A stretch of DNA of 64,000 nt from Phallusia mammillata (lineage: Eukaryota), in the NCBI GenBank assembly GCA_965637545.1, contig OZ281496.1:22692001-22756000 (forward strand), given 5' to 3'. The translations under genes were made by a program, and so were the position numbers. Positions 1 to 64,000 of this stretch are shown piece after piece (within the stretch, counting starts at the first letter, position 1; every line of letters begins with the position of its first letter). The notes under the pieces are model-generated. The model did not search any database, was not told where the DNA came from, and saw nothing but the letters and a program-made list of their open reading frames with translations.

Positions 1-1063
1 GTGTTTACTGCTTATGGATTCCATGACATTACTTGGTACTAAATATACTAGATTTAGCCATATTTCTTACCTAGATTGCATTACTATTTTTGTTAGTAAT
101 GTGCATTTCACAATAGTGCTGCTTATTAAAAGCACATGGATGGTGACCAGCAGCCTAAATCCGTCTTCTTACTGATTCTAATTTAAAGCCCCTGGTACAA
201 CTTTGTAAATCATTACATGTAAAACTCAACTGTTTAACATTCCAAGTAAATTTGCATGCTATGGTAAAGATAAGGAGTATTTGTAACCTAATGATTTAAC
301 TGCTAGTATTATTAATTGTTAGCATTTAAACAAATATTTTTGTAGTAGCCTTTTTGTCCATTATTTTTGTGTGCCAAGCTGAATCATTTTATTCATGCTA
401 TTACATGCGTTTACTAGGGGATATGTTTAATAATCTGTGGTTAATATAAAACATGCAAACTACGTGATTAACTATTGAAACTATTAAAATCATGATGGTT
501 AAGACCATTTTGGTTTGGGTTTGCAATTACAATTTAGGCTTATTCTTTTGACGCAGCTAGATGTGATGTTTAGTAATATCACAATTACAAACAAAATACT
601 GTTTGGATAGAAGACTGAAAAAAAAAATGAATTTGAACCCTGGGCGTTATGTTAATGGTACATATTAAGAGTACATTCCATGAATTGCATGTATAGAATA
701 TGCATGTTAGAGTAGCTCAATATTATGTATTGTGGTTTGAATACATCACATACTTTAACATGTTGACTGCCAAGGGATATTCCTGTGTTGTGCTCAAATT
801 TGCCAAATAGGTTTTAGTGGCGTTCTGAAATCAGGTCGAAATATTTTGTGTGCCATGCTACAAGTTAACTCGTAGGTAACATGCTGGTGTATTGGGTGTC
901 TCGGTGTTGCCACAACGCATCCACGACGTTAGTTCGAGATGCCAGCTCGTTTTAAGTGTGTTAAATCGAATAAGTCCACTATGAGTATACTCGTATCTGG
1001 CAAGCCTGGCTAGATCAGCAACTAATGTTAATATATTTTTGACTTGTTTTTTTTTTTCAGAAA

Positions 1064-1737
<674 letters not shown>

Positions 1738-2602
1738 AAGAATTGTTGGCCAAATTCACAACAACACATGATGACCCAGTGCGTGCCATCTCATATTTGA
1801 GTCCTTTTCAGTTTAACAAAACGATGTTGTTGTTTCGCTGGTTGTTATTTCTCTTGCAAAATTCACGTTTAAACTACCGTTGTAATTTCATTTGAGAAGT
1901 TCATTTATTTAAACAGCTGTTGGCCAAAATAAAATATTGTCGTGGAATGCAATCTCATCCTTAAGACTTCAGAACTTGTAGGGACAGATACTCTACTAGC
2001 AAATTGCTGTAGTGTAACCTTCAGTGTGGCATTTTTTTGAATACATATGATGCTGTAGCCCAATAAAGTGCTGGGAACAAAACTTGCCTGCACTTTCCAT
2101 GTTTATCAAAAGTTTACCATCCAACGCTTTGTAGAGACTGGATGCTTTTCACAGTGATCCATTTTGTAGCAAGCTACTTACAAAAGTACTTCACACAATA
2201 TACCTCCAAATAAACCCTCACTGCTAGTGCTGCAGCTTTCAAGACCAAACTTGTAACTAAATGTTTTATTAAACGATCATACCAGGTTGTAGCTTGCAGA
2301 CTACCTTAGTACTGGGTAATCACAAAATCAATAATGGCATAAGCATTTGCAAAAACGTCTTGATAATAAAGCATGTCACTTTTGAGCCATTATTTTCACC
2401 ATTATGCAAATTGTGTAAACCAAGACAAACAATTATAATTGTTGCATTGCATGGAAGCAGCAGCACAGCATAATTTGACTGAAGTAAGAGTAGTTCTCCA
2501 GGAAGAAAAAAATGAAACAATTCATGGCTGTTTAATGAGGATAAAACCCAGCCAATTCTTGGTACTGGAAAAAAATCGAAACAAGCCTGTTGAAGGTAGT
2601 CT

Positions 2603-3361
2603 TCATTTATGTTCACTCCTTGATTTTGACTCCCTGCTACCACTTTCAGGTCCATTGTTATTATTGTTGCCATTACCATGACCAGTATCCTTGTTATCCA
2701 AGCGGTTGCGTTTCATCTTTACCATGTATATGAAATAAGCAATAGCTTCCTTCTCATTGATTCTCATGCTTCGGAAATGTCGACCCACTGTGTCAGCAAG
2801 TTGTCCCTTTGTAAGCCCTTGTCTGGTTTGTAGCTTGTAATATCTTTTGTATCTCCTAAATATTGTGCATTTTTTATAAGTTTTAAGGCTCTTTACGTTT
2901 TTTGAAACTTTTACAACAACTATTTTACATGTAACAAAAGGAATACTGTTTTTATATTTGGCATTATGCAAACAAAATTTCACCTTACCACAATTCTCTG
3001 CTCTAAATTAATTACCGACCAACTACTTTTGGCACAGGACCCTGAAGGCTGAGTAAAACGTTAATTTATACCCAAAACATCTAAAATTGCATTGTTGTTT
3101 AATGTCCATTAATGGAAGTGAGCAAGCAAAAACTTTGACAGTTAACACAGGTGGACAAAAAACTGGGCTTTGTTGTTCATCCGGATAACTTTGTCAGACC
3201 CTTATGTAGGTAAAATACTTTTGTAACACAAACCTTAGTGTGTTCATTTGCAGTTGCTCCAATGCAACCTCGTTCGTATAGTCGTGGCCTCCGTCTCTAT
3301 CACCACTGTCCTTTCGTTTTCGCTTCTTTCCTCCTTGATTGTTTCCATATTCAAGTGTCAT
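2603..3361 (-). CDS. SAP30L: SAP30/SAP30L-like Sin3-associated protein, 2 coding exons, 126 aa, apparently without the N-terminal zinc finger
   Basis: Exons 3361-3234 and 2855-2603 give GKKRKRKDS (NLS) ... EQLQMNTLRRYKRYYKLQTRQGLTKGQLADTVGRHFRSMRINEKEAIAYFIYMVK, the SAP30 Sin3-binding domain. The start ATG at 3361 is inferred. Confidence 0.88.
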
Positions 3362-3937
3362 GGCTGTCGGCCAAGGTTTTTCTACTGCAAAACTCTATGA
3401 AAGTCACTTTTTAGACAAATACGTGTTGTGAATTTTTGACAACAAAACTACGGTTACGGATCAGAGGGTTTTATGCCTGATCAATTTCTACTCAACCATA
3501 AAAAGAAACCGAACAGATTACATATTTTTATTAGCAGAAAAACAATTGGTTGCTCATATTTAACACAACGTGATAAAACCAAAAGACCTACACCTTTTGC
3601 ACATTTTATTGTACATTCTAAATTGTAAATCAAGCCTTCATTTTACACTTAAAACAAAACAAACGTCATAGTCCGCGGGTATTCACCTGATATGCGAATG
3701 AATAAGAACAGATGAACCAAATTCCATAAAGTTAGTTTATTTCCGTGACAAACTGTAGTCAATTAGACAAATATGTTGTTAGGTTTTAGAAATAGCCAAT
3801 CAAACTTTTTTTGTTTGTGTTGTAAAACAGGCTTTTGAACTTGTTTTAATTAAATATTGTGACAAACACTGACAACAAACTGACCGACCCCAGGCCCATC
3901 AAATATTTTATGGTCACTACTTTACAAATCTTTGAAA

Positions 3938-4207
3938 ATGGCAAATGATCCAGAGGAAGAGAATGTTAAACCTGATCCAAGACAGACCTTAAGCAAATGG
4001 CTTAGCCGAAGTATGCGAATTAAAATGTCTGATGGAAGAACTTTGGTTGGTCAATTTTTATGCACTGATCAAGCAAGAAATGTAATACTTGGATCAGCAC
4101 AAGAGTACTTGAACTATTCAGAAAACTCTCAAGATGAGCCAAGAATGCTTGGTTTGGCAATGGTGCCTGGAAAATACATTGTTTCTATGCAAGTTGACAT
4201 GGACTGA
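3938..4207 (+). CDS. NAA38: NatC auxiliary subunit NAA38 (LSMD1/Mak31), Sm-like fold, intronless, 89 aa
   Basis: MRIKMSDGRTLVGQFLCTDQARNVILGSAQEY...EPRMLGLAMVPGKYIVSM matches the LSMD1/Mak31 Sm1/Sm2 motifs. Confidence 0.93.
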   Translation: MANDPEEENVKPDPRQTLSKWLSRSMRIKMSDGRTLVGQFLCTDQARNVILGSAQEYLNYSENSQDEPRMLGLAMVPGKYIVSMQVDMD

Positions 4208-4807
4208 CTCTACTGTGTTGTTAATTATACCTAAAACTAAACCGATGGTGAAGCATGCACTTGCCAAGCTACAGCAGTATATATTTTTTCCACATGGTGG
4301 CTTAAAAAAGTATTTGGTTATCTCTTAACTATCTTTCACATTAATTTTTTTACAGAGGTCAGTTATGAGAAAAATATAAAACTTTGTTGTTGCAAATGTT
4401 AGTTATTACCATTAGTATACAGATTTTATACATACTTTGGTTTGTCAAATGTGTATGATTTTGTGGTGAACAGTTGTGCAAGTACCAGCAGGAAATATTT
4501 CACAACCTAATATATTATATATGATAACAAATGTGTTTGTTTATCAATGAACATTGCTTTTGTGAGCTAGTCATTTCAGGTGTAGTATGGGTGATACAGT
4601 TTTGTACTTCTTGAAAACTTTTAAACAAAATCCTTTTTAAGCAAGTTTCAAATGTAGCATAAAATGTTCATTCTTTGAGTGTAACTGCAAATTCACACAG
4701 AAATCAAGTACAAACATGTAAAACATCAGATCCAGGCATCCATATTGGTGAGCAAGGCAGACGCTAGAAAGACAACATTTGATCCCATGACTACAGTTTG
4801 TCTAGAA

Positions 4808-5183
4808 CAGTGTGGTCCAACTTTATTTCGTTGCAGGGCATTAAATATCGTTAACTTACTCCGCGGGCCAAAGTGTGAAATTTTTGCAGATAAAACTTTT
4901 TTCTTGCACAAACATCAGGGTGACTATACACTGTTTTTAATCAATAGATAATTTTATTTTAATCTAGCAAAAACAATGTCCAAACGGTATGTTGACCAAG
5001 AACCTTTATTACACAACAATGCCTTGTCATGCGTCACAATAGGATATTTTGCAGCATTTTGTGTTGTTTAATTATTACATTATAAAGCATTGAAAACAAA
5101 AATTATAGTTGTCATTAAAACGTTGAAAGTTTGCGGGCTAACAAAATTGTCTCAAAATTTGGGCCTGCCGTTGGACCACGCTG
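4808..5183. mobile_element. hAT (Charlie-type) MITE, 376 bp
   Basis: TIRs CAGTGTGGTCCAAC / GTTGGACCACGCTG. Perfect 8-bp TSD GTCTAGAA at 4800-4807 and 5184-5191, matching the NTCTAGAN Charlie target. Confidence 0.88.
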
Positions 5184-6833
5184 GTCTAGAACAAAGTCTA
5201 CATAAAACACAACTTGTCCAACCCATTGTTCTGTGATAGAGGATTATGCAACAACCCACATGTTTCATTAAATTTAGCAAATCAACTTCCCATTATGTAT
5301 GTGATTTTTTATATACCTTCTTTATTATTTTGGACACAAAATGGTGTCAATCAGGCCAGTAGAAGTTTATGGGCATACCAATTGGTCGGCAACTTGTTTA
5401 TTACCTAGACTTCAGGTCCAATCCAGAGCTGACCCTTTACTGGCTGGGCTGTACCATGTCTACTGTATTGCATCTTGAAAATGAATGTATTGGGGAATCA
5501 AAAATTTATTTGACCTGTTCATGAACCAAATCACACACTACATTTTCTCTTTGCCTAGAGGTCCAACAGGTCAAAAATCAGAGTGATAAACAAACAACTT
5601 CTTTGCCAGCTAAGGGGGCAAAGTCCAATGCACTTTCAGATTTGTTTTTATAAAGCTTAATATCTCAAAATCACAATTTTTGTCTTAGTTAACTTAATTT
5701 CAACTCACATTTGGTGAATTCAGTATGTTTATACCAGACTGCCCCAAATTTGCAAATTAGTAAGATTCTTTATCTCACTTTGTATATTTTATTACCAGCA
5801 CATCAAACCTTTCAAGTAAACTTATATTACACAAAAGCGTTTTACAAGAACTAGGTGTTACTGGGTAATATTCGGAGCATAGGAAAAACTACAAACACTA
5901 CAGCATTTTATATACAAAGGTATTTTAATTTCAAATTCCACAACACATGTGCTGGTTCTTGCAAATCGTATCGGCTATTTTAAACTAAAGTGCGAACCAC
6001 ATACAAAATCCATAATTTCAGTGGCATGGTTTAAGGAGGCAAGTCTGAATTGAATATGCAACGTACCTTTTTGCAGCAAGGCATAGACATGAAAACTACT
6101 CAATTCCAACCTTTGGACTAAACGTGCCCAATATTTGTAAAGTAAATATACACAGAAGATAAATGGTGGTGTGATTTACCACCAGTAACTGTACAATAAA
6201 ATGTGCTTCAAAAAAATATTGTGAATAAGTCTTTGAACTACAAATACTGGACAAAAAATCCATTAATTTGGGGTGTTTATATCATGCCATGTTTATCATG
6301 TTTTTACAAGCAAAAAAAGCTTCAGTAATGGCACATATTTTTATGCTTTGCACTGCATTAAACACCATGTTACCTAGCTCTTCAATGTAATACAATAACG
6401 CTTGTTCATATATTGCAGATTTAGGACAATAATTCAGCATTAGTAAGTAAGATGGTTAGTAAACACTATGCTAACAGCTAACATGGTTATATGTTCTCAC
6501 TTTGTTTTTACAATGTTAAGTTGAAAGGCACTGAAAACAGTTTCACTAATACATCCTACAGCCTCCTTGTAAAGAGGTTTCCGCCAAGATCAAAGCACCA
6601 CCAATAAAAAGTAAATATGTACTGCATTACTAGGCCATGTGCATGTTACACAGTCTTACCACATTTCAGCAATGATAAAAGCAAACAACATTATTACAAA
6701 AAATGGAATATTGCATACAAAACACATACATAAGGGGTGCCATCTCTTGTTTTCTGTACTTGCCTTCATAGTGGAATATATAATATTGTTTGTAACTTTT
6801 TAACTACAGAACTGGTCACACACCATGAAGTTG

Positions 6834-9564
6834 TCACAGGAATTGGCTTGGGTTGGCTTTGGGGTCTTTTTGGTTTCTGAAGCGCACAGCCAGCCATACA
6901 CCCAGCATCTGAAACATTATTACATTTAGAGACCTGCTAAGTTATAACAAAAAAACTGTAACTTTTTAAGCATACTATTTAGGTGACCAGTATAAAATAC
7001 CTCAAATCATATCTAAAATACTATTTCTATTATATATATATATATGAAAAAAATATATAAAATACCCCAGTCAACCTTGTTAACAATGAGGTTAAATCAC
7101 AAAAACTTACCTCAGTAAAACTAAAGAAGAGTCCAACACCACCACTTGCTTCCAGTGCATGGCTAATTTGGTATGGAATGACTTCACTACAGGTTCTGCA
7201 TGTCAGTTGGCTATCAGTAGTAACAGTATCTGATACTGTAGGAGTAGGAGATTGGCATTCTTTGCGCTGAAAAAAGGAGATGCTTTATTGCACATCTTGT
7301 TATGGCAACGGAAAAAATGAAACGAATTTTGAGGAAATTGTATCTACAACCTTGCTTATTAATTTTGCAATGTCATATTCATTACAGCATCTAACCCAAA
7401 AGCAGACCAAAAGACCAATATCCATTGCCACAGTAGAGGCCAAGTTACACTTGCAGATCAATTCATGGTAACATTTAGTGATGGGACGGGTATACGGTAC
7501 TCGGTATCGATGGTATCGAACGATTTCAGTGGTATCGATACTCGTACTCGGTATCGAAATTTTTTGTCTCAGTTTTCGATACCAACGTGCGAGTACCGAA
7601 GGTCCATTTACACCATAATAATACGGGCAACTTTATGCCAACATTTGCTTCGGACAGCATAAAATTGGAAAAAAGTTCCGCCAGGTTACGTATATTTTTT
7701 TCACTATCGTATGGAGATTACATTTTTCTGCATGTGTGTGTGCACGCCTGTACCCTGGCCGTGACAGATAAATTAGTCAGTGATATACAACACTGTACTT
7801 AAGTACTCAGTAATCGTACTCGGCATCGAAGGTATATACATGTGGTACTCGTACTCGGTACTCGCTTCAAAACCTGGTATCGTACCATCACTAGTAACAT
7901 TATCACTTCATCAAACATACCATAGAATGCCATTACCCCAAAATACCATCTACCAAGTAACAAAAGAACAAGTAGAACAGTAAAGTTGTTTTTTGTGATC
8001 ACCTGTTGACATTCTGTGCTGTTGTTCGTTTCCCAACCACAGCATGTAAAGTACTTTTCAGCATCCTTGATAGTGTTGTTCTTTAGCCCGTCAGTTGAAT
8101 CACTAGTCCATACTTTTTCAATTGCATTTTCCTATTTAAAACAGTAAACAGTTTAAAATAGATGAAAATGTTATTTGTAAAAGAGTGAAGACAAAAACAT
8201 TTTAATATTTTCACAGTAAAATTGTTACCAATTTTGAGTTTAAACAAAGAGTTACTACTTACCACTTGTTTTTCTGACACAGCTAAACATGCAATTGACA
8301 CTGAGAACTGAATGATGAACAAAAGGAAGAGTACCACAATGTACTAATAGTTTAGCAATTAAGGAAAACTTTTTTGTAACAAGTTGTACAGTTACGGTAA
8401 TTCATGTCTTGTAACAGTTTACACTGGGACATGCATATGTGGCTCTTCTGGCATTAAACTATAGGTTAGGCAGAGCATAATGCAAATAATCTTTTTGTCC
8501 ATGATAGACCAAATTAAATATAACAGTGAAGGATACGAAAAATAGCAGAACTTGATGATGCTTGAAACCAGCAAACAGCCCAAGAAAAGAAATCAGAAAC
8601 AGGAATAATCCAGAAGCAATAATACCTATGAAAAATATTTGCAACTAATTAAATAAATAAGTTCTAATTTTGTTTGTTATGTGATACTTTCATGGAACAA
8701 ACCACTGTTGTTATGGAATCATTTTAACATTTGAATGGATGATACAATGTGGTTAAATTTGTATGTAACAACTGTGCCTATCAGCAGTTTCTACATTCAA
8801 ATCTGTTTGGCTTTGGGAATATTTAAATTTAAAAAATCTTCTAGCTGAAAAAGTAATACAAGGTATGCATTTTTCGAACCAAAAATCTGTCAGAAAAACA
8901 AATATGTAACAATACATTTTTTATGATTTGTTTGTATACGAGGTATAAGCAAATCCGCTTTGACCGGACTAGTCACTCAATTACAGGACCAGCCTGGAGA
9001 ATTTGCAAGTTCATGATGAGATATTGGCTATCAGTTCAGTTTTAGTCAGAGTCTAGTTTTTTTTTTGGGGGGGGGGGGGCTAATGCTGTTTATCTGTGAT
9101 ATAACGATTCAGCTTTAAGCACTTGTATGTTGTTAAAGTCTGGTACACAACACAGAACCTAACCCCACTTGTGTAATGGAGATGCTGGCCATCGTCTAAA
9201 AAGATTTGTTTGTGTACAAATTATTAAAGGTTTACTTACAAACTTACTTTAGGGCACAATTCATGTTATATAAACAGTATTATAATTTACCTCCTGCAAT
9301 TTCAAATGAGCTTATGATTGATGTTGCTCTTGCATATGACCCCATTCCAATGAGAACAAACGATACAAGCTGTAAGAAAATAATACTTTTTTCATTCTTT
9401 TATAAAACAGATTAATTAAATATTATTAATCCAACTTTTTAAAAATCTTGGTTTAATTATTTCTCATATGATTGTTTATCATAAAAAAAACATAGCAAGC
9501 TTACCAAAAATAGAATGTTCAGTAACGCCAAGGAATTCTTGGAACAATTAAATCCGCCACACAT
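6834..9564 (-). CDS. TSPAN13: Tetraspanin 13/31-like, 7 coding exons, 222 aa
   Basis: Exons 9564-9505, 9369-9291, 8625-8537, 8343-8263, 8131-8003, 7266-7111, 6908-6834 are in frame. N-terminus [25 protein letters not shown] motif and C-terminus [35 protein letters not shown] are typical of TSPAN13/31. The symbol denotes the 13/31 pro-orthologue. Confidence 0.95.
7476..7893. mobile_element. hAT MITE family B, copy 1 (418 bp) in TSPAN intron 5
   Basis: TIRs TAGTGATGGGAC / GTACCATCACTA with subterminal GGTACTCG/GGTATCG repeats. Perfect TSD GTAACATT at 7468-7475 and 7894-7901. An inverted second copy lies at 52081-52502. Confidence 0.9.
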
Positions 9565-11424
9565 TTTGTTTTTAGGGTAAGACTAAGTTCCAGACAACAA
9601 CACTATTTAGGCAAATCTTTAAAAAATTACAACATCAATCACTTGAAACAGGGCCAGGGGTGACCGCAATCTCCTTCAGGATTAAAGTTTTCAAATGTCC
9701 TGCTCCTGCCTGACCAGAACTACAAAACGTCAATACACGTACACTTTGTGAGGTCATAATTCCCATGCAAGCACGTGACTCAACAGTTGACTCGTGAAGC
9801 GTGACGATATCTTACAAAGACAGTCATGGACTGGTAATTATTCGGTGGGGTGTTTCTCGATTTTATATCCTTAAAAACTGAATTCAAGTAAGCTCTACCC
9901 ACATTAAACCAAAAAATTGGAACAATTAATTTGAACGCCAGCCCAAAATACTTTTTCCGCGTCTGGTTGCATGGTAAAATGTTTCACAAATTGCTCATAT
10001 GACTACTTATATAAGTTTGATACACTCCTGATTTTCTTGGCGACCTAAATAATTGCAAACACCAGATAAAACATTGGTTCCCACTTTGATAACTACTTGT
10101 ACCACGTTAATAACATGCTTGAGTTTTCTTAGTTTCATCTAATGATCTACTTTTTTACTATTATGAAAAGCCTGTAGGCAGAAGCCGACTGCCAATGTCT
10201 AATTGTTTTGCACGAATAGCCTCAAGCAATTGGCCTTTCTTCCTTACTACTAAATATTAACGTTTAATCTAAAACGCGGTCCTTGCATTAACCAACATTT
10301 GAAACGCCTTTTTGTAGACAAAGAAAATGTCACGTAGACTAGAGACCACAACGATCTCGGAATCACCCTTGAAAACAACTTTTTCCTAATGGCAAATTTA
10401 AAACTGACGACTGTCACTATGAACACCATTTTCAATGTATTCGAAATCTAGACGTTTTTGCAATGCAACTGAACCACCCTCACATTGCTGCAGTATGTGT
10501 AGCAAGATCTGTTTAAAAAGTAACGATTTTCTGTTACTTGAAAACTGCACAATAACACGACAATGTTGGGAATAAAATTTAATCATGGCGTAGCAAAAAA
10601 GGGAAAGAAAATGTAGTCACAATTCATAACATTCACATGACCTGAACAGTTCTTACAGACATAAAGCAAACATGTGTTGTACATTCTTTTGCAGGCTTGG
10701 GTATAAAATATTTGAGCAAAATTCTTGGCACCTTAGGTAGGATAAAAGCCGCTATCTGCATTCACAGTCAAACAAAACATAACTAAGTCCAGAGGCCAAT
10801 GCATTAATTGCAGGTGTATCCTAGCTCCTATGTAAGAGCTTGTCGTACAGTAGGTCCTATACGAACGTTGATCATCCTATGTAGGTAGATTGGATTGACT
10901 ATCATCCTAGTTCCTATGATTGAAGCTGGGTAGCAGACGGCCTACTCTTTCTATAGTTGAATGAGGCCCTAGTGCCTATGTATAGGATGACACTGGCACC
11001 TATGGTTTGCTATGTCTTCTCGGCCCTACCCTACCTGCAAATACAAGGATTACACAATCAGGTACAAAACAAATCAGTTTAATGAGGTGCAGACAGTTTG
11101 TGTCCATAATTTTTCCTCCACTAAGTCAAGCAGCTAATTTGCATGTCCATTACTCATTTGAGTAGTTGCAAGCTGCAACATTTAGCCCAGTGCTTGGAAA
11201 TGACACACACAAACAAAACACAGTGGTGGATTCCATGCACTTATGCAATACTTACCATGTGTAGCCCATACTTACATGTTTCTGCCATTCATTGATTGAA
11301 GCGATAGGGCATGAACTCCTCAGTTTGAACCAATAGGGCATGAACAACAGATGTACACAGACACAAGACAGAAACATCAGACCTACTATAACTTTACTTA
11401 CCTTTGTACCAAGAAATGCTCGGT

Positions 11425-13668
<2,244 letters not shown>

Positions 13669-14300
13669 TTTGCTGATTGTAAACGCTTCTCGTCAGAAGG
13701 CAGAACAAAGATGGCGCTTTACAAAGAGTAAAAACCAGAAGACTCGTGGGGCGACAATGCACACACTGGTTCGTGTGAGATTTGAATTTTCAAGCGGATG
13801 ACTTGTGGAATTTTAATGCTTCATGTTCAACTTTCTAATGCAGGATAATTCTTGTTCACGTTATGCACATTAAGTGACTTTATTGTAAGACGTAATATAA
13901 GCATCAAACGGAAGAGAAACGATTGTTTATTTAATTCATCCCCGAAGTATTAAAATGTTATCTTTTAGATTCATCTTTTCATTATGTTTTGTGCTAACGG
14001 CAAAAAAGCTTGCTTTTTGTACCACCTTTATTGTAAACTTTATTGTGTGGAGAATTTCCGTTGCATGATGAGAACATGTGTTGTGCTGGATTCCGAATCA
14101 GTCCGATTTTAAGGCAAGCATGTAACGTCCCGGATGTAAAATCGGCGCGAAATGTACACATTCGCTTGTTATTTTCTTTAAAGAGGTCAAAGGTTAGTGC
14201 GGTTCGAGCCATTCGGATGTCCTAAAAAAAATTTGGAAAGGGATAAACGACATTTAAACTTACATTTCAATGAAAACTTGCGGCTGCTGTAGAAGTGTTG
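13669..14300. promoter_or_regulatory. Inferred bidirectional promoter region between hnRNP A/B (-) and CBX (+)
   Basis: Divergent gene starts, a locally CpG-retaining stretch, and a YY1-type motif AAGATGGCG at 13708-13716. The TSSs are not observable. Confidence 0.55.
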
Positions 14301-14829
14301 TTTTTTTTGCAACCGCTTGTGTTCGTATAGTTTCACATAGCACATGTTGCTGGAAGATGGAATTCATATAACCCTTCTGCAGTGTTTTGCTAAAGCACCA
14401 TTATAATAATGCTGCTGGACATTAAGCAATATTAAAAAAATGATAATGTATTTACGGCATTTGTTGCAGTTTTGATATGAGCACAGCAGTTAGCAAAAGC
14501 CATTACGTTGTGAAATACGTTATCCACAGTTTTTAGCCAATATTATGCAGTTTGGTCACTTGGTGTGTTTTGCTTTAAATGCTCTTATGTTTGGTTGTAT
14601 TTATAATGTTGTTGTTTTTATAATGATTTTTCAGATCTATGTTTTTAGCTTCCTGGTTTAGATCTCTAATCGATTTTAGTTTGGTAAGTATACTTTAATT
14701 CTTTTGAAATATTATGACATAGATACAAATAGTATTAAAAAATTTCACAGAAGATTTAGTTGTTGTAACCAAAAGGTACTAATGATGTATCTTGTGTCTC
14801 ATTCAAAACATTTCATGTTGTAGAATACC

Positions 14830-17089
<2,260 letters not shown>

Positions 17090-17883
17090 AAAATGTTACC
17101 TTAGCCCTGACCCACAAGTTTTCCTGGGCAACCCAGAACTGCAGAGACTGGCCTGCGCCATTTTGCGTAGTTTGCCTTTCACAAATTAAGACCACCTTTT
17201 TACGATGATTTGTATACCCAATGCCTTAGTAAAGTTATGATGTGCCCTTCTTTAAAAAGGCCTAAACACATTTTCCATCTTGTTGCAAACACCAACAAAC
17301 AAGTGTTTTTTTGAGGTTGCAAAAAAAGCAGAACTCTGTATGTTGATTTTTTTGCCAATCCTGGTGTTTTGAAGAAGTATTCTCTTTGCAATTTTGAACA
17401 ACTTCACTTTTTACCATTTGTCCAACAATCTAGTTTTGTAGTGGTCTTCAATCAGTGACCTGTGACATTAGTTTTAGTATACGGCACAAGTTAACTGCTC
17501 TTATGGCTGTCCAACTTTATAGTGTTTAACAGGTTAGTTGACACAACAAATGCTTTTGGGGTAATTTGCATCGTTTTTGGTTGATATCAAATTTCTTGTA
17601 TAGTCGATGCATTTCATGTTCACCTTTGACCTTTCAGTTTTCAGGGCGTCTTCAATTCAAGTACGATTTTAAAGTCAAGTACTTCGCCACGGTCATGTTC
17701 ACTTGTAAACGATTCGGGATGTTCATGTACATAGTGGAACGTGTAAATAAAACTTCTTTTACCAAATATCCGGTCTTATTTCACGTCCCAAGCCTAATAA
17801 ATTAATCCGATTCTGTGCTTTTAACTAACTTTCAGTTACCCCCGCTTCGAAATTGTAGATACCTTGATCGAATTGTTCAACAT

Positions 17884-17955
17884 CCAAGATAGTCGAGTGG
17901 TTGGAGCAACCGCCTTGTGCTCACAAGGTTGGTGGTTCTAGTCCCATCGGCCAAT
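17884..17955 (+). pseudogene. tRNA-derived SINE head or tRNA pseudogene
   Basis: A box TAGTCGAGTGG (17890-17900) and B box GGTTCTAGTCC (17934-17944) at tRNA-like spacing, but the cloverleaf stems do not pair properly. Confidence 0.4.
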
Positions 17956-20116
17956 TGTGTTTCAAACGGCATGTTTCCATCCTGATTCAGGTTGAACAAA
18001 ATTGAAGTCGCCACCGCCGTTATGGATATAGTTACATAAAAAGGAAATACCTTTCCTAAAAGTTAACAAATGAAGTGTCTCTTAAATGCTGTGTAGGTAA
18101 CGCGCCATGCTGGTCGAGCTGTTCAATGGTTTGGAACGGGGAACTCCCTCCTAGCAGCTACTCGTGCTACCAATCTTATTGTTGTAAAATAAAGTGAAAT
18201 CGTTTACCTAATCTAAAGTTGTAATCGGTCCCATGTTCAAGGCCGCGTCAAAATATCTAAGCCCTGATGTGGACACGAAAGCAATTTTTTGGAATGGACT
18301 AATCGTACATAAGGTGTTAAATAGCGACAACTGAGGTTGAATACTGAAAGGTGACGATGAGGAAATGAAACGTTCATGCAATCACAGTCACTCGTATGAT
18401 TATTCGCGCTTATGTTTAACTTCAATACACGATACTCCACAATATTCCTCTCATAAATGCAATAAAAAATAACACAAAACAATACAGCTTAAGTAACGAA
18501 TAACGTTTGATTTATTGCTTAAGCTAGCTTCCTTTTTTGTCTTCAGTAACTGATTTAAATGTTTCCACATTAGTACGTATAAGCGCAGCCACAAAAGCGG
18601 AGGCATTTTTACTGTAGCAATAAACGGTTTTGTCAATATCGTCCCGAAGTTTTAACTTTTATTGTAACAAACCACATAAACGTAACATAAAAATCGTACA
18701 AAAATATTGTAATGAATAAAGATCAAGCGCTTGCAAACAATATAATTGGATTTTAAAAACGATTGTCTATATTTGTGACACTATTGCTTCAAGACTCCAA
18801 TGTTCGATCCGCAATAAAATTTAAACATTATCCAATCTAAACATCATTTTATTTCCATTCCTTTGACGTAAACATAAGGATTTGCTGATCGGATGAAGTT
18901 GTTACGATTTTGGTCTCAACTTAAACGTTGCATTTCAACGGAAGTGTTATGTGTTAAATACCTCATAATTAACAAAAAAATACACATAACTCCATGCAAG
19001 CCCCGTTATCACTACATGTTGTCAGGAATTAATCTCTTAATTGTTTGCGGGGCAAATACACAACTCAAATTTTTCAGACAAAGTTTTTTTTGTGTGTTAG
19101 TTTTGTTACGCCCTCGTCGACAACAGATATGTATGGCCTTACTAAAAGTAGACGAATTGAGTTGAAAATAGTTTTAATATCAGCTAGAATGTTTGAGATT
19201 AAGTCAAGGAGATTAGTGTTTTGTGACATTCACAAACCAGTGGTATATGTCGACATGAATCTGAGCATTTTTTAGTGAAATTAGTTGTTTAATACGTCTA
19301 CCTTGTTGCCAAAAAAACGTCTATCGTAAATTGTTCTTTTTTACAATTGGTTGGCAAACGCTATTCGTTAAACTTTCTACATTGGAGGATTCATGGTTCA
19401 ATTTACTAAATAGGAGGGCAAACAAATTTCAATTACGACTTTTACGAAGGTTCACACACCTAAAATAACAGTTGCTTATAATGGGAAACATTCTTAACTG
19501 ACAATTGTTCATTGACATGACGAGTGGTAGCCATAAAGGTGTTTCAAACCTATCATCTCTAGTGTTTGTATGTGAGCTTCTAATTAGGTACTCGCGTCGA
19601 CCAAAGCCGATCCGCCTATTTGTTTGGTCTTTGCATGGCCGCGTTGTTATGTGGCGAAAGTCATTTTTCTAACGCCAAGTTTTAGAAGGCTGTGCGGTCA
19701 AGGTGACCGGGTTTAGAAATCGGCAACGTGAAAAATGGATCATACTATACATTGCCTTAGGTGTATAGTTGTAAACCAACGCGATGTTCAAATAGCGGTG
19801 TTGTGGACTTAAACGCAGTCAGATTTGCCATGTAGGTTGCTCAAAAGATAAGGTGTAAGTTATTGGCTCGTATGGGGTTCATTTTTGATTCATATTTTGA
19901 CATTATTCTTTAGTAAATCAGATCAATAAGTCAAGAATAATTTAAAGGTGTAAATCAGTATCAGTGTAAAGAGGCGCACCAAAGGTTACACAGAAAATAA
20001 CATAATAGAATTAGTTTTCAATGCAACAAACATAGCAGTAAAACTACAGGGTTTAACAACCTGTATTTCTTTTCCCTTTATTTTTAAAGAACAAAAGGTT
20101 TTTATTTCTTAGCAAA

Positions 20117-23100
20117 ATGAATCAAAGACAAGCTTTGCTTTTAGTGCTGATATGCGGAGTTTTTGTAAAAGGTAAGCAACACCTTGCCATTTTATTTAAA
20201 TCTAAAACTATTTAAGCTAAAAACAAGTTTTTTTTAGAATGTACGTGTGAAATTAATTGGGTGATTTCGGATGCGATTCGCGGAGCCTGGGAACAACAAA
20301 GAAGCAAAAACGCGGGTAAATCGGATGAGATTGTTCTAGAAGAGACGGAAGAGGTTGAAGACGTTCCGCTCATCCGAGGTCCGTGTTTTACAAAGTGCTC
20401 GATCGCCGTGGAAGACAGAAGACGGTAAGTTATATGCAGTGGTGGGATTCAGCCGGTTCGCACCGGTTCTACAGAACCGTCTCACGAAATTTTATGACTT
20501 CAGCGAACCGGTTAGCATTACTGGTTACTGTCAATGGACTTTTTGTAACAGAACCGGCTGAAAAATATGAATTTTGTGATAGAACCGACTGACAAAAAAT
20601 GTGAAACTACTGTTGTGCACGGTTGTTCGAAATTTTATTGCTTGAAGTATATATTGTCATATAGTTTGTCATATATACTGGGTCGGTATTCCTAGTCGGA
20701 TACATTCCTAATAGATGTGTCTATTTGTGGATATTATTATGGTTTAACTATTTGTCATTCTCTTTAAACGTCCGTGTCCGGTTGGGCGTTTTGTTTTTAA
20801 ATAGAACTACAAATGAAGATTTTAAAATTTTTATCCACCAAGTAAAGGATACTGCTAGTCTAAATTTGAACATTAAATCGCTTTTAAACAATAGGAATGT
20901 AACATTGAAATTTGGGTTCACTTCATTTTAAATGCCTGGAACTGCTAGATTCGAATCTTTTTGCTTCAATGCCAGGTTTAGTATTTCTATTTTCTTTTAC
21001 TAGTAATGGATTTGAGCTGTTACTTGCGCATTTGTTTATCAACGGTTGAAACTATTTTACAGGTGCACATACACAGGGACAATCAAATCGAAATGTATTC
21101 GGAAGAAATGTTGTTGGGATGACGACGAAAGCGTTGCTGATGATAAAAGATGTTACAGAAAAGAAAGTAAGTGACATTCGACAATTTTCAAATGCGTTGC
21201 GCAGATACGAGGCGAACGTTTTGGTAGCATCATACCTTTCTTTGGCTTTTTTGGTATGTATTGTTTTGTGTGATGTATATCGAAAAACAAAAACCTTATG
21301 AAGCTGAAACACAGTTACACGGCAAGTATCTGTAGATACAAAATTTGCAGATACCAGTTCATCTTTTTTTACTGTACAACTGTCAGTGAAAAACTAGTGG
21401 CTATTGTTAAGACGTACTAATTAAAGTCACACTAGTCATTTAAACCGAACCCAAGACTTTCATCTACACCCTGTAGCAGCCTACCAGTGCGAGTGTTTTG
21501 CGTATAGCGTTGTTTGAAAACCTGATTTTAATGTTTTAATTTTTCCGTTGACAAATACCACATGCACTTACGTCACATGGGACTGTGATGTCATTTCGGC
21601 ACTTTGCATTTTTTTGCAACACGCCGCCTATGGCATAATGCGACTTTTGTTCGGAATAAAGCAAATTTGTACACTTAAGTGACAAGTACACCGAATTTTG
21701 CTTTTTTACAATCATACTCTGTTTTGTATCTTAATTTACCAATTTAATCGGTAAAAACACATAAAGGTAAACGCCCACTTAAACTGAGCCGCCTTAATAG
21801 GCTACTTGTCTATTTTGCAGTAGGAATCTGTGACAATCCTAAATGCCTCGCGATTGATGTCAAGCAACGAGTCACATGTTTAGCAGCAGCGACCAATCCA
21901 AATGTGACACGTGAGAAAGCATCTTGTATTCGTGCTGAATGTTGCTGGGATGAGACTGTTGGATCTGGGATGTGCTATGACATGAGTAAGTTGCATACGG
22001 ACATCAATTTTAAACGATCCTTATTAGATTGCACGCTTTTAACGTGATGCTGAAAACATTTTTGTAACGGAACCCGTGTCTGATTTTCTGCGTGTATTAG
22101 TTTATATATTTGGATTTTAAAATACTTACGGTGTTTGACTTAATTTGGACTTTTTTGAAAATAATTTAGCAGCGGTTCCCTTGTAAATATGACAAACCTA
22201 TAGGACACTGTACACTGATAACGAGTGAACGGTGGTACTTTCGTATATTTATGTATTTGTTTGTACACAATGTGCATGTACACAAAGCTCGCGTGTCCGC
22301 TATATGAAAGTTATATTTTTTTCAGAAACTACTAAATCATCGAAGAAAATAGGAGCAGCAGTATCGGCTCAAGAAGGGTCAGCAACGATGACTTCATCTG
22401 TTTTAATCACATCCACTGAAATTCCTGTCATAAATAACATTACAACGTCAACAACCCCACTTGTGGCAGCAAATACAAGTGTTTCTAACGCGACTGATGC
22501 AGTGGCTTTCCAAGACATTGCGGCTACAGAATATACCACAACACAAGCAACAACACCAACTAAAGTAGTACAGGCAACAACATCAACAGACGTGGTACAA
22601 GCAACAACCACAACAGAAGCAGTGCCAGTAGCCACTACAACAGAAGCAGTACAATTAACAACCACAACCGAAGCAGTACAAGCAACAACCACATCAACTG
22701 AAGCAGTGCAAGCGACAACCACAACAGAAGCAGTACCAGTCGCCACTACAACAGAAGCAGTACAATTAACAACCACAACCGAAGCAGTACAAGCAACCAC
22801 TTCAACAGAAGCAGTACAATCAACAACCGTAGTACCAACAACGTTGTCAGGTTCCCGATTTCAAGTTACTGTCTCAACACTTTTTCCAGACTTCGTGCCC
22901 ACTAGCGGTCACAATCCAGTATCCCATACTCGACCCCAATCAAGGCAAGACCTATCTATGTTTGGCGGACATCAAACTACATTTCCTCAACTTTCGGTTG
23001 CTGTCAGGCCAACTGGTGAGGTTTCAAGTAGCACACACCACCCAGTAAGAAGTTCAATTGCTCCAATGACCTCCATTTCAGCTTCTAACGAGAAAGTAAA

Positions 23101-26100
23101 CCAAGATCAGATGCAAGCAAAGGACCTTGGCCATACAGACCAAGAAATTTCATTCCAACACCGTTCAACTACGATTCCACCCCTTTTTCCAAATTCCGTT
23201 AAGATTGAAGACAAATCTAGTGTGAAAACCGGAATGTCCAACGAACCGGACCCCATGTTTTTACCGTGGTCTTGGCCTGAACAAAAGGAACCTTACATTT
23301 TACCTACTACCATTTCTCCACTACCCTATCAATCCATCGCTTTTTCAACAAACCCAGTCGTCAATTGGATCAGCACAACACCGTGAGTTACTTTTTGTCT
23401 ACTTAAACAAAACACAGAAAGAAAGAGAGATCAAAATTATAAATCAACAACTTTGCAAACAGTCAATTTGATCAATCCTTTATTTTTGGCTAAAGCTGAA
23501 TTTGGCTAATCGTCTTGTTCACGGTTAACATTAAAATGTGGCGACTTTATAAACTAAAGGCGGATGCAAACGTTGCTACCTTTATTATAATATGTGTCTT
23601 GTATTTTTTAGAAAACCTTCGGTATTTTTTGTTCCCACCTCAACACCAGCGTCTAACAGGATGATAAATCCACCAGTAAAAGACTCAGATTTAGTGACTT
23701 ACAATACAGTAAGTAAACTGTACTTAACTTATCATTACGCTATTAATGAATCACAATAACAGACATAGTTTTTAAAGCTATGCATACCGTTTATTTCGTT
23801 AATCTAAATCCTAAACAGTTCACAAAAAGTGCATTTTAAATTTGCGTAGTTTATTTGTTTCATTGTACATTTGTTGTTCTTTAAAAAATACGCTTGGGTA
23901 AAGTTAACTGGTTTTGTGAAATTTAAGTGATTTTTCATGTTAAATTTATTATTTTTCTAAATTTACCGTATTTAATCCATTGTAAGCCCCACAAAGTATA
24001 GGGTAAAAAATTTTAGGCAAAGTCTTACAATCCAATAAATAAGATAGTAAATGTATGTATTGTTTAGTAAGTTTATTTTTTGTTCCATAGGCTACAAATA
24101 TAAAAACGGTAAATCCTCTTGCTCAACAAGTCTGGAGTCGAAATTTGGTTTTCTGCATGCTGGGAGAAGCCAAGCTTTGCAAACTTTCTATTATTCACGG
24201 AATGTCAATAAAACCAACCAATCAGCACAGGGGTGTCACAAGGCAACAGCCAATCACAGGCCAGCAAGGACAAACCGACTCGACAGCTCACATCGCCTCT
24301 CAACCGATTGCAAAGAAAAGCCAAAAACCGGTGTGTATTCATAAATGTTTAAACCAGAGTTGTAAGTCGGGCCGGGCTTTTCGGGCAGGGTTCGGGTTCG
24401 GGCCTGTTTCGGGTTTGTTTGTTTGTTTGTTTGTTTAAAAAAAGACGGTCCTGATTCAGGCCTGACTTTACAGTTTACACTCTGTGTCAGTATTTTTTGA
24501 AGAAATTTATCTAGCTAGGTAGCCAGTTTGCTGGACCGGGCCTAAATGTCAAACAGCCCTAAAACGCTTTGTTCAAGACCACTATTGTCTATTGTGTTTG
24601 TTTTCTTGGTCTTTCCTTAGGCTTCAATGTTAAGGCCTGTCAAGCAAACTTTCGGGATTAACGGCTTCCCAAAAACGATTCAGGTTCGGGACGGGTTTCG
24701 GGCTCCAATTTCAGGCCCGTTTACAACTCTGGTTAAAACCCAGTTGATAATGTATTTGTTCGGTTGTATAAGTTAAAAATTCAGATTGTCACCATTATGG
24801 TCAAAAGCACAGGTACGCTTCAAATCCAAAATCGATAAATCGTTTCTATTTAAATTGTCTCGTTCTTTGTACATCTGTAAAAACACTAAAAAAGTACAAT
24901 AAAAATAATGTTTTATTTGAAACTGTTCAACCATATTGTAAACAAAATGTTTCGATTTCAAACAATTTGTAAAAAGGTGGATGACTTTGTGCCAAAGACA
25001 GAAGAAGAAAAAACTGACTACTTAAAAACACTTTGCAAACTTGTTGACGAAATGGGATTGGAAGATAAAAAATGGAAAGTCACTTGTCGGGCCTTGAAAG
25101 TGGTAAGTTTACTTGACCTTGTTTATGACACTAAACGTTTTCTGGTGGCTAAACTGTTGCATTAGAATCGCCCCATTTCTAATTAGGTGGAAAACGACCT
25201 TATAGAGACCTGGATGGTACTAAATTAAAACCCAATTAAAATGTGGCATTAAAGATTTAAAGAAATAAACTAAGCGTTTGACAAATAGATATTCTGATCT
25301 TGCTCGTATTAACATTCTGGACAAAATTTTTGCTCATTAGCTGGTAAAAATGAAAGCATTACCAATTTGAGTTCACGAATCGTTGATTTCTGATCAACGG
25401 TTTAATTATTCTTAACCGTGTAAATTTAGATTTCTTATAACACATGGCAGTGGCACTGTAGCAGTATATAATATTTTATTGGTATAGCACAGCCGTTAAC
25501 CAAACGTCCTGTATAGGCTGAGGAGGCAGCAAAGAAGCCACTTCCTTCCGTAAAAGATATTGAACGTGGGATGCTTTCCGCCCCCGGAATCTCAGCTGGG
25601 AGCCAGGGTAAGCCCAGCGATTGAGTGGGCGCCGGTAGATTTTTGCAAGAGGGCACAATATGACCAGTGGTGGAATTCAAATTTTTTGTCAGCCGGTTCT
25701 GTCACAAAAGTCATATTATTCAGCCGGTTTTGTTACAAAAAGTACAATGACAGTAACCAGTAATGCTAACCGGTTCGCTGATCTCATGTAATTTCGTGAG
25801 AAGGTTCAATAAAACTGATGCGAACCGGCTGAATCCCACCACTGAACGTGACACATATACTTACAATGTCAAATAGATGTGTACATGTAGGCATAAATTA
25901 CGTACTGTATTCATCCTGAAACATTCTATAAGATGTAAAAAATCCCATTGTAACCATGCGTCCATCACGCATTTCATTACCTGTACAGTTTTGTGTGTTC
26001 GAAATACAGTAAAACGGCAGAAGTGCCCACTATTGCTCGTACGTACCGGCTACAGTGGCACCATGAGTGATTGCGATTGCCAACAACATATTAACTATTT

Positions 26101-28587
26101 TCAATGTTTACCCGATTCACCTTAATGTTGCTTTTCGAAGTAACTCTTTGTAGAAAGTGGTTTGTATATTTTATGACAACAAAGCTAGCGATGCTTTTAA
26201 AAAAATAAAAAAGCATGCCGTTACAAAGGCATGATGGTATACGCGGGTGTAGTCTAACTACCAGTTGAAATTGTATTCTATATACACCAGTACCTTGGCA
26301 GTAATGTTTTTGATCAGTTGAAATTATTAAAACTAAAAAGATTAATAGAACCTAACAAGTGTATGAGGATCATGATGTAACCTGAGGCTTTTTTATTTAA
26401 AAACTGCAGACCTCTAACCGAATACAAAACAAAATTTTGGGACTCATTTGTTTGACTGTTCTGCTTAGTCAACAACAGCGTTGGTATCCTAGATGTGCAA
26501 AACATGCATAAAATGCACAATTTTTTGTCATGTAAAAGATAATTAAGAAACAAATTTTTTCCCCTTTATAAGCGCAATCTTTATGCACAGGAGGAAAACC
26601 ACCAGCAATCAGTGGAAAAGGACGAAATGTCATCAACCTACTCACTTCAAATAGTAAGCTATGGTCATCTTATCATTAGAAACAGTAGAGTTGGGTTTTC
26701 TTGTTAACATTTCAGTAATTATTTTTTTAGTTTTCATATTTTTACCCTTTCGACTGCTAAATCGGTGCAGCAATGTTTTTTTTTACTATCTAAGCTTGTC
26801 AGGATACTTGCAGTAAGGGCAGGATGGCCGAGTGGTCTAAGGCGCTGCGTTCAGGTCGCAGTCTCCCCTGGAGGCGCGGGTTCGAATCCCGCTCCTGTCA
26901 TTAGTTTATTACTCTTTTCCAGAGAACAAATGACACTGATACTGTAGCGCAGTGGTCGGCAACCTTTTTTGCACTGCGGACCGTTTTCTAAACTAAAATT
27001 TGATCACGGACCGGCCGTCAAAAAACTAGAAATATTCAGCAATAAAAACGGATAAATTACTTTACCATCCCCGGGATGCACCGGCAAAATGTTTCCAGCA
27101 TTTAATATGAAAGAATATACGACCCGGTAACAAATCCTTGTGGACCGGTGGTTGCCGATCACTGTTATAGCGCAAATAAAAATCAATGTCAAGACTATTG
27201 ATTGCACGTTTTTTATTAGACGATGTCTGTCTTCAACAACGCCTATTTCAAACCGGTATCAACTACCCCATTCCTTGTTACACATCAGAGTTGCAAAAGG
27301 TTGATTCTGAAGCTACTTGCTTAAGCTTAGGATGTTGTTGGAGGTCTTCCATGGAAACTAGTAAGTTTTATCATGTAAAAATGCTAACAAATTTACAGAG
27401 CTCTTCTGGCAATTGTATTTCTATTCCGCTCCACAGGCACCTGCTCAAAAGATTTCTGACCCAATCATTCGTTATCGCGCATTGCTTTCGTTGCGCTGTG
27501 AGTGTGACGTGCTTGCGTATAATTCTTTTTCCTTTGTTTATCGTGCAATGTACTAAGCGCATTCAGTGTTATTCACCCTGATGAAGGCGACCTGTATAGG
27601 ACGTCGAAACGTCGGAATAAACATACAATTGCCAGAAGGGCTCCATAAATTTGATATTATGCCTTTCAGCAATAGCCTACATATAAAAATGCTAGTTAAA
27701 CACTCTACCCTCATTTTACAGTTAAAAGATGTAGGAAAGATATGTCCCAGCTAAAAAATTTAAAAGGCTTGCAGCAAAAACAATTCTGCTATTAAAAGTT
27801 TTTCAAGTCATAAAGTAAAACTTTTTTTCGTTTGCAGTCGTTTTGGACCGACTAAACATGCCTCACAACAAACTGACGTCATACATTTTGTCGAATACGA
27901 TCGGATTTTCGGACGATGATGGTGATCATGAACACTGTATTAAGCCTTTGAGCACAACAAATATTTATGCAAGTAAGTATTTATACCTACCAGATGTAAA
28001 AATTGTAATATATATTATTCTTTTTTTCATTCGGGGGCGCTATGGGGCGTTCTTGCAGCACTACATCACTTTTTGCTTTTAGCAACACCTCTCTTTCTTA
28101 AACGCATTAAAAGCGTTTTATGAAACCAATAAACCAGTGGTTCTCAAACTTCTCAAACATGCGGCGCATTAATTTTGCGACACAAAAGTTGTTGAAAGAA
28201 AGTTAATTTGCAACTTAAATTAGTGGTATAAAATAAAAATGGAAACATGAAATACAATTGTTTGGAATTTGTGATTACTTTACAATTAGAATTATGAAAC
28301 TAATTTACCACCATCATAGTTTGTTTCCTTTCGGTATAACAAACGGCTTTTTGTGTGTTATAGTGTACTGGATGTCCTATACTCGAGATATGGCTCGTCT
28401 TCAACAAGAACAACAGCAAAGCCAGCAAGCAGGCATTTCTAAAGTCGACGAAACCTCGGAAAATGCCTCATCTTTCCCCACTCCACAGGTATTGAGTTCT
28501 ACCGCACTTATATCTTGTGGAAACAACAACTGTGTCGTACAAGAATCGTTGATGTATTTTTTCATGTTGATTTGCGTTTTGGGGTAA
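20117..28587 (+). CDS. Secreted mucin-like protein with three trefoil (P-type)-like domains and a Thr-rich tandem repeat, 12 exons, about 852 aa
   Basis: Exons 20117-20171, 20238-20424, 21063-21166, 21821-21985, 22326-23382, 23612-23708, 24091-24330, 25517-25607, 26591-26653, 27220-27360, 27838-27972, 28364-28587 sum to an open frame with GT-AG sites. Signal-peptide-like MNQRQALLLVLICGVFV. Trefoil 1 reads C-x9-C-x9-C-x4-CC-W-x11-C, and trefoils 2 and 3 also carry CCW. The N-terminal half is well supported; the middle and last exons are less certain. Confidence 0.72.
20437..20612. mobile_element. hAT MITE family A, degenerate copy
   Basis: Begins CAGTGGTGGGATTCAGCCGGTTCGCACCGG like the copy at 35102. 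The right end is eroded and no TSD is recognisable. Confidence 0.7.
22560..22840 (+). repeat. Coding tandem repeat of about 27 bp (TTTTEAVQA-like) with a higher-order duplication of about 111 bp
   Basis: Repeated ACAACAGAAGCAGT units. The peptide block TTTTEAVPVATTTEAVQLTTTTEAVQA occurs twice. Confidence 0.9.
24355..24731. mobile_element. hAT MITE with TTCGGG subterminal repeats, 377 bp
   Basis: TIRs CAGAGTTGTAA / TTACAACTCTG with near-TSD GTTTAAAC / GTTAAAAC (7/8). Confidence 0.8.
25665..25844. mobile_element. hAT MITE family A copy, 180 bp
   Basis: TIRs CAGTGGTGGAATTC / GAATCCCACCACTG. Flanks AATATGAC / AACGTGAC differ only at one CG-to-TA dinucleotide, consistent with CpG decay. Confidence 0.85.
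26818..26900 (+). tRNA. tRNA-Leu-CAG: tRNA-Leu (anticodon CAG), 83 nt, within an intron of the trefoil-mucin gene
   Basis: GGCAGGATGGCCGAGTGGTCTAAGGCGCTGCGTTCAGGTCGCAGTCTCCCCTGGAGGCGCGGGTTCGAATCCCGCTCCTGTCA has a full cloverleaf with long variable arm and A/B boxes, with a TTTT run shortly downstream. Confidence 0.97.
26950..27164. mobile_element. hAT (Charlie-type) MITE, 215 bp
   Basis: TIRs CAGTGGTCGGCAACC / GGTTGCCGATCACTG with degenerate TSD CTGTAGCG / TTATAGCG. Confidence 0.78.
27389..27652 (+). mobile_element. Probable Penelope-like element pLTR relic with inverted ends and an internal hammerhead
   Basis: 30-bp inverted repeats at 27389-27418 and 27623-27652 (3 mismatches). The hammerhead core is directly followed by AATAAA. 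The Penelope assignment is inference. Confidence 0.6.
27569..27620 (+). ncRNA. Minimal type I hammerhead ribozyme (dimer-type, palindromic ACGT stem III)
   Basis: CTGATGA (27578-27584), stem II GGCG-A-CCT[GTAT]AGG-A-CGTC, GAAAC-GTC (cleavage after 27613), stem I TTATTC/GAATAA with a bulge. Confidence 0.75.
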
Positions 28588-30351
28588 CCTGACGCAAACG
28601 CACGCCCAAGGGATATATTTGACATGCATTAAGATAAATGTAAGTCGGCAAAAGTGTGGAAGTAGTGTTGTACCAAATATTCGGTTTCGAAGGAATAATT
28701 TGTTGCGATTCGGCCGAAACCGAATCTTTCACGAACACAAAGTAAAACGTGTCTTTTCTGTTTAATGAGGTACCACACAATTTTCGCCATAACTAAATTT
28801 GCGGCAGCTATTATGATTTTTAAAACATTATCGTTTTTCCCATTTAAAAAGACAAAGTTAAGTCAGTAATTCATTGGCATACTGGCAAAGGCCGAGGCAT
28901 CCTAAAGCCCACAGAACTAAAATGACAATAAAACACAAATATTGTGTTGTGTAAAACCACTGTTTGGCTCGTACGAAAACCTTTGTGTTCCAAGTGTTGC
29001 AATGATGACGTCACGCGAAGTCGTCACTACGCTTCTCTAGAAAGTAAGCAAATGCCTGTGAATTGCGAAACTTTGATGTAAAGTCTTATTTCTGGAAAAG
29101 CAAAAAGACTGGGAATATGTGCCGTATAGGCCTAAACTACATTAAACATTTGGCTTATCTACTAATCGCACTACTATATATAGTACAGGTACATCATACT
29201 TTTATTACAGACATCATCAAGTTACGGATGTGATCTATTAACGTTTGGAATTCATGTTTCGTGTGGAGATGATATTACCGACATGGATTCGTGTTTTGCG
29301 AGATCGTGTTGTTGGTTCCCTCAGTTTGGAGACGAAAAAACAAAGTGCTTTTTGCCGAGTAAGCCACTTTTGTAGCAAGTATTTAAATGTAGGTTCGATG
29401 TAGAACAAAATTTCACCTAAAAGATTTTTCTTATTGGACGTGTAGTCATATATCAATCACACCACATATGGGGCTGCGATATCCGATGTCCGGTCGTGTA
29501 CGTTTATATTCACCGACATAAAAATATTCAAATAAAAATTTGACACTAGCAGCCTGCACATAGGCTACACGTAACCTTTTTTATTTTAATTTCACATAAA
29601 ATAACCAAAACGTACTTCTTTGCAGAGGATGCATCGCGATAACAGACTAAAATTCCGGACAATTGACATTTTTCATGCAAGCCGTCGCCAAATGTACAAA
29701 GATGAGACACCATTCTATCACTTTTTTGTCAAAACAAAGCTACTTTATTTTTGGCCGGTTCCTGCGCTTTTCGCGAGCGTTTGCCATTTTTTCTGTATTT
29801 CGCATGCATTTTGAATCATAATATTTTTATTTTTTGCCCTTTTTCTTATACTTGCACTGCGCATTGGTAATAAAATATTACTTTTTTGCAACTTGTCAAC
29901 ATTTATCCTCTTAGCTTAGTACAAGGGTAAACACACGCCGAGATTATATTCACACAGTTGATCACGAAACGTCGATTCATACAGACACACACGATTTGTC
30001 ATGTGCTCTACGTGACGTCACAACCTGCGTGATCTAAAATCACGTGAACATTGGGTCATGCTTGAACGATCACTGTTTACCCTTTATTGTTCACAGTTGT
30101 AGCTGGGTACTGTTTGGGGCAAAACTTTAGTATCTTTTTGTGTTTAGCTCAAGCGTGAACGGGCCAGTGGACAGTCAGTAAAACACTTAAACGTTGCAGT
30201 TATATCTGAAAAAAAGCTAAAGAACATTTGATAATAACTTAGTGATAGTGTTATTAGTTTATAAATTACGTTTGTTTGTTAGAAGCTAAGAGTTTCTTTT
30301 CGCAGATTTACTGCTATTTTTATTGTATTTGTACTAAACCTAAAGAGTAAG

Positions 30352-33300
30352 ATGGACAGAATTTTTGGAAGGTCTAAAGGCAAGGCACCTCCTCCCAATC
30401 TGAATGATTGCATATCAAATGTAAGTATATTCCTGTCTAAATGTAAGTGTTTTACATCTAACATACTTCGCAATGAAGCCAACAGTTTTTTGAGACAAAA
30501 ACAATATAAGCAGACATTTACAATAACATTTTATGTGGTACACTATATACGGATCTGTTCATAAGTTTAATGATGAAAATAACAACCCAAGTACACTTGA
30601 AAGGCGATATCAATGATGATGAAATTGAGTGTTAATTTGATTTGCTTAATTACAGCTTTAACTATTATCAGTTACATACTGTCTTATGTACAGATTGATG
30701 ACAGAACAGACTCTGTGGACAAGAAAATAGCAAAACTTGATGCAGATTTGTTAAAATACAAAAATCAAATGAAGAAGATGAGAAATGGACCACAGAAAAA
30801 TGCTGTCAAACAAAAAGCTTTAATGATTCTAAAACAAAAGAAAAAGTATGGAGGCAGTTAATAATTTTCATTGTCTATTTTAAAGTTTGTAAGTTCCTTT
30901 ATACATGATTACATTTCTCCCTGATAGGCAATCATCAGCTGCTTCTCCCTTAGTTTATCCCGAGTTGATCAAGCAATTTACCCAGATACCCTAAGAACAT
31001 TTAGTCTTAGGGTAGAGCTACACTTGGCCTGAAGCAATTTGCAAATATTTGTTGGCAAAATATAGTTTAGAATTATTAGTGTTTGCAACAACATGACTTC
31101 TTAATTTGTCAGTGTCTTTAATACTCTTCAAGTTTTCATCGATGGCTTTTTTTCTGTTTGTAAAGGGCATAACAAAAGTTGTAAGTTCGTGTAATATATT
31201 TCTGATAAAGTGATTTTGTTGCAATTTTTGGAAATTCGATTCAAAGTCAAATCTAATTTACAGATATGAAGCACAACGAGGTAACATGATGCAGCAGAGT
31301 TTCAACATGGAACAGACAAATTATGCCATCCAAACTATGAAAGACACGCAGACAACAGTTTCAGCAATGAAAACAGGTCTGAAACAGATGAAGAAAGAAA
31401 CCAAAAAGATTGATATTGGCAAAATTGAGGTAAAATTACCTATGACATGTTAAAACTAAGAAAATTTGAAAACTAAATGACTTGTTCATTGGTAAAAATT
31501 TTAACTTGGAAATTTTGTAATGTTTTTGTTTTAGGATCTTCAAGATGAGATGGAAGACATGTTGGAAGATGCTGATGAGATTCAAGAGACCCTGGGAAGG
31601 AGTTATGGAATGCCTGATATTGATGAAGCTGATCTCGATGCAGGTTAAATATGTTATAGTAGTGCTTTAATGTCCCTAAATTTTTACACTGATCTTCTAA
31701 AAAAGAAAAAAAAGGAATCCTAACAAATTTATACTGAATTTGTTGTGGGTTGCAACATGTCATACATTTCCTGCAGGCTTTATGACTGTAATGTTTTTCT
31801 AAGAAACATCATAATGAAAAATGTCTTTGTATCTTTCACATAGTTGGATGTTGGGCAGTCATATCTTTTTTATTACAGAACATAAAAATGTCGTGCTTAT
31901 CAAATAATAACGGATCTTGTGCTTTTAGAACTTGATGCATTGGGTGATGATTTGTTTGATGATGAATTCCTTGGTGATGAAGTGGCAGCACCAAATGCAC
32001 CATCCTCGGAAATCGGTGGAGAATCAGTTCCTACCAATGCTGTAAGTTCACATGTTGTTAATGCTGCAATAACATGTTTCCTTGATCAAGGTGTCTAATA
32101 GACTGCTGTACTTTGTTATATTATTGCACGTTTTATTATTCTATATTATTGCACGCTTTATTTTTCTAAAAATCTCAGATGTTTTGAGAGGGAACATTAT
32201 TTTTAGGGTGCCCTCTTTGAATTAAACAGGCCCTTGACAAAAGCTATCGTTTAATTCAAATTCATAGCTTTGTGTTGACAAGTGCGGTCCCTGGGCTATT
32301 CTAGTTATTATGTCTCATATGTTTGTTCAGGAACTGATGATGCCATTATTAGGCAAAATATATATTCCTACTTTCTAATTTACTGACTGATTCTGTTGGC
32401 AGTTGAGACAGTCCTCTCAAATTTCGAGTCTTTTAACAATTTGCACAGTTATCATCGGTATGCATGGCGGCTGTTGGAGGTTTAGATATTGCCCACCCAC
32501 GACAATGTTTGTTGTCATACTTCTACAAGCATATAAATTATAGGACTAAACAAAGGCCTTCAAAAACATGTGTGCATACTTGATTTATGTTGTAGCTAAA
32601 GCAGGACAAATAATTTAGTTATAAATGTAGCTGGGGCTACTTTGATTTTCACGTGATACTCAACACGCAAATAACTTCTTTTTATGTTAATGTATGTTCC
32701 ATGCAAAATGCATCTTGAAAGTATTACTATCTTTACCTGTTTGTCAAAGTTCTGTTCTTAATTGATAAACGATTATCTCGTTATTGTTTTTCCTCCTGCA
32801 TAAGGCGCCCTACTATCTCCCTCCAGTCTTCATAGGTACTGATAAAAGTGAATAGTCTTCAAAAAACCAAAATTTAGTTTGTAACAACTTTTGATGTACA
32901 ACAAAAACCTTTAAAAATAAGTTTAAATGTGACCAAGTGTTTACAAATTTGGTTGGAGGAATTGGTATGGCATTTGGATAAACTGATCCTTAGTATAGTA
33001 AACATAAGATATAATTTAGTCATCACTTCATTCACTTGCTATTGTCTGGCTGACATTTAAGTGTTCTAAATGCCGTTGGCTAAGCAGAATTTTATAACCT
33101 AAACTGTCACATGAATAAAGTGTCTATAAGGTTAAAGTAAATTTGTAAAACATTAACTGGCTAAAAGTTTGTTTTGTGGTCTTAACAAGGTGGTTTGCTA
33201 TATTAAGTAGATTTTTCTACGTGATTGTTCATATTAGTGCCAAATTTTCAATTTAAATGGTTGTTTTGTTGTAAATGTTAAAGGGAAATGACAAACAAAC

Positions 33301-33453
33301 AAACAATGTTTATGTTTCAAAACTGTCTGCTATGTATTCAAAAATTGACACAAGCTTATGGTTAACAACCTTTAAAATTACAAAAAGTACATGTTTTTTT
33401 ATCAGGAGGGCGTAGCAGTTGATGAATTTGGACTACCCCAGCTTCCAGCATGA
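30352..33453 (+). CDS. CHMP5: Charged multivesicular body protein 5 (Vps60, ESCRT-III associated), 6 coding exons, 218 aa
   Basis: Exons 30352-30420, 30694-30845, 31264-31429, 31535-31643, 31929-32041, 33406-33453. [21 protein letters not shown] ... [11 protein letters not shown] ... [11 protein letters not shown]. Confidence 0.96.
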
Positions 33454-35101
33454 TCCTGCATACAGAACTCTTAACAAACCAAGAGATGCTTAAGATATGT
33501 CTAAAAACAATGTTGTATGCCGCGACCATTCTTTGCACTTTCGGAATCTGGTTCATATGAAGATATTTCAACCCTTTCTAGTTGTTTAATCTGGAGGCAG
33601 GCAACACTCATCAAATGCTATACTGCCACTGTTTCTATACCCAGGTTGTTTAGTTAGTCAAGGTAAATTTTAAATTGTACTGGAGTAAACATTTATTGCC
33701 CTCACTTGATGTATCAGTAGCTGCTCTATGTTCTAGCATTTTGTGTAGCACTGGTTCTTAACTCTTCCATTATCGCTACCCTTAAGAACAACAGGATGAT
33801 ATTAATTTACTCCCTTCCGAAAAATAAATTTCTGACTGTAACAGCATGGAATGTGGACATCTTAACCCCCCAAAAATTGATAATGTGATTGCCCCATAAA
33901 AATGTCAAAATACCCCAAAAAGGTTAGGGTTAAAATTCAATACATATTTTGTTTGGTCATTAATTTTGGATTACCTTGTAACACCTTGTGTGGGCACCTC
34001 AATTTGTAGTCAACACTTGCTTTGTATCACATATTCTATTACTTGATTTCAATGGAATATTTACTTTTCCAGCATATACATTTCAGACTAACTTAATTTG
34101 TAATACAGTAAGACAATCTTTGAACAGTTAAGATTAGTAAATGAATGTCAAGCTTTCAACAAGCTTAATTTGGGTACCCAATTGATTCTCACATCCATAC
34201 TATTGTACTCCAAACTTATTGTACTCCAAAAATTTTTTTGTGGGAATTTTGCTTGTTTTTATTTTTGTGCCCCAAGTACATTGGAAATGTATGATATGTG
34301 CAACCATCAGTGTGTACTTTTTTCAGCCACAGAAAGTCAGTAACCTTGGTAATTTGGCAATGTTTTCAGGCAGAATTCATGACAGAAAGCACAGACAACA
34401 TTTACTTATGCAACTGCGGGTATTTGTCAACCTCTGCCAGCCACCCTAGGCAATACCCTGTTATGCTGTTACAATTATGCCCACAAACACTAAGTATTTC
34501 ACTACACAGCTGCTGTGTGTTGCTGCTGAAATGTTTCTGCAACTTTTGTATCATTACAAGCTTACATTACCTGAGACAAAATCTACAACTGAACCAAACT
34601 TGACACTTTTCTGAGAATTATTTTCATCTCCAATTTGTAATGTAGGTTATCTCCAGGTGGTTGCTTCAAACCAAGCAGGTAAGGGGCACAGAGACATTCG
34701 CTCAACCTAAGTTAATACTGTTACTGTTGCGACAAATAAATACGTAGGGTCTTTTATATATTTGGGTTATCTGTCAACAAATTCGTTATTAGGCCTTTAT
34801 TCACCGTATCCAAAACCTGTAAAAACGGTTGACTTGGTCCCTCGAATATCAATTTCACGTGGAACAACCTGATCTACGACAACAGATTTGTAGAACATGT
34901 CTTAGCACTAGGCAACGTCGATTTTTGTCGTTTTCTGCACAGCGTCTTTTTTGAAGACCAGTTGGTCCCGACTACGAACTTACGAAGACTTCGTAACGAA
35001 GTTGATGTCCACGTTTCCGACCGACGACAATTGCTCACAATCATCTTTGACGTAAATTATATGCGTACTCCTTTCATCGTTTCGGGGATTTGGGTTACAT
35101 T

Positions 35102-35295
35102 CAGTGGTGGGATTCAGCCGGTTCGCACCGGTTCTATAGAACCGGCTTACGAAATTTTATGAAATTAGCGAACTGGTAGGCATTACTGGTTACTGTCATT
35201 AGAATTTGGAAATATGACTTTTTGTAACAGAACCGGCTGAAAAATATGACTTTTGTGATAGAACCGGATAACAAAAAATTTGAATCCTACCACTG
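35102..35295. mobile_element. hAT MITE family A copy, 194 bp
   Basis: TIRs CAGTGGTGGGATTC / GAATCCTACCACTG. Perfect TSD GTTACATT at 35094-35101 and 35296-35303. Confidence 0.9.
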
Positions 35296-35622
35296 GTTAC
35301 ATTTGTATGAGAAGTTGTCGCCAAACCCCAACTTCTTAAACAAAAAAAACTTGCAGCCTCCATTATAACAAAACCAATGTTTAGCCTTGGGGTGTAGGCT
35401 ACGACAGTGGTTTTCAACCTGTATTTGTTTCGAGGACTAGCAAGCCAATTTTTCTTTGAAAAGTGTGTGGAAATTTTTGGTGTGGGGTCGCCAGTTACAT
35501 CGGTTAGCTAAAATAGGTCGCGGGAGGAAAGCAGTTAATAACCTCCCATTCGTTATCAATTTTTGTGCTTGATGAATGATGAGTGTAATATGTAAACTCA
35601 ACTCAAGTTCTCTACACAAAAC

Positions 35623-36141
35623 CAGGGAGTCGAACCGGAACTGAACCCGAACCAGCGAACCGGTTTGAGCGGTTAATTTCATTAAACCCGAACCGAACCC
35701 GAACCGCTAATTGCAATTTTCTAAAAACCCGAACCGGAGTTGAACCCCATATTTTGTTTGGCGTTGGACCCGAACCGGAACCGAACCAGTAAAAAATGCA
35801 GTCTGTTTTATATTGTGATTTTTTTTTTCAAAACGCACTGAAGAATACGCGAGATGGCACTTATAGGGCGTATCAAAAAGAACAGTACACCGGCAAAATT
35901 CTTTTGGAGTTTGATAAGACCAGGTAAATGATGGGCAGAATTAAATTAAAACGAATAAAAATTTGAACCGGTTTAAAAACCGCAAACCGGTTCGGACCGG
36001 ATAATTTGCTCAAACCGGAACAAAACCCGAACCCGAAAATACACATTTTTGAAAACCGGAACCGAACCCGAACCCTTAAAAACAAAACCAAGTGAACCCT
36101 AACCGAACCTGAACCCATACGACAAGCGGTTCGACTCCCTG
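35623..36141. mobile_element. hAT MITE with GAACCG/GAACCC subterminal repeats, 519 bp
   Basis: TIRs CAGGGAGTCGAACC / GGTTCGACTCCCTG. Perfect TSD CACAAAAC at 35615-35622 and 36142-36149. Confidence 0.9.
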
Positions 36142-36977
36142 CACAAAACAGTGCAACCAATAACTTGAACATGGTGTTGCACATAACTAGAATTTGCGAA
36201 ACATTTTTGTCCGCGACTCCATTATTGTTGTAAACAGTTGCTTTAGCCGCATGTAATTTCAGTAAGTAATAAACTGAAGTTAACTTTCTTGCAATTCTTT
36301 GTTCTTCACAGCACGTGGCAGCGGTAAAACGCCTCAACGTGATTTCTATGTTGCTAGTTTGTTATTGTTTTGCTGATCAGCTGACAGTTGCGGGCAGACG
36401 GCGAACGAAGGCGTTCCGGAGAAAAAAATGGTTGATGAACGAATCTTGGCAACTGAACGAGACAAAGAAACGCCCTTGCAAAAAAACACGTGGTTGATTT
36501 AGAAATTAGGTATTTGATTTTTGTTCGTATCATACGTTAGACAAAGTAATGATTACTTTGCCGAAAAGTAATTACTCAACAATGTAAAAACAGGAAATCG
36601 TTTCGAAATGTAATTTTTTAGCGTTTGCACGTTTCCTTATGTGCAGTTCAGATAAGTTAGGTTATAGCATTTTACATACAGTTAGGCTTTCTTCTGAGAT
36701 TCAATATGCGATTTTGTTACTGGTTTGTGATATAATTGCAGTTGACTGACAGATGAAATTGTTAATCTATTTTATGTGCAGAAGGAACTAAAAATGGTCT
36801 ACTTGTAAACCTTGCCTATTTTAGTTACTTTGCTAATAAAAAACTACCACTTGCTAAAACTACTTCTGCAAACAGAAACATCAGTTGTGTTCAACAGAAA
36901 GTATGTGCTTTTATATTGGTTAATTTATTTGGTTATAAATTTAACACTTTTCTTAAACTGGTTGCATTGCTATTCAC

Positions 36978-37194
36978 CCAGTCTGCAGAGTGTGGCAGCT
37001 GCACGCGCGATTTTTTTTTGAAAAAAAATTTTTGCACTCCAAGTTTTGGGGTATGCACGCGAAAATTTTGCACCAAACGCATTTAATTGGGCTGTCTTGA
37101 CCGCGAACTTACAGGTCGTGCACGCACGCATGTGGGACATATAGGTCCTGCACGCACGAGATCTCGTCGGGAACTGCCATGTTCTGCAGACTGG
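36978..37194. mobile_element. MITE family C copy, 217 bp
   Basis: TIRs CCAGTCTGCAGA / TCTGCAGACTGG. Perfect TSD CTATTCAC at 36970-36977 and 37195-37202. Confidence 0.88.
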
Positions 37195-37248
37195 CTATTC
37201 ACTAAGCATGAAAAGTTTAACACAACTGGATTTTGTGGCCCCCTAAGG

Positions 37249-37504
37249 CACCAGTTCCCAACCCTTCTGGTGCCGTGACCCCTAGATAACAGTTGCCTAG
37301 TTGCGGCGACTTTAAGGAAAAAATTGCTAGGCTATTAAATTGACTGAAGTTTTTTTCTCAACAACGAAGTGGTCCATGGGTTTATTTTATTGGGGCTAGT
37401 GGTTCATTGCCTAAAGCAGTATGGGAACCATTGCTATAGGTGAGCCCAGGCAAATTGTCAGGCGACCCCAGTTAGGGTCGCGACCCACAGGTTGGGAACC
37501 GCTG
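37249..37504. mobile_element. hAT (Charlie-type) MITE, 256 bp
   Basis: The right end reads CAGCGGTTCCCAACCTGTGGGTCGCGACCC on the minus strand. Perfect TSD CCCTAAGG at 37241-37248 and 37505-37512. Confidence 0.85.
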
Positions 37505-38717
37505 CCCTAAGGGGTCAATGGGTATTTTTAGGGACCTACTTTGGTATAAGCCCTCACAAGTGATACTCATACCTACCAATTAACTACAGTAAAAACATAT
37601 GTAAACTTTCAACACCTTTAAGTTGCAAAAATAAGATGTTAAAAATCTTGTATTAATTAGGGACCCCTTATCTTCATAATGCACAGAGTTGAATTGTACT
37701 GATTGTATTCATTAAAAACTGATTGACTTTCGGTTTCCATCTTCATTTTTTCATATGCAGGAGCTACAGGTTTTACAAACTAAAAAAAGTTGAGAACAAA
37801 TGGTTAAGCTTAAATTTTTGTCTTAAAATTTAAATTTTTTCGGAGAAGAAGTTAAGCTAGGTTTGGAGTTAAACTAGACTAGGTTTAGGTTTATATTATC
37901 AACTCCCTAACCCTGCCAAAAATGCACATAGTGTGCTACTGTATTATATACTTGTAACATGTACAAAGTTCATTTTGATGCAGATTGCTGACAAATCACA
38001 TTTTCATATTTATCTTACCCTGAGTTCCTCAATATTGCTCAAGCATGATACTGCTACTTCTTCTTTAAGCACAACCAGCTGTTATTCAACAGTTTATAGT
38101 TGTGAATTTATAGTAGAATGTATGTCTAATATAAGCTAACTGTTCATGTCTACAATACCACTAGAGGTTTTTGTTGTCAAGTAACCAGAGGCAAAGTTTG
38201 TTTGTGCTTCGGACCAGTATATGTCTGACAGGGTTTAGGCATGGGCAACCCATGAGAATATGGCAGCTGCACGCGCGATGTGCTTTGAATTTTGTTTTTG
38301 CATGAAATTTTTTTGGGGGTTGCTCAGGAAAATTTTGCAGCAAAGGCATTTAATGGTTCTAACTTGACTTTTAATGTTTGCTTTGTGCCTGCTTAAATTG
38401 TTAGTGCATGTGAACTTAAGGGTCGTTCACATGGTCATGCGGGACATTTTCGTTTTGCCTGCCTAAGATCTCGCTCGGAACTGCCATGTTTTGCTGACTG
38501 GGCGATGGGGTTGTTATTCACACATGGGGTGGATAACATGAACAGTCATTGTTTTTCAGTCTACATAATGTATTGTTTCTCCACAGCCCAATGAAACTAG
38601 ATTAAGACCAGTATTTGTCATCCTTAAAATTAATTAAAAATCTTTTTTCTTCTCCAGAGTGTATTTAGTGTCCAATCATGGTTGCTCCTTTTAAGTATGG
38701 AACTGTTAACAAAGTAA

Positions 38718-41700
38718 ATGTTTGAACCACTTAAAAAGAGGAAGCGTAGAATAGAGCACTGCGATAACGTCCCCAAAAGTGCAAATCACAACGGTTCTCT
38801 TGACCAATCAAATTCCTCATCCTCAATAATGACCAGTGGTAACCTCAAACACAAGATAGAGGTATGCCAAAAACTGTTTACAAATATTTAAAACGTTTTT
38901 ATGGTGTCTAAAAATTATTATAGTGCAGTTAAAGTCCTGAAATAAACTACTTCTATGATTATAAACATTTTTAATGTGGCTTTAGTTGCCTAAAATAATA
39001 TAAAACAGTTTAATTAAGGTTGGCAAGCCTATGTTACATTTATAAGAAGGTTTAACTTCCACCTTTTAACAAAAAATGCAATTTAATAGTGTAAGTGTAA
39101 TGTCATAGCAGACCACAAGAATCAGCCTGTGTAACTGGGTGGTGACCGACGGATCTGTCTACACTTATCAGATATATACAAAATGTACTCAAAAAGAGCA
39201 GCAGACGATCAGCGTCAGTGTAATGTTTTATTTTTGGAAAACTGAAATATTAATTTCGCCTATTTGGGCATTGTCAGTTTCGGTCTAAAAAGAAAAGAAC
39301 GATAAAAACACAAAAAAGCTAAAACGGTAAAATACTAAGCAAGTAACAGCCGAAAAATCAGACTAAAGCGATGAAAAACAGTGGAGAAGATCTGCAACTA
39401 ACACCAAAGCTGACTGACTGCTAAAAAAGGGGGTGGCAATAAAGGCGCCGTTAGCAAGCGAAAAAACTAACACATGTAAGAAGGCAATGACGTCATTAAG
39501 TGATAAGGGGTCGTGTGTTTTTATCGTTCTTTTCTTTTTAGACGGAAACTGACGATGCCCAAATAGGCGAAATTAATATTTCTGTTTTTCAAAAATAAAA
39601 CATTACACTGACGCTGATCGTCTGCTGCTCTTTTTGAGTACATTTTGTACACAATTTAATAGTGTGTATAGTATTTGACCAATATTTGAACTATTTGACA
39701 AGTATTTGACCAGTCAAATACCCAACCCTACTTTTATTATTTTACTAAAGGGGATCTTTTGAAAACTAGCAATGTCATTGCTCAGTTTTAAATAGTTAGG
39801 ATTTGAGATAAAATTATTTTACATGTTGTACTCTTTGAATCACCCTTGTTAAAGATCTGTATGTAAAAGTTGTGTAAGTTGGGGCATTAAAATTCACAAA
39901 TTGATTTTCCCTTTAAATTTTATTGGCCTTTAATTTTAGGCATTCCTTGAGCCAGAGGCCAACATCAATCAAAAACTGCCAAAAGAGCTTCTTTTAAGGA
40001 TATTTTCCTACCTTGATATTGTCACCCTCTGCAGATGTGCACAGGTACATTTATGGATTACATCTGCCTTATTGTCCCTTAGTTTAGTATGTAAGCTCTT
40101 GTACATACTCTGTTGGTTGTGCATTTAACATGTATTTTTATATAACTTTAAAACACAGCTATATATTGAGTAAAAACAGTGTACTTGGCACTGGTTGTGT
40201 TCAGCCCATCCCTTTGACAACATGAGTACATGTTTTTGGGGTTACAGCTTGTTCCAAAGTGTAATTGTACTGTATGGAGATATTCACACCTTCCAATATC
40301 TCGTAGATGCAGCATAGTTTGTAATGCTAGTAAACCAATAGCGCAGTAAAACGTTTATGAGTCTAAGCACAAAACACTCAAGGATTTTATTGTCACACGT
40401 TTGCTTTTCAAATATACTTTTATTGGGTTAAGAAGGTTTTATAGAGCAGGGCTGCTCAAACTTTTTTGCTCTGCGACCCCATTTTAAAACAGAAATTTTT
40501 ATGCGACCCCTTGATGGGTAAAGCCCAGGGATGCACAACCTTTTCGCTTTGACAGCCGCATCACAGATCTTTATTTAACCAACGACCGCCTGTTTGCTTG
40601 TGTTTTTAATTACTGATGGAAAGAAATATATTATATATATACCGTCTAATAGCGCCTAAAAAGCCTACATTAATTTCTAACTTGAAACACAGATTGACAG
40701 CCCTAGCTTTTATGACGTCGTAATCTATATTGTGACGCTTGTGGTATCTGCTTTTTCGCATTGTTTGCACACAATAGGCATAAAAACGCCTGGCGCATAT
40801 GGCTACTATGCTGGTAATATTCTTTTAAGTTCCACAAAATGTGTTTAGAACAGTTTGAAAATCAAAATATTTGACAAAAGAGTTTTTGTTTATGTCACGA
40901 CCGCCAGTACATGTATGCTAATAAACATGTTCACGGCCGCAGGTTGTGCATCCCTGATAGCCTATACACGGGAATAATTTTTAAGCAATAAATGTATGCA
41001 AGTATGCCATTTATTGTGACTGACGTAATAACACATTATGTTTCGCGACCCACAGTTTGAGAAGCCCTGTTATAGAGCACTTGTTGCTGAGTTTTAGACT
41101 TCATATGCCATAATGGGTAAAATTTCTTGTGTGTTCTAAGATGATTATAATATTTTTCAACAACCCTCTATGTAGCTCTATTTATGTGTTGTTACAAATA
41201 TGGTATAAGCGATTCAATAAATTTTCTTACGTTGTGTGTCCTAAGGTATTAATTATCTTTTTTAACAGCCTCTATGTAGCTCTATTTATGTGTTGTTACA
41301 CATATGATATAAGCCATTATAAATAAATTTTCTTATGTTCTGTGTCCCAAGGTATTAATATTTTTTTCAACAACCCTCTATATAACTCTATTGAAGTGTG
41401 TGCTCACAAATATGATAAAATAGGATGGTTATCAGTTCAAATTGCATAATAATGTTTGTTTGTTGACATTCAGGTCTCGAAACACTGGAATGTGTTGGCT
41501 TTGGATGGGAGTAATTGGCAGAGAGTGGATTTATTTGACTTTCAGTGTGTTGTTGTGGTAAGTGATTGCAGTAGAGATAAAAAAAATTGCTGCCATGGGT
41601 TTGCTTATAAGCCTAACCGATCATCATAGCTTTACTGCAAATGAAAGCAAAATTGATAAAACCGGGGTATTATAGAAATGCTTTTCACATGATCTGTACC

Positions 41701-41812
41701 TCTAATAGTAGGTATGTTTTGTAAATGATCTAATAAATAAAAAAGATTTATCAGGGCAATAGGATTTTAGCTTCAGTGTTACAAAGATGCAAGAAAACAC
41801 ACAAAAATTGTC

Positions 41813-41843
<31 letters not shown>

Positions 41844-44800
41844 CAAGTGTCAATTTTTGGTCAAGACTTTTCGATATATGTGTTCAGTAGATTGACCTTT
41901 GTTTTGTTAAACTGTTTTGGCAACTGTTGGTGTTAACACTTGATATAACATTGTTACACAATTTGCATCTTAACAATAGTGCAATTTAGGTTTAGCAGTT
42001 TGTTCCAAAGGTCTTTTCTCAACCTTCTTCATCAAATACCACAGTTTCAGTGGATATTGCTTGAATACCAATGTTTACATAGCATAAAAACCTCTACAAA
42101 TGATCATTTGTTTGTTCCCTGTATTAGCTGTGACCAAACATTCAATCAATAGCCAGTTGAACATATCAAGATATCAATATCACTTTTTTGGTTTTGAGAC
42201 TGTCACTTTGGCAGTTGGTTTCTTGTGTCTTATTTCACAAAAGGTTTAACACAAACCTGCCAGATGTACCTATATTGGTTGTTACCTTGAACATTGTCTG
42301 TGACAAAACGCTTGCATTTACCTTTTGTACACATTTTTATTTTAAAGTCAGGCCTTGAAAACCTGCCCGATACAGTTTATCCCTGGGCATTTGGTTAAGT
42401 TAGAAGGGTGATACAGATAACTGTGCTGCCAAATGTGCTGCCATGTTTCAAAGAAATGTACTTATTTTTGGCTTACAGACTTTATGTCGAAGGTACAACA
42501 ATGTTAAATGCATTTTGTTCTAACTGATAATAATTGTAAAGGACATTAGGTCATTTATAACAGTTCAGTAACCAAGGCATTGTTAAGCAACATTAGCATG
42601 TTAAAGTAGTTAGGTTGGTTAGGAAGCTAACATTGTTCTAAAGGTTTGGCATTTTTTTGGCATACACTATTTGACATTAGTTATATAAAACTGTTTTTTG
42701 TGTGTGGAAAAATCCATTTTAATGAGGTAAATCATGATTCGTTTTCCAGTGTCCTTTATTTTCACCCAGATCGATGGCAACCCTGGTTGTACAATACATA
42801 TAAGATATAACTGTGCTCAACAAAAATTCGTTTGTTTTTTTTACAGAAAAAAGTTGTATGTAGATATTTCATGGGGGATACTCTAAAATACCCAATTTAC
42901 TAATATACTTATGAAAGTGTTGACAATTAGGACTATAGGGTCGGGGTTAGGATTTGTAACTTATAATTTAATCTTAGATACCCTTTTGGGGCTAATATTC
43001 TTACAATCATTAACATGCAGTGTTTAGTACCATCCACAAGTATTATTAGTAGATTGCACATAAATTGTGTAGATTGCCTATTATTGAGGTGCCCTTTAAT
43101 AATATTCTATGATGTTTCTTTTTTAAGGGTCGTGTTGTGGAAAACCTATCTAAGAGATGTGGTGGTTTCCTGAAACAACTGTCGTTGCGCAGTTGTGAAA
43201 ATGTGGATGACAAAACCCTTCGTGTGTTTTCTCAAAACTGCAGAAACCTTGCCCAGCTTAATCTGTTCAAGTGCAAGAAAATAACTGACCAGTAAGTCAG
43301 ACATTTTCAATCTATTTGAATGAGGAAAATAAGAATAAAGGCATTTTTGGCAAAAGTACAAATGGTTTTATTTATAAGGGCCCAGGATAATGGAAATGTC
43401 GAGTTTGTGGCATTAAAAACCAATGTACATGATACCATTTTATTAAGGTTTTACGTTTGAACGTTTGTAACATCCCACTATAAAGGCTCCTTTTTTGCCA
43501 AATCACGTTCTCAATATCATTTTGCGATTATTTCATGAAAAAAAATATAGTAATGGATTAAAATACATTTACATGTATGTTTAAAACATTTTACTTAATA
43601 AGTGTTTTCAAAAATTATACTATGTCACCCTAAATGTTTTCCCCAGTCATACACTAGTTTCATAAAAGGAGATTAAGTTACAAAATGTCTAAATGCAATG
43701 TTTCCTGTGATACAACATACCTGTCATGAACTACATGTTTACACGAAAAGAAAATAAACAATATTACTTCAGAACATTTCCATATTGTGGTTGGGCGCAT
43801 CCATATCCCAACATATGATATATTACTGTTTGTCAATTGAGGCAATTTTCTTGTTTATGTTAGTAATGGGCTAAAACCATGGGGGTTTTGGATTGTCAAG
43901 CACCAAGTATTTCTTAGAAATTGTAAGTGCTTGAATGAACATGTTCAATGCATTGTGACATCATATCTGGCTTCATTGTAACGTTAGATTGGAATTTTGG
44001 TTTTTATTTTATGTGTCAAACTTTATTATTGGGCAAAGCATCAAAAACTAAACTGTTGGGCACCATGTTGAACTTATAAACTAGCACAACCCTGCCCTAC
44101 TAACTGTTAAAATAAATCTGACTTGAACAAATCTAAATACTTCACATAACTGGTTCCAACCTGGGTGGCCCATGGATGATGTTTTTTCCTCTATTGGTCT
44201 ATGCAATGGTTTTGGGGGTCCATAAAGGCAAGTAAAACATGTTTCTCAAAAAGCAATGGGTAAACTTTGCATAGGTATCCATAACCTTAAATTTTTTTAA
44301 AAAAGAGACAAGTGTTTGGGGCCACTCCTCTTTACGTTAAACAACCAGGTAATGTGTGTTTTTATGTTCAAACAATGGATAGTTATCAAAACTAAAATAC
44401 CTTACTGCTCCTATCGTACATTCTATCACACAAGCTTGCCTTTAGGAACTGAAGTGCTGCATAGGCAAAATATATTTATCTCAGTTCATAAGGATGGATG
44501 ACTTTAAGATTTAATGAATTTGTCTCAATAAGCATAAGGTTTATTACAGTCTTCATCCACTAAGCAATATGCTGGGAGATTCTGGTTTAAAGTTCAAATA
44601 TACTCTATTACAGATTTTCACAAGACTGTTTAGTTATGTATCAAATTTTTAAACACTGCTTTACTAACTTTTACTAGGACGCTTGTGAGTTTGGGAAAGA
44701 ACTGCCAACTACTGCGACATCTTGATATTTATTCCTGTCCACTTATCACTGATGAAGGGCTGGAACGATTAAGGTATACTGAAGCAGTTTTCAGGCCTAA

Positions 44801-47800
44801 CAAACAGCAGAGTTACATCCAATTTGGTACTGACTTTGTTTAAAAAAACACTACATGTGTTAATTATACAATCTTAGCTCTAGTATATATTGCATGATTA
44901 AAAAATACTTCTTGAAATTGTCAACAAATTTTGTTTAAATAAACGGAAAGAAGGAAAATTGTTTTGCACACTTTCACCAAAGAACATAGATTTTCTAATA
45001 GTAAAATACTATATAGAACATAGTAAAATAAATTTGTTTCCACTTAAATTTTTGATTCTTATCATATTTTCAATTGACAAATATGCTTTATAATTAAAAA
45101 GTACGGAAATGCCTGTCACACTAATTAATAAGGTTGAAACATTTTAAACAAATGTCATTTTTTGCAGTGATGGATGCCCTCAACTATCACATCTTGACAT
45201 TTCATGGTGTGACAAAATTTCTGATCGTGGAATCAAACACATAGCAACTGGCTGCCCAAAGTTAAAGCACCTTTATGCCAAAGGTGTTATTAAGGTACAG
45301 ATTTTGCAAAAATATGTAACTGAGTTTGAAATGTTTCCAATAGTACCTCAAAATGTTGAAAGTTTATGCTATAATTTGAGCAGCAAGTTTCTCTTTGATT
45401 TTTGTTTTGGCTTATAAGATTTTGCAAGGGTTATTTTGATAGACCTAACATGTTTTTTTTATCTTTGAAACCTGTGTTTGAAGGTAGGGAATTTGGTTAA
45501 ATTTTATGAAATCAATAGCATAGCATTGAACCATAAAGTATTTAGTTGTGATTGTCTGTTGAAAAGTGTGAAGTTTAATCGATAAGTGACACAAAATATT
45601 GTGGGACATGGTAAAAATAACAATTTTCAGACTTTGGTTTTAGTTTTCTCGATGAATGTTTGGAAATTTGCTTGAATGTGTAAAACTTCCTGTTTCAGTT
45701 TCACTTACGAAGCTTTAGTTTTTTAATCAATATTTCAGCAGTATGATTAAAAATGTGTTGATGTCTTGCAGTTAAACAGTGTCACTAAAGTCTGTTCATA
45801 CAATTTTTGCAATGTGACTCTTTATTAAGGTGTTTTTTCACACTTATATATATATATGCGTGTAATAGAGATTAACTATGCCCCCCTTGTGGTGTAATGT
45901 AGCTTTGTTCCATGCATTTGGTCAAAAAAGAGTGCTTTAAACTTTTTCAAATTTACACAGGTAATATATATCTATCAAAAGTTTATTGTCCCAAAGTTTG
46001 GCCCCACTTTACCCAGCGGTTTACCCACAGTTTTCTCAAAAAAGTTAAATTTAAAAGCATATAGAGCCAATAAATGATAAGCTGCAGACAGTGCACACTG
46101 TTTCGACCTATAAGGTCTCATCAGTGCAGCTGGTGACGAGAGATCGGCCGCATTGGCTAGTGCGGCCGATCTAGCCAATGCGGCCGATCTCTCGTCACCA
46201 GCTGCACTGATGAGACCTTATAGGTCGAAACAGTGTGCACTGTCTGCAAGTTAAATTTAATTCTAAAAGAAATATCATTGATTGTGCTTAATCTTTAAAA
46301 CTGACGGAGCATAAGTCTTACATCAAACATCTTATGTAAATAGCATCACATTTCACATTTACTTGAATTGTATTAGACCGCAAAACCTGTACATAATAAA
46401 ATAACATGATAAATATAAATGGTTGTAATTCAGAAGGATGTAAGTGCGAAGGATGAGATCCTACCAGATCGCTTTGCTTCAAGGCATGAATAATTAAACA
46501 GGACCCATGACTTTGTTTGTCCTGGGTGCTTTCCTTAGGCAAAGTTACTTGGCCCAGTTTAAACTAATTGTTCACATTATTTACTTGCACTGTCTCAAAA
46601 CTTTTCTGAAATGTTATTTTTTCTTCTAGTTTTTACGTGGTTGGTCCAAAAGTTGAAATTCACTTTTAAAAAAATCTGTTTCTTCTGCAAAAAATATATT
46701 TTTCTGGCTAAATGAGAGGTTTTCAATATTTTTCTTCTGACACAATCTTTTCTACTTGTCTTCAGCTTATATAACTCATTTTGAAGTATGTGCAGGCTTA
46801 TTTAACTCATGTGTTTTATAAAATATCTATTATGCTACATTTTTTACACCATGTGTATGTATATTTGGCATTGAAAACCAATGTTTAGAAGTTGTGCCAT
46901 TTTAAGAAGTTTAGCTGTAGTGATATTTATGCATATATTTGTAGGCATTTTTTTCTTTTCATTTGAGTCATGTTTTTTTCATATTTTTGCCACTTTTCAA
47001 TAATTTGTTTCTCCAGGGTACTATTTAGCAGCAAATTTACTTCTATACATCAAGTGTGTTTTGCCTCAATGTGAAGCTATCCAAGAGTTTATTGAGTCAT
47101 ATAATGTTTAAGAATGTATGGTCCTGACATGCACTTGAACTTAAATCATGAAACTTGTATTTCATGTAGGCTTCTATCTTTTATATTGTCTTTAGATCCT
47201 TTGCATTGTAAACTGAAACTTAAATTTTCTAAAGCGGATTTCTTTTCCATAAGTTTGTATCATGTTATTCAGGATAATGTTACCAAGTTACATATCCTGG
47301 TTTTAGTGAATGTAACTTCATGTAAAAAATTAATATTGCTAGTAAATAAGTCGTGGAAAAACCACAAGAATAGTCAATTTCATGCTTAATCTTACTATCT
47401 TTGCAATTTATTTCTTATTGACAAAATGTTTGGGTGATAGTTTGTCAGGAAATGGTTGATGGCAACAATTTATCACATGTGCTGGGTAGCTCAGAACACT
47501 TAATTTAGCTGCTTTAAGGCATGCAGATGGTGATTGTATATTGAGTTTTTTGATACCATAAGGTAATGTAGAAAAAAGTTAACTTCATTGAGGATTGATT
47601 TTGTTCAATACTGTTTGAGAATGAATCTATACTTTTTTCTGGCTGCTTTTTTCGGGATATCTTTGATTTGTTTCTATATCAGTACCCAATTTAATTATGT
47701 TTGCTCTTTAGACTTTGCTAAAGAAAAAACATTGTTATTCAGCAGCCTTAGTGATAGCTGTGTGAATGGGTGAATATAACATAACAACATCTTTCATTTT

Positions 47801-50800
47801 TCGGAAAATTTTGGACATGAATAAATTTCAAACATCTAAAATTGTACTTTTGATAATGCACTTGCATTGCAACCATAACTGTTTTGGAAAAAATCTCTTG
47901 TTAACGAGAAACAGACCTCTTTGTGTTCGTTTAATTAGTAGTAAGTGACGTAAAATTTAAACTACTATTGATCATGTTTTTGTTGTTGCAGATCACAAGC
48001 AGCTGTCTGGATCATCTGGCTAAAAACTGCACTGGCCTTGTAGTTTTAAATCTTCAAAAATGTGCTGTGAGTAAACTTTTTTGCTGACATTGCACCTTTA
48101 ACCAGTGGTGGAATTCAAAGTTTTTGTCAGTCGGTTCTATCACAAAAGTCAAAAAGTCTATTGACAGTTACCAGTAATGCTAACTGGTTCGCTGACCTCA
48201 GAAAATTTCGTGAGACAGTTCTATAGAACCGGTGCGAACCGACTGAATCCCACCACTGCCTTTAACATATTTTTTTACGATTAATTGGGTTGGTTTTTGA
48301 TTAAGGACTTTAATTTAATGACACTAGTCAAGCAAAACTGATGCAACCAGATGTACTAGGAATTTTGTTCAGGTTTTGATTTGCTAAGTCAAAATCAGCC
48401 TTCCATGCATTCATGTGCAATCAAGTGTGGTTGATATAAATTCCAACCTATAGTGTTTTGCACATTTGATAGCAGCTCAATAGGGATTGTACATTTAAAC
48501 TGGACTGCTCAATGTATATATTGTGAATTACAAAATTATTAGTGGCCACTTTCCCAATAGATTTTTATTCGAGAAATTTGCTTTATTTGTCCAACGCTAA
48601 TTTGTTTGTATCAGTAAATCAACCATTTTATATGTCAAGTTTTAATTACGCTAAACATTTTATAAGTTTAGTTTATAGGTGTATTAGTTTGAACAGTTCT
48701 TCATCACAATTTACTAATATTGGCAAACATGCCATAAGTTTGCCAATCTTGACATTTTTCTTTGAATTTTTTTGGTTTAAAACTTCTTTCTGAATAAATT
48801 TCTTTAGTATATATCAACTTCAATGGTGAAAATAATGGCCCAAATAGACAAAAAAGTGACATGCTTTATTTTTCGAATGTTTTGGCAAATGCTCATGCTA
48901 TCATCAGTGATATGAAGCCCACATTAGTTACACCCGTTTATATACATCTGAGTAACATCAGGGAGTGATAAAAAGGTGCAAAACAAGCGTCGCATAAAAA
49001 CGATAGATAAAAAGGTGCGCCGAAACGTTTGAAATATAAAGCATGTTGCTTTTTACGCCTATTTGGGCCGTTATTTTCACCATCAAACTTATGAACAGAT
49101 CCCTATATAATGTTCCAAAATATATCAACTTACTGTAGAACATATCCGATGAGGGAGTAATGAGGATTGCTGAGAGATGCCACGACCTAGAGACCATCTC
49201 CTTGTCCGACTGCAACATTGCAAATGACAATACACTCAAAGAGTTAGCACAGAACTGTCCGAAACTTAAAACCATTGAAGTGGCATCTTGTGGAAATTTG
49301 ACAGACGAGGGTTTTGTTGCCCTTGCTAAAGTAAGTAGCTGGTATTTGTCTGTTAATGCTAAATCACATGCTTTTTAACTTACTGTGGGGCAATAGTAAA
49401 AATGCATTTTTCCAAATTTTAATTCTTTTACCGGATAAAAAATAGGTAACTACTTGTGATTAAAAAATACTGAGATTTTTATAAACCTTGTACTAATTTT
49501 TGGTGCCAGGTAAAATGCTGCTTAAATGTGTATTGTGCAATATATTTCTTGCCTTGTGAACAGAAAACCCTAAGTCAGTTTGCAAAAAAACCTTTTAGTA
49601 TCTGTCATTACCTTATTTGGTTTTATTTTAAAGTTGTGGATCATTGGCATTAGCAAAATTGATATATCTGTTTTTCTATTTATGGTTCAAACACACATTT
49701 TTGAATAGTGTTAGCAAAAACAGGTCCATTAAACAGCTTTTACAAGCACTGTGGCTCTAGAATATACTTCTAATAAAGAAAAACTTTGCACTTATTTTTG
49801 CTACTTTGGGTAAAAATCAAATCAGCATAGTTTTCTCTAGTACACATATGCTACATATGGTATGTTTACCCTAGCTAGTACACATATACTACTAGTGCAA
49901 GCTTTCTTAACATCCAGTTTTTCACCAACAATATATGTCAATTAAATTGTTCTTGACATGATGGTAAAAATCAATATCTTCTATTTTAAGGCTGACAACC
50001 CAGCATTTGGCCTGAACAAAATGCTTGATTATCTTTTAAACAGTTCACAAAAGTGTAGACACCTGTCCTTTTAGCTAAAAAAATTAGTTAATTGCAAAGG
50101 AAACTACAAACAATGCTTTGAAAAACATATTTAGATGAATCTTACATTTTTTCTGCATATATTGATGTTTGTAAATTGCACTAGTGTTACTAAAAAGTTG
50201 CTAAAAATGTTTAGTAATTCAACACACTGTGACAAATTTACCCCTACTTTAAAGTGTCAAACCCATCAGCAAATTGAAAGTGTCATATTTTGTGTTTCTA
50301 CAGTCAGGTTTTCCTAAACTTAGTCCTACTATGGGGCATATAGTCAGTCAGGTCTCTACTGAAAATTCAGGCACCTAGTGATAGCATGTTGATTCAATTT
50401 CAGAACATTCTCAGTCAACACTAGCATTATATGAGTACTCAGGCATTTAGCTAATTTGTAGTTTGTGTAGCTAATTTTGTGTTCCATAAACATGTTAACT
50501 GCAAGAGAATGTGTGCTGCATTGTAACTGCAACCCAACAAATGTGTTTAAAAACTTGAACATTTATCTATGATATATTAAAATCGTATCTATAATTAGAT
50601 ATACATACATATTATTACTTACACATAGGCTTTTGGTGTGACATCCATATTATAAATCATGGGTGAAATGGGCACTGACCAGGTTCATAGATTTTACACA
50701 ATGTATATAATGTACTATAGTAGTTTGTGGCCCATTTGATTGCTAAATTTTGGATGCTTTTCAGAACTGTCCCCACTTGGAAAGACTGGACTTGGAGGAA

Positions 50801-53800
50801 TGTGTGCAAGTATCAGATAAAACCCTTCGTTATTTGTCACTTCACTGCTTGAAACTTACTGAACTGGTAAGTTGCATACAAATCTACAGCTTGTGAAGAC
50901 CATGTAGCTAACAGTGTCGTAGGTAGATGAAAATTTGGGGAGGGGCAAAATAGTTTGCTGTCTAATACAACTTTTTGCTAATGCTCGGTGTAACACGTGC
51001 TTTTTCCTAACACGTCAGTTGCCAAACTTTGGTTTGATGGGACAGCCAAAACGCTTTATTGATTTATTCCATGTCTACATAAATATAAAAAGCATGGATT
51101 TCAGCTTACAACTTGGTGCCAACAGTCATTTTTTCTAATTTACATATTCCTTTGATAGTTGAAAGACGAAACCACAATGATGAGGGACAAAATTACACTA
51201 AATTAAAGTTTCTCAATATACAACTTTGAAAATTTGGGTGGCTACGCCACTGGTAGCTCCCCGGCTACGCCACTGGTAGCTAAAGCTTTACTTTGCTACC
51301 TTGGTTTACCAATTGTGCTGTTACTATTTTACAGTTCATAGTGTTCTAGGGTTGCAGTGCTATATGCTCTTTTGTATTAGAGCTGGGTTGGTAATTGTAT
51401 GAAAGCTAATGTGTTAATGTGATCTTTTTTAAAGCTAAAAACAACCTAAAGTATTTCCATTAGAACCCTTTAAAAGCAACAATATTTCTGCACAAAAACT
51501 TTTAAAAACAGAAGTTTGTCAATTGTTGTGATCTGACCAGTCTGTTAATTATACATTTTTAGAAAATACTAAACTGTGTAGTATATCGTAAATCATGAGT
51601 CACCAGAGACTCAGTACAACAGATGGAGACAACAGTCGCGTATAATAACAGACTGAAAACTTTGACAAGTCTGGAGTCATCCACTGTTTTTTATGCTTAA
51701 ATATATATATTTCACCTAAGTAATAGGCATCATCAACAGTATCTAAAAACAAACAGCGCTAAAATTGTATGTCTGTTTTGAGAAAATAGTTTCAATGCTA
51801 AACTTTTTTCCAGACACTATCGCACTGTGAACTGATAACAGATGGAGGAATTCAAGATCTTGGGTCAGGACTGTGTGCAACTGACCACTTGGAGGTGCTA
51901 GAGTTGGACAACTGTCCTCTGATATCTGATGTGAGCTTAGATCATCTTGTTGGCTGTCAGGTAAATTTGAATCTACCTGGTGTTGTAAGTGTCATATACA
52001 CACATGTTCAAACAACTATTTATGCGAGTAAATCTAAGCTAGTGGTTCTCAACCTGTGGTACGTACATCATTAGTGGTACTAGTGATGGGACGATACCAG
52101 GTTTTGAAGCGAGTTCCGAGTACGAGTACCACATGTATATACCTTCGATACCGTGTACCAAGTACTTTAAGTGTAGTGTTGTACTTAGTTGTATATCACT
52201 GGCTAATTTATCTGCCATGGTCGGGGTACAGGCATGCACACACACATGCCCAAAAAATGTAATCACCACGTGATAGCGAAAAAATATACGTAACCTGACG
52301 GAACGATTTTGTGCTGTCCAAAGCAAATATTGGCAAAAAGTTGCCCATATTCTTATGGTGTAAATCTGCCTTCGGTACTCGCATGCTGGTATCGAAAACT
52401 GAGACAAAATATTTCGATACGGAGTACGAGTATCGATACCACTGAAATCGTTCGATACCATTAATACCGAGTACCGAGTACCAGGTACTCGTCCCATCAC
52501 TAAGTGGTACGCCAGACCTTTAGGTGGTATGCGAGTAGCTATCTGTTATATTTAATCAAGTCAAATCAAAATTGCAACTCTACCAACTTATCAGTCCTGG
52601 TTTTGGCGAAATCAGCACCTTGGACATTTTTTAGGAAGTGCCAACCTATGCTGGTGCACTGAACTGATTGAACACATAGTTTTTTGCTAATTGGCTGTTA
52701 AAAGCATTTATTTTTCCAAATGTTGTGTAAGTGGACAAAAGTATTTCTTGTTGCCTGCTTGTAAATGAGATTTTGTCGAAAGGTGTGCACCCCTTTTCTG
52801 TGTCCTGCTATCACATGGTGTATGCCTTATCAATTGCCATGTTACATTTTTCTCCATCATTTTGCATTTAAAAAAACAAACATGTTATTATGTGGTAGGG
52901 TCACTTACCTTCATATATTTACAGAATCTCATTCGCCTTGAACTGTACGACTGTCAACTTATCACTAGAGCAGGAATTATGCGACTACAGGTGTGTAAAT
53001 TTTTTTGTGACCATTGTGAAAAGCATGTTTTTGGTGGTGACCCATCACACCAATCAATTTATTTAACCCTTAAAGGCACTCATAAAGAACCAATGCTTTT
53101 TACTCATGATCAGTCATGAAAAAAGGTTTCAAAAATATATTTTATTTGACCCAATTTGCATAATAAAGTGATTACTTTTTGGTTTTAAATTTGTGTTTGC
53201 TGACATGTTATATTGTAAATCTACTCTTAAATTGTTAAACTCAAATTTTTGTTTAAAAAACGATTTATTTTGGTTTGATCAAAATGAAAAAATAATCCAA
53301 AACTGATTAAAGATGTATTTTTATGGCAATATTCCCCCAACATTTGGCAAAACAGAAAAAAATAGAAATTTAATCCTTTTTCAACCCATGTACACACCCT
53401 TACCAAAACCCCCAACAAAATTTACCAGTTTTACTAACTGCGCTTTTCTTTTTGTTTTCTTTTCTTTTTCGGTGTGCATAATCCCTGACGACGAATGAAT
53501 TCGCGCCGCTGCACATCAATTGGCCATCCACACCCAACTGCATGGCAACCCCCTAATTGACCCTACCTGCTCACCTACCAAAATACACAACTCATCGCTG
53601 TTGCAATTCTGTTTTGCCTGGCTTTTGGGGGGAACCCCCTTTCGGGCCATGTTGCTTTGTGTGTTTTTTTCGTGTGCGTTTGCTGTCATGCTGCCGAAAT
53701 CAGGCGCATCATCCTAATTTAGTGATTCACGCCTATTTTGCACCCGTAACGCCTCAGCCCTCTGTGGCACCGGCCCCGCAGAGGCTGTGCCCCGACTGCA

Positions 53801-53817
53801 GGTGTACGATATTATGA
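38718..53817 (+). CDS. FBXL20: F-box/LRR protein FBXL2/FBXL20 pro-orthologue, 12 coding exons (isoform with proximal last exon), 471 aa
   Basis: Exons 38718-38861, 39940-40044, 41474-41557, 43128-43291, 44678-44773, 45168-45294, 47992-48066, 49139-49330, 50765-50866, 51814-51960, 52925-52990, 53704-53817. F-box KLPKELLLRIFSYLDIVTLCRCAQVSKHWNVLALDGSNWQ, Cys-containing LRRs, and C-terminal HAYFAPVTP...CRCTIL (CAAX). The first coding exon is inferred. Confidence 0.94.
39179..39647. mobile_element. Foldback MITE with 133-bp TIRs and TA flanks (Tc1/mariner-like)
   Basis: 39179-39311 and 39515-39647 are inverted repeats with 4 mismatches, flanked by TA on both sides. Confidence 0.85.
40447..41069. 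mobile_element. hAT (Charlie-type) MITE containing a nested hAT MITE (40526-40956)
   Basis: Outer TIRs CAGGGCTGCTCAAAC / GTTTGAGAAGCCCTG with perfect TSD TTATAGAG. Inner TIRs CAGGGATGCACAACC / GGTTGTGCATCCCTG with an eroded TSD. Confidence 0.85.
41148..41420. repeat. Intronic tandem repeat, unit about 110-115 bp, about 2.4 copies
   Basis: The block CAACAACCCTCTATGTAGCTCTATTTATGTG...CCTAAGGTATTAAT recurs near 41158, 41266 and 41388. Confidence 0.8.
46080..46131 (-). ncRNA. Type I hammerhead ribozyme, minus-strand arm of the palindrome
   Basis: Minus strand: AGCTGCA-CTGATGA-GACCT[TAT]AGGTC-GAAA-CAGT[GTGC]ACTG-TC-TGCAGCT. It has a 7-bp stem I, 5-bp stem II, 5-bp stem III, an intact core and a GUC cleavage triplet. 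Confidence 0.85.
46083..46248. repeat. Perfect 78-bp inverted repeat (arms 46083-46160 and 46171-46248, 10-nt spacer)
   Basis: Base-by-base comparison of the arms shows no mismatch. Confidence 0.97.
46203..46248 (+). ncRNA. Type I hammerhead ribozyme, plus-strand arm (stem I truncated to 4 bp)
   Basis: TGCA-CTGATGA (46207-46213)-GACCT[TAT]AGGTC-GAAAC (46227-46231)...GTC (46242-46244)-TGCA. Confidence 0.8.
48103..48258. mobile_element. hAT MITE family A copy, 156 bp
   Basis: TIRs CAGTGGTGGAATTC / GAATCCCACCACTG. Perfect TSD CCTTTAAC at 48095-48102 and 48259-48266. Confidence 0.9.
50912..51275. mobile_element. hAT MITE (CAGTGGCGTAGCC-type TIR), 364 bp, right terminus duplicated
   Basis: Left CAGTGTCGTAGG and right GGCTACGCCACTG (present twice). 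Perfect TSD GTAGCTAA at 50904-50911 and 51276-51283. Confidence 0.8.
52081..52502. mobile_element. hAT MITE family B, copy 2, inserted into a Charlie-type element starting at about 52040
   Basis: Inverted homologue of 7476-7893 with perfect TSD AGTGGTAC at 52073-52080 and 52503-52510. The host begins TAGTGGTTCTCAACCTGTGGTAC. Confidence 0.9.
53432..53703 (+). promoter_or_regulatory. Distant branch point, polypyrimidine tract and AG-exclusion zone before the proximal FBXL last exon
   Basis: TACTAAC at 53432-53438 followed by a U/C tract to about 53470. No AG dinucleotide from 53429 to 53701. TGCATG at 53539-53544. Confidence 0.8.
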
Positions 53818-54311
53818 TGTGAACCGCTGGCATGTTTTAAAGTATGTAAACACTTACCTATTGATTTGCATCAGTTACCAGGTCAAATAGTGTGTAAACC
53901 GCTGAATAGGATATAGAATATATAAATTGGCATTATATGGAAAACCATCACTATTCTAGTTTACAACTGAAAAACGTTGTTGTCCAAAATTGAACTGGTT
54001 ATATCAGATAATAAAGATTGAAAATATGATCTTAGATAACTATAAATGTTGCTAAAATATGGCAATCTTCATATCCCAGTGTTTTCCAACCAGGGGTTCA
54101 TTGACCCCCAATGGTTCTTTAAAATGGTTTCAGGTGATCTGTGAAAGTATTTCAAGTCGTTTTAAGCAAAATCTGTCGATTGCATAGAAAAAAGTGCCTT
54201 ACATGCCTAAAAAGTTATTTTTGAAACCTATACGAAAACTATTCCTTTGCCAAAGTAACTTAAGCCTTAGAAGTAATTATGACGTGTCAATATATGATTA
54301 TGACATCACAG

Positions 54312-54431
54312 AACGCCTTGCCGAAGATCAAGATTCACGCGTACTTTGCCCACCAACCCGTGAACCCGTCCGCAGCCAACCAATATCGGGGCGGGAGACG
54401 TCGTTACTGCCGCTGTTGCGCCATCTTGTGA
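54312..54431 (+). CDS. FBXL20: Alternative (distal) last exon of FBXL2/20 encoding a second CAAX tail
   Basis: CAG|AAC... in phase 0 translates NALPKIKIHAYFAHQPVNPSAANQYRGGRRRYCRCCAIL*, clearly homologous to the proximal last exon. Confidence 0.85.
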   Translation, partial: NALPKIKIHAYFAHQPVNPSAANQYRGGRRRYCRCCAIL

Positions 54432-57093
54432 CCAACCCTGGACGGGAACGACATCCGCATAGCGGCGCCCTTGAGACATTACACATGCACTTCGCAGCCG
54501 ATTGGAAAACGCTATTCGACACCTTGCAACCGTTTTTTTGTTTTTGCCACTTTACACTCTTGTATTTTTCATAGAAAATCACTGGAATGTGGAAATTTCA
54601 ACTGCCTTGTAAGTTGTGGAGACAAACTGTTGGTTAAAAGTTTGTCTGGTCCGAAAAAAAATCAGAAGAAAAACAGCCTTTAGTTTACGGACAACGAAAG
54701 TTTCAAACCTCCAGTTTCAGCTTTCTTGAACGGTTTAGCCTTAAGTTAATTGAAACCTATTGTTTAATTGCACTTTTCAAACATGTTGTGGGTTGACATT
54801 GAAGTAATTGTTTTGGATTTCAATTTTAAACGATTTTTCCCTGGTGCTTTCAAACATACAAATATCAGTTAAGGGTAATATTTTGCGTGGGCTGTCCCTT
54901 TTGCAGAACAAAACTAGAATAATTTTATTCTTTGTTTTGTCTCAAATTTAGGAACATTAATGTTTGGTTCTATTCACTAAATTCACAGACACGGCCCTTG
55001 GAATGTGTATTGTATTTTTTTGGGTATAATTTTAAAACATTGTCCCTCTTATATGAAGTGCCAATAACATATCAACACACCTTGCTTTTTGGCACATATT
55101 GCTGTGCCATCGCAACCAGTTAAATGCAAAACTGTATACTTGGGCAAAAAATTCTCCACGCAAGCATACGGATTGGTACAGTACACCACATATGAACGAC
55201 AACCTTTTCTGTTCGTCTATCACACGCGTTGCAACATATGTATACATGCTATCGCTCTTTCTATATTGTATGTAGTACATAGGCAATCCCTTTCCTGTAG
55301 GCTTTACGCGTATATACATATAGCATGTAGCCTACATCGTTTCTACGCCACCAAATCGTGTTGCAAACATTTTGATGTTATTACTGCCCGGATTTTTTGC
55401 CAGCTTTATAATTTAGATACAAATCGTTGACAAGAAATGCATTGCTTACTGGTCGCATTCATGTCTGCGATGCTAATGAGTAATTATGTTAAATCACTAG
55501 CAAACTGTCACATTCTTTATGCCTTACACGCTGAAATCGGGTTCCCAACTAGCATTGCGCAACGAACCTTAACAACATAGTTTTCTTCCTTTTTTTCAGC
55601 AAATGGACAAATTAGCATTTAGTTTCAAATCGGCTAATCATTGATCTAAGCCTCTGTCATCGAAAATGTGTTGCCTGTTCGGAAGCAATTGTTTTCTATA
55701 GGTGCTGCAAAATTACATGTTTTGACTTTTTCTCAGATTTAAAAAATCTATTTGGTCACGGAAAAAATTCACTTTCTGTTTTGACAATTAACAAAAAACG
55801 ACCAAAGTTGTCTTCACTAGGCTTATTTCGCCTTGTCCAACAAGCCCGTGTAGGCCTATTCTGCTTTCAAAATTTGTGTGAAATCGCTTGAAGTGCAGCC
55901 GAATGCTCAAATTAAACCCAGTTTTGTACACAGAAGTTGTTTAAATTTGCCCTGAAAGACAAGTCTTGTAATCGGCTTGGCATCGAACGCCAATGTGTCA
56001 ACATAACTATTCCGTAATAACAGTTAAGTTGCAATGATTATGTATTTTTTAAACATAACTGGTCAAAAAATGTAGTTAAATTATGGCAACTTATTTCTTT
56101 TCTCGTTCACTGCTCTACTTTGTCGCAAATTTCAAGCGGAAATATTTCAAATCGTGTTTTTTATGTTCTGTACGTGTATTTGTATCCAATCTGTATCATA
56201 CCGTTTGCACGCTCTCGTTCTCTCACGTGCCCTGCTGTAGAGGATTGTTCGTTTCCTTTTTTCCTCTGTTCTTCTTTCTGCTTCTGTTTGCTTACGCTTT
56301 CCGCTCGTCAAGCATCACCCGTGAGTATTAAATACAGTAAAATGTATGCGTCAAAAATATCACCTGAATTGAATATTTAAGGATGTACTTTTAATTTAGA
56401 GATATCGTAGTTCATGGTTCTTCAGTGCATATTTCTGTGACTTTTTGAAATCTATAAGATAGGGTTTGTTGCCCTTTAGCGTTTAAATTGAAAACTTAAT
56501 CCTTCTATTTTCAAGCTGTTGCTGCGAGGCATAATATCTACTTTTTAGAGCAATTCTATTTTTGCACTGACGTTTCAACGTCCTATACAGCTGTTCTATA
56601 CGTCCTATACGACCTAGGTCGCCTTTTTCAGGGTAAATAACATTGAATGTGCGTAATTACATTTATTCTATTTTCCCATTTGAACAGATTGATCGATTTA
56701 TGTAACCTGACGTTGTAGCTAAAATAGCCCTCTGAATCCACATGTAATTACATTTGCAGAAAAAAATACGTGGGACTATGTTGGGCTGAAAATAAGATAA
56801 TGGAAAACCAAGATGGTCGAATGCCGTATTGATCACATTTGATAAAAGTGGATGTTACTTTTTGCAGAAGATATTTAACAATATGAAAAACGATCGTAGA
56901 CGATCAGACAAATTTGGTTTTGGCGCCAGGCGTCGCTGATTTTCTAATATCGTGGCGCCCACTATTTTGAAACTTGGTAAATAGCTTGCGATTTTAAGAC
57001 CAACGGTATTTAATGGAAAATCAGTCTTTTAAACTGAGGAAGGAAATTATCCATCTTTTGTTTTGCTGTTTTATGTTTTTATTAGTTGCAAAA

Positions 57094-57420
57094 TGTCCTG
57101 GGTATGACGTTAAACTGCATCCGTCGTTCCACTGAGAGGTAGGCCTACTATCTCACCCCAGCAAGGTTTCGGTGGTTATGGTCTCCAATGGAGTGAAGAG
57201 TTGACTCTTAGCCTAGCCAACACATGAAATAGGAGAAGGAAAACTCTGATTTCAAGCCACCTACCTCGGTAGGGGATCTGAGCGGATGTAGAGCAGCCTC
57301 GACAAAAGCTCTGGCGGAAAGGAACTGGGGCTCCCACCGCCGTACAATGCCCCTTGTATACAATCATGTTTGATTGTCGCCGACGTCAGACTCTAACAGG
57401 GCACCTCTATTGATTGATTA
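57094..57420 (+). mobile_element. SINE-like or short non-LTR retro-insertion, 327 bp
   Basis: GC-rich block flanked by the 10-bp direct repeat AGTTGCAAAA (57084-57093, 57421-57430) and ending in an (ATTG)n-like tail. Confidence 0.55.
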
Positions 57421-59924
57421 AGTTGCAAAAAGTTCACTATCAAATTTGGACCAAAACGAATGCAATGTATAATATTGTTGTTTATATATTTACACCAAAC
57501 AACTTTTTGCATGTACCAAACTTGTTTTAACGCGTAATTAAAGCGGTTTTGTAATGCCGTACCGGTAGTTATCTTCTCAGCAAGCATCAAAGCGGTTTGA
57601 GGTCTGTCTGTGACGTATGCGGGAAAGTCCCGGGCCTGCCTTTTTCTCTGCAGTTTTGTCGCGAAATTGCTCACAACGGTGCAGACTGCACAGTGTGATA
57701 CCGATGTTATTGTCGGAGTAATTTGTATTTGCTCTCGAGTGGTTACGCGTGGGCTACCGTGCGACGCCTCTATCGCCTGCGCAGTGTTTTTTCGCAAGAA
57801 GCTGGCGGTTTTTAATGAAAAACGCGTTAGCCACAAGGTTTTTTGCTTACAGGATGACATAACTTTTTTGCGTAACTCTGTTTTTGTTGGACAAAAAATT
57901 CAGGTTTTGCAATGTTACGTTTTAGGGTCTTTGTTCGCAGAAATAATACAATTATTATAGGCAGGTCTGTCGTGCGTAGACGTAAAATATTTTGTTTTCA
58001 AATGCCAACGCGTTCTGATAGATTTATAGACTAATAAATATAACCTGAATTTTGATTTATTCGTATATGTTTACATCTATTGATTTGTTGTTTGTCAACT
58101 AACGAAGTAAACAGCTTTTTTATCGTCGTGCATAACGAATACCATGAACTGTAATAAATAACATTTATTGCAAGTAATTTGGATGACATGGGGTAATTAA
58201 GTAATTAAGCAGACAGAATTGATCTTTGTTTGGTTTGTTACCATGTTTGATTATTTTAGTGGGGACAAAACCAAACGAATTGAGGTGTTTTGCAAGGGTG
58301 TCTATGATCTTGTACTTAAATATCTAAAGCTGTTGTATGGTTTGTTAATATTAGACAAATAAACAATAGTTTTAACCATTGGCCCAACAGCAAATGTAAT
58401 TATACATAATTTCAATGGAAATATTGCCCTATTAGAAATGAATTCTACTATACCTGCTACATATGTAAAAAGAAAGACTTAATCTTACATATAAGTAGGA
58501 GTTTTATGTGATTTGGATCCTGGTTTAGTTTTGTAGTTTTTAGGTTTAACTTATCAACAAAAGCGATCAGATGCAAATACATTGCTTGAGTCTCTAAACA
58601 TTATGTTAATGAGCACATGTCAATGGGTATTATTCCATAAAAGGCAACTTTGATCCTGAGTATAAATCATAATGGAATAATGAATCATTGCAGTGAGTCA
58701 TTACAATTGCCTGCAACACTAATAACTTTTTGTATTATTGCATATGGATCATCCAATATCTGGAATTATTAATCCAGGCCAATAAAGTATTTTTACATTA
58801 GGGGGCTGTCAGCATGATTGATAGGGTGTGTCAGTTAAGAATTATGTACGAAAGCTGCCATGTAATCACACAGCATTGGCTATTTTGATGTGCACAATTT
58901 GTAGATTCTGGGTAACTATTGGGTTCTGGTATGTTTAACCAAAGTTGTTTCAATTTTGTTTGATTTTTGCTAAATAACCTTGTTTTGGAAAAAAATTAAT
59001 GATTGTGGTGTTTACTCTTATCAAATAAATAAATATTTAGCTTACAAATAGCACAAATCTGTGAATCTATTGATCTTAAATAAACTATTTAGATTCACAG
59101 TATGTACACTGTATGTCTTCTGAATAAGTTTCATATAGGTAATCTGGTGATTACATGGTGTCATTATAATCGCTTGCTGGTCAGGCACTGTAAGCATCAC
59201 TTAGGCTGGTTTGCTTAAAATCAGTTTAAAATATTTGTGAGTTAATCCTGACCTCCTGTCTGTGTCTGACTAACAGATGATGAACGATTACAACTTTTTT
59301 ATCTGCCATTGAATTGTTTTTGAAATTTTTTAGCCTTTTCAATTCCATTTGGAGTATCTGTCTGTCAACATTCCACTATGTTCATCTAGTAATATAATAT
59401 TAGGTTACATGTGCCAGAAGAGCTGTACAAATAATAGTAGGCTATTAACATGGTGTTGTTGTTGTTTGAAGTGTATGTTTTGGTTAATTTACATTGGTTA
59501 TATGGGTCATAAAGTCTAATTGCTATAAATGTGTGGGTTACTATATTTTGTTGCTGCAAGACAGACTAGGAGCTGAAGTCCCTAGCGATTAAGGCTAGCT
59601 GCCTAACGGAGCTGAACAAATTAATTGCAGAGATCTATTCATAATTAACTAACTTTTTGTTTTCAAATGTGGTACATCTGTGTTTAGCTGTAGCAATCAA
59701 TTATTTAACTCTTATTGTGATGTTCTATGTGAGCTGATTGGTTCTCTGTGTCTCTTTAAGGGCGGTCAAAACTTCGTATAATGCAACATTATTTGTATCA
59801 TACAGGCCTGGATAGTTGCTGTGGAGCACTAGATTTTAATATTTTATTTATTTATTTTGACTGGGGTTTCGATTTCTTGCTGCAACCTTTTATCTCTTAA
59901 ACTGTAAACCCACAATCCGTCACT

Positions 59925-60488
59925 ATGGGAGACGAGGTTAAATCCAAAGATTTTGGATTGAAAGCACAAAAAAAGATTTTGGGAAAGATGGCATCGAAAA
60001 GTTTAACGAAAAAGATTATTGATGAGAAGACCTATGACATTTTAGATGAGTTTTACAAGGTTAGAAGGCAGCAAACAGGAAACAAAAAAGATGCTGAAAA
60101 AATGCTCCACAATATCATCAAGGTCATGATCAAGGTTGGTGTCTTGGAAAAAAACGATCGTTTTTCCGCTGATGAGGTAAAACTGGCTCACAAACTGCAG
60201 CAAAAAACAAAAATGGCTGCCATGACCATAGTCAGTTTCTACGAAGTGGAATTTTCATTTGACAAATATGTCTTGTCAACACAAATCAACGAAGGAAGGA
60301 CCATTTTGCAACAGCTTGTCGAAAACCATTTGACATCCAAGTCTAAGGACCGTATTAACTCAGTGTTTGACATTCTCGGGGATACAGAGTTTCTAGAGCT
60401 TCTGTTTGAACCAAATGGCAACTACAAAGATTCTCTGGCCAAAATTGCCATCCGGCTAAACGAACTCCTTGATGATGGGGTCTTATAA
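59925..60488 (+). CDS. TNFAIP8: TNFAIP8/TIPE family protein, single coding exon, 187 aa
   Basis: SKDFGLKAQKKILGKMASK...IIKVMIKVGVL...AAMTIVSFYEVEFSFD...HLTSKSKDRINSVF is the TNFAIP8 family signature. Confidence 0.95.
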   Translation: MGDEVKSKDFGLKAQKKILGKMASKSLTKKIIDEKTYDILDEFYKVRRQQTGNKKDAEKMLHNIIKVMIKVGVLEKNDRFSADEVKLAHKLQQKTKMAAMTIVSFYEVEFSFDKYVLSTQINEGRTILQQLVENHLTSKSKDRINSVFDILGDTEFLELLFEPNGNYKDSLAKIAIRLNELLDDGVL

Positions 60489-63400
60489 ACCTTGCAAAGG
60501 ACAGGTATAAGGTACTTAACCCTTTGTGCCCCAAATTTGAGGAAGAGGCAACATGGGGTTATGCACAGACTTTTGCTGTTCTGTTGGTGTCGAACGCCCT
60601 TCCTAATTCCCAGACACTACTTTGTTTTTATCGAAAACCCTCCGTTTACTGTACCTGATGTTACATGATTCAGTCCTTGAGGTATATATTTTAATATGCA
60701 ACATTTTATGCGCATTCAGTTTCCTGGTATCTGGGAATAGCTCTCCAGTAGCGGATAAACTTGAAAAGTACCTGAATTCTTGTCACTTTGTGGATTGAAA
60801 ATTGACGCTGCTGCGAAACGTGTATGCAAAGGGAAACTCGTTAAACCAATGATGTAACTTTGGGTGTGCATGTTTAGAGACCTAGTTTCGGCCTGTAACT
60901 TTGTCACTCACTTAGCCGTGGGTTATTGAGAATGCATAACAGCTAGCATAAGCAGCCTACTTCCTGGGCCATGGTGCGTTGCTCAGTGCACACCCGCCAC
61001 CACACTAAACTCTGTGTGCATGTTTGCGTGTGTGCATGCGCATGCGCCTTCATCATCATTTCCTGTGAAATAATATTAGCGTGGTCCTTGCTCCGAGGCT
61101 GTTACATCTGCCTGCGTGCTTTTGTCGATGTCAACTTCTTCAAATCGACGCTGTTTATTTGTCTTGACGCCGAGAGCCAAAACTGAATCCTGTGCGCCGG
61201 GCGTGTTTATTTGCATTGTAGTTTGACACACCAGCAATTCTCTTTATTAAAACACCCACTAGTATGTCGGATTTTGGCCCAGAGGGACCAGCGTCAAAAT
61301 TGTCAAACAAATGTGTCAACGACACTTGTTTATTGGCACCCCATGTGGCATGCCTGTGCGGCCAAATACATTTTCCTGTCTTCCATAGTTTGTGTCCGCA
61401 AAGGCGTTGGCTTTGAGTAACCTTTCATGTTCTAAAACCGTTCCTTTTAACTTTTTATTTAGTTATGTCCGTTTATACGTGATTTGTAGAGCTATTTTTT
61501 CGACGCTGCCTTAATTCAAACCTCGGTATTGGATATGCTAGCCCTATGGTTTTAAAATTTATATTACAAATTTATATGACACTCCTTAAGTTGAAATGTC
61601 TTATGTTGGCAGTCAGCGTGTATCACATCTATTCCATGTCAATTAAGGTTTCGCTGAAACACACACCCATCATACATACGGAAACAGTCGCCAAGCATTA
61701 TGCGGGTAATGTATTATAATTGCCCAATTAAACAGGTGGATAGCCCAGCTTCGCCTGTGCTTCTGCACTACACCATATAGCTGGCAGTAATGTTATGGTA
61801 CCTAATTGCTGCTTTTATGAAGCTTGGCTGTAATAACATGGCCAAGTGCTTTATCGTTCAAAGTTAGATGTAAAGTCCATGCTGCAAAATTTATACACAA
61901 TGGCGTGTTGTATTTGGTTGGTGTGTGCCGCGAAATTTCTAAATATACACATCCTGTTGTTTTGCCCAAACAACAATGTGCAGATGATTTTAGATGATGT
62001 AATCATACATGCTGCCCGTTGAGCATCTGTTTGCAATCATACCGTTTAAGCTCCCTACATTATGGTCAAGACCTAAATGAATGTACGTTATGCAATACCC
62101 AAGCCCTGCAGACTGCCAATCCCCTTTGTTTCTAAATTGCTTTTTTCTACAATAGTGACCTATAGAGGTAACAATATTCGCCAGAGCTAAAGAGATTACA
62201 CCATTTGTGTTAGTAAGTTTTCCACGCCCGTCCCAAACTGTGTTCTAGCGCTGTGCAATGTATTTTGTTTTGTATAGTTCTTGTTTGTGTGCATTTTGCG
62301 GTCCCTTCAGCCATGCGTATTCTGGATTGTTCGACGAATCGCTGCGTTTTTGCGGTAACGGTGATACGATTGCAGGTCACCCGAGCCTATTGCTGACAAA
62401 TTTTAATGTCAATGAGCCTTGATAGGCACTTCACGAAACAGCTGGCATTAACCTCAGACACGGAATAGGCCGCATTGTCTGGCTGCAAATTGAGTCTAAA
62501 AATTATACACTAAACTGAAAAAGAAAGATTTTACAACCTTGCAATCATGCTTTTGCATGGAAAGCACCATTTTTACTGCCCTTTTTAATGTAAATTTAAG
62601 CCTTAAGATTTTATCCATCTTTAACATTTTTACAACTTTGTACAAAAATGTGACCAAAAACTGGGACATTCAAATGATGACACATTTCTTTATTTCAACG
62701 TTTCATTGCAAACTTTAAATTGTTTTTAAGGTGTGAATTTAGTGTCGTATCAGCAGTTTATGCACAAATGTTGTTTAAAATCGAAGGCCTCGTTCACAAA
62801 TTTTCCTTACAGTCCTTAAATTGCCCACAGGCCTTGTCGTACACAGGTTGTTGTTTTGTACGCCTCTATTTTTATTTATGTTTCTCGTTTTTATTCTGTA
62901 TTGTAAGACACACACAATCGTATGTTAAACTGTTTGGTTGTGTTGTTATTTCTGCCTCTCCCACAGCCTTTAAGTGTCTTTTTGAGTCAAAACTTGCGGA
63001 AGACTTAACCGTACGTTGCCTGATCGCAAACACCAAAATATTGACTTGATTTATGCGTTGCACCGGAAAAGTGCAATCACAAATTAGGTGGCCTTCAATC
63101 AACCTTTCGCAATGCTTTTTAACCCTTATGTTTCTTGTGCGATTTCGCGTATCCTTACGCGATCTTTGTTCTTGTGTCTCGTGTTGCGCAAGTCTCTAAC
63201 TATTATGAAATAAACTGAAACCAAACACTAAGTTTAATGTTTGTTTATTGTGTCCGAGTCTGTATATGTACTATGTAGTGTACTAATACTTCTATGTTAT
63301 GTGTCACGTGTTTAGCCTGATTTAAAAAAAACCGCAACTTTCAATTGAATTAAACAACTTAATTAATGTGTTTGTAAACTTCCCCTAAAGACCCTTAATA

Positions 63401-64000
63401 CTGGTAAAAACCGATCGTGTACATTGCTTTGCATATACTTGTTCTGCTAAGTGCATGGCAACAACACGCTGTTTTTCTCAGAATTTTGGGATGTTGTTTA
63501 ATTTAAAGCCAGCATGCGTCTCTTTTCCTGAAATGACTTGCACGATTAGCTGTGACATAACAAAATTTTTACATCACTAACAGTGGAAAACAGATTATAT
63601 TCACATTCGCTTTACTGCAGCACATGTGCTTGGTATGGTAGTTAACCACTATTTTAATGGTGTCAAAGGTCATCAAGGTTAAAAAGTGATATGAAACTTT
63701 TATTTTTGTCTCAGTCCACCTGTACAAACGTTGTTCAAATCTTCTTAAAATTGAGCATTTAATGTAAATTATTGCGATTGGGTGTGTATCTATTAGGTAT
63801 TTGGGAACATTTTTCAAGCAGTTTGATGCATGGAGGTACCAACATATTCACCATAAATAGAAACGGTGGAAGCATTGTCTCATTTAGTATCACCAAATAT
63901 AGACATCGTAGATTCACTTAGGGCTGGTGGTGACTGTCAGTAACACTGGGGGCCAAACCCGAGAGGAAATGTTACGCGTTGTACAGTGCAGGGTGGCACT

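Follow-up and report, generated by a model that had tools for sequence, protein, structure and literature searches.

The hnRNP A-type gene of the ascidian Phallusia mammillata ends in a 3'UTR intron that is alternatively processed, being spliced in some transcripts and retained in others, and the noncoding exon that follows this intron opens directly into a dense array of UAGG motifs, with a motif cluster occupying the same place in a distantly related ascidian. We think it probable that selection has maintained the array as a platform for hnRNP A-type binding, tied to the processing of the 3'UTR intron, and we lean, less firmly, toward the fuller reading that hnRNP A bound to this conserved platform beside the acceptor decides between splicing and retention of the intron, with feedback. 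The gene probably regulates itself through a switch that is related to those already known from mammals. The window is the whole 64-kb stretch of DNA that was analyzed, positions are counted within it, and a slash within a splice-site motif marks the exon border.

The gene lies on the minus strand at 10560..13803 and comprises 11 ORF exons followed by a terminal 3'UTR exon; the 11 exons, from 13803 to 11402, were delimited by splice joints in RNA contigs, and every border is AG/GT. The spliced ORF encodes a protein of 358 amino acids whose N-terminal part has two RRMs and whose C-terminal tail, Gly-rich and of low complexity, includes an NYGPMK...GPYGG motif, which by eye and unscored we take to be M9-like. 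Pfam RRM_1 has two matches in this protein, and RRM1, in which the RNP motifs LFVGGL and KGFGFVTF are kept, has its best match in the UP1 portion of human hnRNP A1 (E 9e-33). An entry described as "hnRNP A1 [Phallusia mammillata]" (P0036) is 99% identical to the protein encoded in the window. Judged from its sequence, the gene belongs to the hnRNP A group (A1/A2B1/A3), so that the preliminary description of this DNA, which had recognized an hnRNP A-type gene in an invertebrate chordate, is borne out. A CBX/HP1 gene with Chromo and Chromo_shadow domains is divergent to the hnRNP A gene and runs along the plus strand from 14633; the head-to-head arrangement of an hnRNP A-type gene with a CBX gene is also found in vertebrates. 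The ascidian spliced leader (ATTCTATTTGAATA) is present on contig loose ends at 14633 and 9619, and none was found at the 5' ends of the transcript contigs L019-L026 and L028 from relatives. Elsewhere in the genome there is an intronless paralogue that is 100% identical to a Phallusia mammillata UniRef protein and that adjoins RNase HII in both Phallusia and Clavelina; it has no 3'UTR intron, and its 3'UTR contains no TAGG.

The last coding exon (11402..11555, minus strand) contains the stop codon TAA at 11427-11425 and continues for 23 nt of 3'UTR up to the donor of a 367-nt intron (11035..11401, minus strand). Three GTAAGT motifs lie past the stop on this strand, namely donor 1 (AAG/GTAAGT, 11396..11401), which is used and forms a junction 23 nt past the stop, and two further 5' splice site motifs inside the intron, motif 2 (CAT/GTAAGT, 11270..11275) and motif 3 (ATG/GTAAGT, 11250..11255), at 149 and 169 nt past the stop, from which no joint was seen in the contigs. 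Two extra GTAAGT in a Phallusia intron of ~360 nt have a probability of ~0.014 at the window's own rate. The acceptor (TTGTATTTGCAG, 11035..11046, with its AG at 11036-11035) has two CTGAT branch-point-like sites upstream, and it opens the terminal 3'UTR exon (10560..11034, minus strand), which is ~475 nt long as judged from contig 3' ends at 10646, 10590, 10566 and 10445 together with an ATTAAA at 10583-10578, an end that is approximate because contigs cannot reveal the poly(A) site. The preliminary description had these features right, from the stop codon and the positions of the three GTAAGT motifs (first letters at 11401, 11275 and 11255) to the sequence of the single acceptor opening the UAGG exon, and the junction at this acceptor is now seen in RNA contigs.

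The RNA evidence consists of contigs assembled from four runs of four studies and covers positions 9000-14900; such contigs drop rare forms and cannot quantify isoform ratios. The junction from 11402 to 11034 is spliced in run X1, where the joint is placed at 11031 and 11399 and a shift of the cut by +3 gives 11034/11402, and in run X9 a contig ends at 11036 and its loose letters resume at 11404 and beyond, a second instance of the spliced form. The same intron is retained in contiguous contigs of X4 (10566-11428), X17 (10445-11374) and X1 (11007-11428). In these same four runs the ten coding introns are removed and uncovered, so the retention is specific to the 3'UTR intron and does not stem from DNA contamination. 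The last intron of the gene lies just past the stop and is seen both spliced and retained, as in the HNRNPA1 type of regulation, and its junction, 23 nt after the stop, is also that of a small intron placed less than 50 nt from the stop, as in the HNRNPA2B1 type. When runs were searched with the intron alone, 85-100% of intron words were recovered in 12 transcriptome-like runs of three studies whereas six runs from two further studies gave 0%, among them X9, in which the junction itself is seen. This contrast could reflect library type (total versus poly(A)/3'-end) rather than regulation, since contigs do not quantify. The retained form is abundant in several runs, an observation that sits uneasily with rapid decay.

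Several other candidate features of the transcripts were considered and set aside. A recursive splice site was suggested by the junction AG/GUAGGG, which regenerates a 5' splice site-like sequence, yet the contigs contain no second joint downstream. A joint from 10955 to 11984 in X9 was taken as an artifact, as it has noncanonical GT..CT ends, a 4-nt overlap and low depth, and loose ends at 11471 and 11988 are probably assembly chimeras that arose via the Gly-rich repeats; the 30-mer beyond the loose end at 11471 does not occur in the genome.

The UAGG array occupies 10815..11034 on the minus strand, in an exon that opens GTAGGGTAGGG, and it contains 12 TAGG within these 220 nt, the first of them starting at exon base 2. 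The mean across the 64-kb window is 0.55 TAGG per 220 nt on either strand and base composition predicts 0.8, so the preliminary description was correct in placing the count far above expectation. In 2000 dinucleotide shuffles the mean was 2.6 and the maximum 7. Elsewhere in the window, 220-nt stretches of the plus strand hold at most four TAGG, and all the minus-strand stretches with at least five are at the hnRNP A 3'UTR locus; around other RRM loci, covered over +/-1.5 kb, the maximum is four per 220 nt. Within the array are three bipartite CATAGG-NNC-TAGG units (CATAGGNNCTAGG), as had been noted before, and the 240-Mb genome contains this pattern at 12 places in all, 3 of them inside the array. 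Two TAGGNNNTAGG units spaced 45-75 nt apart occur 91 times in the genome, and the array locus is the sole case outside telomere-like (TTTAGGG)n/(TTAGGG)n arrays or one simple repeat.

What is common to the sites of the array, and to those of different species, is the UAGG core alone, and the flanks differ. A shared core with variable flanks fits an RRM protein that reads UAG(G) rather than a microRNA seed, and a microRNA target array is unlikely, given that nothing beyond this core is held in common either within or between species. Other UAG-binding proteins, such as Musashi, DAZAP1 and hnRNP D-like proteins, are possible alternative readers of such an array. A repeat or mobile element is ruled out, since the 240-Mb genome contains a single copy of this 3'UTR, in which no tandem period is found. 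Among Rfam families, two intronic SNORD31 are the only matches in 9000-14900, so none falls in the array, and the predicted RNA fold of the array stretch is not significantly stable (z -1.57). The coding sequences of nine relatives contain 2 UAGG where synonymous shuffles predict 8.2 (P 0.012), which gives a hint of depletion, the nine rows not being independent of one another.

To reach the loci of relatives we searched with the stop-free ORF of the Phallusia intronless paralogue. The orthologue in Clavelina lepadiformis (L017), which belongs to a different ascidian order, contains introns and is syntenic in having CBX upstream on the opposite strand. Past its stop there are 22 nt and then a donor, TTG/GTAAGA, followed within the intron by two more GTAAGT at +138 and +231 nt (P ~0.018), by the acceptor TTATTTACAG and by an exon, GTAGGGTAAAAGGATAGGCGTAGG, that opens GTAGGG. 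Since Clavelina likewise has two extra GTAAGT, the inner sites are probably not accidental. The Clavelina exon has 8 TAGG in 150 nt, more than any other cluster within the 20.8-kb locus (the runner-up has 5), with a Poisson expectation of ~1e-5 for such a cluster anywhere in that locus. Alignment of the Phallusia and Clavelina 3'UTRs gave nothing meaningful, and as these 3'UTRs are unalignable, what has been kept is motif content and position and not sequence. The occurrence of the motif cluster, itself far beyond chance, in the same place in a distant ascidian argues for a function and for a protein that reads UAGG.

Contigs of five further relatives (P0026, P0021, P0011, P0024 and P0015) group in a tree with tunicate proteins against those of vertebrates. 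The P0026 relative has both an unspliced mRNA (TAG, 21 nt, then GTAAGG...) and a spliced mRNA, and in the spliced form the downstream exon has TAGG at +59, 101, 125, 155 and 167, that is 5 in ~110 nt, an array weaker than that of Phallusia; its retained intron of 760 nt contains no extra GTRAGT. TAGG occurs at +19, 36, 66 and 71 in P0021, and P0011 has CAG/GTAGGG followed by two more TAGG inside 25 nt, and in two further relatives UAG/G straddles the junction itself. No array was found in the P0024 and P0015 relatives. When 4-mers are ranked over the 200 nt that open the terminal exon, TAGG comes first or second in Phallusia, Clavelina and the P0026 species, and in a pool with Phallusia left out, CTAG (24) and TAGG (19) are on top.

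For vertebrates the comparison covers one loach HNRNPA1a locus and published papers. In the loach the donor is 8 nt past the stop and the intron is ~415 nt long, and its last exon contains no array; in human HNRNPA1 and HNRNPA2B1 the stop is likewise in the penultimate exon (PMC8068773, PMC3091714). A 3'UTR intron position in common with vertebrates means that the intron is old, and a post-stop intron that predates the tunicate-vertebrate split is the favored reading. Where the earlier description offered "ancient or convergent" for the loop as a whole, the loach and human genes favor "ancient" over "convergent" for the position of the intron, and the dense UAGG array itself is seen, among the loci compared, in ascidians and in relatives that group with tunicates only.

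The mechanism that we would propose begins with the array as a multi-site platform for the gene's own hnRNP A protein and probably also for the protein of the intronless paralogue. When hnRNP A is abundant it would coat the array and hinder use of the adjacent acceptor, and the 3'UTR intron would then stay in, so that the mature 3'UTR would still contain three 5' splice-site motifs of consensus sequence. Retention should then reduce the amount of productive mRNA, either through detention in the nucleus and decay or through rare use of the inner donors, and when hnRNP A is low the outcome would be the spliced, NMD-immune mRNA. Here we infer the binding of hnRNP A to the array, the direction of its effect and the unproductive nature of the retained form. 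In SELEX the winner for hnRNP A1 is UAGGGA/U, and the best binder carries this motif twice with 2 nt between the copies (Burd and Dreyfuss 1994, as cited in PMC9634572). UAGG within an exon silences splicing in a manner that depends on hnRNP A1 (Han et al. 2005, PMC1079783), and human cells keep in the nucleus and degrade mature mRNAs whose 5' splice-site motifs are intact (PMC9074902). In Phallusia, as with the hnRNP A1-dependent silencers, UAGG and UAGGG are present in the exon that adjoins the regulated splice site.

The preliminary description had proposed a different output, with three competing donors, in which hnRNP A bound to the array moves donor choice from 11401 to 11275 or 11255 and the resulting junctions, 149 and 169 nt past the stop, trigger EJC-dependent NMD as in HNRNPA2B1. 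In its favor are the three perfect GTAAGT of Phallusia and the two extra GTAAGT of Clavelina, whose number in each intron is improbable at the rates given above, and there is a precedent in the autoregulation of HNRNPA2B1, where a small NMD-immune intron is joined by 3'UTR splicing events whose junctions are NMD-sensitive (PMC3091714). In the contigs of the four runs, donor 11401 is indeed used and its joint, from 11402, reaches 11034, but neither 11276 nor 11256 takes part in a joint, and there is no other second 3'UTR joint that would lie more than 50-55 nt past the stop, though rare forms can be missed there, and the alternative to splicing that does appear is retention of the whole intron. 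The absence of inner-donor joints is no disproof, because contigs drop rare variants and NMD substrates are rare at steady state, which makes this weak evidence. Against the donor switch there is also the P0026 relative, whose long retained intron lacks the extra motifs, and the scheme leans on the 50-55 nt EJC rule, which was established for vertebrates and for which a literature search found no test in tunicates. A shift between NMD-immune and NMD-sensitive donors is thus unsupported by the contigs, and we regard it as quite unlikely to be the main output of the array.

It is also conceivable that the array acts in the cytoplasm, as a 3'UTR element for stability, translation or localization read by hnRNP A or by another protein, and that the retention of the intron is unrelated leaky splicing. 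Both isoforms carry the array, so it could act after splicing, and there is a published proposal that hnRNP A1/A2, when bound to 3'UTR motifs, recruits CCR4-NOT and that A1 and A2 regulate each other by way of the 3'UTR (PMC8068773). This explanation does not lead one to expect that the array would be tied in position to the splice sites, yet it abuts the acceptor, as the exons of Phallusia, Clavelina and a third relative open with GTAGGG and the motif lies over the junction in two more, and the intronless paralogue, which lacks the intron, also lacks the motif in its 3'UTR; we hold it to be rather doubtful as a full account. A lack of any function, in which case the array would have arisen by an accident of composition or be what is left of a decayed repeat, and intron retention would be mere splicing noise, fits with 3'UTRs that cannot be aligned between Phallusia and Clavelina and with the missing arrays of P0024, P0015 and loach HNRNPA1a. 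It is very improbable, however, for an array that is unique genome-wide, in a single-copy stretch without a tandem period, whose motif cluster is found again at the corresponding place of the gene in another ascidian order and in relatives. Binding of hnRNP A to the array next to the acceptor, with an effect on the choice between splicing and retention, would accommodate these positional features and is the reading that we favor.

The autoregulation of hnRNP A1 and A2/B1 bears on splicing homeostasis, on ALS and on multisystem proteinopathy, and the ascidian locus offers a compact natural construct of ~600 nt that would combine a UAGG sensor, a switch in the form of a 3'UTR intron and possible output signals in the form of 5' splice sites. 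Its layout appears to have been kept by selection across ascidian orders while the surrounding sequence drifted, and it may reveal a cis-logic that is still undefined for the HNRNPA1 intron-10 loop. Embryos of Phallusia and Ciona readily accept injected mRNAs, morpholinos and reporters. Our search of the literature found no report of a UAGG array at the 3'UTR intron of an hnRNP A gene from a tunicate or other invertebrate, which is not proof of novelty.

Among known systems, the exonic UAGG silencers and the SELEX winner resemble the Phallusia exon in having a UAGG or UAGGG core in the exon beside a regulated site and in having close pairs of motifs. They differ in number, with twelve copies in Phallusia versus one to three in the silencers, and slightly in spacing, as the Phallusia pairs are 3 nt apart and the copies of the SELEX winner are 2 nt apart. 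Furthermore, because the Phallusia array is in a terminal noncoding exon, what results is a retained intron, where the UAGG silencers cause an exon to be skipped. The retention and decay of mRNAs with 5' splice-site motifs offers a likeness of another kind, in that the retained Phallusia form has three GTAAGT in its 3'UTR (PMC9074902, PMC11629677), though that pathway is one of quality control in human cells and fission yeast, and in Phallusia it would be serving as a regulated output.

In HNRNPA2B1 an NMD-immune small 3'UTR intron is accompanied by further 3'UTR splicing that gives rise to NMD-sensitive forms, and these increase on overexpression (McGlincy et al. 2010, PMC3091714). The Phallusia gene is like it in the small 3'UTR intron near the stop, in the potential for 3'UTR splicing beyond 50 nt and in the pairing with CBX. 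The NMD-sensitive forms of HNRNPA2B1, however, use extra 3'UTR exons and a downstream intron, with splicing being activated by the protein, whereas the extra donors of Phallusia share one acceptor and the second junction that was sought in the contigs was not seen. Human HNRNPA1 instead reduces its own mRNA by inhibiting the splicing of its last intron, which is in the 3'UTR, in a manner independent of NMD (Suzuki and Matsuoka 2017, as cited in PMC8068773 and PMC9634572). The likeness extends to the gene family, to a last intron placed after the stop, to the choice between retention and removal and to an NMD-immune junction, and the difference is that the table in PMC9634572 lists no cis-element for the human case, whereas Phallusia has a 12-site array and two extra donors. 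On this comparison the best reading is that the ascidian switch is nearer to the intron-10 autoregulation of mammalian HNRNPA1 than to the AS-NMD of HNRNPA2B1. More speculatively, and as a tentative proposal, ascidians may keep in legible form an ancestral chordate feedback module of hnRNP A, made up of a UAGG sensor and intronic U1-binding (GTAAGT) sites, through which the level of the protein would decide whether the transcript becomes a stable mRNA that is exported or one that, with 5' splice-site motifs still in it, is detained or decays, and of which the HNRNPA1 intron-10 and HNRNPA2B1 3'UTR mechanisms would be the diverged descendants.

The intronless hnRNP A paralogue, which encodes 347 amino acids in Phallusia (G000:C4:4383388-4384440 in the genome, corresponding to L003:1492-2535 in the extracted locus) and has a Clavelina lepadiformis counterpart at L015:6001-7032, clusters with a Ciona protein in the tree (support 91/84). 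It has no 3'UTR intron and no TAGG in its 3'UTR, and has the appearance of a retrogene of old tunicate origin. In Phallusia and Clavelina alike, this paralogue sits immediately upstream of an RNase HII gene.

For the intron-containing hnRNP A gene, the deposited Phallusia hnRNP A1 protein (P0036) ends in GPYGGEFYK, which matches read-in to the intron following exon 10 (window 11556-11657, minus strand), and because this C-terminus reads into the intron, a cDNA retaining that coding intron exists; its retention was not seen in the RNA contigs of the four runs. RNA contigs from three runs diverge from the gene at 11471 and 11988 and continue into 150 to 255 nt of unrelated sequence, and the 30-mer past 11471 in the diverging contigs is absent from the Phallusia genome; these departures are probably assembly chimeras formed via the Gly/Tyr-rich repeats. 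Two introns of the gene each host one SNORD31 box C/D snoRNA on the minus strand, at 12572-12638 (45.6 bits) and 11858-11926 (41.4 bits), with both matches exceeding the gathering score of 40.

The next gene downstream, on the minus strand, is covered by RNA contigs at 9197-10019 and has an intron at 9370-9504. Its spliced-leader addition site is at 9619, no more than about 900 nt past the poly(A) region of hnRNP A. The interval 9993-10560 is spanned by low-depth RNA contigs in one run, which may represent read-through.

Far from contig ends, the Phallusia genome carries extended internal arrays in which TTTAGGG, a 7-mer known as the telomere unit of the plant type, is intermixed with TTAGGG (G000:C2:13649490-13649661, C2:13697629-13697821, C4:6759317-6759614, C1:33352428-33352561, and C8:184958-185031). 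The Clavelina orthologue locus has a weaker second cluster (L017:18225-18375, plus strand; 5 TAGG in 150 nt), about 5.4 kb downstream of the hnRNP A stop and directly ahead of a Gal-3-O-sulfotransferase gene.

On its other side, the Phallusia hnRNP A gene is divergently oriented to a plus-strand CBX/HP1 gene (window 14633-16040) that contains Chromo and Chromo_shadow domains and has its spliced-leader acceptor at 14633. The Clavelina CBX gene (L017:56-3587) is likewise on the opposite strand and upstream of the hnRNP A orthologue, with a 3HCDH gene between the two. This CBX-hnRNP A neighborhood, found in both Phallusia and Clavelina, is like the CBX-HNRNPA pairs of vertebrates.

What the first reader, a model, noticed from the sequence alone, without database searches (positions are those of the whole stretch)
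53704..54431. Duplicated alternative last exons give FBXL2/20 two different CAAX tails
Seen: both exons accept in phase 0 from 52990 and share the IHAYFA core. Exon A ends QRLCPDCRCTIL and has its own AATAAA at 54010. Exon B ends in the polybasic RGGRRRYCRCCAIL and has an acceptor with almost no pyrimidine tract. Established: FBXL2 is targeted to membranes by CAAX geranylgeranylation, and vertebrates have two paralogues (FBXL2, FBXL20). Inference: one gene produces two membrane-targeting variants differing in charge and adjacent Cys (possible palmitoylation) through exon duplication instead of gene duplication.
Basis: partly seen in the sequence, partly recalled or inferred. Interest (0 to 1): 0.78.

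Follow-up and report, generated by a model that had tools for sequence, protein, structure and literature searches.

The report
Two lipid-anchor tails, one F-box gene
A single-copy FBXL2/20 ubiquitin-ligase gene, probably from a sea squirt, carries two old tandem copies of its membrane-anchor tail exon arranged like KRAS exons 4A and 4B, but every transcript seen so far encodes only the first tail.

Summary
Both tail exons are real. Exon A starts at 53704 and exon B at 54312. Each follows the 52990 donor in phase 0, matches the C-terminus of human FBXL2, and ends in a CaaL box (CTIL, CAIL).

The proposed architecture is wrong. In spliced contigs of four RNA-type runs from four studies, exon A is an internal 138-nt exon (53704-53841). 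Its TGA lies 24 nt before a GT donor, and that donor splices to exon B's acceptor. In every mRNA seen, exon B is therefore 3'UTR and the protein ends in tail A. This is the KRAS 4A/4B layout, not two terminal exons with separate poly(A) sites. No exon-A-skipping joint (52990 to 54312) was seen, but contigs drop rare forms.

Exon B still looks like maintained coding sequence. Between A and B, codon positions 1 and 2 are 57% identical and position 3 is 26%, which is chance level (p=0.003). B keeps the canonical GGRRRYCRCCAIL end. A keeps the canonical HAYFAPVTP half but lacks the Cys next to the prenylated Cys.

In 80 other invertebrate loci no second tail exon was found.

Most likely tail B is a minor or tissue-restricted isoform made by skipping exon A. 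That is inferred, not shown.

The parts
39964..52990 (+). Body of the FBXL2/20 orthologue. F-box exon at 39964-40044. LRR exons near 41477, 43128, 44679, 45169, 47992 and 49139-49330, then 50762-50866, 51814-51960 and 52925-52990. Upstream exon borders are approximate.
   Evidence: tblastn and blastp against FBXL20 proteins give 59% identity over about 400 aa to Xenopus FBXL20. Exon borders from 50866 onward come from RNA contig joints.
52925..52990 (+). Last constitutive coding exon (22 codons, NLIRLELYDCQLITRAGIMRLQ). It ends in phase 0 with donor CAG|gtgtgt.
   Evidence: Joints 51960->52925 and 52990->53704 in 4 of 4 runs. The same intron position occurs in other invertebrate loci.
53429..53701 (+). 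273-nt AG-free zone before the exon A acceptor. It starts just after TACTAAC (53432-53438) and a T-rich pyrimidine tract (53440-53472). This points to a distant branch point.
   Evidence: It is the longest AG-free run in the window. The next longest is 152 nt, and 0.004 runs of this length are expected.
53704..53841 (+). Exon A, an internal 138-nt exon. It has 37 codons of tail A (...HAYFAPVTPQPSV...QRLCPDCRCTIL), TGA at 53815-53817, then 24 nt and the donor AAA|gtatgt.
   Evidence: Joints 52990->53704 and 53841->54312 in 4 of 4 runs from 4 studies. Match to the FBXL2 C-terminus, E 2.7e-5. Unique in the genome.
53842..54311 (+). 470-nt intron between exons A and B. It contains the AATAAA at 54010.
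   Evidence: Removed in the main contig of all 4 runs. Only two low-depth pieces in one run (X17: 53828-53999 and 54128-54279) lie in it, as expected of unspliced RNA.
54312..54431 (+). Coding-capable start of exon B. It has 39 codons of tail B (NALPKIKIHAYFAHQ...RGGRRRYCRCCAIL) plus TGA. It is in frame with 52990 if exon A is skipped, and is untranslated in the mRNAs seen.
   Evidence: Match to the FBXL2 C-terminus, E 1.6e-4. The codon-position pattern against exon A indicates coding evolution. Unique in the genome.
54432..56346 (+). Shared 3'UTR of about 1.9 kb. ATTAAA lies at 56327-56332, and the contigs end at 56314-56346.
   Evidence: Contig pieces; sequence; hexamer list.
53124..53143 (+). 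Left box of an intron-intron complementarity that brackets exon A. Its partner is at 54210-54229. 18 of 20 nt pair, and 14 are perfect.
   Evidence: the repeat finder pair I2. None of 200 block shuffles reaches 18/20. Function untested.
54210..54229 (+). Right box of the same complementarity, 83 nt before the exon B acceptor.

Best explanation
The gene is the single FBXL2/20 orthologue of this animal. Its last, tail-coding exon was duplicated in tandem long ago.

Shown: the upstream copy (exon A, 53704-53841) is an internal exon that carries its own stop codon. In the predominant mRNA it is spliced between the 52990 donor and the exon B acceptor. The protein then ends in tail A (...CPDCRCTIL), and exon B serves only as 3'UTR. 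The stop lies 24 nt before the last junction, too close to trigger nonsense-mediated decay under the 50-55-nt rule established in vertebrates.

Inferred: skipping exon A joins 52990 to 54312 in frame and gives a protein ending in tail B (...RGGRRRYCRCCAIL). This would be the KRAS 4A/4B mechanism applied to an F-box protein.

Inferred from the human data: both tails end in CaaL and should be geranylgeranylated.
- Tail B keeps the canonical CxCC arrangement. That includes the Cys next to the prenyl-Cys, which human FBXL2 needs for palmitoylation-dependent plasma-membrane delivery. It also has a net charge of about +5.
- Tail A lacks that adjacent Cys, has an Asp, and has a net charge of about +1.
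- The two forms should therefore sit on different membranes, with A more on ER and endomembranes and B more on plasma membrane and vesicles.

The 273-nt AG-free zone with a distant branch point before exon A suggests that inclusion of exon A is regulated.
For: -: in 4 of 4 RNA-type runs from 4 studies, one contig carries the joints 50866->51814, 51960->52925, 52990->53704 and 53841->54312, all GT..AG, and runs on to about 56346.
- both tails are homologous to the FBXL2/20 C-terminus. They share 57-60% identity with vertebrate tails but only 43% with each other.
- over 35 aligned codons of A against B, identity is 57% at position 1, 57% at position 2 and 26% at position 3 (Fisher p=0.003). pS is 0.89 (saturated) and pN is 0.42. 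Ten of the 15 conserved residues use different codons. In the ungapped first 22 codons the matches are 13, 14 and 6. Both copies were therefore kept as protein-coding long after the duplication.
- the last 13 residues of tail B match the canonical invertebrate end (GGRRRYCRCC.IL).
- the AG-free zone is unique in the window.
- the gene and both tail exons are single-copy in the genome.
- PMC9988375: human FBXL2 is prenylated at C420 and palmitoylated at C417 and C419, and C419 is needed for plasma-membrane localisation.
- PMC5945503: in KRAS, the included exon 4A carries the stop and exon 4B is then untranslated.
Against: - No 52990->54312 joint was seen in any of the four runs. Contigs run unbroken through exon A, so a skipped form is rare or absent in those samples.
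- These were assembled contigs, not raw reads, so rare forms and tissue-specific forms cannot be judged.
- No tunicate orthologue could be fetched, so conservation of the exon pair in relatives is untested.
- The codon-position test would also fit an exon B that was coding for a long time and was silenced only recently.
- Lipidation and localisation are inferred from human FBXL2, not tested.
Confidence: 0.6

Rival explanations
1. Exon B is a fossil. It was the original last coding exon and was displaced when exon A, with its own stop and a new donor, was fixed upstream. Today it serves only as the acceptor and 3'UTR, and the animal makes tail A only.
For: All transcripts seen include exon A, and none skips it. 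The middle of exon B departs from the otherwise highly conserved APVTPPPSV motif. Short-ORF searches found no tail-B-bearing protein fragment in the protein collection.
Against: Synonymous sites between A and B are saturated, yet B keeps an open frame from its acceptor and an exact canonical CRCCAIL end, and positions 1 and 2 remain conserved. A sequence that had been neutral since the duplication would not look like this, so silencing would have to be recent. Contigs cannot exclude a minor isoform.
Confidence: 0.28
2. One reading: two alternative terminal exons. Exon A ends transcripts at its own poly(A) site after the AATAAA at 54010, and exon B is reached directly from 52990.
For: AATAAA is present at 54010. 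One run has a low-depth piece at 53828-53999 that runs past the exon A donor.
Against: In 4 of 4 runs exon A is spliced at 53841 to 54312. The same run that has the 53828-53999 piece also covers 54128-54279, beyond the hexamer, as unspliced RNA would. AATAAA occurs 80 times on this strand of the AT-rich window. No 52990->54312 joint was seen.
Confidence: 0.07
3. Read-through of the exon A TGA gives one long protein. Tail A would be followed by 8 residues and tail B, which is in frame because exon A is 138 nt.
For: The frames are continuous across the A-B junction.
Against: The stop context TGA-T is not, from general knowledge, one that favours read-through. In-frame continuity has a 1-in-3 chance. 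The internal tail A would lose its CaaX function. There is no supporting data.
Confidence: 0.02

Closest known systems
KRAS exons 4A/4B (vertebrates)
   Same: Two homologous tail-coding exons lie in tandem. The upstream one is a cassette exon with its own stop codon, and when it is included the downstream exon is transcribed but untranslated (PMC5945503). The tails end in CaaX boxes and differ in the second membrane signal, either nearby cysteines or a polybasic stretch.
   Different: This is an F-box/LRR substrate receptor, not a GTPase. Both tails here keep upstream cysteines. Here the exon-included form dominates, whereas in KRAS the 4A-included form is the minor one. The skipped form has not yet been seen here.
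CDC42 ubiquitous and brain isoforms (alternative C-terminal exons, CaaX versus CCaX)
   Same: One gene gives two lipid-anchor tails that set different localisation (PMC10883850). Splicing is controlled by a polypyrimidine-tract binding protein (PMC4745753). Here a long T-rich tract with a distant branch point precedes exon A.
   Different: The CDC42 isoform mRNAs have different 3'UTRs (bioRxiv 10.1101/366369). Here both forms would share one 3'UTR. Regulation by a PTB-like factor is only a lead.
Vertebrate FBXL2 and FBXL20 (SCRAPPER) paralogues
   Same: Same protein family. The body is 59% identical to Xenopus FBXL20. The tail has the same HAYFAP...CRCC-aaL build. Human FBXL2 is geranylgeranylated at the CaaX Cys and palmitoylated at the two upstream Cys (PMC9988375).
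   Different: Vertebrates have two genes whose tails are nearly the same. This animal has one gene with two clearly different tails. The duplication therefore concerns only the targeting end, not the substrate-binding body.

Membership tests
FBXL2/FBXL20 orthologue | N-terminal F-box followed by a full set of cysteine-containing leucine-rich repeats | tested here: met
   The F-box exon is 87% identical to FBXL20. The joined exons are 59% identical over about 400 aa to Xenopus FBXL20, and they fall inside the FBXL2/20 group in a tree.
FBXL2/FBXL20 orthologue | C-terminal tail of the HAYFAP...CxCC-aaL type ending in a CaaX box with X = L | tested here: met
   Both tails hit the C-terminus of PDB 6o60 chain C and align with vertebrate and invertebrate tails. 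They end in CTIL and CAIL.
FBXL2/FBXL20 orthologue | Geranylgeranylation and membrane association of the protein | not testable with these tools
   Inferred from the CaaL boxes and from work on human FBXL2 (PMC9988375).
KRAS 4A/4B-type tail switch (stop-bearing cassette exon before the last exon) | Two homologous tail exons in tandem, both frame-compatible with the same upstream donor | tested here: met
   Sequence and translation; homology.
KRAS 4A/4B-type tail switch (stop-bearing cassette exon before the last exon) | The included upstream exon carries the stop and is spliced onto the downstream exon, which then is 3'UTR | tested here: met
   Joints 52990->53704 and 53841->54312 in 4 of 4 runs. 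The TGA lies 24 nt before the junction.
KRAS 4A/4B-type tail switch (stop-bearing cassette exon before the last exon) | An mRNA that skips the upstream exon exists, so that the downstream tail is translated | tested here: inconclusive
   No 52990->54312 joint in four contig sets, but contigs drop rare variants. The codon-position pattern argues that exon B is coding.
   Exon A has a used donor at 53841 in 4 of 4 runs. No contig ends at the 54010 hexamer. All contigs end near 56314-56346 after ATTAAA 56327.

The most novel reading that the evidence does not exclude
A chordate relative with a single FBXL2/20 gene sends one SCF ubiquitin ligase to two membrane compartments by a regulated KRAS-4A/4B-like exon switch. 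The default tail lacks the palmitoyl-Cys next to the prenyl site. The rare tail, perhaps neural or stage-specific, is the canonical polybasic, doubly palmitoylatable one. This would be an independent route to the kind of diversity that vertebrates gained by duplicating the whole gene.
Probability: 0.4. Interest if true: 0.6.

Novelty: new member of a known kind. Interest (0 to 1): 0.42.

Why it matters
FBXL2 and FBXL20 act only where their lipid tail places them. Examples are the ER calcium channel IP3R3 and the lipid kinase Vps34. In human cells, removing the cysteine next to the CaaX box shifts FBXL2 from the plasma membrane to the ER and changes which substrate it degrades (PMC9988375).

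A natural gene that offers both kinds of tail on one ligase body would be a simple system for asking how compartment choice sets substrate choice. It would also extend the KRAS/CDC42 type of tail switch from small GTPases to ubiquitin ligases.

For annotation, the practical point is that exon A is internal. The conserved-looking reading frame at 54312-54431 lies in the 3'UTR of the main mRNA.

Tried and rejected
1. Short-ORF word searches with the stop-to-stop frames around tail B and tail A found nothing.
2. The representative search with the 64-aa LRR exon and a word search with a bird FBXL20 core returned only vertebrate proteins in the listed ranks. No tunicate orthologue was reached.
3. 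I tried to build a profile from this gene's own exon pieces on a scaffold protein (alignments A1 and A2). MAFFT stacked the repeats on one another, so the profile was not used.
4. A search or exact look-up with the full spliced protein was left out.
5. Looking up the source of P0094 gave only a run accession.
6. A whole-intron duplex energy (one search timed out) is not a meaningful test and was dropped. The local 20-mer test was kept as a weak lead.
7. Rfam found nothing in 51900-56700.
8. A possible internal donor in exon A (CAG|GTGTAC at 53801/53802) would shift the frame into exon B, so it was rejected.
9. Stop-codon read-through was considered and is given low odds.
10. Variants between runs are too few to test constraint on exon B. 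None falls in its 120 nt, against about 0.8 expected from the 3'UTR rate.
11. None of the metagenome contigs fetched looked human. Their tails all differ from the mammalian FBXL2 and FBXL20 tails.
Full report
**What is in the sequence.** The + strand from about 39.9 kb to 56.3 kb holds one F-box/LRR gene.
- Exon-sized open frames carry an F-box (39964-40044) and a run of cysteine-containing leucine-rich repeats.
- Joined together, they are 59% identical over about 400 residues to Xenopus FBXL20. In a tree they fall inside the FBXL2/20 group.
- In the 240-Mb genome, the best other matches to the 64-residue LRR exon are only 33-37% identical, so there is one FBXL2/20 gene.
- Other notes of this scan call the genome a sea squirt. 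I did not test that.

**The observation.**
- The exon 52925-52990 ends in phase 0 at CAG|gtgtgt.
- Exon A begins at 53704 and encodes 37 residues ending QRLCPDCRCTIL, with TGA at 53815-53817.
- Exon B begins at 54312 and encodes 39 residues ending RGGRRRYCRCCAIL, with TGA at 54429-54431.
- Each tail on its own hits only one solved protein, the C-terminus of human FBXL2 (6o60 chain C), with E 2.7e-5 and 1.6e-4.
- Each tail exon occurs once in the genome.

**How the exons are used.** I searched for runs holding 53704-55200 and laid four RNA-type contig sets from four studies on 50700-56600.
- All four give the same picture. One contig per run carries the joints 50866->51814, 51960->52925, 52990->53704 and 53841->54312, each with GT..AG ends.
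- The contigs then run without a break to 56314-56346, just after an ATTAAA at 56327.
- Exon A is thus an internal 138-nt exon. Its stop is followed by 24 nt and the donor AAA|gtatgt, which is spliced to the exon B acceptor.
- In these mRNAs the protein ends in tail A, and exon B is the first part of a 3'UTR of about 2 kb.
- The AATAAA at 54010 lies in the removed 470-nt intron. Only one run has two low-depth pieces there, one on each side of the hexamer, as unspliced RNA would give. The hexamer is common in this AT-rich window, with 80 copies on this strand.
- The joint that would make tail B (52990->54312) was not seen.
- These are assembled contigs, which keep the main path and drop rare ones. 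They show that exon A inclusion dominates in the samples. They do not show that skipping never happens.

**Is exon B still a coding exon?** Three lines of evidence say it has been coding for most of its history.
- *Codon positions.* In the 35 alignable codons of A and B, identity is 57% at position 1, 57% at position 2 and 26% at position 3. The last figure is chance level, and the contrast gives p=0.003. Synonymous differences are saturated (pS 0.89) while pN is 0.42. Ten of the 15 conserved residues are written with different codons. The same pattern holds in the ungapped first 22 codons, with 13, 14 and 6 matches. The duplication is therefore old, and both copies were held by selection on the protein in exactly the frame set by their acceptors.
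- *Complementary conservation.* A scan of public metagenome contigs with the tail alignment gave 184 matching contigs and 80 loci, with about 25 distinct tails, none human-like. All are of one canonical kind..LPNIKVHAYFAPVTPPPSVGGGR(Q/R)RYCRCC.IL. Tail A keeps the first half (HAYFAPVTPQPSV) but has a changed end. Tail B has a changed middle but keeps the end, GGRRRYCRCCAIL. A and B are each 57-60% identical to vertebrate tails but only 43% identical to each other.
- *Open frame.* The B frame is open from the acceptor to a perfect CaaL box.

An exon B that has been silent since the duplication is therefore very unlikely. A recent loss of use cannot be excluded.

**Origin.**
- In seven of the distinct foreign tails, the intron before the tail exon lies at the same phase-0 place as here.
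- In none of the 80 loci was a second tail exon found. Forty of these loci have at least 1 kb of flank on both sides.
- A single terminal tail exon is thus the older state, and the tandem pair is specific to this lineage.
- How far the pair extends among sea squirts could not be tested, because no tunicate sequence was reachable with the tools.

**Signs of regulation.**
- The 273 nt before the exon A acceptor contain no AG. This is the longest AG-free run in the window, where the next is 152 nt and 0.004 runs of this length are expected.
- The zone starts right after TACTAAC (53432-53438) and a long T-rich tract (53440-53472). That is the layout of a distant branch point.
- From general knowledge of vertebrate genes, this layout is enriched at regulated exons.
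- A 20-nt box in the upstream intron (53124-53143) pairs at 18 of 20 positions with a box 83 nt before exon B (54210-54229). That is more than any of 200 shuffles. Such pairing could loop out exon A, but this is only a lead.

**Likely mechanism.** The layout is that of KRAS. There, the included exon 4A carries the stop and exon 4B is then transcribed but not translated, while skipping 4A gives the 4B tail (PMC5945503).
- *Shown here:* the included form.
- *Inferred:* the skipped form, which joins 52990 to 54312 in frame.
- *Lipidation, inferred from human FBXL2.* Both tails end in CaaL, the geranylgeranyl type. In human FBXL2 the CaaX Cys420 is prenylated and Cys417 and Cys419 are palmitoylated. 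Cys419, next to the prenyl site, is needed to reach the plasma membrane, and without it the protein stays on the ER and degrades IP3R3 better (PMC9988375).
- *Tail B* has exactly this C-x-C-C arrangement, plus five arginines in its last 16 residues.
- *Tail A* has Arg in place of the adjacent Cys, cysteines at -6 and -9, an Asp, and a net charge of about +1.
- *Prediction:* tail A favours ER and endomembranes, and tail B favours plasma membrane and vesicles. This is inference.

**Comparison and novelty.** Switching lipid-anchor tails by alternative C-terminal exons is known for KRAS and CDC42 (PMC10883850, PMC4745753). I found no paper linking FBXL20 and ascidians, and no report of alternative CaaX tails for FBXL2/20 among the papers seen. 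This is a new member of a known kind, with the second isoform still to be shown.

**Verdict.**
- Odds are about 0.6 that tail B is made by skipping exon A, and about 0.3 that exon B is now only 3'UTR.

Noticed in passing
window 52079-52510 (intron between exons 51814-51960 and 52925-52990): An interspersed repeat of about 425 nt. The first look found over 1000 candidate copies in the genome, and the 40 scored are 87-92% identical. In the RNA-type runs it has 10-40 times the depth of the host gene and many loose ends. No Rfam match.
   Followed up: partly
window 53124-53143 and 54210-54229: Complementary boxes in the two introns flanking exon A (18 of 20 nt, 14 perfect), above all 200 shuffles. 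They could loop out exon A or favour back-splicing. Untested.
   Followed up: partly
P0163 (Narcine bancroftii FBXL20-like isoform X2): This predicted ray protein leaves the canonical tail after HAYFAPVTPP and ends without a CaaX box. Vertebrate FBXL20 may therefore also have a predicted tail variant without a lipid anchor.
   Followed up: no
L034, L036, L047 and about 20 more metagenome loci: One group of invertebrate contigs has the canonical tail but ends in CAIV. X = V is an unusual last residue for a geranylgeranylated FBXL2/20 tail.
   Followed up: no
L006, L009, L011, L017, L041, L044, L077: In these metagenome records the tail follows the preceding exon without an intron. They are either transcript-derived contigs or come from species that lost this intron.
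   Followed up: no

What the first reader, a model, noticed from the sequence alone, without database searches (positions are those of the whole stretch)
53429..53703. 273-nt AG-exclusion zone with a distant consensus branch point
Seen: TACTAAC and a long pyrimidine tract about 265 nt upstream of the acceptor, no AG for 273 nt (very unlikely by chance at roughly 5% per position), an RBFOX-type TGCATG, and a GGGGG/CCCCC mini-stem. Established: distant branch points with long AG-exclusion zones mark strongly regulated exons (for example alpha-tropomyosin and alpha-actinin), and ACUAAC is also the QKI/SF1 motif. Inference: this is the control element choosing the proximal last exon, perhaps in muscle or neurons.
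Basis: partly seen in the sequence, partly recalled or inferred. Interest (0 to 1): 0.7.

Follow-up and report, generated by a model that had tools for sequence, protein, structure and literature searches.

The report
Conserved AG-free zone before alternative exon
In a sea squirt, the intron in front of one of two alternative last exons of the FBXL2/20 gene has no AG for 273 bases behind a perfect branch-site motif. An unrelated-looking intron at the same place in a second tunicate has 429 AG-free bases, so this is very probably a distant-branch-point splice site of the kind known from regulated vertebrate exons.

Summary
Window 53429-53701 holds no AG for 273 nt; the next longest AG-free run is 152 nt. 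Block shuffles that keep local composition expect about 8 AG (P about 5e-5). CT, GA and TC are at expected counts.

The run ends at the acceptor (AG 53702-53703) of a real coding exon, the proximal of two alternative last exons of an FBXL2/20 orthologue. It starts 4 nt before TACTAAC (branch A 53437, -266), which is followed by a 27-nt U-rich tract. No YTNAY motif lies within 109 nt of the acceptor. Ten other acceptors of the gene have AG-free zones of 22-59 nt.

New evidence comes from an orthologous locus in a second, unidentified tunicate (JGI metagenome contigs). Its fourfold sites are saturated and its intron is barely alignable, yet it has the same two last exons and a 429-nt AG-free zone before the proximal one.

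This fits the distant-branch-point class of Gooding et al. 2006. Nothing maps the branch point. The orthologue also has GACTAAC at -22. The RBFOX, QKI and tissue claims and the G/C mini-stem are unsupported. RNA-like contigs show only the distal exon. The scan noted another long AG-free zone elsewhere in this genome (s1-361615).

The parts
52925..52990 (+). Penultimate coding exon of the FBXL2/20 orthologue (NLIRLELYDCQLITRAGIMRLQ). Its donor CAG|GTGTGT at 52991 is shared by both alternative last exons.
   Evidence: Sequence. tblastn with vertebrate FBXL20 fragments. 82% identical exon in L001.
53429..53701 (+). AG-exclusion zone, 273 nt, the 3' part of the 713-nt intron 52991-53703.
   Evidence: AGEZ1 is 273 against AGEZ2 of 61, and 22-59 for ten other acceptors of the gene.
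53432..53438 (+). TACTAAC, the candidate distant branch site (branch A 53437, 266 nt before the acceptor G).
   Evidence: It is the only 7/7 match in the zone, and the next 30 nt are 90% pyrimidine.
53444..53470 (+). U-rich polypyrimidine tract next to the candidate branch site, with three UCUU (PTB-type) motifs.
53539..53544 (+). TGCATG (RBFOX-type hexamer), 102 nt after the candidate branch A.
   Evidence: The orthologue has TGCATG 98 nt after its candidate branch A. Chance presence is 0.23 and 0.18.
53627..53639 (+). GGGGGGAACCCCC mini hairpin. Not conserved and with no support for a role.
   Evidence: Absent from L001.
53702..53703 (+). Acceptor AG of the proximal last exon.
   Evidence: It is the only AG that joins exon N-1 in frame to the conserved coding sequence.
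53704..53817 (+). Proximal alternative last exon, coding part and stop: AHHPNLVIHAYFAPVTPQPSVAPAPQRLCPDCRCTIL*.
   Evidence: The last 11 codons show 7 synonymous and 0 replacement differences against L001.
54010..54015 (+). AATAAA, the candidate poly(A) signal of the proximal last exon.
   Evidence: It is a motif only and its use is not shown.
54310..54431 (+). Acceptor AG, coding part and stop of the distal alternative last exon (NALPKIKIHAYF...GGRRRYCRCCAIL*). Its AG-free zone is an ordinary 36 nt.
   Evidence: The RNA-like contig of X9 starts at 54312.
54432..56325 (+). 3'UTR of the distal last exon.
   Evidence: Contigs of X5 and X9 cover 54312-56325. ATTAAA lies at 56327.

Best explanation
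The tract is a true AG-exclusion zone of a distant-branch-point 3' splice site. The intron after the penultimate FBXL2/20 exon can end at either of two last exons.

Proposed mechanism for the proximal exon:
1. U2 snRNP and U2AF assemble on TACTAAC (53432-53438) and the adjacent U-rich tract, at least 100 nt and most probably 266 nt upstream of the exon.
2. The first step of splicing does not need the AG.
3. In the second step, the first AG downstream of the branch (53702-53703) is taken.
4. Any AG arising in between would be used instead and would wreck the CaaX tail. AG is therefore purged by selection.

The decision for or against the proximal exon is then made at the distant branch site and tract and in the spacer. 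Repressors such as PTB (UCUU motifs) or RBFOX (UGCAUG) could act there.

Shown: the zone, its specificity, its position, its conservation and the coding status of both exons. Inferred: the position of the branch, the scanning step and any regulator.
For: - AG-free run of 273 nt with P about 5e-5 or less even when local composition is kept. CT, GA and TC are normal.
- The run ends exactly at the acceptor of an exon under purifying selection.
- The run begins 4 nt before the only perfect TACTAAC, which is followed by a 27-nt U-rich tract.
- No YTNAY motif lies within 109 nt of the acceptor.
- AG frequency upstream is normal (AGEZ2 = 61), and ten other acceptors of the gene have zones of 22-59 nt.
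- The orthologous locus L001 (L002, L004 and L005 are the same species; L003 is the same contig as L001) has a 429-nt AG-free zone before the same exon, against a next-longest AG-to-AG gap of 135 (431 for this zone). All four distinct contigs show it.
- Fourfold sites between the species are 30% identical, that is saturated, and the zones align at only p about 0.05. The AG exclusion was therefore kept independently. From the L001 composition (87 A; G fraction 0.19), the chance of no AG is about 1e-8.
- In L001, a branch-like AATTAAC with a U-rich tract again sits at the 5' edge of the zone.
- These are the published hallmarks of distant-branch-point exons, including conservation of a large zone without alignable sequence (PMC1431707).
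Against: - No lariat or splice-junction read is available. The four runs laid are contigs and gave no joints.
- RNA-like contigs (X5, X9) cover only the distal exon and its 3'UTR, so use of the proximal acceptor is inferred from protein-level selection and has not been seen.
- TACTAAC is not conserved. The orthologue has a weaker AATTAAC (5/7) at the edge and a 6/7 GACTAAC at the conventional -22, though without a pyrimidine tract.
- In Phallusia several weaker YTNAY motifs lie at -109 to -147, so branching could be spread over the zone.
- Only two species could be compared.
Confidence: 0.62

Rival explanations
1. The branch point is conventional and close to the acceptor. Candidates are GUCAU at -15 in Phallusia and GACUAAC at -22 in the orthologue. 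The AG-free zone is kept for another RNA-level reason, for example as a protein-binding platform, or because a strong upstream pyrimidine tract would otherwise activate cryptic acceptors.
For: The orthologue has a 6/7 branch consensus at -22. The 3' part of both zones is GU- and UGCU-rich and shares the best local match, TTTTTTTCGTGTGCGTTTGCTGT.
Against: AGs upstream of a used branch point are harmless, so a near branch does not explain 273 and 429 AG-free nt kept across saturated divergence. GA and CT are not depleted. Phallusia has no YTNAY within 109 nt, and -15 is very close for a branch. The L001 -22 motif has no pyrimidine tract behind it (47% pyrimidine).
Confidence: 0.2
2. The stretch is mainly a DNA-level regulatory element (open chromatin or an enhancer) in the intron, and the lack of AG is incidental to its composition.
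For: One 211-nt contig of run X1 lies wholly inside the zone (53467-53677), while that run has no contig on any exon or 3'UTR of the gene. That would fit a DNA or ATAC-type library. The zone is richer in G+C and CpG than its surroundings.
Against: The type of that run is only guessed. A DNA element gives no reason for a strand-specific loss of AG with normal CT. It also does not explain why the zone ends exactly at an acceptor in two species.
Confidence: 0.08
3. Chance, low complexity or an AG-poor repeat.
For: Gooding et al. report that some long zones are caused by AG-free repeats. The window holds many T-rich tracts.
Against: P is at most 1e-4 with local composition kept. The zone is single copy. 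The finding recurs at the orthologous acceptor of a second species.
Confidence: 0.02

Closest known systems
Vertebrate distant-branch-point exons defined by AG-exclusion zones (alpha-tropomyosin exon 3, alpha-actinin SM exon, PTB exon 11, GABBR1 exon 23; Gooding et al. 2006, PMC1431707)
   Same: A long AG-free zone lies directly upstream of an alternatively used exon. A consensus branch site (that paper even reports TACTAAC at -214) with an adjacent pyrimidine tract sits at the 5' end of the zone. AG frequency upstream is normal. The large zone is conserved without alignable sequence. UCUU motifs lie at the tract.
   Different: The host is a tunicate. The exon is an alternative last exon, not a cassette or mutually exclusive internal exon. 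The branch is 446 nt from the upstream donor, so mutual exclusion cannot be steric. The branch is not mapped, and PTB dependence is unknown.
Yeast introns with long branch-to-3'ss spacers folded into a structure (COF1; PMC3239191, title and abstract only)
   Same: There is a long distance between a perfect UACUAAC and the acceptor. When the fold is cut at these ends, a helix pairs the flank of the branch site with the acceptor in both species.
   Different: The helix vanishes as soon as 50 nt or more of flank are added. The overall fold is no better than shuffles (z = -1.1 and +0.6). There is no support for structural shortening here.
Vertebrate paralogues FBXL2 and FBXL20, prenylated CaaX F-box proteins
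   Same: The C-terminal ...HAYFAPVTP...C-x-C-C-a-a-L tail is homologous. Two tail versions exist.
   Different: In the tunicates the two tails are alternative last exons of one gene, not two genes. This concerns the stake of the switch and not its mechanism.

Membership tests
Distant-branch-point (dBP) exon with AG-exclusion zone (criteria of PMC1431707) | AG-exclusion zone of 100-150 nt or more directly upstream of a real 3' splice site | tested here: met
   The zone is 273 nt and ends at the acceptor of a conserved coding exon.
Distant-branch-point (dBP) exon with AG-exclusion zone (criteria of PMC1431707) | AG at normal frequency upstream of the zone (first zone much longer than second) | tested here: met
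   AGEZ1 is 273 against AGEZ2 of 61. In L001 the zone is 429 nt and the next AG upstream is about 54 nt away.
Distant-branch-point (dBP) exon with AG-exclusion zone (criteria of PMC1431707) | Consensus branch site with adjacent pyrimidine tract near the 5' end of the zone | tested here: met
   TACTAAC lies 4 nt into the zone, followed by 90% pyrimidine. L001 has AATTAAC 21 nt into its zone, followed by 73% pyrimidine.
Distant-branch-point (dBP) exon with AG-exclusion zone (criteria of PMC1431707) | No good branch site in the conventional position | tested here: inconclusive
   Phallusia has no YTNAY within 109 nt. L001 has GACTAAC at -22 without a pyrimidine tract.
Distant-branch-point (dBP) exon with AG-exclusion zone (criteria of PMC1431707) | Zone not caused by an AG-free repeat | tested here: met
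   The zone is single copy in the window and has low depth in the runs, against up to about 1000 in run X1 for the nearby repeat.
Distant-branch-point (dBP) exon with AG-exclusion zone (criteria of PMC1431707) | Large zone conserved in the orthologue | tested here: met
   The zone is 429 nt in four distinct contigs of a second tunicate. Fourfold sites are 30% identical.
Distant-branch-point (dBP) exon with AG-exclusion zone (criteria of PMC1431707) | Exon is alternatively spliced | tested here: inconclusive
   Two last exons, both under protein-level selection, share one donor. Contigs show only the distal one in use, and no junction was seen.
Distant-branch-point (dBP) exon with AG-exclusion zone (criteria of PMC1431707) | Branch mapped 100 nt or more from the acceptor | not testable with these tools
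   Only contigs were available, not raw reads. This needs lariat RT-PCR or branch-spanning reads.
RBFOX-regulated exon | Conserved (U)GCAUG near the regulated exon | tested here: inconclusive
   TGCATG is present in both zones, 102 and 98 nt after the candidate branch A. Chance presence is 0.23 and 0.18.
QKI response element | ACUAAY core plus a UAAY half-site within about 20 nt (from memory of the published SELEX element) | tested here: not met
   No second TAAC or TAAT lies within 20 nt of 53433-53438 (sequence).
Structure-shortened branch-to-acceptor spacer (yeast type) | Stable, context-independent structure that brings branch and acceptor together | tested here: not met
   z-scores are -1.1 and +0.6. 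The bridging helix is lost in larger contexts in both species.

The most novel reading that the evidence does not exclude
The distant branch site works as an early-commitment switch for an alternative last exon. Branching at 53437 can occur before either acceptor is transcribed, and it then forces use of the first AG, which is the proximal exon. Occupancy of one U-rich tract would therefore decide which lipid-anchor tail SCF-FBXL2/20 carries: CPDCRCTIL, or CRCCAIL with a Cys doublet. This would be a single-gene, splicing-based counterpart of the vertebrate FBXL2/FBXL20 gene pair, old enough to be shared by distantly related tunicates.
Probability: 0.22. Interest if true: 0.6.

Novelty: new member of a known kind. 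Interest (0 to 1): 0.45.

Why it matters
Distant branch points are rare and have been studied almost only in vertebrates, where every dissected case is a tightly regulated exon. This is a clean tunicate example in which selection against AG is visible across saturated divergence. It marks the proximal FBXL2/20 last exon as regulated and points to the ~270-nt spacer as the place to look for the regulators. It also offers a compact test system: a 713-nt intron in an electroporatable ascidian embryo can test the scanning model and show how a distant branch influences last-exon choice. The stake of the switch is the prenylated tail that places an SCF ubiquitin ligase on membranes.

Tried and rejected
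- **Bridging RNA structure.** Folding 53429-53712 and L001 5591-6040 pairs the flank of the branch site with the acceptor at probabilities of 0.7-0.99 in both species. The helix disappears with 50 nt or more of added flank, and the overall z-scores are -1.1 and +0.6. I rejected it as an end effect.
- **Known RNA families.** No Rfam match, even at E <= 1.
- **Sequence conservation of the zone.** Local alignment gives p = 0.048, shared k-mers are not significant, and collinearity of the first 120 nt gives p = 0.04-0.08. At best this is weak.
- **RNA evidence.** Read laying on 51500-57400 with four runs gave no joints. Contigs lie on the distal exon and 3'UTR (X5, X9), on 53828-53999 and 54128-54279 (X19) and inside the zone (X1). 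The run types are only guessed.
- **More orthologues.** Word searches with the proximal exon, the distal ORF and P0001 found nothing further. The metagenome scan gave only the same second species plus five spurious GC-rich loci, L006-L010.
- **Organism of L001.** It could not be identified.
- **In-frame extension of the exon into the zone.** The ORF opens only at 53557 and there is no AG to enter it.

Vertebrate FBXL20 protein fragments (P0009, P0013) were used only as rulers for exon mapping, and no contig of theirs was fetched.

Full report
**Observation**

The window is AT-rich animal DNA. AG occurs at 53427 and not again until 53702, so 53429-53701 (273 nt) is AG-free. This AG-to-AG gap is 275; the next longest in the 64 kb is 154.

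- TACTAAC at 53432-53438, with the branch A at 53437, 266 nt before G53703
- a 27-nt pyrimidine tract with a single G at 53444-53470
- TGCATG at 53539-53544
- GGGGGGAACCCCC at 53627-53639

A first-order Markov model of the window expects 0.0016 runs of this length, and mononucleotide shuffles of the zone give P = 5e-6. A and G are partly segregated along the zone, so I also shuffled only within blocks of 20-60 nt. About 8 AG are still expected, and P(no AG) is 5e-5 to 1e-4. CT (23 against 27 expected) and GA (7 against 9.1) are normal. The depletion is therefore specific to AG on the + strand, which points to an RNA-level constraint on the + transcript.

**Context**

tblastn with vertebrate FBXL20 fragments returned by the big search maps an FBXL2/20 orthologue on the + strand from about 39.9 kb (F-box) to 54.4 kb.

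- The penultimate exon is 52925-52990 (NLIRLELYDCQLITRAGIMRLQ, donor CAG|GTGTGT).
- The first candidate last exon is proximal, 53704-53814 plus stop. It encodes AHHPNLVIHAYFAPVTPQPSVAPAPQRLCPDCRCTIL.
- The second is distal, 54312-54428 plus stop. It encodes NALPKIKIHAYFAHQ...GGRRRYCRCCAIL.

Both join the penultimate exon in phase 0. The AG-free zone is thus the last 273 nt of a 713-nt intron, and its end is the acceptor of the proximal exon. No other AG can join the exons in frame, and the frame upstream of the exon opens only at 53557.

Ten other putative acceptors of the same gene, the distal last exon among them, have AG-free zones of 22-59 nt. Upstream of the long zone, AG recurs after 61 nt. 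A scan for branch-like motifs finds no YTNAY within 109 nt of the acceptor. TACTAAC at -266 is the only perfect match and the only one followed by 90% pyrimidine.

**Conservation**

A HMMER search of 1.84 billion representatives with the 37-residue exon returned one 74-residue ORF (P0001) ending in ...RLCPDCRCTIL. Its contig, L001, comes from a JGI metagenome. A metagenome scan added one more fetch of that same contig (L003) and three further contigs of the same species from other samples (L002, L004, L005). The organism is unidentified, but it carries the orthologous gene:
- exon N-2 is 85% identical at the protein level
- exon N-1 is 82% identical
- both last exons have their tail types conserved

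Over the last 11 codons of the proximal exon there are 7 synonymous and no replacement differences, so this exon is translated in both species. Fourfold-degenerate sites are 30% identical (9 of 30), which means neutral sites are saturated.

In L001 the proximal acceptor is AG 6020-6021, and the previous AG is at 5589. That gives a 429-nt AG-free zone (AG-to-AG gap 431), against a next-longest gap of 135 in the locus. It is identical in extent in all four distinct contigs. About 16 AG would be expected there, and none of 20,000 block shuffles lacked AG. The distal acceptor of L001 has an ordinary zone of about 29 nt.

The two zones are barely alignable. Local alignment gives p = 0.048 and shared k-mers are not significant. 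The AG exclusion has therefore been maintained independently in two lineages.

**Mechanism**

The features match the published definition of distant-branch-point exons (PMC1431707):
- the branch site and pyrimidine tract lie at the 5' end of the AG-free zone
- AG frequency upstream is normal
- regulatory elements lie in the spacer
- such exons are associated with alternative splicing and, in all dissected cases, with PTB

I therefore take the zone to be maintained because branching happens far upstream, most probably at A53437. Any new AG would then become the acceptor and destroy the CaaX tail. In L001 a branch-like AATTAAC with a U-rich tract again marks the 5' edge (-405).

Two facts limit this reading. 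L001 also has GACTAAC at -22, although with no pyrimidine tract behind it. Phallusia has weaker YTNAY motifs at -109 to -147. Which adenosine is used is therefore inferred and not shown.

UCUU motifs flank the candidate branch in both species. TGCATG lies 102 and 98 nt downstream of it. Its presence alone has chance probabilities of 0.23 and 0.18, so this is a lead and no more. The G/C mini-stem is absent from L001. The QKI half-site is missing.

**RNA evidence**

Twenty runs hold part of 52800-54400. Four were laid on 51500-57400, all as contigs, and no joint was reported.

- X9 and X5 look like RNA. Their contigs begin at the distal acceptor (54312) and cover the 3'UTR to 56325, close to ATTAAA at 56327. 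They have nothing on introns or on the proximal exon.
- X19 has low-depth contigs at 53828-53999 and 54128-54279.
- X1 has a single 211-nt contig wholly inside the AG-free zone and none on exons. That may mean a DNA or accessibility library, or intronic RNA. This is unexplained.

The distal exon is thus the form seen. Use of the proximal acceptor rests on protein-level selection. AATAAA at 54010 could end the proximal exon in Phallusia. L001 has only AGTAAA in the corresponding interval.

**Rejected ideas**

- A helix pairing the flank of the branch site with the acceptor appears in both species when the fold is cut at those ends. It vanishes in larger contexts, and the folds are no better than shuffles.
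- Rfam gives nothing.
- The zone is not a repeat.

**Verdict**

This is a new, conserved tunicate member of the known class of distant-branch-point or long-AGEZ exons, here guarding an alternative last exon. The specific regulators and tissues are untested. The scan has noted another long AG-free zone elsewhere in this genome (s1-361615), which I did not check.

Noticed in passing
window 53467-53677: Run X1 (library type only guessed) has one 211-nt contig lying wholly inside the AG-free zone but no contig on any exon or 3'UTR of the gene. All four runs of that study hold a similar share of the words. It could be open chromatin or low-pass DNA, or intronic RNA.
   Followed up: partly
window 53704-53817 and 54312-54431; L001 6022-6135 and 6787-6906: The two alternative tails differ in the cysteines next to the CaaX Cys: CPDCRCTIL against YCRCCAIL, which has a CC doublet. 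Both types are conserved in the second tunicate. Human FBXL2 is reported to be palmitoylated on cysteines beside its CaaX (abstract of PMC9988375), so the isoforms may differ in membrane targeting.
   Followed up: partly
window 44098, 44662, 53432: All three + strand copies of TACTAAC in the 64 kb lie in FBXL2/20 introns. The one at 44662 has its branch A only 10 nt before the G of the acceptor AG at 44676-44677, an unusually short branch-to-acceptor distance.
   Followed up: no
window 52090-52500: A high-copy repeat lies in the intron before the penultimate exon, with summed contig depth up to about 1000 in X1. The minus-strand ORF 52042-52500 has no Pfam match.
   Followed up: partly
window 59925-60488: A single-exon ORF of the TNFAIP8 family (PF05527, E 1.5e-63) lies 3.6 kb downstream of the FBXL2/20 3'UTR on the same strand. 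Contigs of X1 and X19 at 57108-57400 may mark its upstream region.
   Followed up: partly
L001 6221-6354 and 5935-6000: In the second tunicate, a 40-nt tandem array follows the proximal exon. The last ~130 nt of its AG-free zone contain a duplicated ~45-nt unit (AACGAATCT..TTTGTTTGTGGTGAyTAA). The copy nearest the acceptor supplies the GACTAAC at -22, and the duplication has stayed AG-free.
   Followed up: partly
window 53664-53687; L001 5789-5816: The best local match between the two zones (TTTTTT..TCGTGTsCGT.TTGCTGT) abuts the acceptor in Phallusia but lies about 205 nt upstream of it in the orthologue. This suggests the orthologue gained about 200 nt of AG-free sequence between this element and the exon.
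   Followed up: no
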